DNA of 63,037 nucleotides, the filler included, from Reticulomyxa filosa (taxonomy: Eukaryota; Protista; Foraminifera), in assembly GCA_000512085.1 (NCBI GenBank). It is 19 parts of 19 records of this genome, joined end to end, with 100 filler letters (N's around TTAATTAATTAA, not from the genome) between each part and the next. Parts side by side here need not be neighbours in the genome. Positions count along the whole stretch, not along the records: positions 2,161 to 6,696 come from ASPP01028329.1; 18 more parts are not named here. One strand, written 5' to 3'. Numbering within the stretch: the first letter of the stretch is position 1; each line of letters opens with the position of its first letter. Of this stretch, positions 1 through 63,037 are shown piece by piece. The position numbers and the translations under genes were made by a program. A model generated the notes under the pieces. The model was given only the letters and a program-made list of their open reading frames with translations. It ran no database searches and was not told the origin of the DNA.

Positions 1-576
1 AGTGGAGATTGAGATCGTGAGGTCCTGACTTTTTCAAAAGATGATCAAACGATGTGTTCTTTGAAAAGTCATATCATTAATCATAGTCAATGAATGATCA
101 TCTGTAAAGTATCTTCATCATACTATTTACTCATTGGGATGTAATTAAGCAAATAGAAAACAATGGCAATGAAGCAAACGCGAAAGAAAAATGTTATTCA
201 TTCAAGTATCTCTATTCTCCAAAGAAGAATTCGTCAAACCTGTTTTCTGGCGGAAACATCAAAGCCGACATCGGTCCAAGCTTCTATCAGCAAATAGTAA
301 AGATCAAGCCCAAGTTTGTATTACATATATATCAAATATGATTTATGTTTCCGATTGGTTGACAAAACATCATTCCGATAATTTTTTTCAAACCAGTAAA
401 AAAAAAAAATATTTTCTTTTGTATGTTACAAAGACTAAGAATAGCACATCCGAAGAAAGAAGAAGCAGACAATATGGCGAAAGAAAAGATGATTGATTTA
501 ATTATCAAAAAACACAATAGTGATTGCTTGGCAAGTATATCGATCAAGTCGTCGAGCATAAGAGTGAACAATTTGG

Positions 577-689
577 AAAAATCTTAATTGAAGAAGATAT
601 TTCTTCACAATAATCACCTGGAAGAAATTTTGCGAGACATTAAAAAAAAATTGTCCTATGTTGCTTTGGACTATGATGATGAATTGAAA
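577..689 (+). pseudogene. Actin gene fragment (decayed)
   Basis: 621-689 reads EEILRDIKKKLSYVALDYDDELK, matching actin (R)EIVRDIKEKLCYVALDFxxEM. It is preceded by a frameshifted KILIEE..YFFT segment (actin KILTERGYSFT). Confidence 0.85.
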
Positions 690-1396
690 GCCATTTCGTA
701 TGCCAACCAGTGGTGTTTATAACATTAAGAAGTTGGCGATGTGATTACTGAACGTATTGAACAAGGAACAATTACCTCTGGTGTCCCTGTTTGTTTTTTT
801 CCAACGAACGAACTGGCAAAGCATTTTCTGTTGAAATGCACCACAAAACAGTCGACAAAGCTGAAGCTAGTGACAATGTTGGTGTAAACGTGAAAAAATT
901 GAAAAAGGAAAATATGCCACATACACACTGGTAATATGATGTGATTTGCATTGATGACCATGCCTTGGATCCTACCCACCAAAACAAGCAGCCAAATTAC
1001 TACTTTAGTATTTGTTCAAGATCTCCAGGACAACTAATGACGGAAAAGGCAACTGTAATGAAGGATTTACCCCATCGATTCATATCAAAACTGCTAAGAG
1101 CTCTTGTCAAATGTTGAAAATTAAATGAAAAATGGGAAAGCAACAAATAATGCAAAGTGAGGGCACCACTTTCATTGAGGCCAGTAACCAAGCTAAAGTC
1201 ATATTTGCTCAAAAAATACCATTAATCGTGACTCATTTGATTAGTACAAACCATTGGGTATGTCTAAAAATAAAAAGAATATTTTATATGATAATAAGAG
1301 CTTATATTGTATTGTTTTGTTATAATTGTTATTATAGGACGAACAGCTCAAATTCGTGATATATTGAGAAAAGTTGTGTCAGTAGAACACAAGTTA
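688..1396 (+). pseudogene. EF-like (EFL) elongation factor C-terminal half, decayed, retaining one intron (1258-1337)
   Basis: Frameshifted pieces: KPFRMPTSGVYNI / EVGDVITERIEQGTITSGVPVCFFPT / GKAFSVEMHHKTVDKAEASDNVGVNVKKLKKENMPH / TFIEASNQAKVIFAQKIPL / KPLG-intron-KVVSVEHK. The SGVY, EQG and GxNVKxLxKxNMP signatures are EFL-type rather than canonical EF-1alpha. Confidence 0.8.
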
Positions 1397-1575
1397 GAGC
1401 AAAAATTGACACAAAAACTTTAAATGAGTGGTTATTTTATTTTAATAATTCCACTTGTTTTTTTTCTTATCGTGCAAATATCAAGTTTATGTAACACGAT
1501 TTCAATTTGAGTTTGAAAAAAAATCATTTATCGAACAAAAATGTAATTTCTTGCGAATAAGGAATTGTTGTTGAA

Positions 1576-1758
1576 TTAAAAAACATCTAGCCAAAAGCAG
1601 ACCGTCCCAAACCTGCACAGTCTTTGTAACCCACCCCTTTGGGTACGTTCCGCTTCACCTGAGCTTTCTGCGTAAGGACCTGTCATGATCACTTTCAATT
1701 TGTTTGATCTACAAAATCTCATTATTTCTTTGTCATCATTGGTCATCCAAAATTTCAT
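1576..1758 (-). mobile_element. Retroelement/DDE integrase core remnant
   Basis: WMTNDDKEIMRFCRSNKLKVIMTGPYAESSGEAERTQR resembles the rve integrase segment SDxGxE...FC...I...TxPYxPxxNGxAERxNR. It is short and degenerate. Confidence 0.45.
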
Positions 1759-2060
1759 GTATCACTTTTTTTTCTTTTTTTTTTGAAAGAAAGGACAATA
1801 AATTCATTTACAATTTCCTTATTCTTAAAAATATATTTGTGTTGCGAGAGAAGTATCAGATGATTTTTTTCTAATTAAAAAGTGCTAGAAATATGGATAT
1901 ATCAATGTGGAAAAATATACTAAAATAGAACTCAAGTTGAAATCGTGCTTATATGAACTGCACGACAAAAAAAAAAACAAAATAATCATTCATTCAAAAG
2001 CTTTTGTGTCAATTTATTGTTCTCACTTGTATTCTACTGACACAACTTTTCAATATGATC

Positions 2061-2160
2061 NNNNNNNNNNNNNNNNNNNNNNNNNNNNNNNNNNNNNNNN
2101 NNNNTTAATTAATTAANNNNNNNNNNNNNNNNNNNNNNNNNNNNNNNNNNNNNNNNNNNN
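2061..2160. other. Artificial contig-joining spacer (first of 18)
   Basis: N44-TTAATTAATTAA-N44, with stops in all six frames. Identical 100-nt spacers start at 2061, 6697, 9619, 20927, 22753, 24179, 28005, 31494, 34693, 37765, 41958, 46765, 48831, 50420, 52329, 54083, 58326 and 59982. Confidence 0.99.
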
Positions 2161-2581
2161 ATCAAGTTCAATTTGCTTAGCAAAAACAGAAGAAGTTGGT
2201 AAGGGTTCATAGTCAAAATGCCTCAACTGGACAAGTGCTAAAAAGTTCATTTTTTTTAAAAAAACACTTGGAAAAACCTTTTACTACAATTTTTAAACAG
2301 AAAAAGATGCGCCAGCGTGTCATTTCATTTTTGTAGAGTAAACTAATTTTTTTCTGTTTCAAATCAATAAAATTAATGGCTTTGGTTTAATAACTATTGA
2401 TTTGCAGATTTACAGTTGATAACAAGTAAGACATATGTTTCTTGAACTTTTAAACTATTTTGTCTTTTAGAAGCTTTTAAAAGTCCAAAGTTATGAAATA
2501 CATAACTAATTGTATGGTTTAATGAACAAGTTAAGATACCCTATCTATGGGCAAAAAAAATTATTTTCAAATCGTGGTTCA

Positions 2582-5500
2582 TCAATGACGTTTTGATCGC
2601 TTTTCGTCCATTTTCACCACTTTATCTTCAATTTTTAAGTCTTCATTTACAACAAATGTACGAATTTGTCGTGGTGATAAAGTTGTCACTGTTCCTTGAG
2701 TGGCTGCGGTCTTTTTCTTTCCATTGACAACTCGGACGTTTCCATCTTCGTCCACAATGTTCCATTGCAATTTATGCAAGTTTGCCAAAGGTAGGTTGGC
2801 TGTCAATGTCATTTCTGTTACTTGATTGACAGGTACGACATTTGGATTAAATATTGTACTCAAATTAATAGTTTCATCAACACTCCTGTTTGTTTTTTTT
2901 CAAGCAACAACATTGACATATATTTAACATTTGTGCGAGAGTACTGGTACAAATAAAAAGATTTATTTGTAAGCAATTATAATTACCATTGTGCATTTTC
3001 TCCAACTTCAAACATATGTTGCAATTGCAAAATGAGTCCTTGGTTATAGTTTAATCCATTGTAGGCATATCGCAATTCTTGCAAATGGATGTTACTTGGT
3101 AGTCCTTGTGAATAATTGCTACTTATTGCAGTCCAAGATACACCATATTTGCTTGTCCAGCTGCTGATGGAAGAAGCGAGCCCATAAAATTTGGTGGCAC
3201 CATAATGTTGAATTTGATGCAATCTTCTGGACAAATACGAGACTTCTTCACTGGCATCATAAGTTACAAAGATGCGTGGTTCAATATGCGTTGTTTCATT
3301 GAGAACTTCTCCAACACCTCTGCCGTCATCACTCAAACATCGGCGATGCAACATCAACTCCATTTCTCCGCTACGCAAACTAGCTACTCCATGCGCTTGG
3401 TTTACAATGGTCGCAAAGCGATAGTCGTCGCCGGAGTCGCTGATATAGGTTTGCGAAGCTGTTGGATAATAATTGGCTCCCAAACGTTCGTCGAGATTGG
3501 GATTGTACGTTCGTTCGACATATTCCAATGCATTTTGACAGGTATACATCACTCCGCTGCTATCTAACGAGGTTCTCCAGCGAGTGACAAATTCTGCACC
3601 TTGATCCATTGGACCCAAATGAACCTCAACCTATGTTGCGTCATTTTTACAGATTCACAATGGTTTTGTAAGATAAAAAACAAAGATGAATATCATCCCG
3701 ACTTAACGTCAACATATTTCAGGTCGTCAACAAAGTCTCCATTAAATACACGATACGTTTGTGAATAATTTGTTTGCCACACTTGTTGCATTTCACTTAC
3801 TAATGGACCTTCCAAAAATACGACATCGACAGGGGGGTCAATTGACTTGAAAATGAGGCCTCGCTCAAATGCAACATACGACACTTCATACGTAGCAGCA
3901 GAGCTCACAGCAGTTTCGGGGAAAACATTTAATCCAAAGCCTTTCTTTGAATTGTACACTGCAGTAGTCGCAACGAAAATCACACCACTTGATGGATCGG
4001 GAGATAATTGCCTCAACGAATATAACACCACAGGTTCATTCACCACAAATTCACTTGAATTGAAAGTAAAGTTCACTTTGATCACATTGGTGGTCTTTGC
4101 AGGAACGATGAATGTGGTCTTTCCACTTACAAGTAAGTCTAAATGTAAATGTAAATATGTCAAATTTGTGGTTTTATTGTATTTGATTCTTTCGTTTTAA
4201 AAACAGAAAGAGAAAAAAAATAAAAGTCATCACCATTGGAAGTGCTTGTGAGTGGATTCCAGGCCAACCAATCCAAATACACATTTTCATTCCAATTGCT
4301 ATTGGTGTCAATTCTTGAGATGGACACAGTTGCACTCGAGGTACTGGTTGTGGTGATTACAGTCGCGTAACTGGCTCCAGAGTTGCAATTGCTGCTGCGC
4401 ACAGACACCACAACTGAAGGTACGTCTGCATACATATTCTTTGGGAAATTGATTGTTACTTGTTTGGTCTGGGAGTTGGATTGACTTACAGCAACTGTGC
4501 CGTACTAATTTGTTTGTTTTTATTGTCATTATTCGTGTCCGATATAGTTGCATTTTGGAGTCACTCAAGTAATAATTCAAAAACAAAATGAATAAACAAA
4601 ATAAAAAAATACAAACTGTGGTTTGTCCATCATCGAAATTAAATTCATTTTGCTCATTGGAATCAAATACCAAAAAGTCGAAGGATGGATTTTGACCCCA
4701 ATTGGAACCATCAGCTCTCCAATAGCGATAAGTGAACTCTGCATTTTCGATACTGTAAGCACAAACAGTGGGAACAAAAGTGTCGTAATATTGTCCCTCG
4801 CCATGAGCCGCGACAATAAATCCCGGAGATGGATTCGTGCTATTGAAAGGCTTTCGGAACGCTAATATATTCGTCTGCTCTTGACTGCCGGATGACGTCA
4901 GAGTATATCGGTTATCTTGTGCAGGTCGGAAGATGTAAGCACCTGAGTTCTAAATACAAAACAAACATGTTTGAGTTATTATGAAAATGCAAGTGAATAT
5001 ATATATATTTTTTTATTTTTTATTTTTTTTTAAATCAAGAAATAAACTTGTAATCCATCAGAGTAAATTCCACCAGTTGGAGCATATTGGATCCATGTGT
5101 TATTCAAAACAAACTCTTGCTTCAATCCATTGTTTTGAAGTCCAGTTAAATAAACTCCCTTGGTCTTTTGGTCTTCAGTGAACGTCAGGGTATAATATCC
5201 GGTTCCAATTGTATACGTATCTGCTTGATCGTTTCGGAAGACGTCACGAGCATAACGAACCTTGGCCAAGTTCACTTTGGACGTGTCATTGGAAAGTTTG
5301 ACAAAGAACGTACTAAAAGACAACGGCGCCATGGTGGCTTTAAAAAACAAAATGTGGGTGCACGGATCATGGAAAGGTTGAGCATATTCGGTGACCGGAT
5401 TGATTTGAGACAAGACTTCTTCTCCTGTTGCATCGAACACTACCAAATTCGATATATTGGATGGTACTTGGATTACCTCGGTTACAGTCCTACGTGGATT

Positions 5501-6527
5501 AAAAGACAAGATTTTTGATTGCACCGAAACATTGTTTGTTTTTTTTTTTTGCAGTGACAATAATTACATTTCCATAAACACATACAAAACACGTATATTA
5601 AATAAAATAAAAAAAACTCAACCAAGCCAGACTGTTATACAACACAACAGCCAAGACGTTGTTGTTTGTCAAAGAGCTGATCAATGATTCATTTCGCACC
5701 AATGGGGGTATGTTGGAGCCTTTTTTCAAGAAATAGGGGGCAACTTGTTCAGTGAATGGTATCACTTTCTATATTTATATGTATGATTTTATTTTAAGTA
5801 CTGCAAAAAAAAAAAAAATTTATATATATGTATATATCACATTAAAAAAAAATTGGTATTTTTTTGTTAACATCAGTGCCTTGCTGCAACATATACATAT
5901 AATCATCAGTAGTATGTTGTGTAGCAGTCCCACTGACTCCGTCGTGGTGTTGGGCAGAATCAATGGCGTGTCGCAAGTAAGAAATATTGTTCATGATTGC
6001 AGTTTCATTGAAAACATTGGAATACGTGTTAAAAAAGTTCATGTTTTTAGCAAACGTGAACCATTGCTCTGCAGGTCTCATCACGTTTTCTCGAGAGCGG
6101 ATAAACTCTTTCAATTGTGGGCGGGATGTAAAGTATCCAGTCCACCACGCATGAGGACTATCATCGTAGGTGAAAAAGTCATTGGTCTCCAAGTTCCATG
6201 TCAAGTTCAACGCATGGACCGCGTGTACGTAATCCGCAAATGTGGAATAAATGACAGTCGCATTATACGTGTGATTACTGTTAATGTATTCCATGAGCTT
6301 GTCCATTTGTATCATTGACTGATAGGCGTTCTGATGCGCAAAATCACAGCCAAAAGGAATCAACACGTGCTCGTGGCGATACCATGAGCTTTTGGTTCGA
6401 GCATCACTCACAAACGACTCACCCAATTCAATGTAGTTGGTCGGATAAGAAGGAAGGCGTGGATCCGTTTGGATAAACGTTCCATCATAAAACGTTATCT
6501 CACTTGGACTGCAATAGCTTGATTCCT
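2582..6527 (-). CDS. GH38 lysosomal-type alpha-mannosidase (MAN2B-like), multi-exon, 5' truncated, with internal lectin-like insertion
   Basis: Motifs HVLIPFGCDF, WWTGYFTSRPQLK, QHHDGVSGT, VVLYNSLAW, SGAYIFRP, GPLVSEMQQ, ANYYP, GEMELMLHRRCLSDDGRGVGEVLNE, LQLQHMFEVGE and TLSPRQIRTF occur in correct order over about 9 exons. Stop at 2582-2584. Confidence 0.95.
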
Positions 6528-7326
6528 ATTTAATATATACACATATATGTATATATAACAATCATTATGTTACGCATGTACATTGATACATATACATATA
6601 TAAATATATATAGCAAAGAAAAGTAAGTGCAAACAGAAGATTAGAACAGCAAAGGGGGATATTGCACAGTGAGGATCAAACATTTATATAAAAAAANNNN
6701 NNNNNNNNNNNNNNNNNNNNNNNNNNNNNNNNNNNNNNNNTTAATTAATTAANNNNNNNNNNNNNNNNNNNNNNNNNNNNNNNNNNNNNNNNNNNNAACA
6801 ACAACAAGCAAAAACAATAATGCAACTACATTTCTTTTTTGATTACCTTTTAAAAAATGGAAAAAAAAAAAGTGAACACATTTTGTGATATCTTGTTAAG
6901 TTGTTATAACAATAATGTTTTTCTACATCCCACAAAATTGTGAAATCTACACCCCAAGAAATTTAAAAAGGACAAGTATAGCAATATTTCCACGAAAAAA
7001 GATAGAAGAAAAAAAAGCTGTTAGTCATAAGCATCGCTACAATAACATTAAAAAGAGCGATTTGTGTAATGTTTAAACTCAAAGTTTATGTGGTCTGTGA
7101 TTGTGTTATATAAGTTTTAAGTTTCTAATAAAAACATTTTGATATTTTAAAAACCCTACATGTTTAGAACTAATTTGCTGACATAACACCAAAAAGTGTG
7201 CATTTAATATTTTTAAACAAAACAGAGCTACATTGCTAAGCATCACTTTAAACCTAATTAACATTTTGTATTTGACATACAAAAATTGTTGTGGCTTTGT
7301 TTGTGTTTGTACCTAAAAAATTATTT

Positions 7327-9510
7327 TCAACTACTAAACAATGAGGATGCGGGTTGAGGTGACAACATACGAACAAAAGTATCCAAGTCATTTGTTGGTC
7401 GTTGACACATAGTTTCTTCGCAAATTTGTGCCAACAAATAGCGATCTGTGGATACTTGCTTAGTGCTTTGGTTGTTTGCTAACTGGAATTGCCTGAATTC
7501 TTCGTTAAGGAGGGACATGGCATCAATATTGTCATCGTTCAAGCCAATGATGACACAATCGGGCAGATAATTTTTGAAAAGGTATGCAGCAAATGAGCCC
7601 ACCCCAGCGGCATCGGAAGAGGCCTCTTTTTTTTCGTCCTTTTCGTCCACAGAAGTGGACTCTTTTCCATCCCCGGAAGCGAGTTCTTTTCCATTGTTCG
7701 GAGTGGTAGTGTCCAGTACAATGTGCCGATAAGGTCGAAGTAACGAGTCTAAAGCGGTCACTCCATTGGGAAGTGCTTTTGATGTGTCTTTCATGCGATG
7801 TGATAACCACTCCAATGTTTGTTCCGAATATTTCAAATATCTTTATTTTTTTTTTTTTAGTTACCAAATTATTACGCAAGTTCTTTAAAGTTTAAAAAAC
7901 GTGATGAAAAAAATAAATAAAAGTATGATATTATTTGTTTGTTTGAAAAGAAGACAAAAGAACAAAACTTTTTTTGATGAGTGATAGAATACAGCCTCAG
8001 CATGTTCTGTACAGCAACTGTACTAGACGCAGGCTCTGCCCCGTCATATTCTTCTTTGGAACGGAACAGCACATAAGGATCATTGGCAAGTGACTCAAAA
8101 AACCCACCAGACGTTTCATCGTAAAACAATTGCAGCTGTAGATCTTGCAATTCAATACTCCATTCCAGCCACTGCGCATCAAACACAGTCGCTTCGTACA
8201 AATCCAGCAGCCCTTGAATCAAGCTGGAATAGTCACTCGAGAAGCCTTCAGTCGTCGATGCGCTCTTACGGTAATTGCGTAGTAAGTGTTTGTTGTCCTT
8301 TCGACACAGCTCGCGTTTAATAAACGACGCCGCGCGAATTGCCGCTTGGAGATATGGGCTGTCTTTCAATGTGTTGCTTTCACCGACCACAAACACCTTA
8401 TGCGCATTGGCGAAAGCACTTATCGCCATTCCATTCCAGCTGGTTATAATTTTATCGTCCAAATGTGGCCTGGGTCTGTTCTCGGGTTTACTGCGATGCT
8501 CAAATAGCTTTTTCTTTCCTTTTTTTTTTTTTTTAAAAAAAAAAAGTTCGTTTTGTTGTAGCAACAAACAAATCAATGTCCACTGTCCAAACTTTTTTTT
8601 TTTTTAAAAAAAAAAAAAATAAACCTGCAATCAACAGCTGTTCCACTTCCTGTTCATCTTCAATTTGACATTGCTTTGCGGTCTCTTGGACAGTCTTCCT
8701 TTTCAACAAAACATTGAGTCCCACAAATTCGTTGTGCGGATCTGACCGCTCGGACAAGGTGCAGTTGCCATTGGCTTCCACACCGTAATAGCACTTTAGC
8801 ACTTTCGCCTCGTTTTTATCGAGGATTTTATCAATCTCCGATTCCTTCCAAACGTAAAATGCCCCTTCTTTCTAGATTATATACATATACAGATACGTAT
8901 ACATATACATGTTCTTATTTTGCAAAAAAAAAAAAAAAAAAAAAAAAAAGTGTTTGGTTGCGCATTTCCGTAAGCATTAAAAAAAAGCCTGATATGAAAC
9001 ACGAAACTTTTTTCTTATCATTGGGCAAAGGCAAGGAATCGGCATCTTCGGCCGAGTAAATACCCCCATCGGGATGGGTCAGGTCTCTTTGAAGATAGAG
9101 CAGCGTTTCCTCACAAATGCGTTTGAACCAAGGGTTTTTTGTGATTCGAAACCCTTCCAAGTAGGAGTTGACCAATTGAGCATTGTCGTACAGCATTTTT
9201 TCAAAATGCGGTACATGCCAATATTCATCCACGGAATAGCGATGAAATCCGCCACCAATGTGATCATAAATGCCCCCATTGCCCATACATTCCAAAGTGC
9301 GAATGCACATGTCCAACGCACGCTTCGCCTGCTCTTGATTTTTTTTCTCCGTGCTTGTGCCAAAGCGAAAGTAATAGCGGAACAGCACGTTCAGCTCTAC
9401 CGGACGCGGAAACTTGGGTGCGGACCCGAAGCCCCCCAGTTTGGTGTCGTAGCTTTTCGCAAAAGCGGAATAGCAATCTTTGATTATCTCCTCGCCGATC
9501 TTCTTCACAT
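7327..9510 (-). CDS. SPATA20/YyaL (DUF255) family protein, multi-exon, 5' truncated
   Basis: GGFGSAPKFP, GGIYDHIGGGFHRYSVDEYWHVPHFEKMLYDNAQL, GGIYSAEDADS, EGAFYVW, RPRPHLDDKIITSWNGMAI, YDGAEPA and a C-terminal AQICEETMCQRP. Confidence 0.95.
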
Positions 9511-9576
9511 TAGTCTAATGGTGTCGTACATAAGCATATGTTTTTTTTTTTTTTTTTTTTTAAAAAAAAGGGGGGG

Positions 9577-9618
<42 letters not shown>

Positions 9619-12600
9619 NNNNNNNNNNNNNNNNNNNNNNNNNNNNNNNNNNNNNNNNNNNNTTAATTAATTAANNNNNNNNNNNNNNNNNNNNNNNNNN
9701 NNNNNNNNNNNNNNNNNNTATTCCTCAGACTCACCATTACTGTTTGGTTTTTCTGTCCCTTGATGAAGAAGCAAAAACTGATTTTTGGTGTTTGTAAGAT
9801 GTGTGGTGTCAAATGTTAAATTGGGTTATTTGGTGAACCGTTTTTGTTTTTTTTCATTATGTTTCCACCTTCAAATTGTTTTGAGGTGAGTAACATAAAT
9901 TACCAGGTTTTTCACAAAAATGTAAGGTCCAGAATGAATACTATCGAGTTTTTTTAAAAAAATTGCGATACCTCTTCATTTTCATATTAAAATTACTAAA
10001 ATTTGAATTATTTTTTTGCTTGCAACAACTTGTATTTTTTCTTACAAGTGTTTTTTTTATTTGATATTGTGCTTGAAAGCCACCACTGACATTAGCAAAG
10101 TAAAAAATTTGATATTTTCAATTATAATGATCGTTAGATACTTTTATTCAGAAAATTTCTTCAGCAATCCTGGAATGAAAAGAATGTCCTTTTAAACTTT
10201 TTAGAGTTGGACATCCTTTGTAACGATATATTTTAGTGATTTAGTAATAAATGGAATGCAACGTCTGTAGCAGTCGTCATTCTTATCAATGATAGCTTTT
10301 GCTTAAACTTAGCACTTTCTTTTTAGAAATGATACCAAATTCACAGCACATGATCAACAGAATATCAAATATTTTTCATAAAAATGCGAAAGGTTAATAT
10401 AGATTTATTTATCTGTGATTTTGGCTCATTTTTAAACATTGTGAATCATTTTCTTGAATTTGTGGTCTAGATGGTATCTTCCAGTGAAATTGAAAAATAA
10501 ATTATGCAAAACATTAAAAAAGATTATAACAAGATAAACTAACAATAAAAAAGATACACACAATGTGAAAAAAAAGACTGTATGAAAGGGGGTTTAAAAA
10601 AATATCACAAGGTACTAACTTCCAATAACAAGAGGAGTTGCGGAAATTGATGTCGAGTCCCTTCACATCGTTCAAATCCAAGCAACATGGCATGTTTTTT
10701 CCTCTTCTCTTGAAAATGAAAAACAATCCAAATCAAAAGAAATATTGATACAATTGGATAGAACTTTGTTTTAATGCTTTAGATTGGTTTTTATCAGAAA
10801 TTGCCACAATTTCAAACATTGTGATTGACAAGCAACTTTGACTTATCTTTCTGAGCGTGTTTGATTGAAAAACAAAGGATCAAAATATTCCATTTTTGTT
10901 TCAGCGTATAACCATTGTACGAAGTTGTGCTTTTTTTTTTAGAAGAAATACAGTTTGGTTCTACACAGATAGATAACTTTTTTATAGACAAAGTTGAGTA
11001 AATGCAATAAATATTCAAATATGTTCATTTATTACTGAAATGATAATGTCATATTGCAATTACTTTTTTGATTCAAATTTGATCTTTTTGCAAAATTGTG
11101 AAGATTTGCTTCCAACAGACGAAAAAACATCAAATGTTATCAATGAAATTGAAGAAGAACAAAGGTGTTACATCCACTTTGTTCAACAATCAGCTTAATG
11201 ACTTTCTTTGTTTTTTTGAAAGACAAAACAACATTTCCACATCTTCTAGCTGTTTGGCAACTCTTGTTAATCACTCTTTACTTCAGATATGGAAACAAAA
11301 AGTTAGCAAAGCTTTGTAGTTTGCTGTTGAGAGAAAATATTACAAACACAAAATTTTAAAAAATGGAACTACGTTCCCCCTTGCAATTTGTTCATTTAAC
11401 TGATTTTTTGATAAAATTTTAACAAACAGATAAATAACACAATAACTAACTTATTTGATCAATATTTAATTAAAAAAAAACAGTTTAATTTATTTTAATG
11501 AAAGTGGTTTATTTTTAAGAAATTAGTTCAAAAAAATAAAAATGACCCACAATGTTTAAAAAATATGTAATATCCTTGCGACGATTGAACTTTGAAGTGC
11601 TTACAAACAAATTTAAAAAAAGGAACTTTGGTCAAACAAGAGAAAAATCCCAAAAATAGACACAAACGACTAGTTTTTCCTTCCATATCCTTTTCATAAA
11701 AGCACTATTCCAAAATAATGATACATTTTTGATAAATTTTCTTGAGTTGCCACTGGCAATGTATTTCAATACTACGTATACAACATCGTCCCGAGTCAAA
11801 ACAAATTCGCATCAAAGTTTACCACTTTTTTGTTTATTCCACCAAAAAAGAGAAAAACCACGTGAATACTTGCGCGTTGGATAAATTATCAATAATAAGC
11901 TTTAACTTCATATGGATATACTTATTGCTATTTCAGTGACAACAAACAAAAATTGTTTAATTTTATTTTAAAAAATGTCGATTTGTAATTATTAAAACAC
12001 GTAAACAGAGTTCGCATAAACTATGTACCAGTAACAGCTTCAAAAAGGGACTTAAATACATCGTGCAATTTCACGCTCGAAGTACGCGTACGAAGAAGTT
12101 AGTAACAACATATGGATTGTACATAACAATCGCATTTACAATAAACTAGCTCGATTTCTTTAAGGCAAACAAGTTCAAACCCGATAAACTTTTAAAAACA
12201 TTTTTATGCAATGTATCTTTAAAAAAAGTTTATAATGCGTCAATGTGCAACCTAAGAAAAAAATCCCGAGCCGAAAGGGCCAGCTTTAAGATAGACACGA
12301 AAAGTGGTGTCGCTTTGTATACTAATACAACAAAAAAAATAGTCTTATGTTCAAAATAAACAAAGAGTTTTTTGACAAAAAAGTAGAAGTCCTAGTGCCA
12401 GCAAAGTAAACAACAATAATACAGGACTAACCAATAATTTATGAATCTTCAATTGCTAGCAAATCAGTAAAAATAAGTATTGCAAAAATCACAATACAAT
12501 GATCACAGAGAATTTGATCATCTACACCTTTTTGAATTAAAGTATTTGGAATTACAATTAGTTTCATTGTAGATACAGCATTTGTGAGTTAAAAACTTGA

Positions 12601-13693
12601 CATAAAATTGGATCACTATGTTGAAAAACAAATCAACAATCAAAATTGTGTTCAGCAAAAAAAAAACTGAGTATATCCTAACTTGTGCTGGTGTTGTCCA
12701 AAAATAGTAATCCTTTTGTGCTTTGATCATCGTAGTGTCAGGACTTCTAATCATTTTTCTTAACTTTCGTAATCATACTTCGATAAAGGGGCAAAGAAAT
12801 TCCTTTTTTTTGAAAACTGGAACTTTTTCTAAGCAATGACAAAAACTAACAAGAATTTGTTACATGCTATGCTCATGAAGAATATTTAAAAAATAGCCAA
12901 AGCTAAAATTCTGCTGAAAAATTGAAGACAAAATTATACAACCGAAAAGGCGCTCAAAAAGGGGTTGGTTCCATTTTTTTTATTTTTGTATCTATAATGT
13001 CTTGCTTGATAACAATTCCAGAAGAGTCCAGGCTGGAATGTCTACCAGCTAGTGAATCTGACTTAATATTTTTGTTTTCTATTGGTATAAATTCTTGGAT
13101 ATGAATACTTTTGACCTTATTTTGTGTCAACTAAATAAGTCTTAAATTTATTTCAATTGATTTATCACTTTGTTTTCTTCTTCAGTAAAAAAATTTAACG
13201 ACAAAGAAGTGGAATACTTGATTGGCAATTTGTATATAATTGTTTGATTAAAGAAATTAGTTTTCTTGTTTGAAATTATTTTTCGAATAGGGAAAGGCAA
13301 AAATACATTATGCTCTATCTAGATTTAATGCAGTATTTTTTATGACATTGTTATGCCTGGCAATTTGTGGATGCTTGGTAAGATATCAAGTTACCACGAG
13401 TTTGTAAATCCATCCGATAAATTGCTTACTGGGATAGTGGCAAATGCAAAAGCACTTCACTTGTTAAGTTTTGGGTTGGATGCTGGCAGAAGATAAAAAA
13501 AAAAAGAAATTGAATAGCAACAGATCATAGTAAAGTTGTATTGACGAGAAAATCCATGTGCAACTTATTATATTCGTCATTTTTTTTTTTTGGAAACAAT
13601 GCAAATCTTTTCTATCAATCCAGTGTGCCTTTTTACTTTACAATTAACATTTGATATGAGGATCACAAACGACAAATCAATGACAGAGCTTAG

Positions 13694-16600
13694 TTAGGAT
13701 TGTAAACGATTTAAAGTTTGCCACAATTCACCGACGTGACCAATCAACATGGTGACATCATTTTTTGTTGCAAATAGTTTACAATCTTCTTTGTCAAATT
13801 GCATTTTCTCCATCCATTTCGAAAGGAGCTCATTCCTGAATTAGATATATCACAAACAGTTAAAAAGTTATTTTTAAAAACAAAAAACAAAATTATATGG
13901 AAATCTTAACATATTAAGGTCATTGATATTATGATCCATCAATACAATAATTTGATAGGTGATTTCAAATACATGTTGCGCTTGTTGTGGATCATCAAAA
14001 AATGATTGAATAAATTCTAATTCATTGGAATTGAAAGTACATTTTTTGAAACTTGGATAACAACGATCAAGATTATCCAAAATACTTTGAATGGTTAATT
14101 CATTTGCATATTCAAACATTGCAATACTGATATTGATTTCATGTCTTCCAACAATAGAACGATCATATATTTCATTCTCAATCGATTCAAAATCAACCCA
14201 TTCATCACGATAATTCTGTCCATATTCCAAAGTTGGACAATACCATGATCGAATGATACCATCAACTTCCTCCTTGTCAACATAAACAACATCTTGATTG
14301 GTAATATCAAATAAAGATTTTGAAATAACAATAGAAGTTGGATCATCATATTTTTGTTCTTCTTGTTTTTTTTCTTCGATATCTGAAGAAGGGAAAGAGA
14401 GAGATTTTCTTCTATAAGAGCCAATATTTTTCAATAAGTTATTGTGGATATCTTGTAACATCTCAACAATGGCAACAATGAATAATCCTGGAGTATTTTT
14501 GTATGCAGTGCAATGATTAAAACTTACTTCTTTATCATTATCGGATAGCTTGGGAATTTTGATCTCTGCTGATCCAATATTAGCACGTTCATTCACAAAC
14601 ACATTCCAACATTGTTTGAATCTTTGCCATTCTTGAATAATATGTAGATCATGACAATTGCTAATAATTGTGTTCATTGTTGTATTTTGGCATTCTCGAT
14701 ATGTCAATCTTCCAGAATATTCCATATAACAATATTTCATCCATTGTCCAATAGAAGATAAAGACTGCAGACATTCTAATTTGTCAATTATTTTCAAAGT
14801 ATTAAACAACAAAGGATATTTGTTTGCCAATTCAATATTGTCGCATAATCTGAATAACAATTCTTCGGATGACATCCTTCGGGTCATCAAAAACAAATTG
14901 CGAACAAGAAACTCTTTATCATTTTGAAAGATCATTTCTTCCTTCTTTTCGCGAATGATATGACTGATTTCATTGTCATAAACAAGTACTGATTCCAATA
15001 TTTCTGGTTTGCTGAAATATGATATATACTCTTTTTCGAACATTTTTTCAAAATTGTGAATGATAGTTGGAGTTACAACTTGACATTTCTCTGGGCCTGC
15101 TTGATTATACCATCGTCCAAATTCACACAACCAACGATGCAATGCTATAGAGAGTTGTTCCTCATTCAATCCTGTCATTTTACACAATAACACAAATTTT
15201 TCTTTGGCACGCCTCCATAAAATTTCGGTTATATTATCCGAATTTTGCAGCAATTTGACGAGAATTAGGCAACCCTTCAATTCGCTCACATCTCTTAATA
15301 GCATTGTTAAAGAGTTTAGTAATTGCAACAATCCACAAATCACTGGAGATATATCCAGTTGTGATTTAAGATCGAAATTCACATTTGGATCACACCTTTT
15401 GAAAAAAAAAGGAATAAACAATAGTCAATGGATAAACAGTGTTAAAAAACAACACATACCGATTATCAATGTCAAAATGTATGTTGGTTTGATGTGCAAG
15501 AAGTGCTGGTTCATCAATCTTGGCAGAACACCAAGGATTAGTACATTTGGTAACTCTTCGAACAGTGCCACGTTTTTTCATCAATAAAGCATGTCCATTT
15601 CGACAATAATACAATGAAAAGGTGCTGATTTTTACATCTCCATTCTTTGAAGACTCTCCAGGCAAACGTTGGTTTTCATATTGACCAGGATTGTTTAGTA
15701 ATATTGTAAAGGGATTGACTGTCATAGTTTTGTATTTGCACACAAGCAAAGTAAAGCAAAATAAATAAATACGTAAAGTAAAAAAGTGTGAACTATGAAT
15801 TGTTGCATTAAAAACTTTTAGTGATTTGAAGAGTTCCTAGCCAATGAATACAAAGTTTGGCAACAATAGGATGAGTTGTATCTTCGGCATTAGATGAATA
15901 AAACATCTTCGATCGTGTATCGGCAGGATTTCGATCAAGCAAATTGGTGATACAGGCAACACTGGATCCAGGACTGACAATATTACAACTTAAGAGTTGT
16001 GCTTGTATGTCTATTGCATTTTTTTTTCAAGTTTGTTAAATATACAGAATGAAAACAAGAACGAAATTGAATGTGACTTTATGAGGTCATGTAACTGAGT
16101 GGAGATGTGAGGGAGGTATCCGATGCAACAAATAAGGCAGCAATCAAGAAAGGAACAAAATCTTCTTTTTCTGTGATAACACAGTTTTTGATAGTATCAA
16201 TACTTGATAACTTTTTTTTAAAATTATGATATTTATTTGCGAAGGCTTTGTCGAATGGAGTCTCCAACCATGTATGCTTGTCTCTTGGTTTCAATTCTGA
16301 AAATACGCAACTCTGTGTTTCAGATGCAAAGATAGGATATTTCTTTCTTATATCGGATTGAGTGAAAAAGTTTTGTGTCCAACAAGGACCTTTCAACATA
16401 CAACATTGCTTCAAAAACCAAATATGTAAGTATTGTTCGTACATATCCAAATCATTTCCGAATTGGATTTTCCTGCTTTTGAAATACGATAGCCCATCAC
16501 TAATTTTATCCAAAGTTGATTTAAATACGTCACACGTGGAGAGCTCTCCAGTTGTTATTGCCGCATTTTCACATAAGAAATAAATGTGCTTTGTTAGTTG

Positions 16601-19600
16601 TGCTTTAAGTTTTGAAATGACTCTATTTTTCTCATATTCACTTGAGTTATGCATGTCATCCAATTCCAACGTTTTTAAATTCATAAACATTTTTTCAAAC
16701 ATACGATTTATTTCAACATTTGTTTTGCAATGTTTTTCGAGAAGCCGTTGCTGCGACGATGTAGTTACAATAATGTTTTCCAATGCCTGAAATCTCCACA
16801 CGTCTTTAGGACATTCATTGGTAATTTGTCAATTTTACATAAGATGTAACTAGTTACTTTTTCAAACATCAGTTGGAGTGTTTGCTCGCTAAAATTTCTA
16901 CTTGTTGTACAATGTACAACAAGTCTTGAATGAAATATATGACTTTTCGCATCAATGAAACAGAAAGAGAAAAACTATTAATAATCAAATCTACAATATC
17001 AATAAGTGCGTTCTCTGTTGCAAATCCTTGCTTTGCTAAGGCCAACGTATGTGTAGCAAGATTCTCGTTGAGTGAAATTGAATAACAATCAATTGTCCAA
17101 AAGTGTTTAAGTCCAAGATGTTTCATCTGAATTTGTCGATACACAGATAAAAATTCTTGATATTCCTTCTCTTTTGAACATATTTCCCGTAGGAAAATCG
17201 CAATATCTGGCAAAGCATCATATGCCAGACGAATTTTGCGAGGAAAGTCCACGTCATTTTGTTGGGATGGATTCCACAAAAAATATTTGGATAATGTCAG
17301 TGCTACATTTATCAATTGAATCCGCGGGGTATGTTTCACATCAGAGATTGTCTCGCAATTGATTGAGTTATTTGGCTATCGCAGAGACTTAACAATCGAA
17401 TATAACCTCGAATCAAGTCTTCGAAAATGAGTAAAATCATTTCAATCATTGAAATATTTATTTTTTGATTTATCTCATTAGTTATAATTTTTGAAATTGA
17501 AAATACAATGTTTGTAGCAATATTGGATATGTCGTCATTTTCGTGGACAAAAAGATACGAATGAAAGGTTCCTCTAATTATATCATTTGTATACATTGCA
17601 CATTCTTGTACTTCGCACTGGTCCAGCAAATGGAACGCTTTGCTACATAATAATCTTTCAATAATAATAGAAATTAATAATTGTTGGAGGTTGACGAGTG
17701 GTATGGCATTATCCTGGAAAATGAAATCGTGCATGCATATGTGCAGTGCGGTCAGCCTTCGAAGATTATAAACATGAAAATTCCAACTAAAGGGAAATTT
17801 TGCTTTGTACAGCACTTTTGCTCTGGAAAAATGCACGTTTCTGTCCAATGCGTTTGTATAATTAGATGTTGGGACAAGCTGTTCGTCTTTTGGACTCTCT
17901 AGGAAAATTTCAGTCAATAAAGGAAGGTTCTGATTGTCAAGCGCTGCCTATTTCATAAAAATAATAAGATGTCATTGTTGTTATTGAAATCTAAAAAAAC
18001 ATGGAGAAAAAAAAAGTAAGTCTTTTTTTGTGATTTGATTAAACTTCCAAATAACAATTTTCGCAAAGTGCCAATAAGGCCTGGGTCCATCCCTTGGTGA
18101 TCAAACTGTCAACAGTATTTTCATAGTTTTGAATAAAACTGCCATTTTTGTAAAGTTGTAGCTTTTTATACCCCAAAAGCTCACAAATTGTATAACCTTC
18201 CATCATCTTATTCACTTCTTTTTTCAGTCGTTCTATCATCACGACGTGAATGGATTTTGGCAAAACACTGAAATCGCCAAATCCATGTTTAATTTTTAAC
18301 AAGGCATTGAAAGAAGGCAATTTCAAGTAATAAAATGCTCGTTGTAAATTCTTTTTCAACATCTTTTGTTATATTCACAAATTCATAGAAATATTATATA
18401 AGACATTCACAAACAACAAAAATAACTGGCATCGACGATGGGTCATCCATCATAGTTAATTGATTACTTTGAAGTAACTCTTGCAAAGAAAGTGAAGATT
18501 GATAGGTCAGTGAATCCACAAATACCATTTCCCATTTTCTATATTTTTTCCCAATGTTTTTTTAAATTGAATATACACATAATTAATATAAAAAGAGAAA
18601 GACAGATGAACTTGGTAAAAATCACTGGAAAAGGATGTTCCAATTTATGCACACTACGCACGATGAGAACAATCAATTTCCTTCTTTTTGACTTTTGTGT
18701 ATTGCGATCTTTCTCTTCATCTTCATATTTCTTTTCGTTGTTGTTATCTTTGTAATATGAAGCATGGGCAGTTTCGAGAATCCATTTAATTTGGAAAAAT
18801 TGTGTCAAGTCTTCCGAATTTTTATGTAGATATCTTAAAATAAACATGTCAGAATTGCCAGCGAAAAATTGTTTGACATCTTGTTCAAAATGACTTACTT
18901 TCGCATAGTCTTCAACACGTTTGCAATCCCATTTGCGTTGAAAGGCATTTTGTATTTCATCAAATGTTAATATTAACAACATTTTACTATCACATAACTC
19001 TTGTGTTGCATTTACAACCTCTTTCTATATATATGTATATATATTTGTATATTCGTTTATGTTTATATTTTGTTTATATCAGTTATTTCATTTGCAACAG
19101 AGCACTCAAACAAATGTAAGGAAAGTCGGCATGATTTGATTGTTATTGAAGCGCTTGCGTATACACAAATTCACAATTTTTTCGGGATTGAGAAGAGGAG
19201 AAAAGAGTGGATGTAATAAATCGATTTCAGTTTGGTGTCAACTCTTCGTTTTTGCTATCAGTGGATGAAAGAGATTCTAGTGATAACGCGCACGAAATGG
19301 CCGAAGGAATGGTATCTTCATTAAATCCACAAAATAAACTGGATAATTCTTGATTGGAAGTGTCGTATATCTTGCACAAATATTTTTGAAATGCTTCTGC
19401 TTTTTTAGTTAGTGATGGTGACAGCGATTTACAATAGGATATCCATTGTCTTTCAAATCGATTGAAAAATGCTTTTTGCATCTTTTAACATTAAACAAAA
19501 CATACTGTTCTCTTTCAAAAATACAACCATTCACTACATTTTTTTGTTTTGTTTATTGTAACTGAATCTTCGAAATCCTTTTCTTGAATAACGACAATAC

Positions 19601-20926
19601 ATTTGAAGCTATCAGCAACATAGCATTCTCTGCTGCGACTCTCCACAGACATTCCACAAACACGTTGACCTATTAATACATTTTTTGTTTTGTTATTTAA
19701 AAAAGCAAATAAAATAAAAAATAAAATAAAATAACCTTGACGATTGATTTGGTATCTTTGATTGAGCATATCGTATAGACATTCATGAATGGACTTCAAA
19801 TTAAATAAGATCACAGTTTTCCCTGTTTCCATGCAATTGATCACTTTGTGCAAATAATCGTAATTTGTAGTGGCAATCAAATCAGCTGGGAATCGACTTT
19901 CAAATAAAAACACTACATCACTGTATGGTAGTATATTATGATCCAGTAACAATAGCCATGAGTATTGGCTGCTAGAGGCTAACAGGCAATGTCTACAACG
20001 CACATCCTCAATATTGGCTTTGATGCATTGCAAAGACCCCCAGGGATTCATTTTTTTCCAACACTTGTTCTTTTCTTAATCCCAACATCTTTTGCAAGAG
20101 ATATATCAATGAGGCTTGATACTCCTTTCCTTTATAACCACCCAAATTCCTCGCTATACCTTCGAATGATTCACGAAGACTTTGTCCTTTTTCTAAATAA
20201 TGTCGAATTAACGCATAGAAATCTCTGGTACCCAGCACGTTGGTTTCACCAAATGTGAGAGAATTTGTTGTTTTGATAGCAGATAAGTCTTTGAATACAT
20301 TTACAAGCAATTTAATATCATTTTCAGATGTACTTATTTTTGTTGGATCTGAGCCCTGTTGTTTGACTTTGTACATTCCCTTTGCAATATCTTCCAAATC
20401 CTTTGAAGAAACAGATGGAATCTTATGCATTATCACACGATTCATTTTGGCAGCATCCAATGGCCAATTGGATAATCCCACAAATGCAATTTTTGGATGT
20501 TCCAACAAGTGATGCAACACCTTCAAAGGGGAATGCTTTGAACGCTCCGCCAAACCAATTTCATCCAATAACAACACTGCCCAAATGGTTGGATCTTTCG
20601 AATAACTCAACGCTTTTTCCCATCTCTCAATTATTCTAAAGGGTTTACTGTCTTGAGTACATTGAAAGGATACAATGTGAAGTGGTTTCACTTGCAAATT
20701 GAAGTTTTCTTCATTCAATTTCGCTTGAAAATCTTCAATCTTGGACTCAGACAAATTATATCGAAGAATTTCCAAGGATAAGGTTTTCGAAGTTCCAGGG
20801 TCCCCAACTAGTACGACTTTGAAACACAAATCATTCTTTTGGGATCAAAACATTTAGATGTATGTGTGTATGTAACGTAAATAAAATGGATATTAAAACG
20901 AAACTAGGGGTGGTAGAACTGATACA
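13694..20926 (-). CDS. RNF213 (mysterin)-like large AAA+ ATPase with RZ-type zinc finger, 5' truncated, two apparent frameshifts
   Basis: Walker A LVGDPGTSKTLS, then SFQCT, Walker B LLLDEIGLAERSKHSPLKVLHHLLE, AFVGLSNWPLDAAKMNR, CMETGKTVILFNLKSIHECLYDMLNQRY, FFNRFERQ, FCGFNEDT, KFPFSW, and YYCRNGH...C..C-SAKI. Last exon ends ...GELWQTLNRLQS-stop at 13694. Frameshifts near 20051 and about 17345. Confidence 0.88.
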
Positions 20927-21299
20927 NNNNNNNNNNNNNNNNNNNNNNNNNNNNNNNNNNNNNNNNNNNNTTAATTAATTAANNNNNNNNNNNNNNNNNN
21001 NNNNNNNNNNNNNNNNNNNNNNNNNNTTTGTTCCATTTTTGTTATTTCACAATGGGATGTAATTGACTTGATTTGATAATACCACTCTGTAAATAAGTTA
21101 AACGAATGATAGAAGAAACACTTGTTGCAATTCTAATTGTTTGAAAAGTGGCATTGCATCAAGTCCTTACACGAATGTACGAAAAGAAAACATACTTGAT
21201 TTCAATACGTGTGTTTGCTGAATGCTGGAACTGTTATTTGCTCACATAGTGGAGCATGATTCAAGCAAATGAAGTACATTCATGTGCCATATACTTTTT

Positions 21300-21740
21300 G
21301 TGTGTTTATTGAATATTCCAATTGTTGATAAAATTTGAAATTTCCAAAACGAATATTTTACCTTGTATTGAAGAATAATCGATATTTATACTATAATATG
21401 AACATTTTACACAATTTGCAATATACGTATGATTGAATTTGTTTGTTCTTCAAAACATACACTGTATGATTCTTGATAATGAAATCATATCGAATGTAAT
21501 ATATTTACTTTATCAATTTTTTGTTAAAGCCTTTTCAATTATCTGTCATTATTGTTTCATTACTGAATAATAGATTTTACATTTCATTGCGTCTTAAAGT
21601 GTTTCTACTTTAGAATATGTCATTGATTATCATCTGTGCATGATACCATAATTTGGCCATCTGGAGAAAATTTCAAATTGTGGATACTATCAATTTTTTA
21701 ATCTGTTTGTGACGCTGTATCCATGTTCGAATTACAACAG
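21300..21740 (-). pseudogene. WD40-repeat gene remnant
   Basis: Minus strand gives a frameshifted IRTW..DTAS followed by IHNLKFSPDGQIMVSCTDD, interrupted by stops. Confidence 0.55.
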
Positions 21741-22536
21741 TTAATTTCCTTTCTTGAATTGGTATTTCAATATCGAATTATTTGAGTATTTGAACAACAC
21801 GATCACTTTTGCCATCGTGCATTATTGACGATACCTAATGTCCATCTGCAACTTTTAAATACTCAGCATGCCGTGCTTTGTCGTTTTCGGCACAAATCAA
21901 AATAATACAAAATATCTGCGCGTGCTTATAGTAAACAAATCAATCGACTTGAAATACGTAATAAGCAATAAATTGCTATTGCGTCCTCTAACCTCTGCAT
22001 GTGATACAAATTTGCTGGCCGTTGGTACTATCTATTACGAGCTAACATTGTAAACTTGTTTTCTTCATCTTCAATTCTCGTGATAACATCCAAAAATCCG
22101 TAATATAGTTTCTTTTTGCCATTCGCATACTGCATAGTCTTCTGGTAACTTGCATAACCATCTGTATTATGTTTTGAATGTGGTAGAGGAATCGAAAATT
22201 AACAATTCCTGTTTTAGAGTGTTGCACTGAGCTTGAGAAAAAGGAAAATATGATTTGAAATGTAGATGATGAGATCATCGTATTTGTTTTTTTCTTTTTT
22301 GCCATATACAAATTATAATTATTTGCCGAAATAATTTGAGCTTAGAGGAGCCTAAGAAAAAAAATTAAATAAGAACCCATGTCTTCACTCCAGTTTTTAC
22401 CTTTGGTAGTTGTAGCGAAATTGTGCTAAAGATTAAGATCGATAAAATTTTATGATGACGTGAGAACATTATAATATTCTTTCTTTTTTAAACTCAATTT
22501 TAAAAGTTCTAAATCAAAAAAAGGTTTAACATCATT

Positions 22537-22752
22537 ATGCTCGAACAACTTCAACAAACATTTCCCAAGATAGATAAAGATATTGTCTTAAAAGCATGGA
22601 ATGAGTATAACGGAAATGTTGAAGAGATAAATACTCTCTTAACTTGGATAACAGAAAACACGTAACAATACATTTTTTTCTCTTTTTTTAATACACAAAA
22701 ACATCGTATTGCTTCATATTTTTTAATACAGTACAAATTTACAACACCAGCA
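22537..22752 (+). CDS. CUE-like (ubiquitin-binding) domain protein, first exon(s), truncated by contig end
   Basis: MLEQLQQTFPKIDKDIVLKAWNEYNGNVEEINTLLTWITENT fits the CUE pattern LxxMFPxxDxxxIxxxLxxxxGxVExxxxxL. A GT..AG intron follows at 22662-22731. Confidence 0.55.
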
Positions 22753-24458
22753 NNNNNNNNNNNNNNNNNNNNNNNNNNNNNNNNNNNNNNNNNNNNTTAA
22801 TTAATTAANNNNNNNNNNNNNNNNNNNNNNNNNNNNNNNNNNNNNNNNNNNNATGATGCAATGCTTTTCCAGTTAAATTAAAAAATGAAACAAATTTTTT
22901 TAATTGATAAAAGAAACTGCAAGCACAAAATCTCTTGTTCAATCACAAGATATTAAAACGATTGACGTTGCAACAAATCATAGTAAAAAGATGTCGTATT
23001 CGCTGATATTAAAAAAAATTATTGTGAGAGGGGAAAATATTTTTCAGATGTAAAACAATTATATCCTTTGAACACACTGTAGGGCAAGGCACTATTGCAT
23101 TTTCATATACAAGGTTTTTGATACGATAGCCTCTGATGTTGTGCAAAAACTAGTTAGTACAAAATTTGTAAAAAATTTAAACTAAAAAGATAAAAATTAT
23201 AAATTTTAAACAAAAAAACAATTTCATAAAGTAATTTAAATCAATACATATATCTTGTAGAGTAAATAAAAAGTAAATGAAGTTCGGTCTGAACTTATAA
23301 ATGCTTTTTTTTTTGAAGAGACGTAGCAACTTAAATTTAATACGAAAGGGACTTGTCACTGAAATGGATTTTCAAAAACAAGAGTAAACTAAAAAGAAAA
23401 TAATTCACAAAACACAATATAATGAAATAAGTAATGTAAGAAAACTTTTGGTGAAAGTGAATTTTTGTTTTTCAAGTAAAAATAATATGATAACACAATT
23501 AATGCAATTGAATAATTGATTATAATATGTTAGTGACTATGTTAATTGAAAAAAATGAATTTCAATGTCAAAATAGAAAGATAGTTTTTAGTCTTAAAAA
23601 ATCAACTGAGTAATCAACAACGTATATGTTTTCGTAACGTATACGTCATGAAAATTTAAAAAACACATACGTAGCAATATAAACAATGCTTATATTTTCA
23701 AATGAACTATAATAAATATTTTATCATATTGATAAGTTGAGTCAGTTTTCAGTATTAGTCACTCAATGGAAAACATTCTGTGATGAATACTGTTTTTATG
23801 GTATACTTTCTTTAAAAAAAGAAATGTGTTGACTTTTTCGTTCTTTTGTCGTATTAAAAAATATGCACTTAATGAGCATCATATCAGTTCTGTGCGATTA
23901 TTTCCTTCTATTGATGCATACAGTAATTGAGTTATAATTTGTTGTATTCTCAAATGCTTTCTCTTAATTTTATTTCGAATAATCCCGCAATAAAGTAATC
24001 ATTTCAACTTAATAATATAACCAAGCTAGAATTGCTTACAAATTGTATCATAGTTGCGCAGGACCAAGTTAAGCAAAAACAAAACAAAAGCGAGTGTTGA
24101 AAACGCAAGCTTTAACGAAGACTAGGATGTGTTAACCTAATCTCGAACATATTAACACAAAACAAAAAGATTGGTACANNNNNNNNNNNNNNNNNNNNNN
24201 NNNNNNNNNNNNNNNNNNNNNNTTAATTAATTAANNNNNNNNNNNNNNNNNNNNNNNNNNNNNNNNNNNNNNNNNNNNTTTTATTTATTAATTAATCAAT
24301 TAACTTAATTAATGTATTTTTGTTGTTGTTTTTTTTTCCCCCCCCCCCTACTCTTTTTTTTTTTTGCAAAATGGCTCCAAATTTTTTAAGACAAACATAA
24401 GAGTGTAGGTGGATATGCGTATATATGTATATGCATATATGATAACAATGTGTAATAG

Positions 24459-25431
24459 AATCATCGCACGTATGTGCCATCACGAACAGACGTTCAACTG
24501 AATGGAGAAGACCCAAGCGACGTGTCCGACTGTAGTCCCATCCAAAAGTACAAAAACGTCAAAGTAATCCCTTGTGGTCTTATAGCCAACTCTTTCTTCA
24601 ATGGTTCGATACATGTATTTTTTTTTATTTTTTTTTATTTTAATTTGATTTGATTTGATTTGATTTGTTTATCGTTTTTTTTTTTTTTTTTTTTTTTGAA
24701 CGTGGTGTTGTGACTGTTTGATGTGTCAAGACAAAATCAATATAACGTATGTGGACAACAAAACGGAGGAACACACTGCACTGTGCCCGTCCACGGAGCC
24801 CACCTGCACCGGCGACGAACAAACGTCCAATTGGAGTGACGCCACTTGGTACTGCGACGGCACTTGGGAAAAGAGTCAGGTGGCGTGGTCGAGCGACAAA
24901 GACAGCCGCTTTCGGCCCACACAATTGAAAGATGGACTCACCAACCGCGCCGAACTGCAAACGTGGCAAGGCGTCACTTTGCCCGACACCGACGATGTCG
25001 ATCTGATGGTGTGGATGCGGACCGCCCCTAGCTCCACTTTCACCAAGTTGTATCGCATCAATCGCGATGTCAGCTTCAAAAAGGGTGATCGTCTTCTGGT
25101 TTGTTTCGTCATCATTCTAGATTGATATTGACATTATTATATACATATATATATATTTGACATTTATATATATGTATATGTGTACATATATATAAATGTC
25201 AATGTCAACGATCTTTGCTTTTTTTTTTTTTGTTTGAACTCATTCGCAAAGGTGAAAATAAGGAATTATTTTGATGTATCCGATTTCCACGGCTCCAAAG
25301 CTCTTGTCATATCTACTGCTGGCTATTTGGGTGGTAAAAGCGATTCCTTGGGATTGATATTTTTCGTCATGGCTGGCCTCTCCGCAGCTGCCTTTGGGCT
25401 TGTTCACGTTTTTATCCCAGATCTTAGGTGA
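24459..25431 (+). CDS. CDC50: CDC50/LEM3 (ALIS) flippase beta-subunit, 3' exons
   Basis: NHRTYVPSRTDVQLNG, PCGLIANSFFN, DLMVWMRTAPSSTFTKLYR, FDVSDFHGSKALVISTAGYLGGKS, then a C-terminal TM helix. Exons approx. 24459-24603, 24731-25098 and 25252-25431. Confidence 0.92.
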
Positions 25432-26442
25432 ACCTTGTTTCAATCTAGATTCTGTTTTTTTTTTTTTCTCCCTCTCCTTTTTTTCAAACATTTCTAACTT
25501 TATGTTTGTGTCGGTTGTTGTGTGATGCTTTGTTTTTGTAATTTGGTTTGACGTGGAACAAAAGATATCCTGAAGACGACAAAAATATTAGTTAAAATGC
25601 AATAATCCATTTTTGAGAGTTACGTTAAGATGGGTCGGCATGTGTTGAGTGTACTGTCGCAATTGAAACTTGACGGGATGACTTTCAAAAAAAAAAAATT
25701 TAATTTTTTCACCAATTACATTTTTCTCAAACTGCACAAAAATATCGTCAAAACAAAGCAGTTGACTTTATAATACATCTTGACAATCTTAAAAAAAGAA
25801 AAATTGATTTATTTGTAAAAAATTTTCTTTTCATGCTTTTTGCAAAGAAAAGTTTTGTTTTTATTGCGTGAAAAACATAAATTAAGCATCGATGCTACTG
25901 TAGGAAAATAAACACTACCATGTACAGCAGCGAAAATCTTGCTACATCACAAAGTAAGAAGAACACAAAAAAGAGTTTAGAAATTGCAAAGATTTTAGAA
26001 AAAATATGATTTTTATTTCGGTACTCAAACTGTTTAACTTTAATGATGCAAAGGGATTTTATCGCAGACACCAAATATAATTAACTTTTGAAGAACATTG
26101 AGTTTAATTATGAATTCCTTTCCAAACAAAAAAAATAATGTTGTAAACTTAAGTTTTTACCTAATAAAAAACTCTGGAGAGCTGAAGGATAAAAAATGCT
26201 CCACTTAAAAACAAAACCAAATACATCAAAACAAAACCCTCATTGTCAAATATAAGTAATGACATTTCATGAAACTTGGTTTTAGTTTTTTTCTTTTTTT
26301 TCAATTGAAAAAAGGGGTTAGTAAAATAAAAAGGTCACGCAAACCAAAGAAAAATAAATTAATAGTTTGCAAAGAGGGAAGGGGGGGAGGAGAAAAAATT
26401 TTAATTTTCTTGTAAACGGTAAAAAAAAAGTAAAATTTTCAA

Positions 26443-27290
26443 TTATCTGAATTTAAAGTAAATGATCAAAGCGATGACAGTCAAAATGATGATAATAATG
26501 AAGCACCACATGACACTCATCATAGCTTGTCTTCGTCCCATTCTTCCCAACACACGACCAACCCTTCCCAAAACGGTGTTGCCTTCGCCTAAGTTTTTCC
26601 TAATGTTGTTGATTCTGTTTTTTTGCTCAACCAATTCACCACTTATTTCCATCGCTTGTTGCTCTGTGTCGTGTAGCTGTTTAGCCGAATCTCGCAACAT
26701 ATCTGTATCTTTGCGCGATTGGTCAGCTGTCGAAATTAGTCGTGCTTGTTCGTCAGTTGTTGTTCCCTTTTTTTTTTTCCAATTTAAAAGTATTTCCTTT
26801 ATATTTTATTTATTTATATTTTTAAAATGAAACTCAATTTAATACATTGGCTGCATCTTTCGCACCAGGAAATAGCTCACTTCTTTGGGCAATTTCTTTT
26901 TCTCGATCAAAGTCTTGTTGCAATGTTTTCAAATCAGTCTTATATCGATTAACGCGATCCTGCCATTTACTTTTTGTATTTGGGTCTAAAGATCTTAATT
27001 CCAGTTCCATGTTTCGCACAGTTTGTTGGCATTCACTTAAATCCGATGTTATACCATCTATTAGCCCTCGGCTCTTTTCTGTTTTTTTCAGAGAACTTAT
27101 CTTTCTTGTTTTTTTTTTTTTTGGTTTTTCCCCCAACAATTCAAAAAAAAATTTCTTTCTTTTTTCTGCCACGCTCTTTTTTTTGTTTGGACACATTTTG
27201 ACAAATATATTAAAAGAAATAATGCCTGCTGATGGAAGCAGATGTGTCTTGGATTTCTTTGTCATAATCTTCAAGCATTCCTGCTGTCAT
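26443..27290 (-). CDS. VTI1: VTI1-type Qb-SNARE, 3 exons
   Basis: N-terminal Habc region (MLEDYDKEI...VRNMELELRSL...DRVNRYKTDL...RSELF), SNARE motif (DTEQQAMEISGELVEQKNRI) and C-terminal TM anchor. Exons 27290-27226, 27104-26846 and 26766-26443. Confidence 0.88.
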
Positions 27291-27635
27291 TTTTAACAAT
27301 GAATGTCCCTCCTCAGAGCTATCGGTCATTCAACAAAAAAAAAGAACCCAGAGCTCAGTCTTGTTTTTTTCCTGTTTTTAGGATTGTTGTTCATTGTGTA
27401 CAAGTAGTATTTGTTCGTTCTGAGATGTAAAGATGGAGAAATGTATATCACAATAATAATAACGTGTCCTTATTTAGCAAAAAAAAAAAGCAAGCAAACT
27501 AACACTCTAGAGGTTATTATTTGTCAAATTTTCAATGAAGAGCAAAAGAAAAACGACGTGAAAGTGCTAGTGCTAAAAACACTGGCAACGTGGAAGGTAT
27601 TTTTTTTTTGCAAATCTCCATTTGACGAGGAAGTG

Positions 27636-27941
27636 ATGATTTTTGGACGATATCTTTCAAGAAATCGACAAACACCGCAACCAACTAAAGAAGCGGGAAT
27701 AACAGCAAATGTCGCACTTCCAATAGAAGCAGAAAGCAACCCAGCAAGAAACACAAGAAAGGACAAGTACCGTCTACTGGTACGTCAACTGTTGTCTTTC
27801 ACGTTGACAGAAGAGAAAGAAAAAGAGCTGCTCTACTGTGCAGCGAAAGGATTCGATTTGCCATTGGTGATTGGAGAACAGTTCATTTGCAAAACGAGAC
27901 CCTTCCAATCGCCCAGTTACCATGCATGCTTAGAGTTGTGA
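27636..27941 (+). CDS. Hypothetical ORF
   Basis: About 100-aa open frame with coding-like composition, divergent from VTI1. No recognisable motif. Confidence 0.25.
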   Translation: MIFGRYLSRNRQTPQPTKEAGITANVALPIEAESNPARNTRKDKYRLLVRQLLSFTLTEEKEKELLYCAAKGFDLPLVIGEQFICKTRPFQSPSYHACLEL

Positions 27942-27970
27942 ACTAAATTTAAACCTCACACAAATAATAT

Positions 27971-28004
<34 letters not shown>

Positions 28005-28104
28005 NNNNNNNNNNNNNNNNNNNNNNNNNNNNNNNNNNNNNNNNNNNNTTAATTAATTAANNNNNNNNNNNNNNNNNNNNNNNNNNNNNNNNNNNNNNNN
28101 NNNN

Positions 28105-28221
28105 AAAGATAGACACAGAGATGGAGATAGAGATAGAGATAAACAAAAGGACAAGGAACTGCGAGCGAAAACTAGATGTAATAGCCGTTCTCGTAGTCGA
28201 GAAAAAAGAACTAGAAAATAA
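28105..28221 (+). CDS. C-terminus of an RD/RS-rich protein
   Basis: KDRHRDGDRDRDKQKDKELRAKTRCNSRSRSREKRTRK-stop at the contig start. Confidence 0.5.
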   Translation, partial: KDRHRDGDRDRDKQKDKELRAKTRCNSRSRSREKRTRK

Positions 28222-30944
28222 ATTTTTACAATAAACAAAAAAGAATTGAAACAGTAAGTTTTGTGAAAATGGACTCAAAGTTCAGATATTAAATCGTAGT
28301 GTCTCTTCCAGCTTACAAAAAAACAAACATAAATGAAATATAACTTCCACAAAATGTCAAATTTTTAATATCTATGTTTTTGGTTCGTGCTAAAAAATAT
28401 CTTTATTTGTTTGAGAACTATTCTTAATCCAATCTTTTTTTTTAGCGAGAATTAAGATCTTATCAATTGAAAAAAAGAGCACTGGTACTATTTTGATTTA
28501 ACTTCAAAATATACATATATAATTAAATACAAAACGCTGCAATGCGAGATCAATAAACTGTCATGAAAAAAATTTTGGATATTCACTATATGTGGCCAGT
28601 AGTGATTAATGTATAGTTGCTAAACTAAATCTTATTATTACTTGTTTTCGAAGTGCTGAAGTATAACAAAATATTGCATTAAATATAATTCTTTCAACGA
28701 ATCAAAGAAAACTAAAACAAAAAAATTAATTTAAACACTTATAGTCATAAAAAAAAAGTTTGTGAAGTTATTGCAATTTTGTATCATTTGGTAGCGAAAT
28801 GGTTTAATTTTGTTATTGCTTGTTAAACTTTTTTTAAAGAGCAACGCGCGAAAATGCGCTAGTCTTGCATACAAAATTAGCTAGCATTATACTAAAAGGA
28901 TATATTACGCTTAGAAAAAGATCACAAAAAGTTCAAGTTTTTAACATTTTATATAATGTAAACTAAAAAAAGATAAACTTTAATTCAAATAAAACAAAAT
29001 TTTCAATATGGATAAGGATAAAAGGTACATTTGCATCAGTGTAGCTGTTAGTATCACAGTATGCAATACTATATAATGTATTCTGCACTAGCTGACTATC
29101 TTCATGATGAGTAGAGAGATGCAAGAAGGAGAGCTCAGCTAACTAAAACGTACAAGAAATTTGAGTATAAAAAAAGAATGTTTTATTTTATGAGTTGAGT
29201 TATTACAACTCTGGAGTCAGTTATGACTCATGTATCACTATAAGGCTAAACATGATTTCAATTTGTCTTCATAACTCATGAAAATAGTTGAATTGAAAAT
29301 TAAAAAAATTAATTTTTTACTGACAAAAGCAATTAAAATTATAATTTGCTCAATAAAACAAAATCTTCATTTTACAAAAATTTTTTGTATATTAAAAAAT
29401 TTTATTAGTTAAAAAAAATTAAGTTAAAGTATTTTTAAAAATTTATTTTCTTTATGTCTTCATCTTAGATCATTTCATGACAAAATCGTTGTAAATATTT
29501 GAAGTTATTATTCAAAATTATTTCAGATAATGCTATATGTTGCTTTATATAGTTGTCCAATCTTTAATTTCATTTAAAATGTAACTTTTTTTGTAAAGCT
29601 GCATCAATAATGGAGTATTTTATTTACTGAATAAAATTATTATTTTACAATATAGTAATTATTGTTTTTGTTTTAAATTTCGTACATTCAAATTATAATT
29701 GACATAACGTACAATCGACCGCAAAAAAAAAGAACCACCTTAAAATGAACAAATATAAACATTAACAATTTTATTAATGAAAAATTAAAATTTTTCAAAA
29801 TCTTTTTTAAATGATATAGACATACTGTATAATCTAAAAATGTTTTTGGTTCAACAAATTTTTCCAACTAATTTTTTTCGAAATTCAGCAATATACCAAG
29901 TGCTATTTTGAAAATATCTTTTTCGTTTACTGGTTTTTTGTAGTGTTTGAATAATAATATTATGTTTTTTGTCATATCTTTTAAATCTACGTATCAATAT
30001 AATTTTTTTCCAACTAAATCTGATCAAAACAGCATATTCGTCAGAAAATAGCACTTGTTTATATTGTTAGATGATCAAATCTTTATGCTCAATAGCATAT
30101 TGCAGTCGCTTTTGTTGATATACTTTATTTACAAAAAGCTTTGCCGCTGAAACGTAACTTCGCAGTCATCATCGATCATTTGGCACAGTGTATTACCATA
30201 TACAATTTATTTTTAAATACGCTTTCAATATTGTGCATGTTGAATCAAAGCATGATTAGTTCGTTATCCTTACAATTAGTCTGTTTTTTTGCTTGTTGTT
30301 TTTCTAAGACGTCATCTTCCAACTTTACGCTATTAAAAATTATTTTCTTTAAGTCGCTTAAGCGCGTTCTTAATTGTAGAAACATGGCGATCCATTAATG
30401 TGGCAATGCGCTTAGTACTAAGACAACATCTTTTGTAAGATTTAATTTCACCAAACTGGCAAGGTGTAAAATGTTTTCACAAAATTCAGGAAAAAAAAGC
30501 AAAAAAAAAGGATTAACAAAACTTAAAAAATGAAAATCTTTAATATTATTAAAATTTTCAAAAATGAACAAAATATGAACGATTTTGCATGGTTTTCTAC
30601 ACTTTAATTAAAAACCAAAGACATTTTTAGATTATACAGTATGTTTATATACTTTTAATTGATTGCATTCTCGTATTCGATGTTGCTTTTTTAATTTTGT
30701 TTTACGTGTGTATGGTACTTCTTCATTTTAATTATAAATCACAATTTTTATTCTATTAACATTTTTCAACAATTCTTTAAAAACAAGTTAAGAGTAGATA
30801 AAGATCAATAAAACATGCAATGATAGCGCTATTTTTGAGGTACAGTTTCTCAACGTTGAAACCTTTTTCTTTTTGAGTGAACTGAGAAGAGAAACGTGTT
30901 AGAAGAAGGGAAGGAAAAAATTTTGTTTTGAGCCCATTTTAAAA

Positions 30945-31375
30945 ATGGTGGTCGAAACAATAAAGAGTAATGTCCCTTTGACAGTGGTTTTGCCCTTCCT
31001 TTTCTCGGAATTGTTGTTGTATATTTTTGCCACCCAACAAGTGTGCGTCTCAGTAGGCACAGACCCATACGTCCGTTATCGGCTTGGGACATGGATATTT
31101 ACAACATTTGAGATCGTTTTGGAAGCATACCTTGTCATTTGTTATGCAAATGGTTTCAATTTTTTTTTTTTTGAAGACAATAATCATCCCAAAAAATTTT
31201 TTGCTCTGAGAAAAATGTCATTCGTTGAAAACAAAAACATCAATCTATAGAAGACCCCGCATTAATAAAAGGGTTTCGCTTGTTATTGTGTTTTACAACA
31301 TTGATCGGAATTGCGAATGCCTATGTGTTTACTTTTATGCATATCGATTCATTGTTTCGAAGCCGTACTGAGCAG
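30945..31375 (+). CDS. Multi-pass membrane protein, 5' exons, unknown family
   Basis: Exon 1 has two hydrophobic helices. The intron (about 31153-31250) splices in frame to EDPALIKGFRLLLCFTTLIGIANAYVFTFMH. Confidence 0.5.
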
Positions 31376-31901
31376 GTCACAAAAAAAAAAAAATTGTTAT
31401 AATTAAAAATTATCGATTACCACTTTTGAGTTTTTTAAGTTTGATAAAATTTAATTTTTTTTTACCAAAAAAAAAAAAAAAAAAACCTCCACGNNNNNNN
31501 NNNNNNNNNNNNNNNNNNNNNNNNNNNNNNNNNNNNNTTAATTAATTAANNNNNNNNNNNNNNNNNNNNNNNNNNNNNNNNNNNNNNNNNNNNAAGGGGG
31601 TGGTGGTGGTGGGTCCGCACTTTCAGTCCCTGGCTCCTGAAAAAAAAACAACAAAACAATCGGCAAAACAAAAAAATAAGATTAATCTTTTTTCATTTTC
31701 GCTCCATAAATAGTAAATAAAAAATTAGAATTAATGATCAAAAACCATATCATCAAATGCAGTAGTCATGGAAATCAAGTTTGTTTAATTCTTTTCTTAC
31801 ATTGCTTGCTCAGATTAATAAAAATTTTGGCGACGGAGAAACTTTGATGCTTAAAAAAAAAAAAGAAATTCTGTTTAATAAAATAAAAATGTGATTGCAA
31901 G

Positions 31902-33105
31902 TTAAGAGTTTAAGAAAGTAATAAGTTCCTCTTTTTCAGAAGTGGAGTTAGTCTCTGCATTTGATGAAATTTGTTGAGTGGAAACAAGATTGTCTGTATT
32001 GTCAGTAGCGATCGCTGACGTAATAACAGAATCGTAATGAGTATCTAGTTCCGATTTATCATTAGTTTGAGAAGCAGAAGTATTTTCTTGGATGCCAATT
32101 TCTTCATATACAGCCATGCCTTTTTCTTTGTCCTGAATGATCAATTTTTTGGATTCTTTTTGAAAGGCTTGTTGTATTTTGGTGCGCTTTTCAATCTCAG
32201 TTTTATTTTGCTTTTCCTCAAGTCTCTTTTGCAAAGCCGGAAAGAACTCTTTCCAATATTCAAGTTTGCAAATATCAATATGTGTGAATAAATCATTTAT
32301 GCCTTGTCCAGTGATGCTACTGACTCCAACTTGGCTAATATTTTTATAAAACGCGTCCAATACATGTCCCAAGGATTTCATTAGTGTTGACATATATGTG
32401 TCCTTATTACGTGCGGTGTGCGTCATACTATACTCAAATGATTCAATATTGTGCATCCATTCTACAGCAAACAAATGTGATTGCACATCGATCTTATTGA
32501 ATGCAATTAAAAATGGTAACTGCGTCTTATACAAAATACTGCATGCATACGTCATATTACTCATAAATGTGGTTGGATCGATACAACGCACTGTATCAAT
32601 TACATAAATTAGCATTGTTGGAAATGTCGCTGCTAACGTTTCTGTTATTATCTGTCCACTAGCCGACCATGTGAATACCTTTTATATATATGTATATCTT
32701 TTATTTTATATTTTTATAATAATAATAATAATAAAATTTAATAAAAACTTCAATTTGTCCAGGAGTATCTATAAATATGTAGTCCAATGAATCACTTCGC
32801 TTCTCCAAAATATTCAGCACTTGATCGAACTTTGTAGAAAATAGATTCAATGAAGTTAAAATAGCACCATTAGGACCCAATTGGAATTCTTTCATCACGT
32901 TCTTGTACTTTACTGTGTCACGGATGTCAATGTGAGGCTCATAGTGTAGTGTGTGAACAGCTGGATCCAAGTTTATAAAGTATGATGGAATCTTGTTCTC
33001 GTTGACATGCATACTTAGCCTTTGCATCAATGTTGTTTTACCACTTCCTGCCATCCCTATCACTAAACATATTACTGGTTTTTTAGATGGTGTTGCACTT
33101 GCCAT
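31902..33105 (-). CDS. GPN1: GPN-loop GTPase 1 (XAB1/NPA3)
   Basis: [53 protein letters not shown]|[30 protein letters not shown]. One 70-nt intron at 32748-32679. Confidence 0.97.
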
Positions 33106-33355
33106 TTTTTTTTTAATAATATTTGTGAATATTGGAGGAAATCCTGTTTTTTTTTTTCCAAAACTTAATTGACAATAAATAGTCATTTGAATTTCAAATA
33201 ATATGGAAAAAAAACAAAATCATACGATTTAATTCTTCATTATGTTATTGAAAACAACTCCTTTCTGTATAATCTTCAAATTATTTTTTCTTTTAATTAC
33301 CTTTCAAAAGGGGGGAAAACTAAAAGTTATTTATATATAAATATCATTGCTCTAC
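33106..33355. promoter_or_regulatory. Putative bidirectional promoter between GPN1 and TRM1
   Basis: 250-bp AT-rich interval between divergent ATGs (33105 on minus, 33356 on plus), with a TATATAAA-like element near 33334. Confidence 0.55.
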
Positions 33356-33891
33356 ATGGACGTACAAATGAAAAAAGAGGAAGAGAATATCCAAAAGGAG
33401 GAGGCTTGGATAGAGGAGGAAGACTCTTGGAAAGAGAATAATATCGACTGGAAAGACTGGAAAGATGACGACACTGGTTGGAAAGATGACAACAGCGGAT
33501 GGGATGATGAAGAGAGTCCTCCAAAGGAAGCGCCTGAAACCAACATCCAAACAGAGGGATTAGCTTTTTTTCAATCAGAAGGAGTTTTTTACAACCCAGC
33601 CATGAGCACAAACCGCGACCTCTCTGTGGCAGCACTGGACTGTTTTGCCAAAATGAGAAAAGAAGAAGTTGAATCTCATAATAGTTTAACATTTTGTTTT
33701 TTTTTTAATTTTTTGGGGGGGGAGAGGAAAAAGACAAAGAAATTTCCGAGAATTTTCTTTTAAAAAAAAAAAAATTAAACAAAGGGTCAATAAAAATCGC
33801 AAAAACAAGATTGAGTTTATTGGAAAACAAGCGAGAAGAGGAGAACGCGGACTTAATGAAGGAGTTGACGAATGTGAATAAATATATAAAC

Positions 33892-33922
<31 letters not shown>

Positions 33923-34692
33923 CATATATCATATATAAATGTATATGTATATATATATATATGTATATGTATAGGCAAGTAAGCAAAAGCCAAAACAATT
34001 CAAAGGCCTAAAAATCTTTGAAGCATTGGCATCGTCGGGACTGCGCAGTATTCGTTACTTGCAAGAGATTAATCCGGAGTTGATAGAAAGCGTGACGATT
34101 AACGACATCGATCCGAAAGCAGTGGAGATGATAAAGGAGAATCTCGCGTTGAATTGTCCGAACAGCACGCAGACGTGCGTGTCGCAAGGCGACTGCGTGG
34201 ACATGATGAAGGGACGCGCAATGGCGGACCAATCGTTGCGATTCAACTGCGTAGACCTCGATCCGTATGGATCGGCGAGTCCGTATTTGCGTTCGGCCAT
34301 CGACGTGCTCGAGGACGAAGGACTGCTGTGTGTGACATGCACCGACATGAGCGTGCTGCACGGCAACAACAAAGACACGTGCTTTCGCAAGTACGGCGCA
34401 CTGTCGATGCACTGCGCGCTGGGACACGAGTTTGGTCTGCGCATCGTGTTGCAAACCATCGTGCAAGAGTGCGTCGCCTTGAACTGCGCGATGGAGCCGC
34501 TGTTGTCGATGTACTGCGATTACTACATGCGCTTTTTCGTAAAAATACATAAGAATAAGGACATCTTTCGTCGCAATATGAATCTGTGTCTTGGCATGTG
34601 TTCGTATTGTCATCGTTGTGATACCTTTCAGGCATTACCTTTTCATACTGACAATGATGATGATAATAATAATAATGATAATGATGATGATG
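33356..34692 (+). CDS. TRM1: tRNA (guanine26-N2)-dimethyltransferase, 3' truncated
   Basis: VFYNPAMSTNRDLSV, LKIFEALASSGLRSIRY, INDIDPKAV, VDLDPYGSA, GLLCVTCTDM, HEFGLRI, DYYMRFFV, CHRC. Introns 33684-33784 and about 33874-33974. Confidence 0.95.
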
Positions 34693-34845
34693 NNNNNNNN
34701 NNNNNNNNNNNNNNNNNNNNNNNNNNNNNNNNNNNNTTAATTAATTAANNNNNNNNNNNNNNNNNNNNNNNNNNNNNNNNNNNNNNNNNNNNCTATATAT
34801 TTCATAATTATTTTAGGCACGTCAAAAATGAATGACTCCTATTGA

Positions 34846-34965
34846 AAATGTATGATGCTGCCAAAATAGGATTTTCAAATAGAGAGTGTATAGGAAAGTA
34901 TGTATACGTATCTCTATGTAAAATGACTGAGTGCTGCCAAAATAGAAAATATTTTAATAGAGAAA
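34846..34965. repeat. Imperfect ~76-bp direct duplication upstream of the RING genes
   Basis: TGCTGCCAAAATAG occurs at 34856-34869 and 34932-34945. Both copies are preceded by AAAATG and followed by AATAGAGA. Confidence 0.7.
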
Positions 34966-35194
34966 TAATAACCATATATTTATATGTATTTTGGTGAGTT
35001 GTATTGAAATATTTCTATTCTGGAAGTTTTTAACCATTTTTCCACAGGTGTTTGCAGAACAATACTTTTTTGTAGGGGGAGTGAGCTAGGGGTAATAACA
35101 AAAAACTTATTTCTTACTTTTTTGCTTGTTCGTTTGCTTTTATTTTGCTTTTTTATTCGTTATTACTTTGTAATAAACGTTTTTTGCTACTAAC

Positions 35195-36619
35195 ATGTGT
35201 GATCATCAACATAATAATGATGAGGCGAAGTCGATGCATGATGCTTTGCGACCACAGCCTGTTACGGTTGACATAACCGGACCCGAGTTATCAAGTCAGT
35301 CTGCTCCTCCTCCTCCACCATTGAATTTAGAGAACCTTTTTGGTGAGACTCAACCTCAAGATGAAGAAATAAAGGGCGAGCCAGCTGAAACTAGGCGCCG
35401 AAGCTACAAGCCCAGGGTATGTTTTTTATTTGTTTTTTTGTTGTGCGAAAAAATTATGTGGTTTTTTTTTACGTATACAGGCGAGTATCGAATTTAATTT
35501 GAGGAAGAAGCCTGTTGATTTTGACAACGTGCGTATCAATTGGCGCACTTCCATCATCAACGGCTCCAGGGACTTCAAGGTGGATTTTGCAGCGCATCCA
35601 GAGCTTATCCAGGAATCCAATCTTAGTTATTGGAAAAAAATCAAGGAGCTGCTGGCAAAGAATCGTGATGATAAGATCAATGAAGCGAATTTTATTGACC
35701 AATACGTTCGAACACTTGGAGTAACGATTCGCAAGCTGGACAAAGGTTTAGAGAAGAAACGTGAGGAGCTGAAGAAGAAAAAATTTGAAATTCTCCAGAA
35801 ATACAGAGAAGAAATGGGATTGCAATTGGATGAAAAAAATTGCGTTATTTGCTATGAAGGGATTGCACGATTACCCATTTTCAAAGCCCGCGAGTTGGTG
35901 AAGTTTGGCTGTGGTCATAATTTTCACATAGGTTGTGCAACGAGTCTCGTTCATTCTGCGGTAAACGGAAACGCTGCTGCCCTCTTTGCCGCAGTACTAC
36001 GTCAATTCGTTGTGGCTGTGGAGATACAGCTTGTTCGCATTTTGTGCTGTACTCTCTCGAGAAAAAAACCAAACTAGCGAAGAAGTGCCGAATCGATGAA
36101 GCGGATATTGTCATTAGCGCTATGGTGGATGAGGAGAAAATTAACGCGGAGGATTTTGAACTTGGCGAATTAAGTAAATTGACTGTCCAGGCTACAACAG
36201 AAAAAATCGCCGAAAATTACGATATCCATTATTATAATTCGGAGAAAGATAAAAAAGCGATGTTTACTGTCTTGGAAAAAATATTATTGGAGAGAAATAA
36301 AATCGGTATTTTTGATGTTGAGTTCATTGAGCCAGCTCCTGTTGTAGATGCGTCATTAGCAAGTGGCAAAAAGAAATTAGAGAAAAAGAATCCTGTCGGA
36401 GCACCAAAAAAGCGTCCAAGAAAAGTTAGTTTCGAAACTAACGTTCAAGAGGTTAATCAAAATCCAAATTTCGAGACTAGTGTGAACCAAATCAACAACG
36501 AGTCAGACTTGGAAACCATTACTGCTCCTCCTCGCCGAAAACGAAGACCGAACATTGCTCCTGTCAAATCCTCTCGTACTCTTCCTCCTAATGCTAACAC
36601 TCCTTCTGACAGCGAGTGA
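35195..36619 (+). CDS. RING-H2 finger protein A (one intron, one apparent frameshift)
   Basis: Intron 35418-35480 joins the frames. A coiled coil precedes CVIC..CGHNFHIGC..[shift at A3, 35969-35971]..CPLC, followed by CGCGDTACSH and basic NLS-like PKKRPRK and PRRKRRP. Confidence 0.75.
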
Positions 36620-36993
36620 AAAAATTTTTCCCGTTTCTGGGCTTAAAACGTTTTCCTCTTTTTTGTTTTTTCGCATTTGGGGAAAGTTCTTTGGAAAATG
36701 CCGTTTTCTTTTTTGGCTTTTAAGTATCTCTTGAGAAGCGCCTTGTGAAGTTCAATTTGCGCTTTTGCTCTCTGAAATATCTTTCATTAATTTCTGCATC
36801 ATTCGTTTTAAAATTTCTTAAAAAATAAAAATAAGAAGTCAAAAATGCACGGATTGTTTTGTTCAGTCTGTAAAATTAACTTTCACGAGTCAGTCAGAAA
36901 CTTTCAAAAAAGACATCGTTAAAAACTCGTAATTTTACTATGCTTTTTTATTTAAAAACCCTTTCGTAATTCGTTAACCTTTTCAGTAAATTT

Positions 36994-37582
36994 ATGTCGA
37001 ATAATAAAAAAACCAAAAGAGAGGCTAATGATAAATGCGCAATTTGTTTGGAAGTTTTGTCATATATGCCTAATATTTGTACTCCTTGTGGACATCGTTT
37101 TCACATCGAATGTATCACCAGTCATTTGCATACTAGCAATTCTGATGGCACTCTTCGCTGGTTTTGCCCTATATGCAAGGCCAGATTATCATGTGGATGT
37201 GGTGACTGCTCTGAATCTTTCTTTGTTGATCCTAACGGCTTATTGGACGATGAGGACGATGATAGCGATGATGATATTTGGGAAGGAGCCAGTGAAAGCC
37301 ATTCTGTGGTTGATAGTAATTGGGTTGTGCAAGATAGAGTTGATAGAAGCACTAACAAAGTAGAGGTGAACGAGATAATGAAAAAAGTCTGGTGTTGACG
37401 ACAGCACAAAGGAATGCATTGTTATTAAAGAAGAGGCTCAATCGACATCATCATTATCAACATTCATGGACTTCGGAAATGAACAGGAACGCAAAGAAAG
37501 ATTAATGAATGCCGAAAAGAGATTCAAGGCTGCTTTGTTTGCAGAGTTAATGAAGGATGATCATCCTGATGAAAAAAAATAA
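36994..37582 (+). CDS. RING-H2 finger protein B (apparent frameshift at A6 run 37381-37386)
   Basis: CAICLE..TPCGHRFHIEC..CPICK, then CGCGDC and an acidic tract. The shifted frame continues SLVLTTAQRNAF...DEKK-stop at 37582. Confidence 0.75.
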
Positions 37583-39377
37583 AAGTAACTATTTACGTAC
37601 TATTTTTGAAATTTTATTATTGTGAATTGTTAATCTCTTTTCTAAATTTTGACTATGTCTTTTCCACATGTTAAACGCGATTTTATTTTGTTTGTTCTGC
37701 TTGAGTTTTTTTTATCAACTAAATAATATTCAACAAACCAATATGAAAAACCGATGAACAGTGANNNNNNNNNNNNNNNNNNNNNNNNNNNNNNNNNNNN
37801 NNNNNNNNTTAATTAATTAANNNNNNNNNNNNNNNNNNNNNNNNNNNNNNNNNNNNNNNNNNNNTTTTTTTTTTTGTTGATGTTGTTCTAACTTCTTTTT
37901 GCCTGTTTGCTTTCAAAATACTTTATTATTTGGCTAAAAAAAAAACAAAGTTAAGAGTTAATTTCTTTATTGAAAGCTTTTTAGCTTTCTCACTTCGGAT
38001 TTGAGCCGAAGACATCCAAGCATTTGCCTCGCCGCTTTCTAAAAATGGGGTGCCTTGACAAATGACATCAAAGTCGATCTCAGTCAAAGACTTGGCTGGC
38101 AGTTTCCAGTCACATGCTCTGTTTCTGCGGGCAAATAGTACACACAATTTCAATAGCCTCCAGTTTCAACAGGTCAAAATCATATCACCCCAAAGAACAT
38201 TGTAATTCATTTTTTTTAAATAGCCCCCTTTTTTTTTCGTATTATGGACCCTTTTTTTATTTGCCAAACTATTTGAAATTTGCTTTCGATTGGCTGTGGT
38301 GGTAGTGCAGTGGTCTTTGCACTTCGGTTTTCAAAAAAATAATTATTGTTTGTGTAGAACATTGCAACAATAATCTCAATAAGACTTAAAGTGGATATTA
38401 GTGGGAAAAAATTGGAGTTGGATCATCCAACCAAACTAAAGCAATCCAAACACTATACTGACGATCTGCCAATTCGTAATCAAAGAATAGCATTTTTGAT
38501 GTTCACAATTCTGAGTTTTTGATATATCAAGACTTAAAATCAATTTGTGGCTGACGTTGTACAAATGTTCGTCGTTCCTGTTCATCTGTATAGTGTACAC
38601 GCAGTTGGGGAAAGAGCCCATGTTATTCAATCAGGATAGTAGATCTATTCTAACGGTATACGTGATAACCACTTGTAGCGTTCGCTCAATGATTTATTTG
38701 CTCCTTTTTTTTTTGAAGAGAGTTCTTGTAAGCAAATAAATAAACAGTGTAATGAAAACAAAGAAAAGTAGTCAAAACCAAAGTAAACCTTGGATTTGTT
38801 TCCGTTTTACGGAAAAGAAAAAACTTGGCAACAGAAGAAAAAAACTGGAAGGAAATCCGCAAATATTTTTTTGCCCTCCATTTTTTTTCCTTTTCGGCAG
38901 AGATGAGAACGGAAAAAGAGAATATTTTAAGTCCGTGAGAAAAAACATCTTTTTTTTTCTCAAGAAAAGTGAACAATATAAAAAGCAAAGGAAACCAATA
39001 TTTATAAAGTCGACTCAATAATGCTATCAACTAACAAAGTATTAGCATTTCTGCAGTATAGTCCTGTGGATGAAGCCTCAATACACGGTTCATCGCCATT
39101 ACAACTGAAGATTTCTTTCCAATTTTTGTTTCCGTCCCATTCAGGACTTGCGAAGGAGCTTATAACAACTGCCGAATAAAGATGAAAATTGTGAATTTAA
39201 ATGAATTTTTTATATCAATTTTGTCTTGTACGATGGAATGTAAGAATAAAAACTTTACTCAAAAAAAAAAAAATGAACAGCTAAACATTGAAGTAAATCT
39301 CCATTTATTAGTTTGTCAGTAAAAACATCAAACAACCTCGATGGAAAAAAAAAACAAAACAAATTGATACATAAAAA

Positions 39378-39853
39378 TTAGTCAGAAGTAAACATGTGTG
39401 TATCTTCAATTTTGTTCTTTTTTAGTCTCAAACAAGTTTTGTAATAAGTGGCATGTTCGAGCCAATGAACACAATACAGATCAAAATTCATTAAATCTGC
39501 GTGTTTTGAATCATCTTTTTTGGAGTAAAGAGTACAACTGCAAAGAAACAATAAATCTTTTTCATTACAATCAGGAGCAGTTAATTTGGCACATTCACGA
39601 ACATGTTTACGTGTCATTTTGGGATAAATAACGCGACTCATGGATTCATTCTTTTTACAATAATGACAATATAAAGTAAAAATAATATTCCGATGAAATG
39701 TTTTATTTGTATTCTTCCACTTTTCACTAATCCGTTGAACAGTATTTCGTAATGCATGAATTTTCAAATTATGGAGCACAGGTGATTGTTGATCGATTAA
39801 TATTGGTAGTGCTGGTTGGCGCGGACTACCGCCATCGTGTTTCGTATTCGATA

Positions 39854-39886
<33 letters not shown>

Positions 39887-41957
39887 GCCTCCATCCACTT
39901 TGGTCACAAGACAAAGATCTCGGAACAAATACATTTGGCTCTCGCTTAGTCCCGATACTTATGGTCTCGTCGTCTGTGCTGCTTTCATTTTCAGAAGAAG
40001 TTGTTCCTGCTGTGGACATTGTGGTATTCACATTCGGTGTTGTCATGATGATGTTGGCCGTGGTCGAGTAACTACGACTGCGATAAATGGAGAGATTTAC
40101 CTTGTCTTCGCGAAATTGAGAAGGAATGTACAAACCTAACTCCTGGATCTTTTTTTTTTCTGGTTTTATTTTTTGTGTTATTATTATTATTATTATTATT
40201 GTTATTAGTAGTATTATTATTATTATTCCCTGTCCCAGCGTTTGCTTGATGGAGTTTTTTCCAAGCTTTAATGGCGTTGGAATTGTGAAACAAATCAAAC
40301 GCAGAAGAACAGTTTGGCGAGCGAATATGCGGTGACACCCAACCATTATTCGCAGGATGAGATTTGTGACTTACTTTTGTATCGGTATAACCACGACCAT
40401 TATTATCTTTATTATTATTATTATTATTATTGCTGCTATTTCTATTTCCACTGCTATTGCTAGTGGTATGAATAGCATGAGTATTGATATTAGATCGAAC
40501 GAGGGAATGATGATGGTGATGATTGGTTGCCGAGGCTGGCAAGGGTGAATCGATTTTTTTGATTTGCGGCAGTGCTCCAATGGGTGTGGTCTGCGACTTG
40601 CCTTTCTTCGAACAAGGAGTTGGAGTGCCTTCGCGTTGATTACCACCGCCGTCATTGCGCTCTGCCTTTAACTTCCACAATCTATTTGAAAAAGTGTGTG
40701 TGTGTGTGTGAGACGACTGAGGATGTGCGTGACAAACTTTTTGTAAAAGTCAAAACTGCAGTGGTTGTGGCGCCGACGACTGGTGCGCTCGACTGTCCGG
40801 CAAAGGGCTCGTTTTGCCATCGACGGACGGGTCTAACAGTTTCGTCACACTGCCCGACTGGCTGGCATATCTTGCCTTATTCAACCCTTTGCTCAGATCG
40901 ATCTCTTTTTCATCTTCGTCGTATTCATAATCATCCTCCTCTTCCTCTTCCTCTTCCTCTTCCTCTTCCTCCTCGTCATTCTCGTCCTCGTTGTCACTTA
41001 TATGGCCATCCGTTTCCAGTACTTTACGAATTGTCTTTCCCGTCGTCGTCGACGAGCGTACCAATGTTTTCTTCTTTTCATTGATAGTATTAGCATTCGT
41101 ATTATTATTATTATTAGTATTAGCATTTGCATTCATATTGCTAGTAGTAGTAGTAGTAGTAGTAGTAGCAGTAGTAATGGTAGTATTACCATTGATATTG
41201 CTATTATTTTTGGTCGTAGTCGGAGTATTGTTCTCATTAATAATGCGATAACTGTCTCTATTGTGATTGGATGGCATTGTCAGTGATCGAACGCCGTAGA
41301 TATAATCGGTATTTGAATGGCGGTATTGATGATAACCAGTGTTCCGGTTCTGACCAAAGTTCAGATTTACTCTGTCATTGGCATTCGTCACTGTATTTGA
41401 TCTTTTTTTATTCCCACCATTCATACCCGTATTATTATTATTATTATTATTATTAGTATTGTTGTCTTTGTCTTTTAAATTTATGCTTTCATTTGGCTGT
41501 TTCAACGCTGTGGCGGAAACGGTCTTGTTATTGTGTTTTGATAACCCGGCTTCTTTTGCATTTTCATTTTTTTGTGTCTTCCCTTTTTCACTGACTTTTC
41601 CTTTGTTTTATCCTTTTCTTTTGACTTTTCTTTGTCTCTTTCTTTTTCTTTTGTCTTTTCTTTTGGCTTTTCTCTTTGCAATGGTTTTTGTTGAGACTGC
41701 TTGGACTGACCAGCTTTGTTGGGATATGTTTGGTTGAGCTGTGCTTTCATTTGGGAATAAGACGGAAGTGTGTTGGCCTTTTGCAAGGACGGCAACAGCG
41801 AATAAGAGTTGAATTTTATGATTGTGGTCGTGGTAGGAGCATGTGCGTTCTTTTCACTTTCGTTATCCATGTCCGTGTCTGTGTCAGTGTCATTATTGTC
41901 AATGTCTATATCCACGTCCACATCCATATCACTATTATCCGATCTTTCATTATCATT
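39378..41957 (-). CDS. Low-complexity (poly-N/T/E/Q) hypothetical protein, multi-exon, truncated
   Basis: Consecutive ORFs 41502-41927, 40750-41505, 40072-40680 and 39378-40346 can be joined by one intron and single-base shifts at or near A-runs. The C-terminal part is Cys/His-rich (CHYC, CSC). Confidence 0.6.
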
Positions 41958-42147
41958 NNNNNNNNNNNNNNNNNNNNNNNNNNNNNNNNNNNNNNNNNNN
42001 NTTAATTAATTAANNNNNNNNNNNNNNNNNNNNNNNNNNNNNNNNNNNNNNNNNNNNTACTCTATATTGCTTCTCCTTCTCCTTGTGTGCATATATACAC
42101 ACTACATATATGTGTATATATTGACACTTACATAAAAAAAAAAAAAG

Positions 42148-43589
42148 AAAGAGTACTTGGATAAGGGGGACAAATGGCATGGTACCTTTGAATCTTGGAT
42201 TGGATACAGGAATTCGTGTGTGCTGACACATTTCGAGCCACAGTCGCAATATAAAGCGCGAATAGAAAACTATTTGAATGGACAAAAGACAGCGCACGAT
42301 GGATCGATGCCACACATTCAGCTCACGTTTCAAGAATATGTGCCATACGATATCAAGCCTGATGCTGTTCAAAAATGTATTGCACACGCCATTGGCATTC
42401 ACCCCAATCGCATTTCTCTGTTAGGAGATGTTGACAAAAAGAGAAAAGTGAAGGATAGGATAAACAAATTGCAATGTATCCCAAATCAATAAAAAAAATC
42501 ATTGTTTGTTTTATGACTTGATAAAAAAAAGAGATGACCAAAAAGAAGGCATGCAAGGCCAATGCCACTGGAAGCAAAAAGGCGACTCAATGGAAATTAA
42601 ATATAGCGTAACGCCTTGGGAGGATATGAGTAATACAATGCGCACACATGTGTACTTTATGTTCAGTGGTGTCCCTATCCAAGCGCCGAAGCTCTCGCTT
42701 GATCATGTGGCAATGAAGGTCCAAATAAAGAGCAATAACGATAATGACAAAGGTGATGCCACTAAAAAGTTTCCGATTCTGTGTAAAGAAACGTTAATTG
42801 ACAATACCATGTATAATTCCGAAAGTTGCGATATTTATAAGCAATGCTATCATTTATTGCGACCGACAGAAGGAGATGGCAATGCTGATCATGACTGTAC
42901 CATCATTAATGAACATAGCAATGACAACAACAATAATATTGCTGCAAATACTGATGGCAGTAAAACCAAGTGCAACACAAAACTGTCATTATTAGACACT
43001 TTTTATAAAGTATTGCATGAACATCATGGCAGTTATTTATGTCGCTGGAGCAAGTACTACTTCGTTTTCCAAATTGCTTTGGATATGTTCTTCCCAATGG
43101 CTTTCTTCTTTTCAATTGTTTCACTCGCGAACAAAATAACCAACCGCTCTTATCTGCATGTCGTAACGGCAATCTATTTTATACCTTTTTTTCTTTCCCA
43201 CATGAATACTTGGTAATTACTTCATTTGTCTTTTGTTTGATATTTGAGGGAGGGAAGTGGAAAGGGAAATAAACAATTGATAGTTAATATCAATTATTCA
43301 TGTAACAATAATAATAATAATAAAGAAAGAAATCAACAAGTATAGTCAATCTTTATCAAAAGGTTCATTCGTATTACATGAACGTGTATCCAACCTGTTG
43401 GGGCAAGTGTCCAAAGATTACTTGACCACTTGGCTGGTTTTTGTCAAACGTTTTTGCTTACCTAACTCAAATGATCCTATGTGTCGCATTCCTATTGGTC
43501 GAAACGAACAATGGAAGAGAGACATTTTCCCACGTCTTCGCAGATGGTTCGGGCTTTCCACTGACAAAATCCTCAAAGTACAAATTTGA
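42148..43589 (+). CDS. Hypothetical protein with a hydrophobic (TM-like) segment, multi-exon
   Basis: ORFs 42157-42492, 42506-43216 and 43398-43589 are separated by GT-AG introns. No recognisable family. Confidence 0.55.
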
Positions 43590-44169
43590 GGTTTTCAATT
43601 ACGATACGAACAGACGTGCTTTCATTAAAGATAATGATGTCATATACTCCGTCTTGGCAATTAATAAGCAAACCGATCGCAGTTGTTGTTTTCATGCCAT
43701 TTTGTGCACGCCACTTGTTGAAAAGAGAAGTACTCCATATGATGGATTTTCCAACGCTGGTCCTCAACTGAAAATTCCAAGAAATTGAGTTGTTATTTTT
43801 TCTTTTTTTTTTTTTTTTTTTTTTGCAAATGCTGAGAGTTGGCGAATGTTGTTTCCTCAAAACAAAATGCATATCTGACCTTCATCTATGCATAGTGAGA
43901 TTTTCTCACATAATGTTGAAGTTTATCCACACCAAATCTCAAAATCTACTTTATTCGATTCATATGACAAATTCTGCACTCACCCAGAAACCCACTTAAA
44001 CCAAATCTTGACGGAATAATTTTTTTTGGTGACTTAAAAAATATTTTCATGCAAATGAACGACTTCTCAAAGATTTTTTCCCCAGTAAAACAGCTGTTAG
44101 GTCCCTTGAAAAACTTATACGTTTCCGGTCAAAGGAAGTACACTCAAGAAGAGAAAAAAATTTAAAGAG

Positions 44170-45311
44170 ATGACCGACCAAATTAAAGACGCTGTCAAGG
44201 ATATGGCCAAAGAAAAGGTGAAAGATATGGCCGTAGAAAAGGGCAAAGAAGTGAAAGAAGCGGCCACAAGTGCAAGCAAAGAAATTAAAGAAGCAATAAA
44301 AGCATCGTTGCTTTCACTCGATCCCAGAAAAAAAACAATCGTCGTGGTTAAGTTTTTTTTTAGCGTCTGAGAGCGTCTCATTAAGGTCATTGAGCCCAAG
44401 ATTTTCAAGAATTTTTTGGGATTTCCAAAACATTAAAAAAAAAACGAACAGTTTGATGGAAACGGGTATGTGGGAAGTAGAGTTTGTGAAAGTGCAATTG
44501 AAGAAAACTACAATGTAATATCAGTATCTCAACAAGGACAGCCTCCGTCATGGGTTAATCCAGAAAAAAGCAAGTACGCATGGGCAAAACAGGTCCACTG
44601 GTGCTATGGTGATGCATTGAATCCAAAAACATTTTCTCGATATTTTGATGACAACCAAGTGCATGGCGTGGTATGAACTAAGTGATGAATTTTCTTTTTT
44701 TTTGTGATTTATTTGATTGTTTTTTTTTTTTTTTTTTTGTTATGTTCCTCAAAAAGCAATAATGATAAACAAATCAAAAAGGTGAGCTGTGTTAGTGGAT
44801 TTAAACTGAGTCAATCTGAAACAGAAAAAATCTGTGGAGATGCCACAATAAACATTTGTGAGGAAGCAAAACGACAAGGAGTCGATCGCTTTGTTTTTAT
44901 GAGCTCACACCGTCCCAAGTATTGGATTACTCAGCAAATTTTTGAAAAGTGGTTAATGAGAGGATATTACAAAGGAAAACTACGAGCTGAAGAAGCTGTT
45001 AAACGTGAATTTGGTGACAATGGCATTTCTCTGAGACCAGGATTTATCACAGGTTTTTCATTATCAAAATAAAATAAAAAACAATAAGATCTTACACTTT
45101 GAGGGGGGGGGGGAAAAAAGGTACGCACTGGCTATTTGGTGGAAAAATGCCATTACCTTTTCAATGGTATAACTTTACTTTATGGTGGTTATATCCAAGT
45201 TCTCCAGTACATGCGCTTGGGAAAGCTGCTGTTCGGTTCTTGACAATCAATGATCCTTACCATGAACAATTTGTGGAAAATAAAGAAATTCGTCACTTTT
45301 GTTTATTGTGA
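44170..45311 (+). CDS. Atypical SDR / NAD(P)-binding Rossmann protein, COQ11(YLR290C)-like, 4 exons
   Basis: TIVV|FDGNGYVGSRVC, VISVS..G.PP, WAKQVHW..GDAL.P, GVDRFVFMS, GYYKGKLRAE, LRPGFI.G. Introns 44347-44451, 44671-44781 and 45053-45120. Confidence 0.85.
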
Positions 45312-45974
45312 CGTGTTTTTTGTGTGCGTCTGCTCATCTTTAAAAGAAATTTTGTAGCAGTAAAGTTTCAACTGTTCTATCTTTATGTTCATTATCGGAT
45401 GATACAATAATAATTTAGAGGATTAAATGCGAGCTTTTAGTAGTACTATTGTAGAAAGCAAGGACATGTGCCTTAACTGGTTGCACGAAGGTTATTGTTT
45501 TTTGAATTGTTTGCTTATTAAGAAAGGACGGAAAAATGTTTTTGGTATCATTGTGTGTCCATTGTGCAAGACTTTTTCACTGTCCACAAAAAAGTTTGTT
45601 CGTTTGTTGACGATTGAAAATTTTTAACATAGTTTTTGATTTTAGGAGAAAAAGCACATTTTTATTTTCGCAAATGTTTTTTGAAACGCAAGCTTTGTAA
45701 TTTGGATCTTCACATTCACCAACTGAAACGAGTGTCTTACAAAAAGCAATATTTTCAATAAAACTCATAAAATTTCGATACAAAACCGAAAAGGACAAAA
45801 AAGGTGTATCATTTGAGTCAAATTAGCAAGAACTAAGCAATATCTTTCTAATGACTTTTTTAATACCAATAAAGAAGTAGCGTTGGGCTTATGAACTCGA
45901 AAACGTTTTCAGGGACTATGCTTAAAATTTAAATTTACACATCACCAAATGCAAGCACATTTGCAAAGACAAAC

Positions 45975-46200
45975 AAAATCAGCATTTTTTATCGTTGAAA
46001 AAGGCGGGCTTCGAAGAGATGTTGATGATCAAAGTGTAAAATACTATGCTAGTGCCAACGTCGGCACAAACGTCAACGCTTTGAGTTGGTAATAATCGTG
46101 TTCCCGTTTGTTCGCAAAGACAACTTTGGAGAAAGCGCATTGTTATGTGGAGAAAAGCACAATTGTATCATTGATGCTTTGGATAGATGTTGGATGACGG
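45975..46200 (+). pseudogene. Decayed cyclic-nucleotide-binding domain fragment
   Basis: HFFIVEKG...DNFGESALLCG resembles the cNMP-binding FYI(V)xxG...FGExALL motif. The sequence has stops and frameshifts. Confidence 0.4.
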
Positions 46201-46959
46201 TGTTTTTATGCATATCAAAAAAATGAAAATGGAGAAATTGATGATGTTGTAGTATATTTCTTATTTACTTTACTATAATATTATATATTTATATATAATA
46301 TAATCAAATGTGATAAATTTGTTTCGAATATAGAAACGTGTATGTAACAATTGCATATTATTTGAAACACTTATGTTGATTTAATACTGGATAAGCAACA
46401 AAATAACAACGTAGTTATATAATCAAATAATAATTTGTAGCGAAGCAAAGTACTTAAATATAACTATAAAAGTGCAAAAAAGTAATAATAATATTATAAT
46501 GATTGATATCATACAATATATTTTGTCAAAAAAGAAATACGACAAATTGAAATAATATGCATTACTTATTAAAGTGTTTATACAAAATATATGCAAAAGA
46601 TATAAAATGGCACATTATAAAGATAATTGATTTTTTTCATGAAAAATATTTACAAATATTGTAGTTTTAAAATATTGTAGTGCAAGGCCATATAAATATC
46701 TGAACGTTGAAGGAGCATGTGAGTCCCCAGTGGGCTAAAACTTCCTCAACCAACTACTTCTTACNNNNNNNNNNNNNNNNNNNNNNNNNNNNNNNNNNNN
46801 NNNNNNNNTTAATTAATTAANNNNNNNNNNNNNNNNNNNNNNNNNNNNNNNNNNNNNNNNNNNNAAAAAAAAAGGGGGGAGGGAAGAGGGTAACCTCAAA
46901 TTTGCAAAAAAAAAAAAAAAAAAAAAAAAAGGGGATATATATGTATAAAGTAGAAAAGT

Positions 46960-47933
46960 GAAACTTGCATATGCAAATTGAGGACCAAAAGTTGGTACTC
47001 TTGGAAATACGCCCATAAAAATCCTTTGGCAGCGAAGCTGTCATCACAGCGATGCGACGTGAATATCTCAAACCCATGCGCTTGTGGCTTCTTGTTGAAA
47101 CACATAAGCAAGCCATTATCAAAGCCACAGTTCCAAGGCACATTGCAGTATTGAACAGAATAGGGCAAATACTTACGCATTTTGTGTGCAAACAGTGTCT
47201 TTGGGTTATACGTCAGTGGAAAGCATTTCAATATCGGCAGCAGTCCCAGGAATAATGCAATGAACTGGAAAAAACAACTTATTATACGACCTTTTTTTTT
47301 CCCCCCCCCCCCGCAAACACACGATATTGATGTAAATCAAAATTATTAATGTGCGAAAGTTTTACATTGTGCAATTTCTTTTTTTTATTTTTATTTTTAA
47401 TAACCACCCCCTTTTTTTTTTCCCTCCCACTGGACCCTCCCCTTTTTTCTCCAAATACCGATGATTGGACACCATTCCAACCAAGACACGCACCACAAAA
47501 GAATAGGCGGGAAAATGCCCGTTTTGAAACCCCACAGCTCTTGCAGGTTGAAAATAATCAAATCGTCAAATTGCTCCCAGTTTTGTGATTTTGCAATTTG
47601 CTGAGCGTACATGGCACAACGGTAAGGGTTGGATAAAGCTCGCGGGCTGCTGAATGGCATGCACCATAGGTTCCATGTGCATACCTTAAACTTTTTTTGC
47701 TCTGCTTTATTGTTGTCGGTGCTGCTGTTCCTTGAGTGCTGCAGTTCGTTTGCTGACTGATGCACCGGAATTGGCGGTGGGGGCTCTTTAGGCGGTTCCG
47801 GAGACCGACCTCTTCGCCCAGTTTCTTGATTTGGCTCATTTTCCGTTTCTGAAAATGTTGTTATTATTATGTCATCTGAAGAATCCAAAATTTTTTCTTT
47901 ATGCAAAAGAGTAATGTCGTTACGATGCTGCAT
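46960..47933 (-). CDS. Endonuclease/exonuclease/phosphatase (neutral sphingomyelinase-like) protein, 5' part
   Basis: FKVCTWNLWCMP and LIIFNLQELW are the EEP N-terminal Asn and metal-binding QE motifs. The downstream exon contains NCGFDNGLL. Confidence 0.7.
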
Positions 47934-48960
47934 CAAAAATTAGACAATAGTTTTTGCAATACAGAAAGGGTATTTGCAAATTAATTTTTAAGACAATTAA
48001 AAACAAACTACGGTGTAGGTGCCACAATCAAATTTTTTGCTATGCTTATCGAACAGAAATGTTGTAGCCTGGAACAAGTGCTATCTTTTTGCTAAACATT
48101 CAATTAAACATCTGCCATCAAATACAACAAAATGGGAAAAAAACAAACATTTTTGTGAAAGCTAACAATCATCAAGCAATCAGGTTATTCTTCAATTTAA
48201 AAAACTTATAAACAGCTATGTGTTGTGATTTCTAATAGATACCACTTTACTGGAAAGTGGGAATAGTCATTCAAAAAGATAATAAGATGTTTTATTAAAA
48301 AGACCATTTTTTAACTTATTTAATTCAATAACTATCATCTAAAAAGATAACTTTTTACATAATTTATAAATTTGAATCTCATTAATATAACTCCCACGTT
48401 TGGATTTTCTTCTTAAACTCAAAAATGCAACGTGCAAGAGTAACAATGCAAAGCCAACTCAATATTTTTAATTTTACTTTTTGCAAAGACTTTGTCATTA
48501 ACAGATTCCAATTGTAATCTCACCAGAACATGACAAAATTGTATTCCATCTGGTGAAACATAAATATTTTTCGTTAGTAGAGCTTTTTTTTGAACTTAGG
48601 ATTTTGTTTGGTTTGTAATGATTGTTTAAAGAAAGAGTACTACAGTAAGATAAAAAGAAAGTTGACACCTAAAATGCCACCTTATAGAGATGATTGTGTT
48701 TCTCCATGAAAAAACAACATTTAATCAAAATTTTTTTTAAAAAATATCTACGAATCGTGTAGTTTTTAAATATCATTTTGGTTTTTAAATAAGTCTTTAC
48801 AATTTTTTCAAAAATTTTATTCTTTCATTTNNNNNNNNNNNNNNNNNNNNNNNNNNNNNNNNNNNNNNNNNNNNTTAATTAATTAANNNNNNNNNNNNNN
48901 NNNNNNNNNNNNNNNNNNNNNNNNNNNNNNCAAAAAAAAAAAAAAAAAAAAAAAAAAAAG

Positions 48961-49474
48961 ACTGAAAAGTGATCCCAACACGCCGCAAAACGGTGAACCA
49001 ATAGCCAATCGAGGCAGCTTTAGCAATTTGCCTCTCAGCTTCCGTCGGAACTCGAGCTTTCGAAACTCGCAGCGCGTTGAAAGCATAAAGTCGACGCAAA
49101 GCCATCATGCCTTGCAGCAGCTGCAGCAAGACAACAACTCCCAAGGCACGGAATTGAAAGTGCATGAAATGGTGCCATTGGAGGACGAGACATTCGCCAA
49201 AATCTCCAAGTTCGATGATGACGTTCGATGCTTGGACTTTAGTCCGTACGGCGACTTCTTGGCCACGGGCTGCGTGGATCACAATATCAAGTTGCTGCCG
49301 CTGCCGTCCATGTTCAATTTGAGTGAAGTCAATATTACACAACAAGGACAAAACTTTGCTTCCACACCTATTCCTCCAGAGTTTGAAAATGATATCCAGC
49401 AAACCATCCAGGCACAACCTCAATCTCAACCTCAAGTTCAAGATCAAGTTCAAGCTCAGGTTCTCAACTCCTAA
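48961..49474 (+). CDS. WD40-repeat protein fragment (weakly CstF-50-like)
   Basis: DDVRCLDFSPYGDFLATGCVDHNIKLL is a clear WD40 blade. Only one repeat is visible. Confidence 0.5.
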
Positions 49475-50679
49475 CCAAACCATCAGGATGAATTTCAGAT
49501 TCAAGATGAATCTCGGCCTTACTGATTTCAACAAAAGGTGAACTCCATTATCTGAAATTTTCACAATAATTTTGTAAACACTCTCCTTTCCAGGGCCAAA
49601 TTCGATTGTTTCTTTGCTTCATTTTGCTTTGCTTTTTTTCCCCTCCATTCTTTCTCTTTCCTCATTTGGTGTGCTTGAAATTATCCATCACGTTTCTATG
49701 ATCTTTGATCTTTGACATTGGAAATACCTTTGTCAGCGGTCACCGAAAACTGAACGTGGGTTGTAAAATGCTTGCTCTTGTTTGAGTTCGCTTTGTTTTG
49801 CTTCCTCGCTTTTTTTTTTTTTTTTGGATTAGTTTGTCATCATTTTTCCAAGAGAAACGCCACATCACAACTATATTTTCTATTCCTTTTGGCTTCCAGA
49901 AACTCAAATACGCTAAGACAAAAATCATGAAACTTATCAAATGTCATCTTATCGATTTTTTTCGTGAAAAAATAAACACTTGGTTTTTTTAAAATATAAC
50001 TTTTTTCATTTGATAAAAGGTCATTTTCTCATTTTATTTTTGTTGGGGATTGGTAAGGAAAATCAAGCAAAAAAATTTCAACCATTCGTCGGCCATTGAA
50101 AAAGTTATTTTATAATGTTTGCAATCATCTCGGGTTAGAAATATTAACACAATTTTTCCAAAACAGGCGGTATCAATTACGCCTTTGTTCGGGCAAGCTT
50201 ATATAATCTTTTTTTTTATCATCAATGCTTGTAATCACAAACAATAAAAAAAAAGAAAAAATATTTTATTGGATTGTCTGTGTTTTGCACTTATTAGATC
50301 ATGAAATGCAAACAATCCGATGTATTTGTTCGCAACTTCAATTTTTCACTGAAAGACGAAACAAAAAACAGATAGAACAAGACAACCCCCAACCCTTTTT
50401 AACAGTTTGCATTTATCATNNNNNNNNNNNNNNNNNNNNNNNNNNNNNNNNNNNNNNNNNNNNTTAATTAATTAANNNNNNNNNNNNNNNNNNNNNNNNN
50501 NNNNNNNNNNNNNNNNNNNAGAAATTAAAGTGTTTATATTTGATTAGACTTTTCATTTACAAAGTTTAAGTTGTGTTATTTTTTTATGAAATTATCAATC
50601 AATATTCTCTCAAACTATTTTAAAAAATTTGAAAATTTTATAATAAAAGATTTAATTTTTTTGGACTTTATTGCATTTA

Positions 50680-51200
50680 AATATATTTGATAATAATTTG
50701 ATCAAATCATCGATTCAACCTAATTTTATCTTTGAAATAAAATTTGTTATTCATCATTGGATTCGAATTTCATTTTTTAACAGTTCATTATTTGTTAATC
50801 ATGTCATACAATCAAACATATTTTTGTTTCATGTTACATATCAATTAAATCTTTTAATTTCCCTTTGAAATCACATGTAATCACTCCAGATGCTTTTTCA
50901 TCAGTTTCATTTGATGTCCTCGTTCTTGTTCAAATTATCTTATGCAAATTCATCTCTCCCAACAGAGCATTTAAAAACAAATGATTTAAATATTTTTTCT
51001 TTTTCTGTTATTTTCAACAAAATTGTGAAAATGAAAATTGCACACTTTTTATTGCTTGGATAGCCATTAAAAACTCTTTTTTTTTTGGCTGTTTCTACTA
51101 ATAACGAGGATTCTTTTCTTAGAAGAGGAAGGAAGATGTTAATTGAATCTTCAGACAAAAAGGAGTTGAGGAGTTTTAAGTCCAGAAACAGTTTGTTGTG
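50680..51200 (-). pseudogene. Decayed copy of the kelch-repeat family seen at 58426-59298
   Basis: KIKLG-stop-IDD..QIIIKY matches KIKLGWIDDFNRIIFKY at about 58808-58860. Confidence 0.6.
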
Positions 51201-52691
51201 AAAATTTTTTAACCCCCTCTTGCAAATGCAAACATGTTGAAAAAAAGAACGAACAGTAACAATGATTGACTTTTATGGGTTTGGATTTGTTTTTGAACAG
51301 AAAAATCTTCTGTTTTTGCATAAAAAAAAAGGGAATTATCTCCATTTAATTATCCATTCAGTAAAAACAAAGTTTTTTCAAAAAAAAAAAGCAAACAAAC
51401 GAATGAAAAAACTCAAAATGAATTAAAGACTGATCATTATGGTAGTTTGTTTTGTATTTTCTTTGAAACAAAGAACTAAAATTGAAACATGTCCAGAAAA
51501 GTAATCTCTCCAAAAAAAAATTTGACATAGAATTTGATAGCAATTTCTTTCACTTTTTAAAAAATCAAATGTCACAACACGGTAAATTCAAATTTCTTTT
51601 TTCTCTTTTTAATCAATAAATGTTCTGAAAATAAAAAAATTGTTTGGAATTATACAAAGCACTTTTTGCAATTTTTTCCAAAAAAAACATAATAAAGTGT
51701 AATGGAGTGGATCAGAGAATTTTTTTTATTTTAGCTAACTATTACTTGCCTCTGAACTTAAAAAGACAATTAATAATATCAACAGAACGAGAAGAGAAAT
51801 TAAATATATTTCAAATGACACACTTGTGATTACAATAATTTTTTCAAGAAAGAAAAAAGTGATTGTATGGAAAACAAACACTTCTACAAATATCACTTGA
51901 TTGTTTTGAATTTTTTTTGTTAATTTAACAATTTTTTTTTAACATTTTACATTCTTATTGCTTATAAATAAAAATTAATCTTTTTTATTGTTATATTTTT
52001 TCAAATTTTTCAACGTTTATTGCAAAGATAGTAAATTACTGAACAAACAAAAACGATCAAGTTGTTTCAACTTTTAGAAGTTGAAAGTTTCCATAAAGTT
52101 ACTTTTTTTTTCTTGGATTGAGGTTATGTTTTTTTGTTTTTAATTAAAAAACGATTGTATGCACGAACTTCAAAAAGTATATACTTTTTTCTAAAAGATA
52201 TCATATTCTCAAATCGTATATGTAAAAAAAACTTTTCCATAAGTGAAAACTAATGGCAGATTAAAAACCTTACTACAGTAGGTCACAAAGAAAACTGAAC
52301 GCCTAAAACGATATCTTATGATGATAATNNNNNNNNNNNNNNNNNNNNNNNNNNNNNNNNNNNNNNNNNNNNTTAATTAATTAANNNNNNNNNNNNNNNN
52401 NNNNNNNNNNNNNNNNNNNNNNNNNNNNCTCCAAAAAAAAAAAATTTGCATTGTAGGAAGTAGTCACAATGACAGAAGATGAAGTTGTTTTTTTCTCATT
52501 AACATGGTGTCATCCTAAAAGAAACAAGTGTAACACTTAAAAAAAGGAGCAACCTCCAAAAGAAAAAATTTGAAATGAGATCACCCGACTAAAAAGGGGG
52601 AGGGGGGGGGGAGGAAAAAAAAACTTGCTTTTGAATTTGCGAAGCTACCCCTTTTTTTTTTTTTTTAAATGCAAAGTTCAAAAATCAAGAA

Positions 52692-54082
52692 TGCGCTCAG
52701 CAAAACTCCAATGTGGCAACGAAGCCCCCAAATTGCAGTCATCAGTGGCAAGCGTGTTGCCGTCGTCTCCTTCTTGCAGTGATCTGGGTCCCCCAGATAG
52801 CACTGTGCCGACAACAACGTCGAGCGGATCATTGCAATCGAACCCGAGCAGTAGTAATGTGCTGAGAGCAGGCGAGGAATGTAGTTCAAGATCACAGACG
52901 AATGCAAAAGCATGCAGTCATGAACACCCCTCACAAGTGGCGGATATGTTGATCAACGTGTTGTCTTCCAGTTGTCATCAATTGTTCTCACAGTTTTGAA
53001 AGTATTGTTTTTTTTTTTTTTTGTATAAAAAAAAGTTAGTATTAATGTTAATGTTTTGAAATTGATATTTTAAAAAAAAAAAAAAAATAAATAAATAAAA
53101 TAGAAAAACTATGAAACCGAGTATGCAAATGTATTATTGGGGCGGTGCGGGACAAAGCAAAGAAATGCAAAGTGCTCAGCGCCAATGCGATCATTTGCGA
53201 ATGCATTTGCTAAGCAATGGATTGGGCGGTTATTGCGACAAGACAAACCAAAGCTATGTGACAATAGACTTTAATGCGCCATCCAAGCAATGGCACTACT
53301 TGATCAGCTCATCACTTTTTAAATCACAAATCTGTCATAGTTTATTGGAGCAATTGTTGAATGCAAATGCAAATATAAATATAAATACAAATATAAATAC
53401 AAATACAAATACAAATACAAATACAAATACCACTTCCAATATCAATGTCAATGTCAATACCAATACCAATACCAATACCAATACAATACCAATAATACCA
53501 ATAATACCAATATCAATCCAACGAATACAATTAGACGACGAAGGGGATGTCCTAGATCGAGATTCAAGCCCAACGCTTGTGCCAATGCAAAGTCAAATGG
53601 AAGTGAGTCAGCAACAGCAACAGCAACGACGATATCGGGACATTGGAACGACCCAAACCATCTGGCGACAACGACGAATATAAGCAACATAATGGACAAA
53701 ATAGCGAACAGCAACGAAATGGCTCGTGCGCTCATGGTGACGTGGCTGAACGTGCTGATCTACCATTGCTGCAAATATCCGTTTTTGTCGCAAGAGTTCA
53801 GACGCAGCTTTGCCTCCAGCTCGCTGGTTGACACTGCCCACAAGCAAATCGAGACCATCTTCCACGATCATTGGAACGGCCCTTGTCGTCATCCACAAAG
53901 CATCCTCACAAAGCTCGTCCACGTCCAGTCCAGCTCCCAACGCATCTTCCAAACTCATTTTGACAACGCCGAATTCTGGATTCGATATCATCTGGCCAAA
54001 CACACCGACGGTGAGGCATTTCATTCCAATTGGATACATTCCAAACATTTTATGATCAATCTCCATCCTGATTTCCAATGCT
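52692..54082 (+). CDS. Hypothetical protein, multi-exon, with NT/NI low-complexity tract
   Basis: ORFs 52625-52999, 53111-53683 and 53692-54082 have coding-like composition. No recognisable family, and exon joins are uncertain. Confidence 0.45.
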
Positions 54083-54289
54083 NNNNNNNNNNNNNNNNNN
54101 NNNNNNNNNNNNNNNNNNNNNNNNNNTTAATTAATTAANNNNNNNNNNNNNNNNNNNNNNNNNNNNNNNNNNNNNNNNNNNNTAAAAAAAAAATATATAT
54201 ATATATATGTATATACGTATACATATATGAATTTTTTTTATTTAACACAAATATATACATAAACCATATACATTATATAAAAAGTATAA

Positions 54290-55619
54290 TTATATAAATC
54301 CCCTAATCGCCTCTGGAGATGGCTCCGAATATCCCGAATTCCATGACATTTTAGCCTCTTTGTATATCGACTTTGATGCCAAAGGCCTATTGAAACTATT
54401 GCAGCTGTCGAATTCAATCACTTTCCCCGACACTCGGTCTCTGCTCGAGTCTCGTCTCCAGGAAGTCAATATGCTAATGACCGCTCCTGCATTCCCGCTG
54501 GAACAAAAACTCAAAGGCAGGGTTTTAATGGAATTGGAATGGAAGGACGCACTGGCCATGTACGATGCGTACGCACAACTTTTGTACGAGTGCAATGTCT
54601 TCCTACTGGGTCGCATGGGCATGCACGACGTCGCGCTGCAAGTGATTCTAACCAATATCAAAAAAATGGAAAGGGCTGTTGGCTATATTCAAAAACATGG
54701 GGATGAGTCATTATGGCACAAACTCGTGGACAAGACTTTGACGAATGCGCAAGACTTGATTCCGCAGCTGTTGGCCGCGCTTCGGTCTCATTCGATCAAA
54801 CAAAATCAAAAAGATTTTGCTATTGATTTAATCCAAAGAATTCCAGATGATTTAAAACTTGCTGGATTGAAAGACGAAATGGTGAAGTTGTTCCAAGAAT
54901 ACAACATTGAGGTCTTCTCTATTTGTACATATCTATTTGCACGTATGTACATTGTTTTGGCCATGCTTTGTTTGTATTATATATTACAAAAGATACAACT
55001 CCATCAAGGAACTGCAAATATTCTTGAAAAAGATTGCGTTAAGGAAACCAAGACATTTGTGACCAACTTCCAACGAGGCATTTTGGCGAATATAAAGGTG
55101 CGACCAGAGACTTGTCAGTGCACCATTTGTGGGTTTCCATTATCGCGAAGTCCTTTATGGAATGATGACGATTCCGTATGGCTAAGCACCAATGAAACGG
55201 GGTGGGAAAAGCCAGACCCAATGAATCGTAGCAACGATCAAAGATTTTCCCGTGGCGAGTCTTTTTTTAAAGCGAGAGAAGATCGGAAATTGCTGGAACA
55301 AAAACAAAAAAAATACATGGCTTTTAATAAAACGGACGATAATGATCCAGCCAATGATAAGAATGTTATTGTCGTTGGTGGAGTGTACTCCATTTCGCTG
55401 CAACCAGGCCAATCCCATGACGCTACTGCTTCTTCTAAGACTAGTGGGCACGGCATGCCGCAATGGACAAACTTATCCAAAGATTTACCGACTCTTCGAA
55501 TTTTCTTTTGTGGTCATTATTATCATGAAATATGTTATTCAAAATACACTTCCAATCCAACCAAAGATGAATGTATACGTTGTTGCCCGTCACAAATGAC
55601 AAAGCGCAAAATACTATAA
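54290..55619 (+). CDS. VPS41: VPS41 (HOPS subunit) C-terminal part: clathrin heavy-chain repeat plus RING-H2
   Basis: LYIDFDAKGLLKLLQ; FLLGRMG..DVALQVIL...MERAVGYIQKHGDESLWHKLV; LIQRIPDDLKLAGLKDEMVKLFQEY; C-terminal CTIC...FFCGHYYHEIC...CIRC. Probable intron 54912-54992. Confidence 0.82.
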
Positions 55620-56245
55620 ATACAATCACACTTCCACCTTTTTTTTTTTCAAGCAGGTTTTTGTTTTTTTTATTTGGAAGAAAAAATAATCATTTTCCAA
55701 CAATTGCCGCTTGTGGGACCAATAAAACTGAACAAATTTTTAGTTATTTCTAATTAATAAAATTTAAAAACAAACTAACCAGCATAAAACTTTACTCGAA
55801 TTAATCGAAACTTTTTTATTCGCAAATTCTATGAAAGTCTTGGATGTGACTGATTACGGTCACTCTAAGTTTAGATTAAATTAATAAGAGGATTAAAATC
55901 CAGTTTGGCGATGAGTGATGCACAGATAAGAAAATTAAGTGTGATTTGAGATACCCTTCAAAGAAATTTAAGAAGAATTGGAAGTACCTTTCGCGTCCCC
56001 TTTACCACTGTTTTTTGCTGTTGGCAAAGAAAGGAGCAAAAGTCAATTAATGATTTGTTTTTTTTTTTAACGCACATTCTCATTTCAAACCAGAAGTTGA
56101 CAAGGAAGAATGGGGGAAAAACGTTCCTCTGTCTTAAATGACTGAAGACAAGGTTTTGGATTAACAAAGTGCTTACGAATGTTGATGAACAAACAAGGAG
56201 CAACAACAGCACAAAAAAGGAAATTCTTGACATATTCGCACCAAC

Positions 56246-57050
56246 TTAAATGTCGTGTGCAACGGCATCCATGCCATGTTTATCCCATATTTCTTGTTTG
56301 GCTGTTGCCCATTTGGTATACATTTCAAGTCGTTTTTTCTTAATTTCTTCCAACTCTTCAAAGTCCTATATCAAAAGACACCCACATTTTCTTCTTTGAC
56401 CAAGCACATTTTTTCTGAAACAAAACAAAGCAAATTAGATTACTATTGTTTGGTTATTACCCAAATGTATTTGACGTTAGTAATAGGCGCCAATGCATCG
56501 AAAAACTCTCGGAAGATATTCTTGCAAAAGCGATATTGTCCTTGTTGTTCTCGATGCATGCACTGAGTGGCCAAATCTTTCAGTGCGCCCACATAACCCC
56601 AATAAATGGCGTCTTCCAATTGCGCTCGTTTTTGTAAAGTGCTACGATACATCCACATGTTGTATGTCAGCGCCAAGTGTTGAGCGTGATCTGGTGTGAT
56701 AGAACGACGAGCTTCTGGAAGTGACTCATCAGGAGTTTTGTGCTTGCTCACAAACTTTGTAAACTCTTCATCATCTTTGTCTGGTGGGCCTGTCTCAAAA
56801 AAACAAATCAAAAAACTTTTATTTTTTTTTGCTACCCTGCGTTTTTTTTTTTTAACGTTGATTATTTTGTAAGTCGAGCAAAGAAGACTCAAAGACAATG
56901 TTTGTCACAAAAGGTATTTTTTCTCGGACCATATGGGTTGTTAATTTTAAATTTGTCGTGCCACGCTTGACGAGCGAACTTCCATCTTCTTTGCTCGTCC
57001 ATAGCGTCATATTGGGGGATGCCATGTGCATTCCAAAATTGCTTTGGCAT
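56246..57050 (-). CDS. NDUFB10 (PDSW)-like mitochondrial complex I accessory subunit, 3 exons
   Basis: Spliced reading MPKQFWNAHG...NNPYG|PPDKD...ALKDLATQCMHREQQGQYRFCKNIFREF...N|DFEELEE...HDI-stop (about 185 aa). C-x2-RE-x7-C matches NDUFB10 CQQREGQNYQQNC. Confidence 0.5.
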
Positions 57051-57439
57051 TTTTTTAAAAAAATTTGAATTCTAACAAGTGGCAATGGAGATGAGTTTTG
57101 ATGGATAAGGAGATTTTTTTTGAACAACTACGTTCCGTAAACAAAAAAAAACTACAATAATTTTCACAAGGCACTAAAGTGATTTCGAAATTGGCGCAAA
57201 TTTTTGCCAATTTTGGTACTCAATGACAAAAGAAAGGTTTTGAGAATATTATGTAATTGAAGAGGCATAGCTGAATATATAGTTGTCTATTGGCTTTGAG
57301 TCCACTCAAACTTCCAGAAAGTACTAACCTTTGCAGCAAAGAGATTAGTTGCTATTTAAACGAGGATAATTTGGATTATATTTACAGGAAAAAAAAACAA
57401 GACTAATGTTGCATTACAGTAAAAATGATCGGCAGCTTA

Positions 57440-58120
57440 TCAGGCTTCTCCATAATATTTAAATGGCAACGAAGGACCACCAGAGCCTGCCCCACTTTGT
57501 GTAAATATCATCGTCAAATTTCCAGTTCTTTCATCTTTCACAAAATCTAATTCCAAGTACTCCATCAACAATGAAATGATGTCCTGCGGAACAAAGGCTA
57601 AAGTGTCACATAAAACAGTTAACACCAATGCCTTTTTTTCTAAATCCGCAGGAAAAAATTCCAATAAATCAGGATTTTCAGGCTCTTCAGTCTTGTTCAA
57701 CATGTATCTGCAGTCATATTCGATTTGATATTTTAGTTTTTTCAACTGGAAAGACTTTTCTTTTTGCCATCCGACAAGCTCAATCTCATACGTGTCTGCG
57801 TTTTCCAGAGTTCGAACTGGCATATCTGATTTTGACCACTGTTGGAGCTGTACCTTCAACGACTGCTCCAGTTCGGGAACATTTTGTGGCAAATTTTGTG
57901 ATGAAATGTAACACATCCAAAAGAACTTTCTTTTTAAATCCTTGCGATCTCAGAGTTTGGAAGGGATTCAAGTGTTTGTTGTTGTACCACAAGTTGGTTT
58001 GGTACGGAGGATATCCTTCCTTCTCCCACAATATGAAGAATAATTCCAACACTAGAGTGTCTAAATCCACTTCCAAGGTTATTCCTTTTGTCATAACTTT
58101 TCACACTGACAAAAATATCA
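57440..58120 (-). pseudogene. Ubiquitin-like domain protein, frameshifted (pseudogene or sequencing errors)
   Basis: IFVSVKSYDKR / ITLEVDLDTLV...EKEGYPPYQTNLWYNNKHL...TLRSQG resembles ubiquitin IFVK..GKTITLEV...KEGIPP.QQRL. Shifts near 58085 and 57925 join it to ORF 57440-57916. Confidence 0.6.
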
Positions 58121-58425
58121 CATGAAAAAAAACTCGTTTTTTTTAAAGTAACACTTGCTGTTGAAACGATTGCTGTATGAACTGCACAACATGTGTTGAG
58201 AGTTTCTTCAACATTTTGAATATTTTTAACTTAGACTTGAGACTGGTCCATAGGTGATCTGCTTATCCAAAAAATGGAAACATTACTACAGTAGATTGCA
58301 AAAAAAACTGCCATACCTAAATGGCNNNNNNNNNNNNNNNNNNNNNNNNNNNNNNNNNNNNNNNNNNNNTTAATTAATTAANNNNNNNNNNNNNNNNNNN
58401 NNNNNNNNNNNNNNNNNNNNNNNNN

Positions 58426-58862
58426 GCATGTGTGTGTATCAATGATTTCATGTTGTCCTTTGGTGGATATAGTTGGAATAATAATAAATCCGTTATTCAA
58501 AATCAGTGCACAAGTATTCAATTCGAGAAAACAAATGGATGACATTTCAAAACACTTTACCCAGTACATTATATGGTTGTGTTGCAATATTGAATGAAAA
58601 AGACAATCATATATACATTATTGGAGGAAAAGATAATGAAAAGAAAACAATATCAACCCACATGAAAACGAAAGTACATAAATGGGATCCTTCACAGTTG
58701 GTAATGATTTGTTTATTTTGATGAAAACACAAATAAATAAAGTTGAATGTGATGAATAGTCAAAAAAAGAAAGAAGATTTGTTATTCAACATTGAGTTCG
58801 AATTTTAAAAATAAAATTAGGATGGATCGACGATTTTAATCGAATTATTTTTAAATATGGTA
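58426..58862 (+). pseudogene. Kelch-repeat family gene, 3' part, decayed
   Basis: SVHKYSIRENKWMTFQNTLPSTLYGCVAILNEKDNHIYIIGGKD, an intron, then FVIQH-stop-VRILKIKLGWIDDF (premature TGA at a Trp position). Confidence 0.75.
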
Positions 58863-59039
58863 GATGAAAAAATTTTGAAGGATTTAAAATTATTTTCAAA
58901 TTTTATGAAATAACAAATAATAAATCCTTTATTCATTTTTTGAGTTTTTCATTCGCTTGTTAAAAAACTTTGTTTTTACTGAGCAGATAATTAAATGGAG
59001 AATAATTCCCTTTTTTTTTAATGCAAAAATAGAAGATTT

Positions 59040-59298
59040 TTCCTCATCATTATTGTTATCATCACTTCAAACACTTACATATTCATCACCAACATATGGC
59101 CATACTGTGTCCAATTAATTCAACATCACTTGGATACTCACAGATAAACTTGTATTCGTTTTTGATTGTATCATAAGAATAACAAGCTCTTTTAAGATAA
59201 TCTCCATAAATGAGGAGTTCATGTTTGTGTAGCACATATTGAGAATGATAAAGTGGAATGGGCAACTCCTTCAAAAATTGAAAGGTTTGGTTGCTCAT
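59040..59298 (-). pseudogene. Kelch-repeat family gene, 5' fragment
   Basis: MSNQTFQFLKELPIPLYHSQYVLHKHELLIYGD...CYSYDTIKNEYKFICEYPSDVEL.GH, then a frameshift/stop. The kelch GG is altered to GD. Confidence 0.7.
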
Positions 59299-62200
59299 GT
59301 GGTTAATGTTGAGGAAGTATGAAGTAGTTTAGATTTTTTTAAAAAAAGGGGGAGGAAGTGCATGAAACGAAAATTATTTTTTTCAAATGATAACAGAATA
59401 TATTTTTTCCTGATCATGATTTCCCTTATATTACCATTACTTTTTTTTAAATTCTTGATGTTGTTCTTCAATTTATTTTTCCTCCTAAAACTGATATTAT
59501 ATTGATGTAGCCATGTGAATTTTAATTGAAATTCTAAGTAACTTGTTTTTTTAATTTATTTTATTTGTTAACACAATTATAAATATTGCCCTTTGTATGA
59601 TAAAAATATCTACATTCTCCAAACGTAATACTAATTTTTTAGTGTTTGGAAATAATATGAAGAAATGACAAAGACAACAATCACACAAAAATATGGATTA
59701 TATTATCCTTTCAATCATTCATTTTTTTAAGAGTTGAAATTAAAACAAAAGTTTATACAATTTAATTATGACCCCCAAGAGTTGTGTAATCATCTAAAGA
59801 AACATCAAGCCACGCTTTGTTCATTAAATGTCTTGTACGATAAAGTAATTTCAAATTAATTCATAAAAACATCATTTATGTAATTTATGAAATTGATGCA
59901 ATTACATAATCTTCAATTATTTACACAATCGGGTATTCAAATTTTTATTCTTCAAGCTTAACAAATCAACACATTCAAAAANNNNNNNNNNNNNNNNNNN
60001 NNNNNNNNNNNNNNNNNNNNNNNNNTTAATTAATTAANNNNNNNNNNNNNNNNNNNNNNNNNNNNNNNNNNNNNNNNNNNNACATTCTGTATTACAAAAA
60101 AAATTGTATTATATCATATGAATAAGTGTTTGAGAACAAGAACGTGCAATAAACAAAATGATCTTTATGTTTCCGATTTTTTTATTTCATTAGTTGAAGC
60201 ACCACATGAGGACATGAACTTATTGAATGGAAAATGTTTTATTTGTAAAATCATTGCAACATATCTTTGAATTTCATTAAGAATATTGTCTATTTATCGA
60301 ATTTCAAGCGTATTAATAGTTAACAAAACAAAATCTGTTAGTTTTTGCTTAAATGAACATAGGATATTGTGATGCAACATTGTTTTTTTGGCACAATAAT
60401 ATAGATTTTTTTTTTTCTAGATAACTTCCTACTTATTTCTGCATTAAAGTGTAATGTGTTTGCAAGTGTATACAGACACGTCGTCAAAGAAGGTGCAATA
60501 TATAGTAAAACTGAATGTATTAAAATATTTGTTACTGAAAGATGAGTCGAATAAAGAGCGTCAAATCTCTTTGTGAGACGTCCTCAAAAAAATTAACTCA
60601 CTTTGTTTGTTACGAGAAGGACAAGGTTTTTTTAGTCTGTTTACATAAACTCAACAGATTTTTTCAAGACAGTATCAACAAGGTTAGAAGTTGGTCTGCT
60701 GCTCATTTTCCAAAACTAGTGAAGACATCATAGAAAAAAAATCGAACTCCTTTTTTAAACGTCTTTTCGGATACATTATTTTGACTTTACATTTTTGCAA
60801 AATATTATATTTTTATGTATTGATTGTTTTCTCTTTCTTCAAACAAATGAAAATCATCTCAGATGAAAGGAACTCAAAGGGGGCTAGTCACATTTTTATA
60901 TTTTTTTTATCTATTATGTCTTTGATTTATCAACAAGTTTAAAAGGGTATAAGTTCAATTGCCACGCCTAATGAATCTAATTTAATACTTTTGTCTTCAC
61001 TTAGTGGAAATTCTTGCCAGAGCTACTTTTTTCTTTTGATGTAACTGTAAAACAAATAATTCTAGATAAGTCTTAATTGTAATTGTACTAATGAAGAAAA
61101 TGAAAGAGATAAATCAACAAAAATTTATGAATAAGAAGATTGATAATTTTTTTGTCATAGTTTTGTAAAAAAATTAATTTGGTGATGTTGAAAAAGTCTA
61201 ATCTCAATAATGTTTGCAATCAGCCAGCAAACTAGTAAAGTCGGCATCATTGTTGGCATCAAAGATTTCTTTTATATTCAAATTTCAAATGAAACCTTGA
61301 AGCACTGCAGTGTTGAAAAAAGCTGTCCTTCAAACAAATTATAACTACGTCATTTATGTAACAGACATTAAGATTTGTTGAAATTTCAATACTCGGTCTG
61401 AAAAGACATTTATTTAGTCATTGTATTTTGAATTTTCTTTTAATGATGTTTGAATCATTTAATTTATCATCTCTAGATTATTCAATACATTTATTGGTCA
61501 TAGTAATATTTTACGGAGTATTGATTATTTAGCATTTGGTGATTGAGCAACGAATAGCAATTAATTAATCGATAAGTATCTTATATACAAAGAAAAATTA
61601 TTATAAAGATTGACTTTAGGGGATAGTGTATTTACTGAGTTGTCACATATTATTTTCTTTGATGTCAATAAGGTTAATTCACGATTAGACAAGAGTTAAT
61701 GTATTGATATGATAATATTATTATGTGTTCAAGTAAAATATTTCGTTTCCATTTGTTAGTATACCCACGTAAACAGGAATTTAAAAACAATTTTTCATAA
61801 ACACTAAACAGATACAAAAAACTCTTGTCGGCTCTAAAAAGTTTTTTTTCCAAGAAAGATCGAAATAAATAAAAAACTTATTGTTTTTTGGACAATGAAC
61901 AGCCAAGTACATTAATCAGAAATCACTCTGATAACATACGAACAATAGCAAGTTTTTTGGTTTGAACGAACATTTCACAAGTGTTTTGTAAAGAAAAAAA
62001 GTAATTAAAATTTTAAACAACAAAAAATGGATAATTTTCATCAATTCTCAGTATTGATAATCCTGTTGCGCAAACAAAAACAACTCAAATTGGTAATTTA
62101 AAAAAGTTTATTTTTTGCCACTCCGCTAAAGCGCAATGTCTAAAAAACATAATTTATTTAAGAAAGGGACGAGTGGCGTTGTACAGTGACGCGCCTACTT

Positions 62201-63037
62201 GTTCATGCCAAAGTTGTAAAAATCTTTCAACTTACACAAAAGGTAGAAAAGTTCCTACAAGGAAAAAAAAGAACTTCTTTAGGACAGTGAAACGGTTCAA
62301 AAACAGTCCTTTTTTCCAGCAAGCAACATTGAAAAAATCAATTTATTTGCGTACATCTTAATAATTCGTAAAAATTGATTTTTGATCAGTTAAATTGATC
62401 TATAGATTATCTCCAAACTATTTTCTTTGTCCATAAAAAAGGGACAGAACTCCAAAAAGACTAACTCACGTAGCACAAAAGTTGATACAAATATGATATC
62501 TCCCTTGGTTACTAGGGGACTTTAAATCAGGGAACTATGAAAGAGTTCGAAGAGAAAAAAGTAAAGGTAGCAGAGTTTTTTATGACCAAATTGTAGAAAA
62601 GTAAAGCAGTAACGAGAAATGATCGAATTACGTCTCCGACATTTGACATATTTTCTAAAATGACGACCATTTTTATGAAGCATTTGGCCAATGAATGCCA
62701 TTGTCTCATTGTGTAATGTAAGCAGATTTTTCAATTTTTTTCATTGGTTAATGAAACATAAAAAAATCTCACTTCATTTTTTTTAAAAAAGGACTATATA
62801 AAAAAAAATCATGTTGGCCTTGCAATTAAATTGTAAATTATGCAATGCCATTGACTTTTATGTCATTCTCCAATATTAATAGTTTATTCCTTGATTTATA
62901 TAGTGATTGTTTTAAACAATTCCTATTAAATATCCAGATTAGATTGCAAAACGGCACTGACATGTAATAATTTTGTTTGTAAGAACATGTTTATTGAGAA
63001 TATTCAAAATTTTTCTGATAAATTGCCACAAGTGAGG

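What the first reader, a model, noticed from the sequence alone, without database searches (positions are those of the whole stretch)
3810..4922. Three tandem H-type-lectin-like domains inserted inside a GH38 alpha-mannosidase
Established: in MAN2B1-type enzymes SGAYIFRP and GPLVxEVxQ lie only a few tens of residues apart in the C-terminal beta-sandwich. Seen: here they are separated by about 300 aa on three in-frame exons, one repeat per exon. R1 is LAFRKPFNSTNPSPGFIVAAHGEGQYYDTFVPTV...EFTYRYWRADGSNWGQNPSFDFLVF. R2 is YGTVAV...VTINFPKNMYADVPSVVVSVR...YATVITTTSTSSATVSISRIDTNSNWNENVYLDWLAW. R3 is SGKTTF...IKVNFTF...NEPVVLYSLR...FVATTAVYNSKKGFGLNVF...YEVSYVAF. They share the G..IxF..F..P.V....F...F...W/Y-x-A pattern of H-type lectin (discoidin C-terminal)/gp53-like beta-sandwiches. 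Inference: H-type lectins normally work as homotrimers, so three in-chain copies could form a pseudo-trimeric glycan-binding module that tethers the hydrolase to prey or food glycans. I do not know of this architecture in GH38.
Basis: partly seen in the sequence, partly recalled or inferred. Interest (0 to 1): 0.8.

Follow-up and report, generated by a model that had tools for sequence, protein, structure and literature searches.

The report
Mannosidase with built-in triple lectin module
This foraminiferal gene encodes a lysosomal-type sugar-cutting enzyme (GH38 alpha-mannosidase) with three small lectin-like domains, about 300 residues in all, spliced into one of its surface hairpins; the layout is shared by other foraminifera and is not reported in the literature searched here.

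Summary
The piece carries the 3' four-fifths of a minus-strand GH38 alpha-mannosidase gene of the lysosomal/jack-bean type. It has 8 exons and GT-AG introns of 77-133 nt. In jack-bean and bovine enzymes, 5-8 residues separate SGAYIFRP from the return strand with GPLVxEVxQ. Here about 295 residues fill that gap, on exons 4, 5 and 6.

The insert belongs to the enzyme. Two environmental relatives encode it within one uninterrupted ORF together with the GH38 domains. Reticulomyxa filosa paralogs and Bolivina argentea carry it too.

- **R2:** sub-threshold Pfam H_lectin (E 7e-4, full profile length).
- **R1:** homologous to R2 (hhalign 93%).
- **R3:** weakly linked to R2.

Sugar binding, the pseudo-trimer and any tethering role remain inference. 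Verdict: a new variant of a known kind, confined so far to Foraminifera.

The parts
5872..6525 (-). Exon 1 of the piece (the gene is cut at its 5' end): end of the GH38 N-terminal catalytic domain plus the alpha-mannosidase middle domain. It includes FGCDF (acid/base Asp) and QHHDGVSGT (zinc His).
   Evidence: Pfam Glyco_hydro_38N 6.7e-11 and Alpha-mann_mid 4.3e-16. Aligns with jack-bean 6b9o_A at 2e-28.
5623..5768 (-). Exon 2, linker into the C-terminal beta domains (…VLYNSLAW).
   Evidence: GT..AG junctions. Colinear with homologs.
5048..5489 (-). Exon 3, first beta-sandwich after the middle domain.
4617..4949 (-). Exon 4: NSGAYIFRPAQDNRY (active-site strand of GH38C), then repeat R1 (about 4877-4659).
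   Evidence: R1 profile against R2 profile: hhalign 92.8%, E 3.9e-7 over 74 columns, 0 of 150 shuffles reach it.
4234..4504 (-). Exon 5: repeat R2, the clearest H-type-lectin-like domain (core about 4459-4259).
3708..4138 (-). Exon 6: repeat R3 (about 4124-3864), then the return strand VVFLEGPLVSEMQQ and the next GH38C strands.
2987..3630 (-). Exon 7: core of the GH38 C-terminal domain, with HRRCLSDDGRGVGE.
   Evidence: Pfam Glyco_hydro_38C 1.4e-14. Bovine LAMAN 1o7d_D 2.2e-18.
2582..2885 (-). Exon 8, last beta domain, and the TGA stop (2584-2582).
   Evidence: Colinear with homolog C-termini (…PRQIRTFVVNED).

Best explanation
The piece encodes the C-terminal 1074 residues of a foraminiferal acid (lysosomal, LAMAN/jack-bean type) GH38 alpha-mannosidase.

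The tip of one beta-hairpin has been replaced by a module of about 295 residues made of three diverged H-type-lectin-like six-stranded beta-sandwiches, R1 to R3. That hairpin begins with the SGAY strand. The Tyr of this strand is taken to be the active-site Tyr727 of fly GMII; this assignment is recalled and fits the spacing, but was not tested.

**Shown:**
- the insertion point and its size;
- that the insert is an in-frame part of the enzyme;
- that it is conserved across Foraminifera;
- that the catalytic motifs visible in the piece are intact;
- R1-R2 and R2-R3 profile homology;
- the H-lectin-like fold of R2 and R3 in homolog models.

**Inferred:**
- the three domains pack into one compact body that imitates the homotrimer in which free H-type lectins work;
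- this body acts as a built-in carbohydrate-binding module that holds the enzyme on glycans of ingested prey or glycoproteins in the digestive vacuole, so that the exo-mannosidase works on a tethered substrate.
For: **GH38 identity and intact motifs**
- Pfam Glyco_hydro_38N, Alpha-mann_mid and Glyco_hydro_38C are all above their cut-offs.
- Alignments to 6b9o, 1o7d and 1hty keep FGCDF, QHHD..GT and DDGRGVGE.

**Insertion point:**

**Gene model:** 8 exons, 3222 nt, no stop. Introns are GT..AG with GC 0.14-0.31, against 0.37-0.45 for exons.

**Same architecture elsewhere**
- A search of 1.84 billion representatives with exon 6 found 11 true relatives.
- Every relative long enough to show it has RPAQDNR, then 307-327 residues, then GPLxxE.
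- They include R. filosa ETO35260.1 and ETO09219.1, and Bolivina argentea.
- L002 and L003 carry the region as single uninterrupted ORFs of 1149 and 1069 codons.
- An R. filosa paralog has the same exon breaks, with exons 4-6 at 66-74% amino-acid identity.

**Lectin identity**
- Pfam and PHROGs; Atlas features; hhalign with shuffle controls.
- AF2 models have pLDDT 75-96 over the insert.
- Fold matches to HPA, HAA, SLL-2, discoidin I/II, the pyocin R1 foot and phage tailspike C-termini appear in both models. The pyocin paper places all of these in one fold class and describes them as trimeric (PMC6116203).

**Compact module**
- pTM 0.60.
- Atlas shape hits to bacterial Big/H_lectin and Glyco_hydro_cc + H_lectin clusters, 288-307 residues at rmsd 4.6-4.7 Å.
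- BFVD phage proteins match about 300 columns at probability 1.00.
- EBV dUTPase and the PCSK9 C-terminal domain.
Against: - No repeat reaches Pfam's H_lectin gathering score. The best is 23.2 bits in a homolog and 20.1 in the window, against 24.
- R1 and R3 have no Pfam hit.
- Sequence searches of PDB found no lectin.
- R1 has no fold match of its own in the lists shown.
- R1-R3 similarity is not significant.
- The models are of homologs 33-45% identical to the window's exons, not of the window's protein.
- The GH38 parts of both models were poor. Where the module sits relative to the active site is therefore unknown.
- Coordinates could not be inspected, so the threefold packing was not measured.
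- Conservation of sugar-binding residues was not tested.
- No expression or binding data exist.
Confidence: 0.7

Rival explanations
1. The three domains keep the H-lectin-like fold but no longer bind sugar. They would serve as a structural module, for example for oligomerisation of the enzyme, shielding against vacuolar proteases, or binding a sorting receptor or membrane protein.
For: The repeats are highly diverged from each other and from Pfam H_lectin. R1 and R3 have lost most family signatures. Free H-type lectins bind sugar at interfaces between identical protomers (established knowledge). Three unlike protomers need not preserve those sites. PCSK9's similar three-lobed C-terminal domain is a protein-binding module, not a lectin (established knowledge).
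Against: The host is a glycosidase, and the nearest whole-module shapes include a bacterial glycoside hydrolase cluster that carries H_lectin and phage receptor-binding proteins. These contexts typically involve carbohydrate recognition. The insert is conserved across deep foraminiferal lineages at a level like that of the flanking beta domains.
Confidence: 0.22
2. The insert is a generic beta-sandwich array (resistin/PCSK9-CTD-like, jelly-roll or Ig-like) and the H-lectin resemblance is a coincidence of small six-stranded sandwiches.
Confidence: 0.06
3. Exons 4-6 are not part of the mannosidase mRNA. They would be a nested gene or an annotation or assembly artefact.
For: No transcript data for this locus were available. 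The public R. filosa models of the paralogs are visibly mis-predicted.
Against: Relatives encode GH38 middle domain, R1-R3 and GH38C in single uninterrupted ORFs. The exons here join in frame through canonical short introns, with junctions that match those proteins residue for residue. Without the insert exons, the hairpin strand SGAYIFRP (exon 4) and its partner GPLVSEMQQ (exon 6) would be lost too.
Confidence: 0.02

Closest known systems
Lysosomal/acid class II alpha-mannosidases of GH38 (bovine LAMAN 1O7D, jack-bean 6B9O; human MAN2B1)
   Same: Same Pfam domain set and order. The catalytic motifs visible in the piece are conserved. Best PDB sequence matches are 2e-28 and 2.2e-18 for single exons, and 1e-54 for the family profile.
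   Different: Those enzymes have a 5-8 residue turn after SGAYIFRP. Here about 295 residues forming three extra domains sit at that point.
H-type lectins (Pfam PF09458): Helix pomatia and Helix aspersa agglutinins, coral SLL-2, C-terminal domain of Dictyostelium discoidins I and II
   Same: Six-stranded beta-sandwich of about 90-100 residues. R2 and R3 of the homolog models superpose on them at rmsd 2.4-3.4 Å over 79-91 residues. R2 gives full-length sub-threshold PF09458 hits.
   Different: The known lectins are free-standing or terminal domains that assemble as homotrimers. Here there are three unlike copies in one chain, nested inside an enzyme domain. Scores are below Pfam's cut-off. Sugar-binding residues and binding itself are untested.
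Lectin-like C-terminal domains of phage tail fibres, tailspikes and R-type pyocin fibres (6CXB/6CL5, 4RU4, 4RU5, 4Y9V; Pfam Gp53-like_C PF21882)
   Different: Those are C-terminal domains of homotrimeric fibres in viruses and bacteriocins. No close sequence relative exists among 50,697 phage records.
Bacterial and phage proteins with several H_lectin domains in one chain, including a Bacteroidota Glyco_hydro_cc (PF11790) + H_lectin cluster (ESM Atlas) and unnamed BFVD phage proteins
   Same: The overall shape of the module of about 300 residues matches: 288-307 residues at rmsd 4.6-4.7 Å with TM 0.49-0.51, and about 300 columns at probability 1.00. One cluster pairs the module with a glycoside hydrolase.
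   Different: Both sides of these comparisons are predicted models. Whether those proteins carry the lectin domains appended or nested was not examined. A different catalytic family is involved, and no eukaryote.
PA14 domain inserted in GH3 beta-glucosidases (recalled from the literature, not checked here)
   Same: It is a precedent for a carbohydrate-binding beta-sandwich nested inside a glycosidase domain and shaping substrate preference.
   Different: It is a single domain of another fold in another GH family. This is a lead from memory only.

Membership tests
GH38 alpha-mannosidase (lysosomal/acid class II branch) | Pfam Glyco_hydro_38N, Alpha-mann_mid and Glyco_hydro_38C in order, above the gathering scores | tested here: met
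   42.5, 59.2 and 55.3 bits against cut-offs of 25, 31.1 and 25, on separate exons.
GH38 alpha-mannosidase (lysosomal/acid class II branch) | Acid/base Asp (G-x-D-F), zinc His (HHD), and the active-site Tyr (SGAY) and Arg (DDxRG) contributed by the C-terminal domain | tested here: met
   FGCDF and QHHDGVSGT align with jack-bean MGDDF and QHHDAVSGT. DDGRGVGE aligns with bovine DDARGVGE. SGAYIFRP aligns identically. The roles of the residues come from PMC13204073 and PMC10012049 for fly GMII. The equivalence of Tyr727 with the SGAY Tyr is recalled and fits the spacing, but was not tested.
GH38 alpha-mannosidase (lysosomal/acid class II branch) | Catalytic nucleophile Asp in the N-terminal domain (HIDPFGH) | not testable with these tools
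   It lies 5' of the piece's edge. It is present in the homologs P0002 (GWHIDPFGHS) and P0007 (GWHIDPSGHS).
GH38 alpha-mannosidase (lysosomal/acid class II branch) | Closest solved relatives are acid/lysosomal rather than Golgi or cytosolic enzymes | tested here: met
   Jack bean 2e-28 and LAMAN 2.2e-18 rank ahead of fly GMII at 3.5e-18 and 1.6e-13.
H-type lectin domain (PF09458) | Pfam profile match at or above the gathering score (24 bits) | tested here: not met
   Window R2 scores 20.1 bits, E 6.9e-4, over profile positions 2-66 of 67. R2 of homologs: 23.2, 23.0, 17.9 and 15.1 bits. R1 and R3 have no hit.
H-type lectin domain (PF09458) | Six-stranded antiparallel beta-sandwich superposable on HPA or discoidin | tested here: met
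H-type lectin domain (PF09458) | Threefold assembly with sugar sites at protomer interfaces | tested here: inconclusive
   The module is compact and confident (pTM 0.60). It matches multi-H_lectin models and single-chain pseudo-trimers. Coordinates could not be inspected, so symmetry was not measured.
H-type lectin domain (PF09458) | Conserved GalNAc/Gal-binding residues and measurable carbohydrate binding | not tested
   No residue-level alignment to HPA or discoidin was obtainable from the tools. Binding needs an experiment.

The most novel reading that the evidence does not exclude
A single-chain pseudo-trimeric H-type lectin grew out of the hairpin that carries the active-site tyrosine of a lysosomal mannosidase in the ancestor of Foraminifera. 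It now acts as an extended substrate-recognition platform that redirects a housekeeping exo-mannosidase to particular prey or shell-matrix glycans. It would be a nested lectin that changes what the enzyme digests, not merely where it sticks.
Probability: 0.25. Interest if true: 0.75.

Novelty: new variant of a known kind. Interest (0 to 1): 0.6.

Why it matters
GH38 acid mannosidases are textbook enzymes with a very stable domain layout. A three-domain lectin-like module nested next to an active-site strand, conserved from monothalamid to rotaliid foraminifera, is a clear lineage-specific innovation in the digestive glycobiology of a major group of phagotrophic protists.

It offers a natural test case for how a homotrimeric lectin can be turned into a single chain. 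It also lets one ask how a nested binding module changes the substrate range of an exo-glycosidase. None of the copies scanned here (the window's and ten homologs) reaches Pfam's threshold, and P0008's precomputed Pfam list shows only the GH38 domains. Pfam-based domain annotation would therefore miss the lectin domains in these proteins.

Tried and rejected
- **Own genome and earlier findings:** unavailable.
- **BLASTP between the window's repeats:** only a 15-residue tail match between R1 and R2 (E 0.009); nothing for R3. Profiles from homologs were needed.
- **phmmer of exons 4, 5 and 6 against PDB:** no meaningful hit. The family profile against PDB found only GH38 entries.
- **Word-index protein searches:** R2 gave nothing. 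The insert of P0008 gave only itself.
- **tblastn of R2 against 50,697 phage records:** no match.
- **Fold searches with whole models:** swamped by the helical middle domain or the first beta domain. The lectin rows appeared only in the VIA second look.
- **Spurious hits:** P0003 (a spider silk protein) and P0012 (a repeat protein) in the big search were set aside as compositional matches.
- **dN/dS against the R. filosa paralog:** failed because synonymous sites are saturated (dS undefined).
- **Literature:** searches for H-type lectin with GH38 or mannosidase, and for Reticulomyxa with mannosidase or lectin, found no paper describing this architecture.
- **Joined protein:** the spliced protein of the window was not searched or folded as a joined sequence. 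Exons were handled by reference, and full-length context came from natural homologs. The only use of a joined sequence was an in-memory count of length and stop codons.
Full report
**What is in the piece**

Bases 2161-6696 carry one gene on the minus strand. Six-frame translation gives eight open stretches. They join through seven GT..AG introns of 77-133 nt. The exons are 6525-5872, 5768-5623, 5489-5048, 4949-4617, 4504-4234, 4138-3708, 3630-2987 and 2885-2585, followed by TGA. They add up to 3222 nt, or 1074 codons, with no stop. Exon GC is 0.37-0.45 and intron GC is 0.14-0.31. The gene runs off the 5' edge, so the first part of the catalytic domain, with the nucleophile, is missing.

The joined protein was never searched or folded. 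Exons were used by reference. The only joined step was an in-memory count of length and stops.

**The host protein**

Pfam places Glyco_hydro_38N (end) and Alpha-mann_mid on exon 1, and Glyco_hydro_38C on exon 7, all above the curated cut-offs. The nearest solved sequences are jack-bean alpha-mannosidase (2e-28 for exon 1) and bovine lysosomal alpha-mannosidase (2.2e-18 for exon 7), ahead of fly Golgi mannosidase II.

The alignments keep:
- the acid/base Asp (FGCDF);
- the zinc His (QHHDGVSGT);
- the DDGRGVGE loop;
- SGAYIFRP.

In fly GMII, Tyr727 and Arg876 line the -1 site (PMC13204073 and PMC10012049). That Tyr727 is the Tyr of SGAY is my recollection. The Tyr-to-Arg spacing is consistent with it (164 residues in jack bean by the indices, against 149 in GMII), but it was not tested.

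**The insertion**

A profile of the family aligned to PDB sequences shows the break directly. Jack-bean 6b9p_A aligns up to SGAYIFRPN (residue 630, profile position 194) and resumes at residue 638 (profile position 489) with VSRSSVTRVTRGPLVDEVHQ. Bovine 1o7d_D goes from residue 66 to residue 71. A turn of 5-8 residues is therefore replaced by about 295 residues.

In the window these are the remainder of exon 4 after RPAQDNRY, all of exon 5, and exon 6 up to VVFLEGPLVSEMQQ.

**Is the insert really part of the enzyme?**

Yes. A HMMER search of 1.84 billion cluster representatives with exon 6 returned 13 proteins, 11 of them true relatives. All those long enough to show it carry RPAQDNR, then 307-327 residues, then GPLxxE.

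Named sources are Reticulomyxa filosa (ETO35260.1 and ETO09219.1, 67-68% identical over exon 6) and Bolivina argentea (EukProt). The others come from ENA, JGI and Logan assemblies.

Two relatives were fetched with their DNA. In L002 (P0007, 1149 aa) and L003 (P0009, 1069 aa) the GH38 domains and all three repeats lie in one uninterrupted ORF. No splicing assumption is needed there.

The R. filosa contig L001 carries a paralog that is 68.5% identical in DNA, with the same six exon blocks. Amino-acid identities are:

| Exon | 3 | 4 | 5 | 6 | 7 | 8 |
|---|---|---|---|---|---|---|
| Identity (%) | 65.5 | 73.9 | 66.7 | 66.2 | 84.6 | 72.8 |

The insert is thus conserved about as well as the flanking beta domains. 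Every exon junction of the window abuts exactly in the continuous homolog sequences.

Reticulomyxa is a monothalamid and Bolivina a rotaliid. The insert therefore probably predates the split of these foraminiferal lineages (inference).

**What the repeats are: sequence evidence**

- BLASTP between the window's repeats finds almost nothing.
- With profiles cut from the homolog alignment, hhalign gives R1-R2 a probability of 92.8%, E 3.9e-7, over 74 columns. R2-R3 gets a score of 23.0 over the first 40 columns. R1-R3 gets nothing.
- Column-shuffle controls (150 each) give 9.0 +/- 2.0 (maximum 14.6) for R1-R2 and 9.7 +/- 2.0 (maximum 17.2) for R2-R3. Both observed links are therefore real, and R1-R3 is not.
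- Pfam scores the window's R2 as H_lectin at E 6.9e-4 (20.1 bits, cut-off 24) over profile positions 2-66 of 67, and as Gp53-like_C at 1.2e-3.
- The same R2 hit recurs in P0006 (23.2 bits), P0010 (23.0), P0002 and P0001. None reaches the cut-off.
- PHROGs aligns R2 with the C-terminal ends of tail proteins.
- The Atlas language-model search puts R2 with H_lectin/Gp53-like_C clusters at 0.95, and R3 more weakly (0.92) with cnidarian and H_lectin clusters.

**What the repeats are: structure evidence**

Both fold jobs used natural homologs returned by the search, with the family alignment.

| Model | Source | Mean pLDDT | pLDDT over the insert |
|---|---|---|---|
| P0008 (996 aa) | JGI | 51 | 80-95 over residues about 340-620 |
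| P0011 (479 aa) | Bolivina | 71 (pTM 0.60) | 75-96 over residues 183-455, six strands per repeat |

Whole-model searches were dominated by other domains. The VIA second look gave the same picture in both models:

|---|---|---|---|---|
| R2 | Helix pomatia agglutinin | 4.0-4.6 | 2.4-2.7 | 79-83 of about 100 |
| R2 | Helix aspersa agglutinin | 4.2-4.5 | 2.5-2.7 | 81-84 of 101 |
| R2 | SLL-2 | 3.7-3.8 | 2.6-3.5 | 79-85 of 94 |
| R2 | discoidin I | 3.9 | 3.1 | 82 |
| R2 | phage tailspike C-termini (LKA1 gp49) | 4.6-5.2 | 2.6-2.9 | 82-88 |
| R3 | R1 pyocin fibre foot | 4.8-5.0 | 2.4-2.5 | 89-91 |
| R3 | discoidin II | 4.0-4.7 | 2.8-3.1 | 89-90 |
| R3 | discoidin I | 4.2-4.4 | 3.0-3.4 | 88-91 |
| R3 | AP22 gp54 | 4.4 | 2.7 | 92 |

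**The module as a whole**

Coordinates could not be inspected, so packing is inferred from four lines:
- A pTM of 0.60 for a chain in which only about 59% of residues are confident suggests one rigid body.
- Atlas shape search gives, as its two best rows, a bacterial Big_6/Big_13/H_lectin cluster (307 residues, rmsd 4.6 Å, TM 0.51) and a Bacteroidota Glyco_hydro_cc + H_lectin cluster (288 residues, rmsd 4.7 Å).
- Three phage proteins in BFVD match about 300 columns at probability 1.00.

A pseudo-trimer is therefore plausible but not shown.

**Mechanism proposed**

The enzyme is probably an active acid exo-alpha-mannosidase of the digestive or lysosomal system. This follows from the intact motifs in the piece and the nucleophile motif in homologs.

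The insert most likely acts as a built-in carbohydrate-binding module attached 10-20 residues after an active-site strand, keeping the enzyme on glycan-rich prey material or glycoproteins. I put about 0.45-0.5 on sugar binding, 0.5-0.6 on pseudo-threefold packing, about 0.8 on H-lectin-like folds for all three repeats, and 0.97 on the insertion itself. The main rival is a structural or protein-binding role after loss of sugar binding.

**Novelty**

No paper found links H-type lectins with GH38, or Reticulomyxa with this enzyme. The precomputed Pfam list of P0008 shows only GH38 domains, as expected from the sub-threshold scores.

Lectin-like modules on or in glycosidases are a known theme, and multi-H_lectin chains exist in bacteria and phages. 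This is therefore a new variant of a known kind. It is found so far only in Foraminifera and in environmental sequences of the same family.

Noticed in passing
window 4766-4764 (Cys in R1, …PTVCAYS…) and 4423-4421 (Cys in R2, …SSNCNS…): The insert has exactly two cysteines that are invariant in all homologs: one in R1 (7 of 7 sequences) and one in R2 (10 of 10). R3 has none (alignment A2; counts). They sit at different positions of the fold, so an inter-domain disulfide stapling R1 to R2 is possible.
   Followed up: partly
L001:704-1036 (R. filosa contig ASPP01001807.1) and proteins P0001, P0002: The public R. filosa gene models of the two paralogs are mis-predicted. ETO35260.1 starts inside the insert and misses the R1 exon, which is present upstream in the contig. 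ETO09219.1 reads through introns, giving runs such as FFFIIIIIII and KKKKNPFFLKK.
   Followed up: partly
L002:723-4172 and L003:1717-4926: In two environmental relatives (GC 0.25 and 0.33) the whole region from the middle domain to the C-terminus has no introns. The window and the R. filosa paralog have an intron in each inter-domain linker (phases 0, 0, 1, 0). The 'one repeat per exon' layout is therefore lineage-specific and not evidence of exon shuffling.
   Followed up: partly
window 6586-6612, 5008-5031, 4579-4615, 4140-4156: The introns contain simple repeats: (AT)13, a T run of 24, an AAAAATAA array and (TAAATG)2.8. The intron upstream of exon 1 is full of TATATG-type sequence.
   Followed up: no
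window 2987-3630 versus L001:2070-2711: Exon 7 (the GH38C core with the DDGRG loop) is 84.6% identical between the paralogs, against 65-74% for all other exons. Synonymous sites are saturated, so dN/dS could not be computed.
   Followed up: partly
window 2161-2581: The 3' flank after the stop codon is AT-rich, with only short ORFs on either strand. No second gene was recognised.
   Followed up: no
proteins P0003 and P0012: An Araneus aciniform spidroin (24 matched stretches) and a repeat protein scored E 1e-41 and 2.5e-4 against exon 6. This looks like a compositional or repeat artefact of the Ser/Thr/Val-rich strands and is not homology.
   Followed up: no
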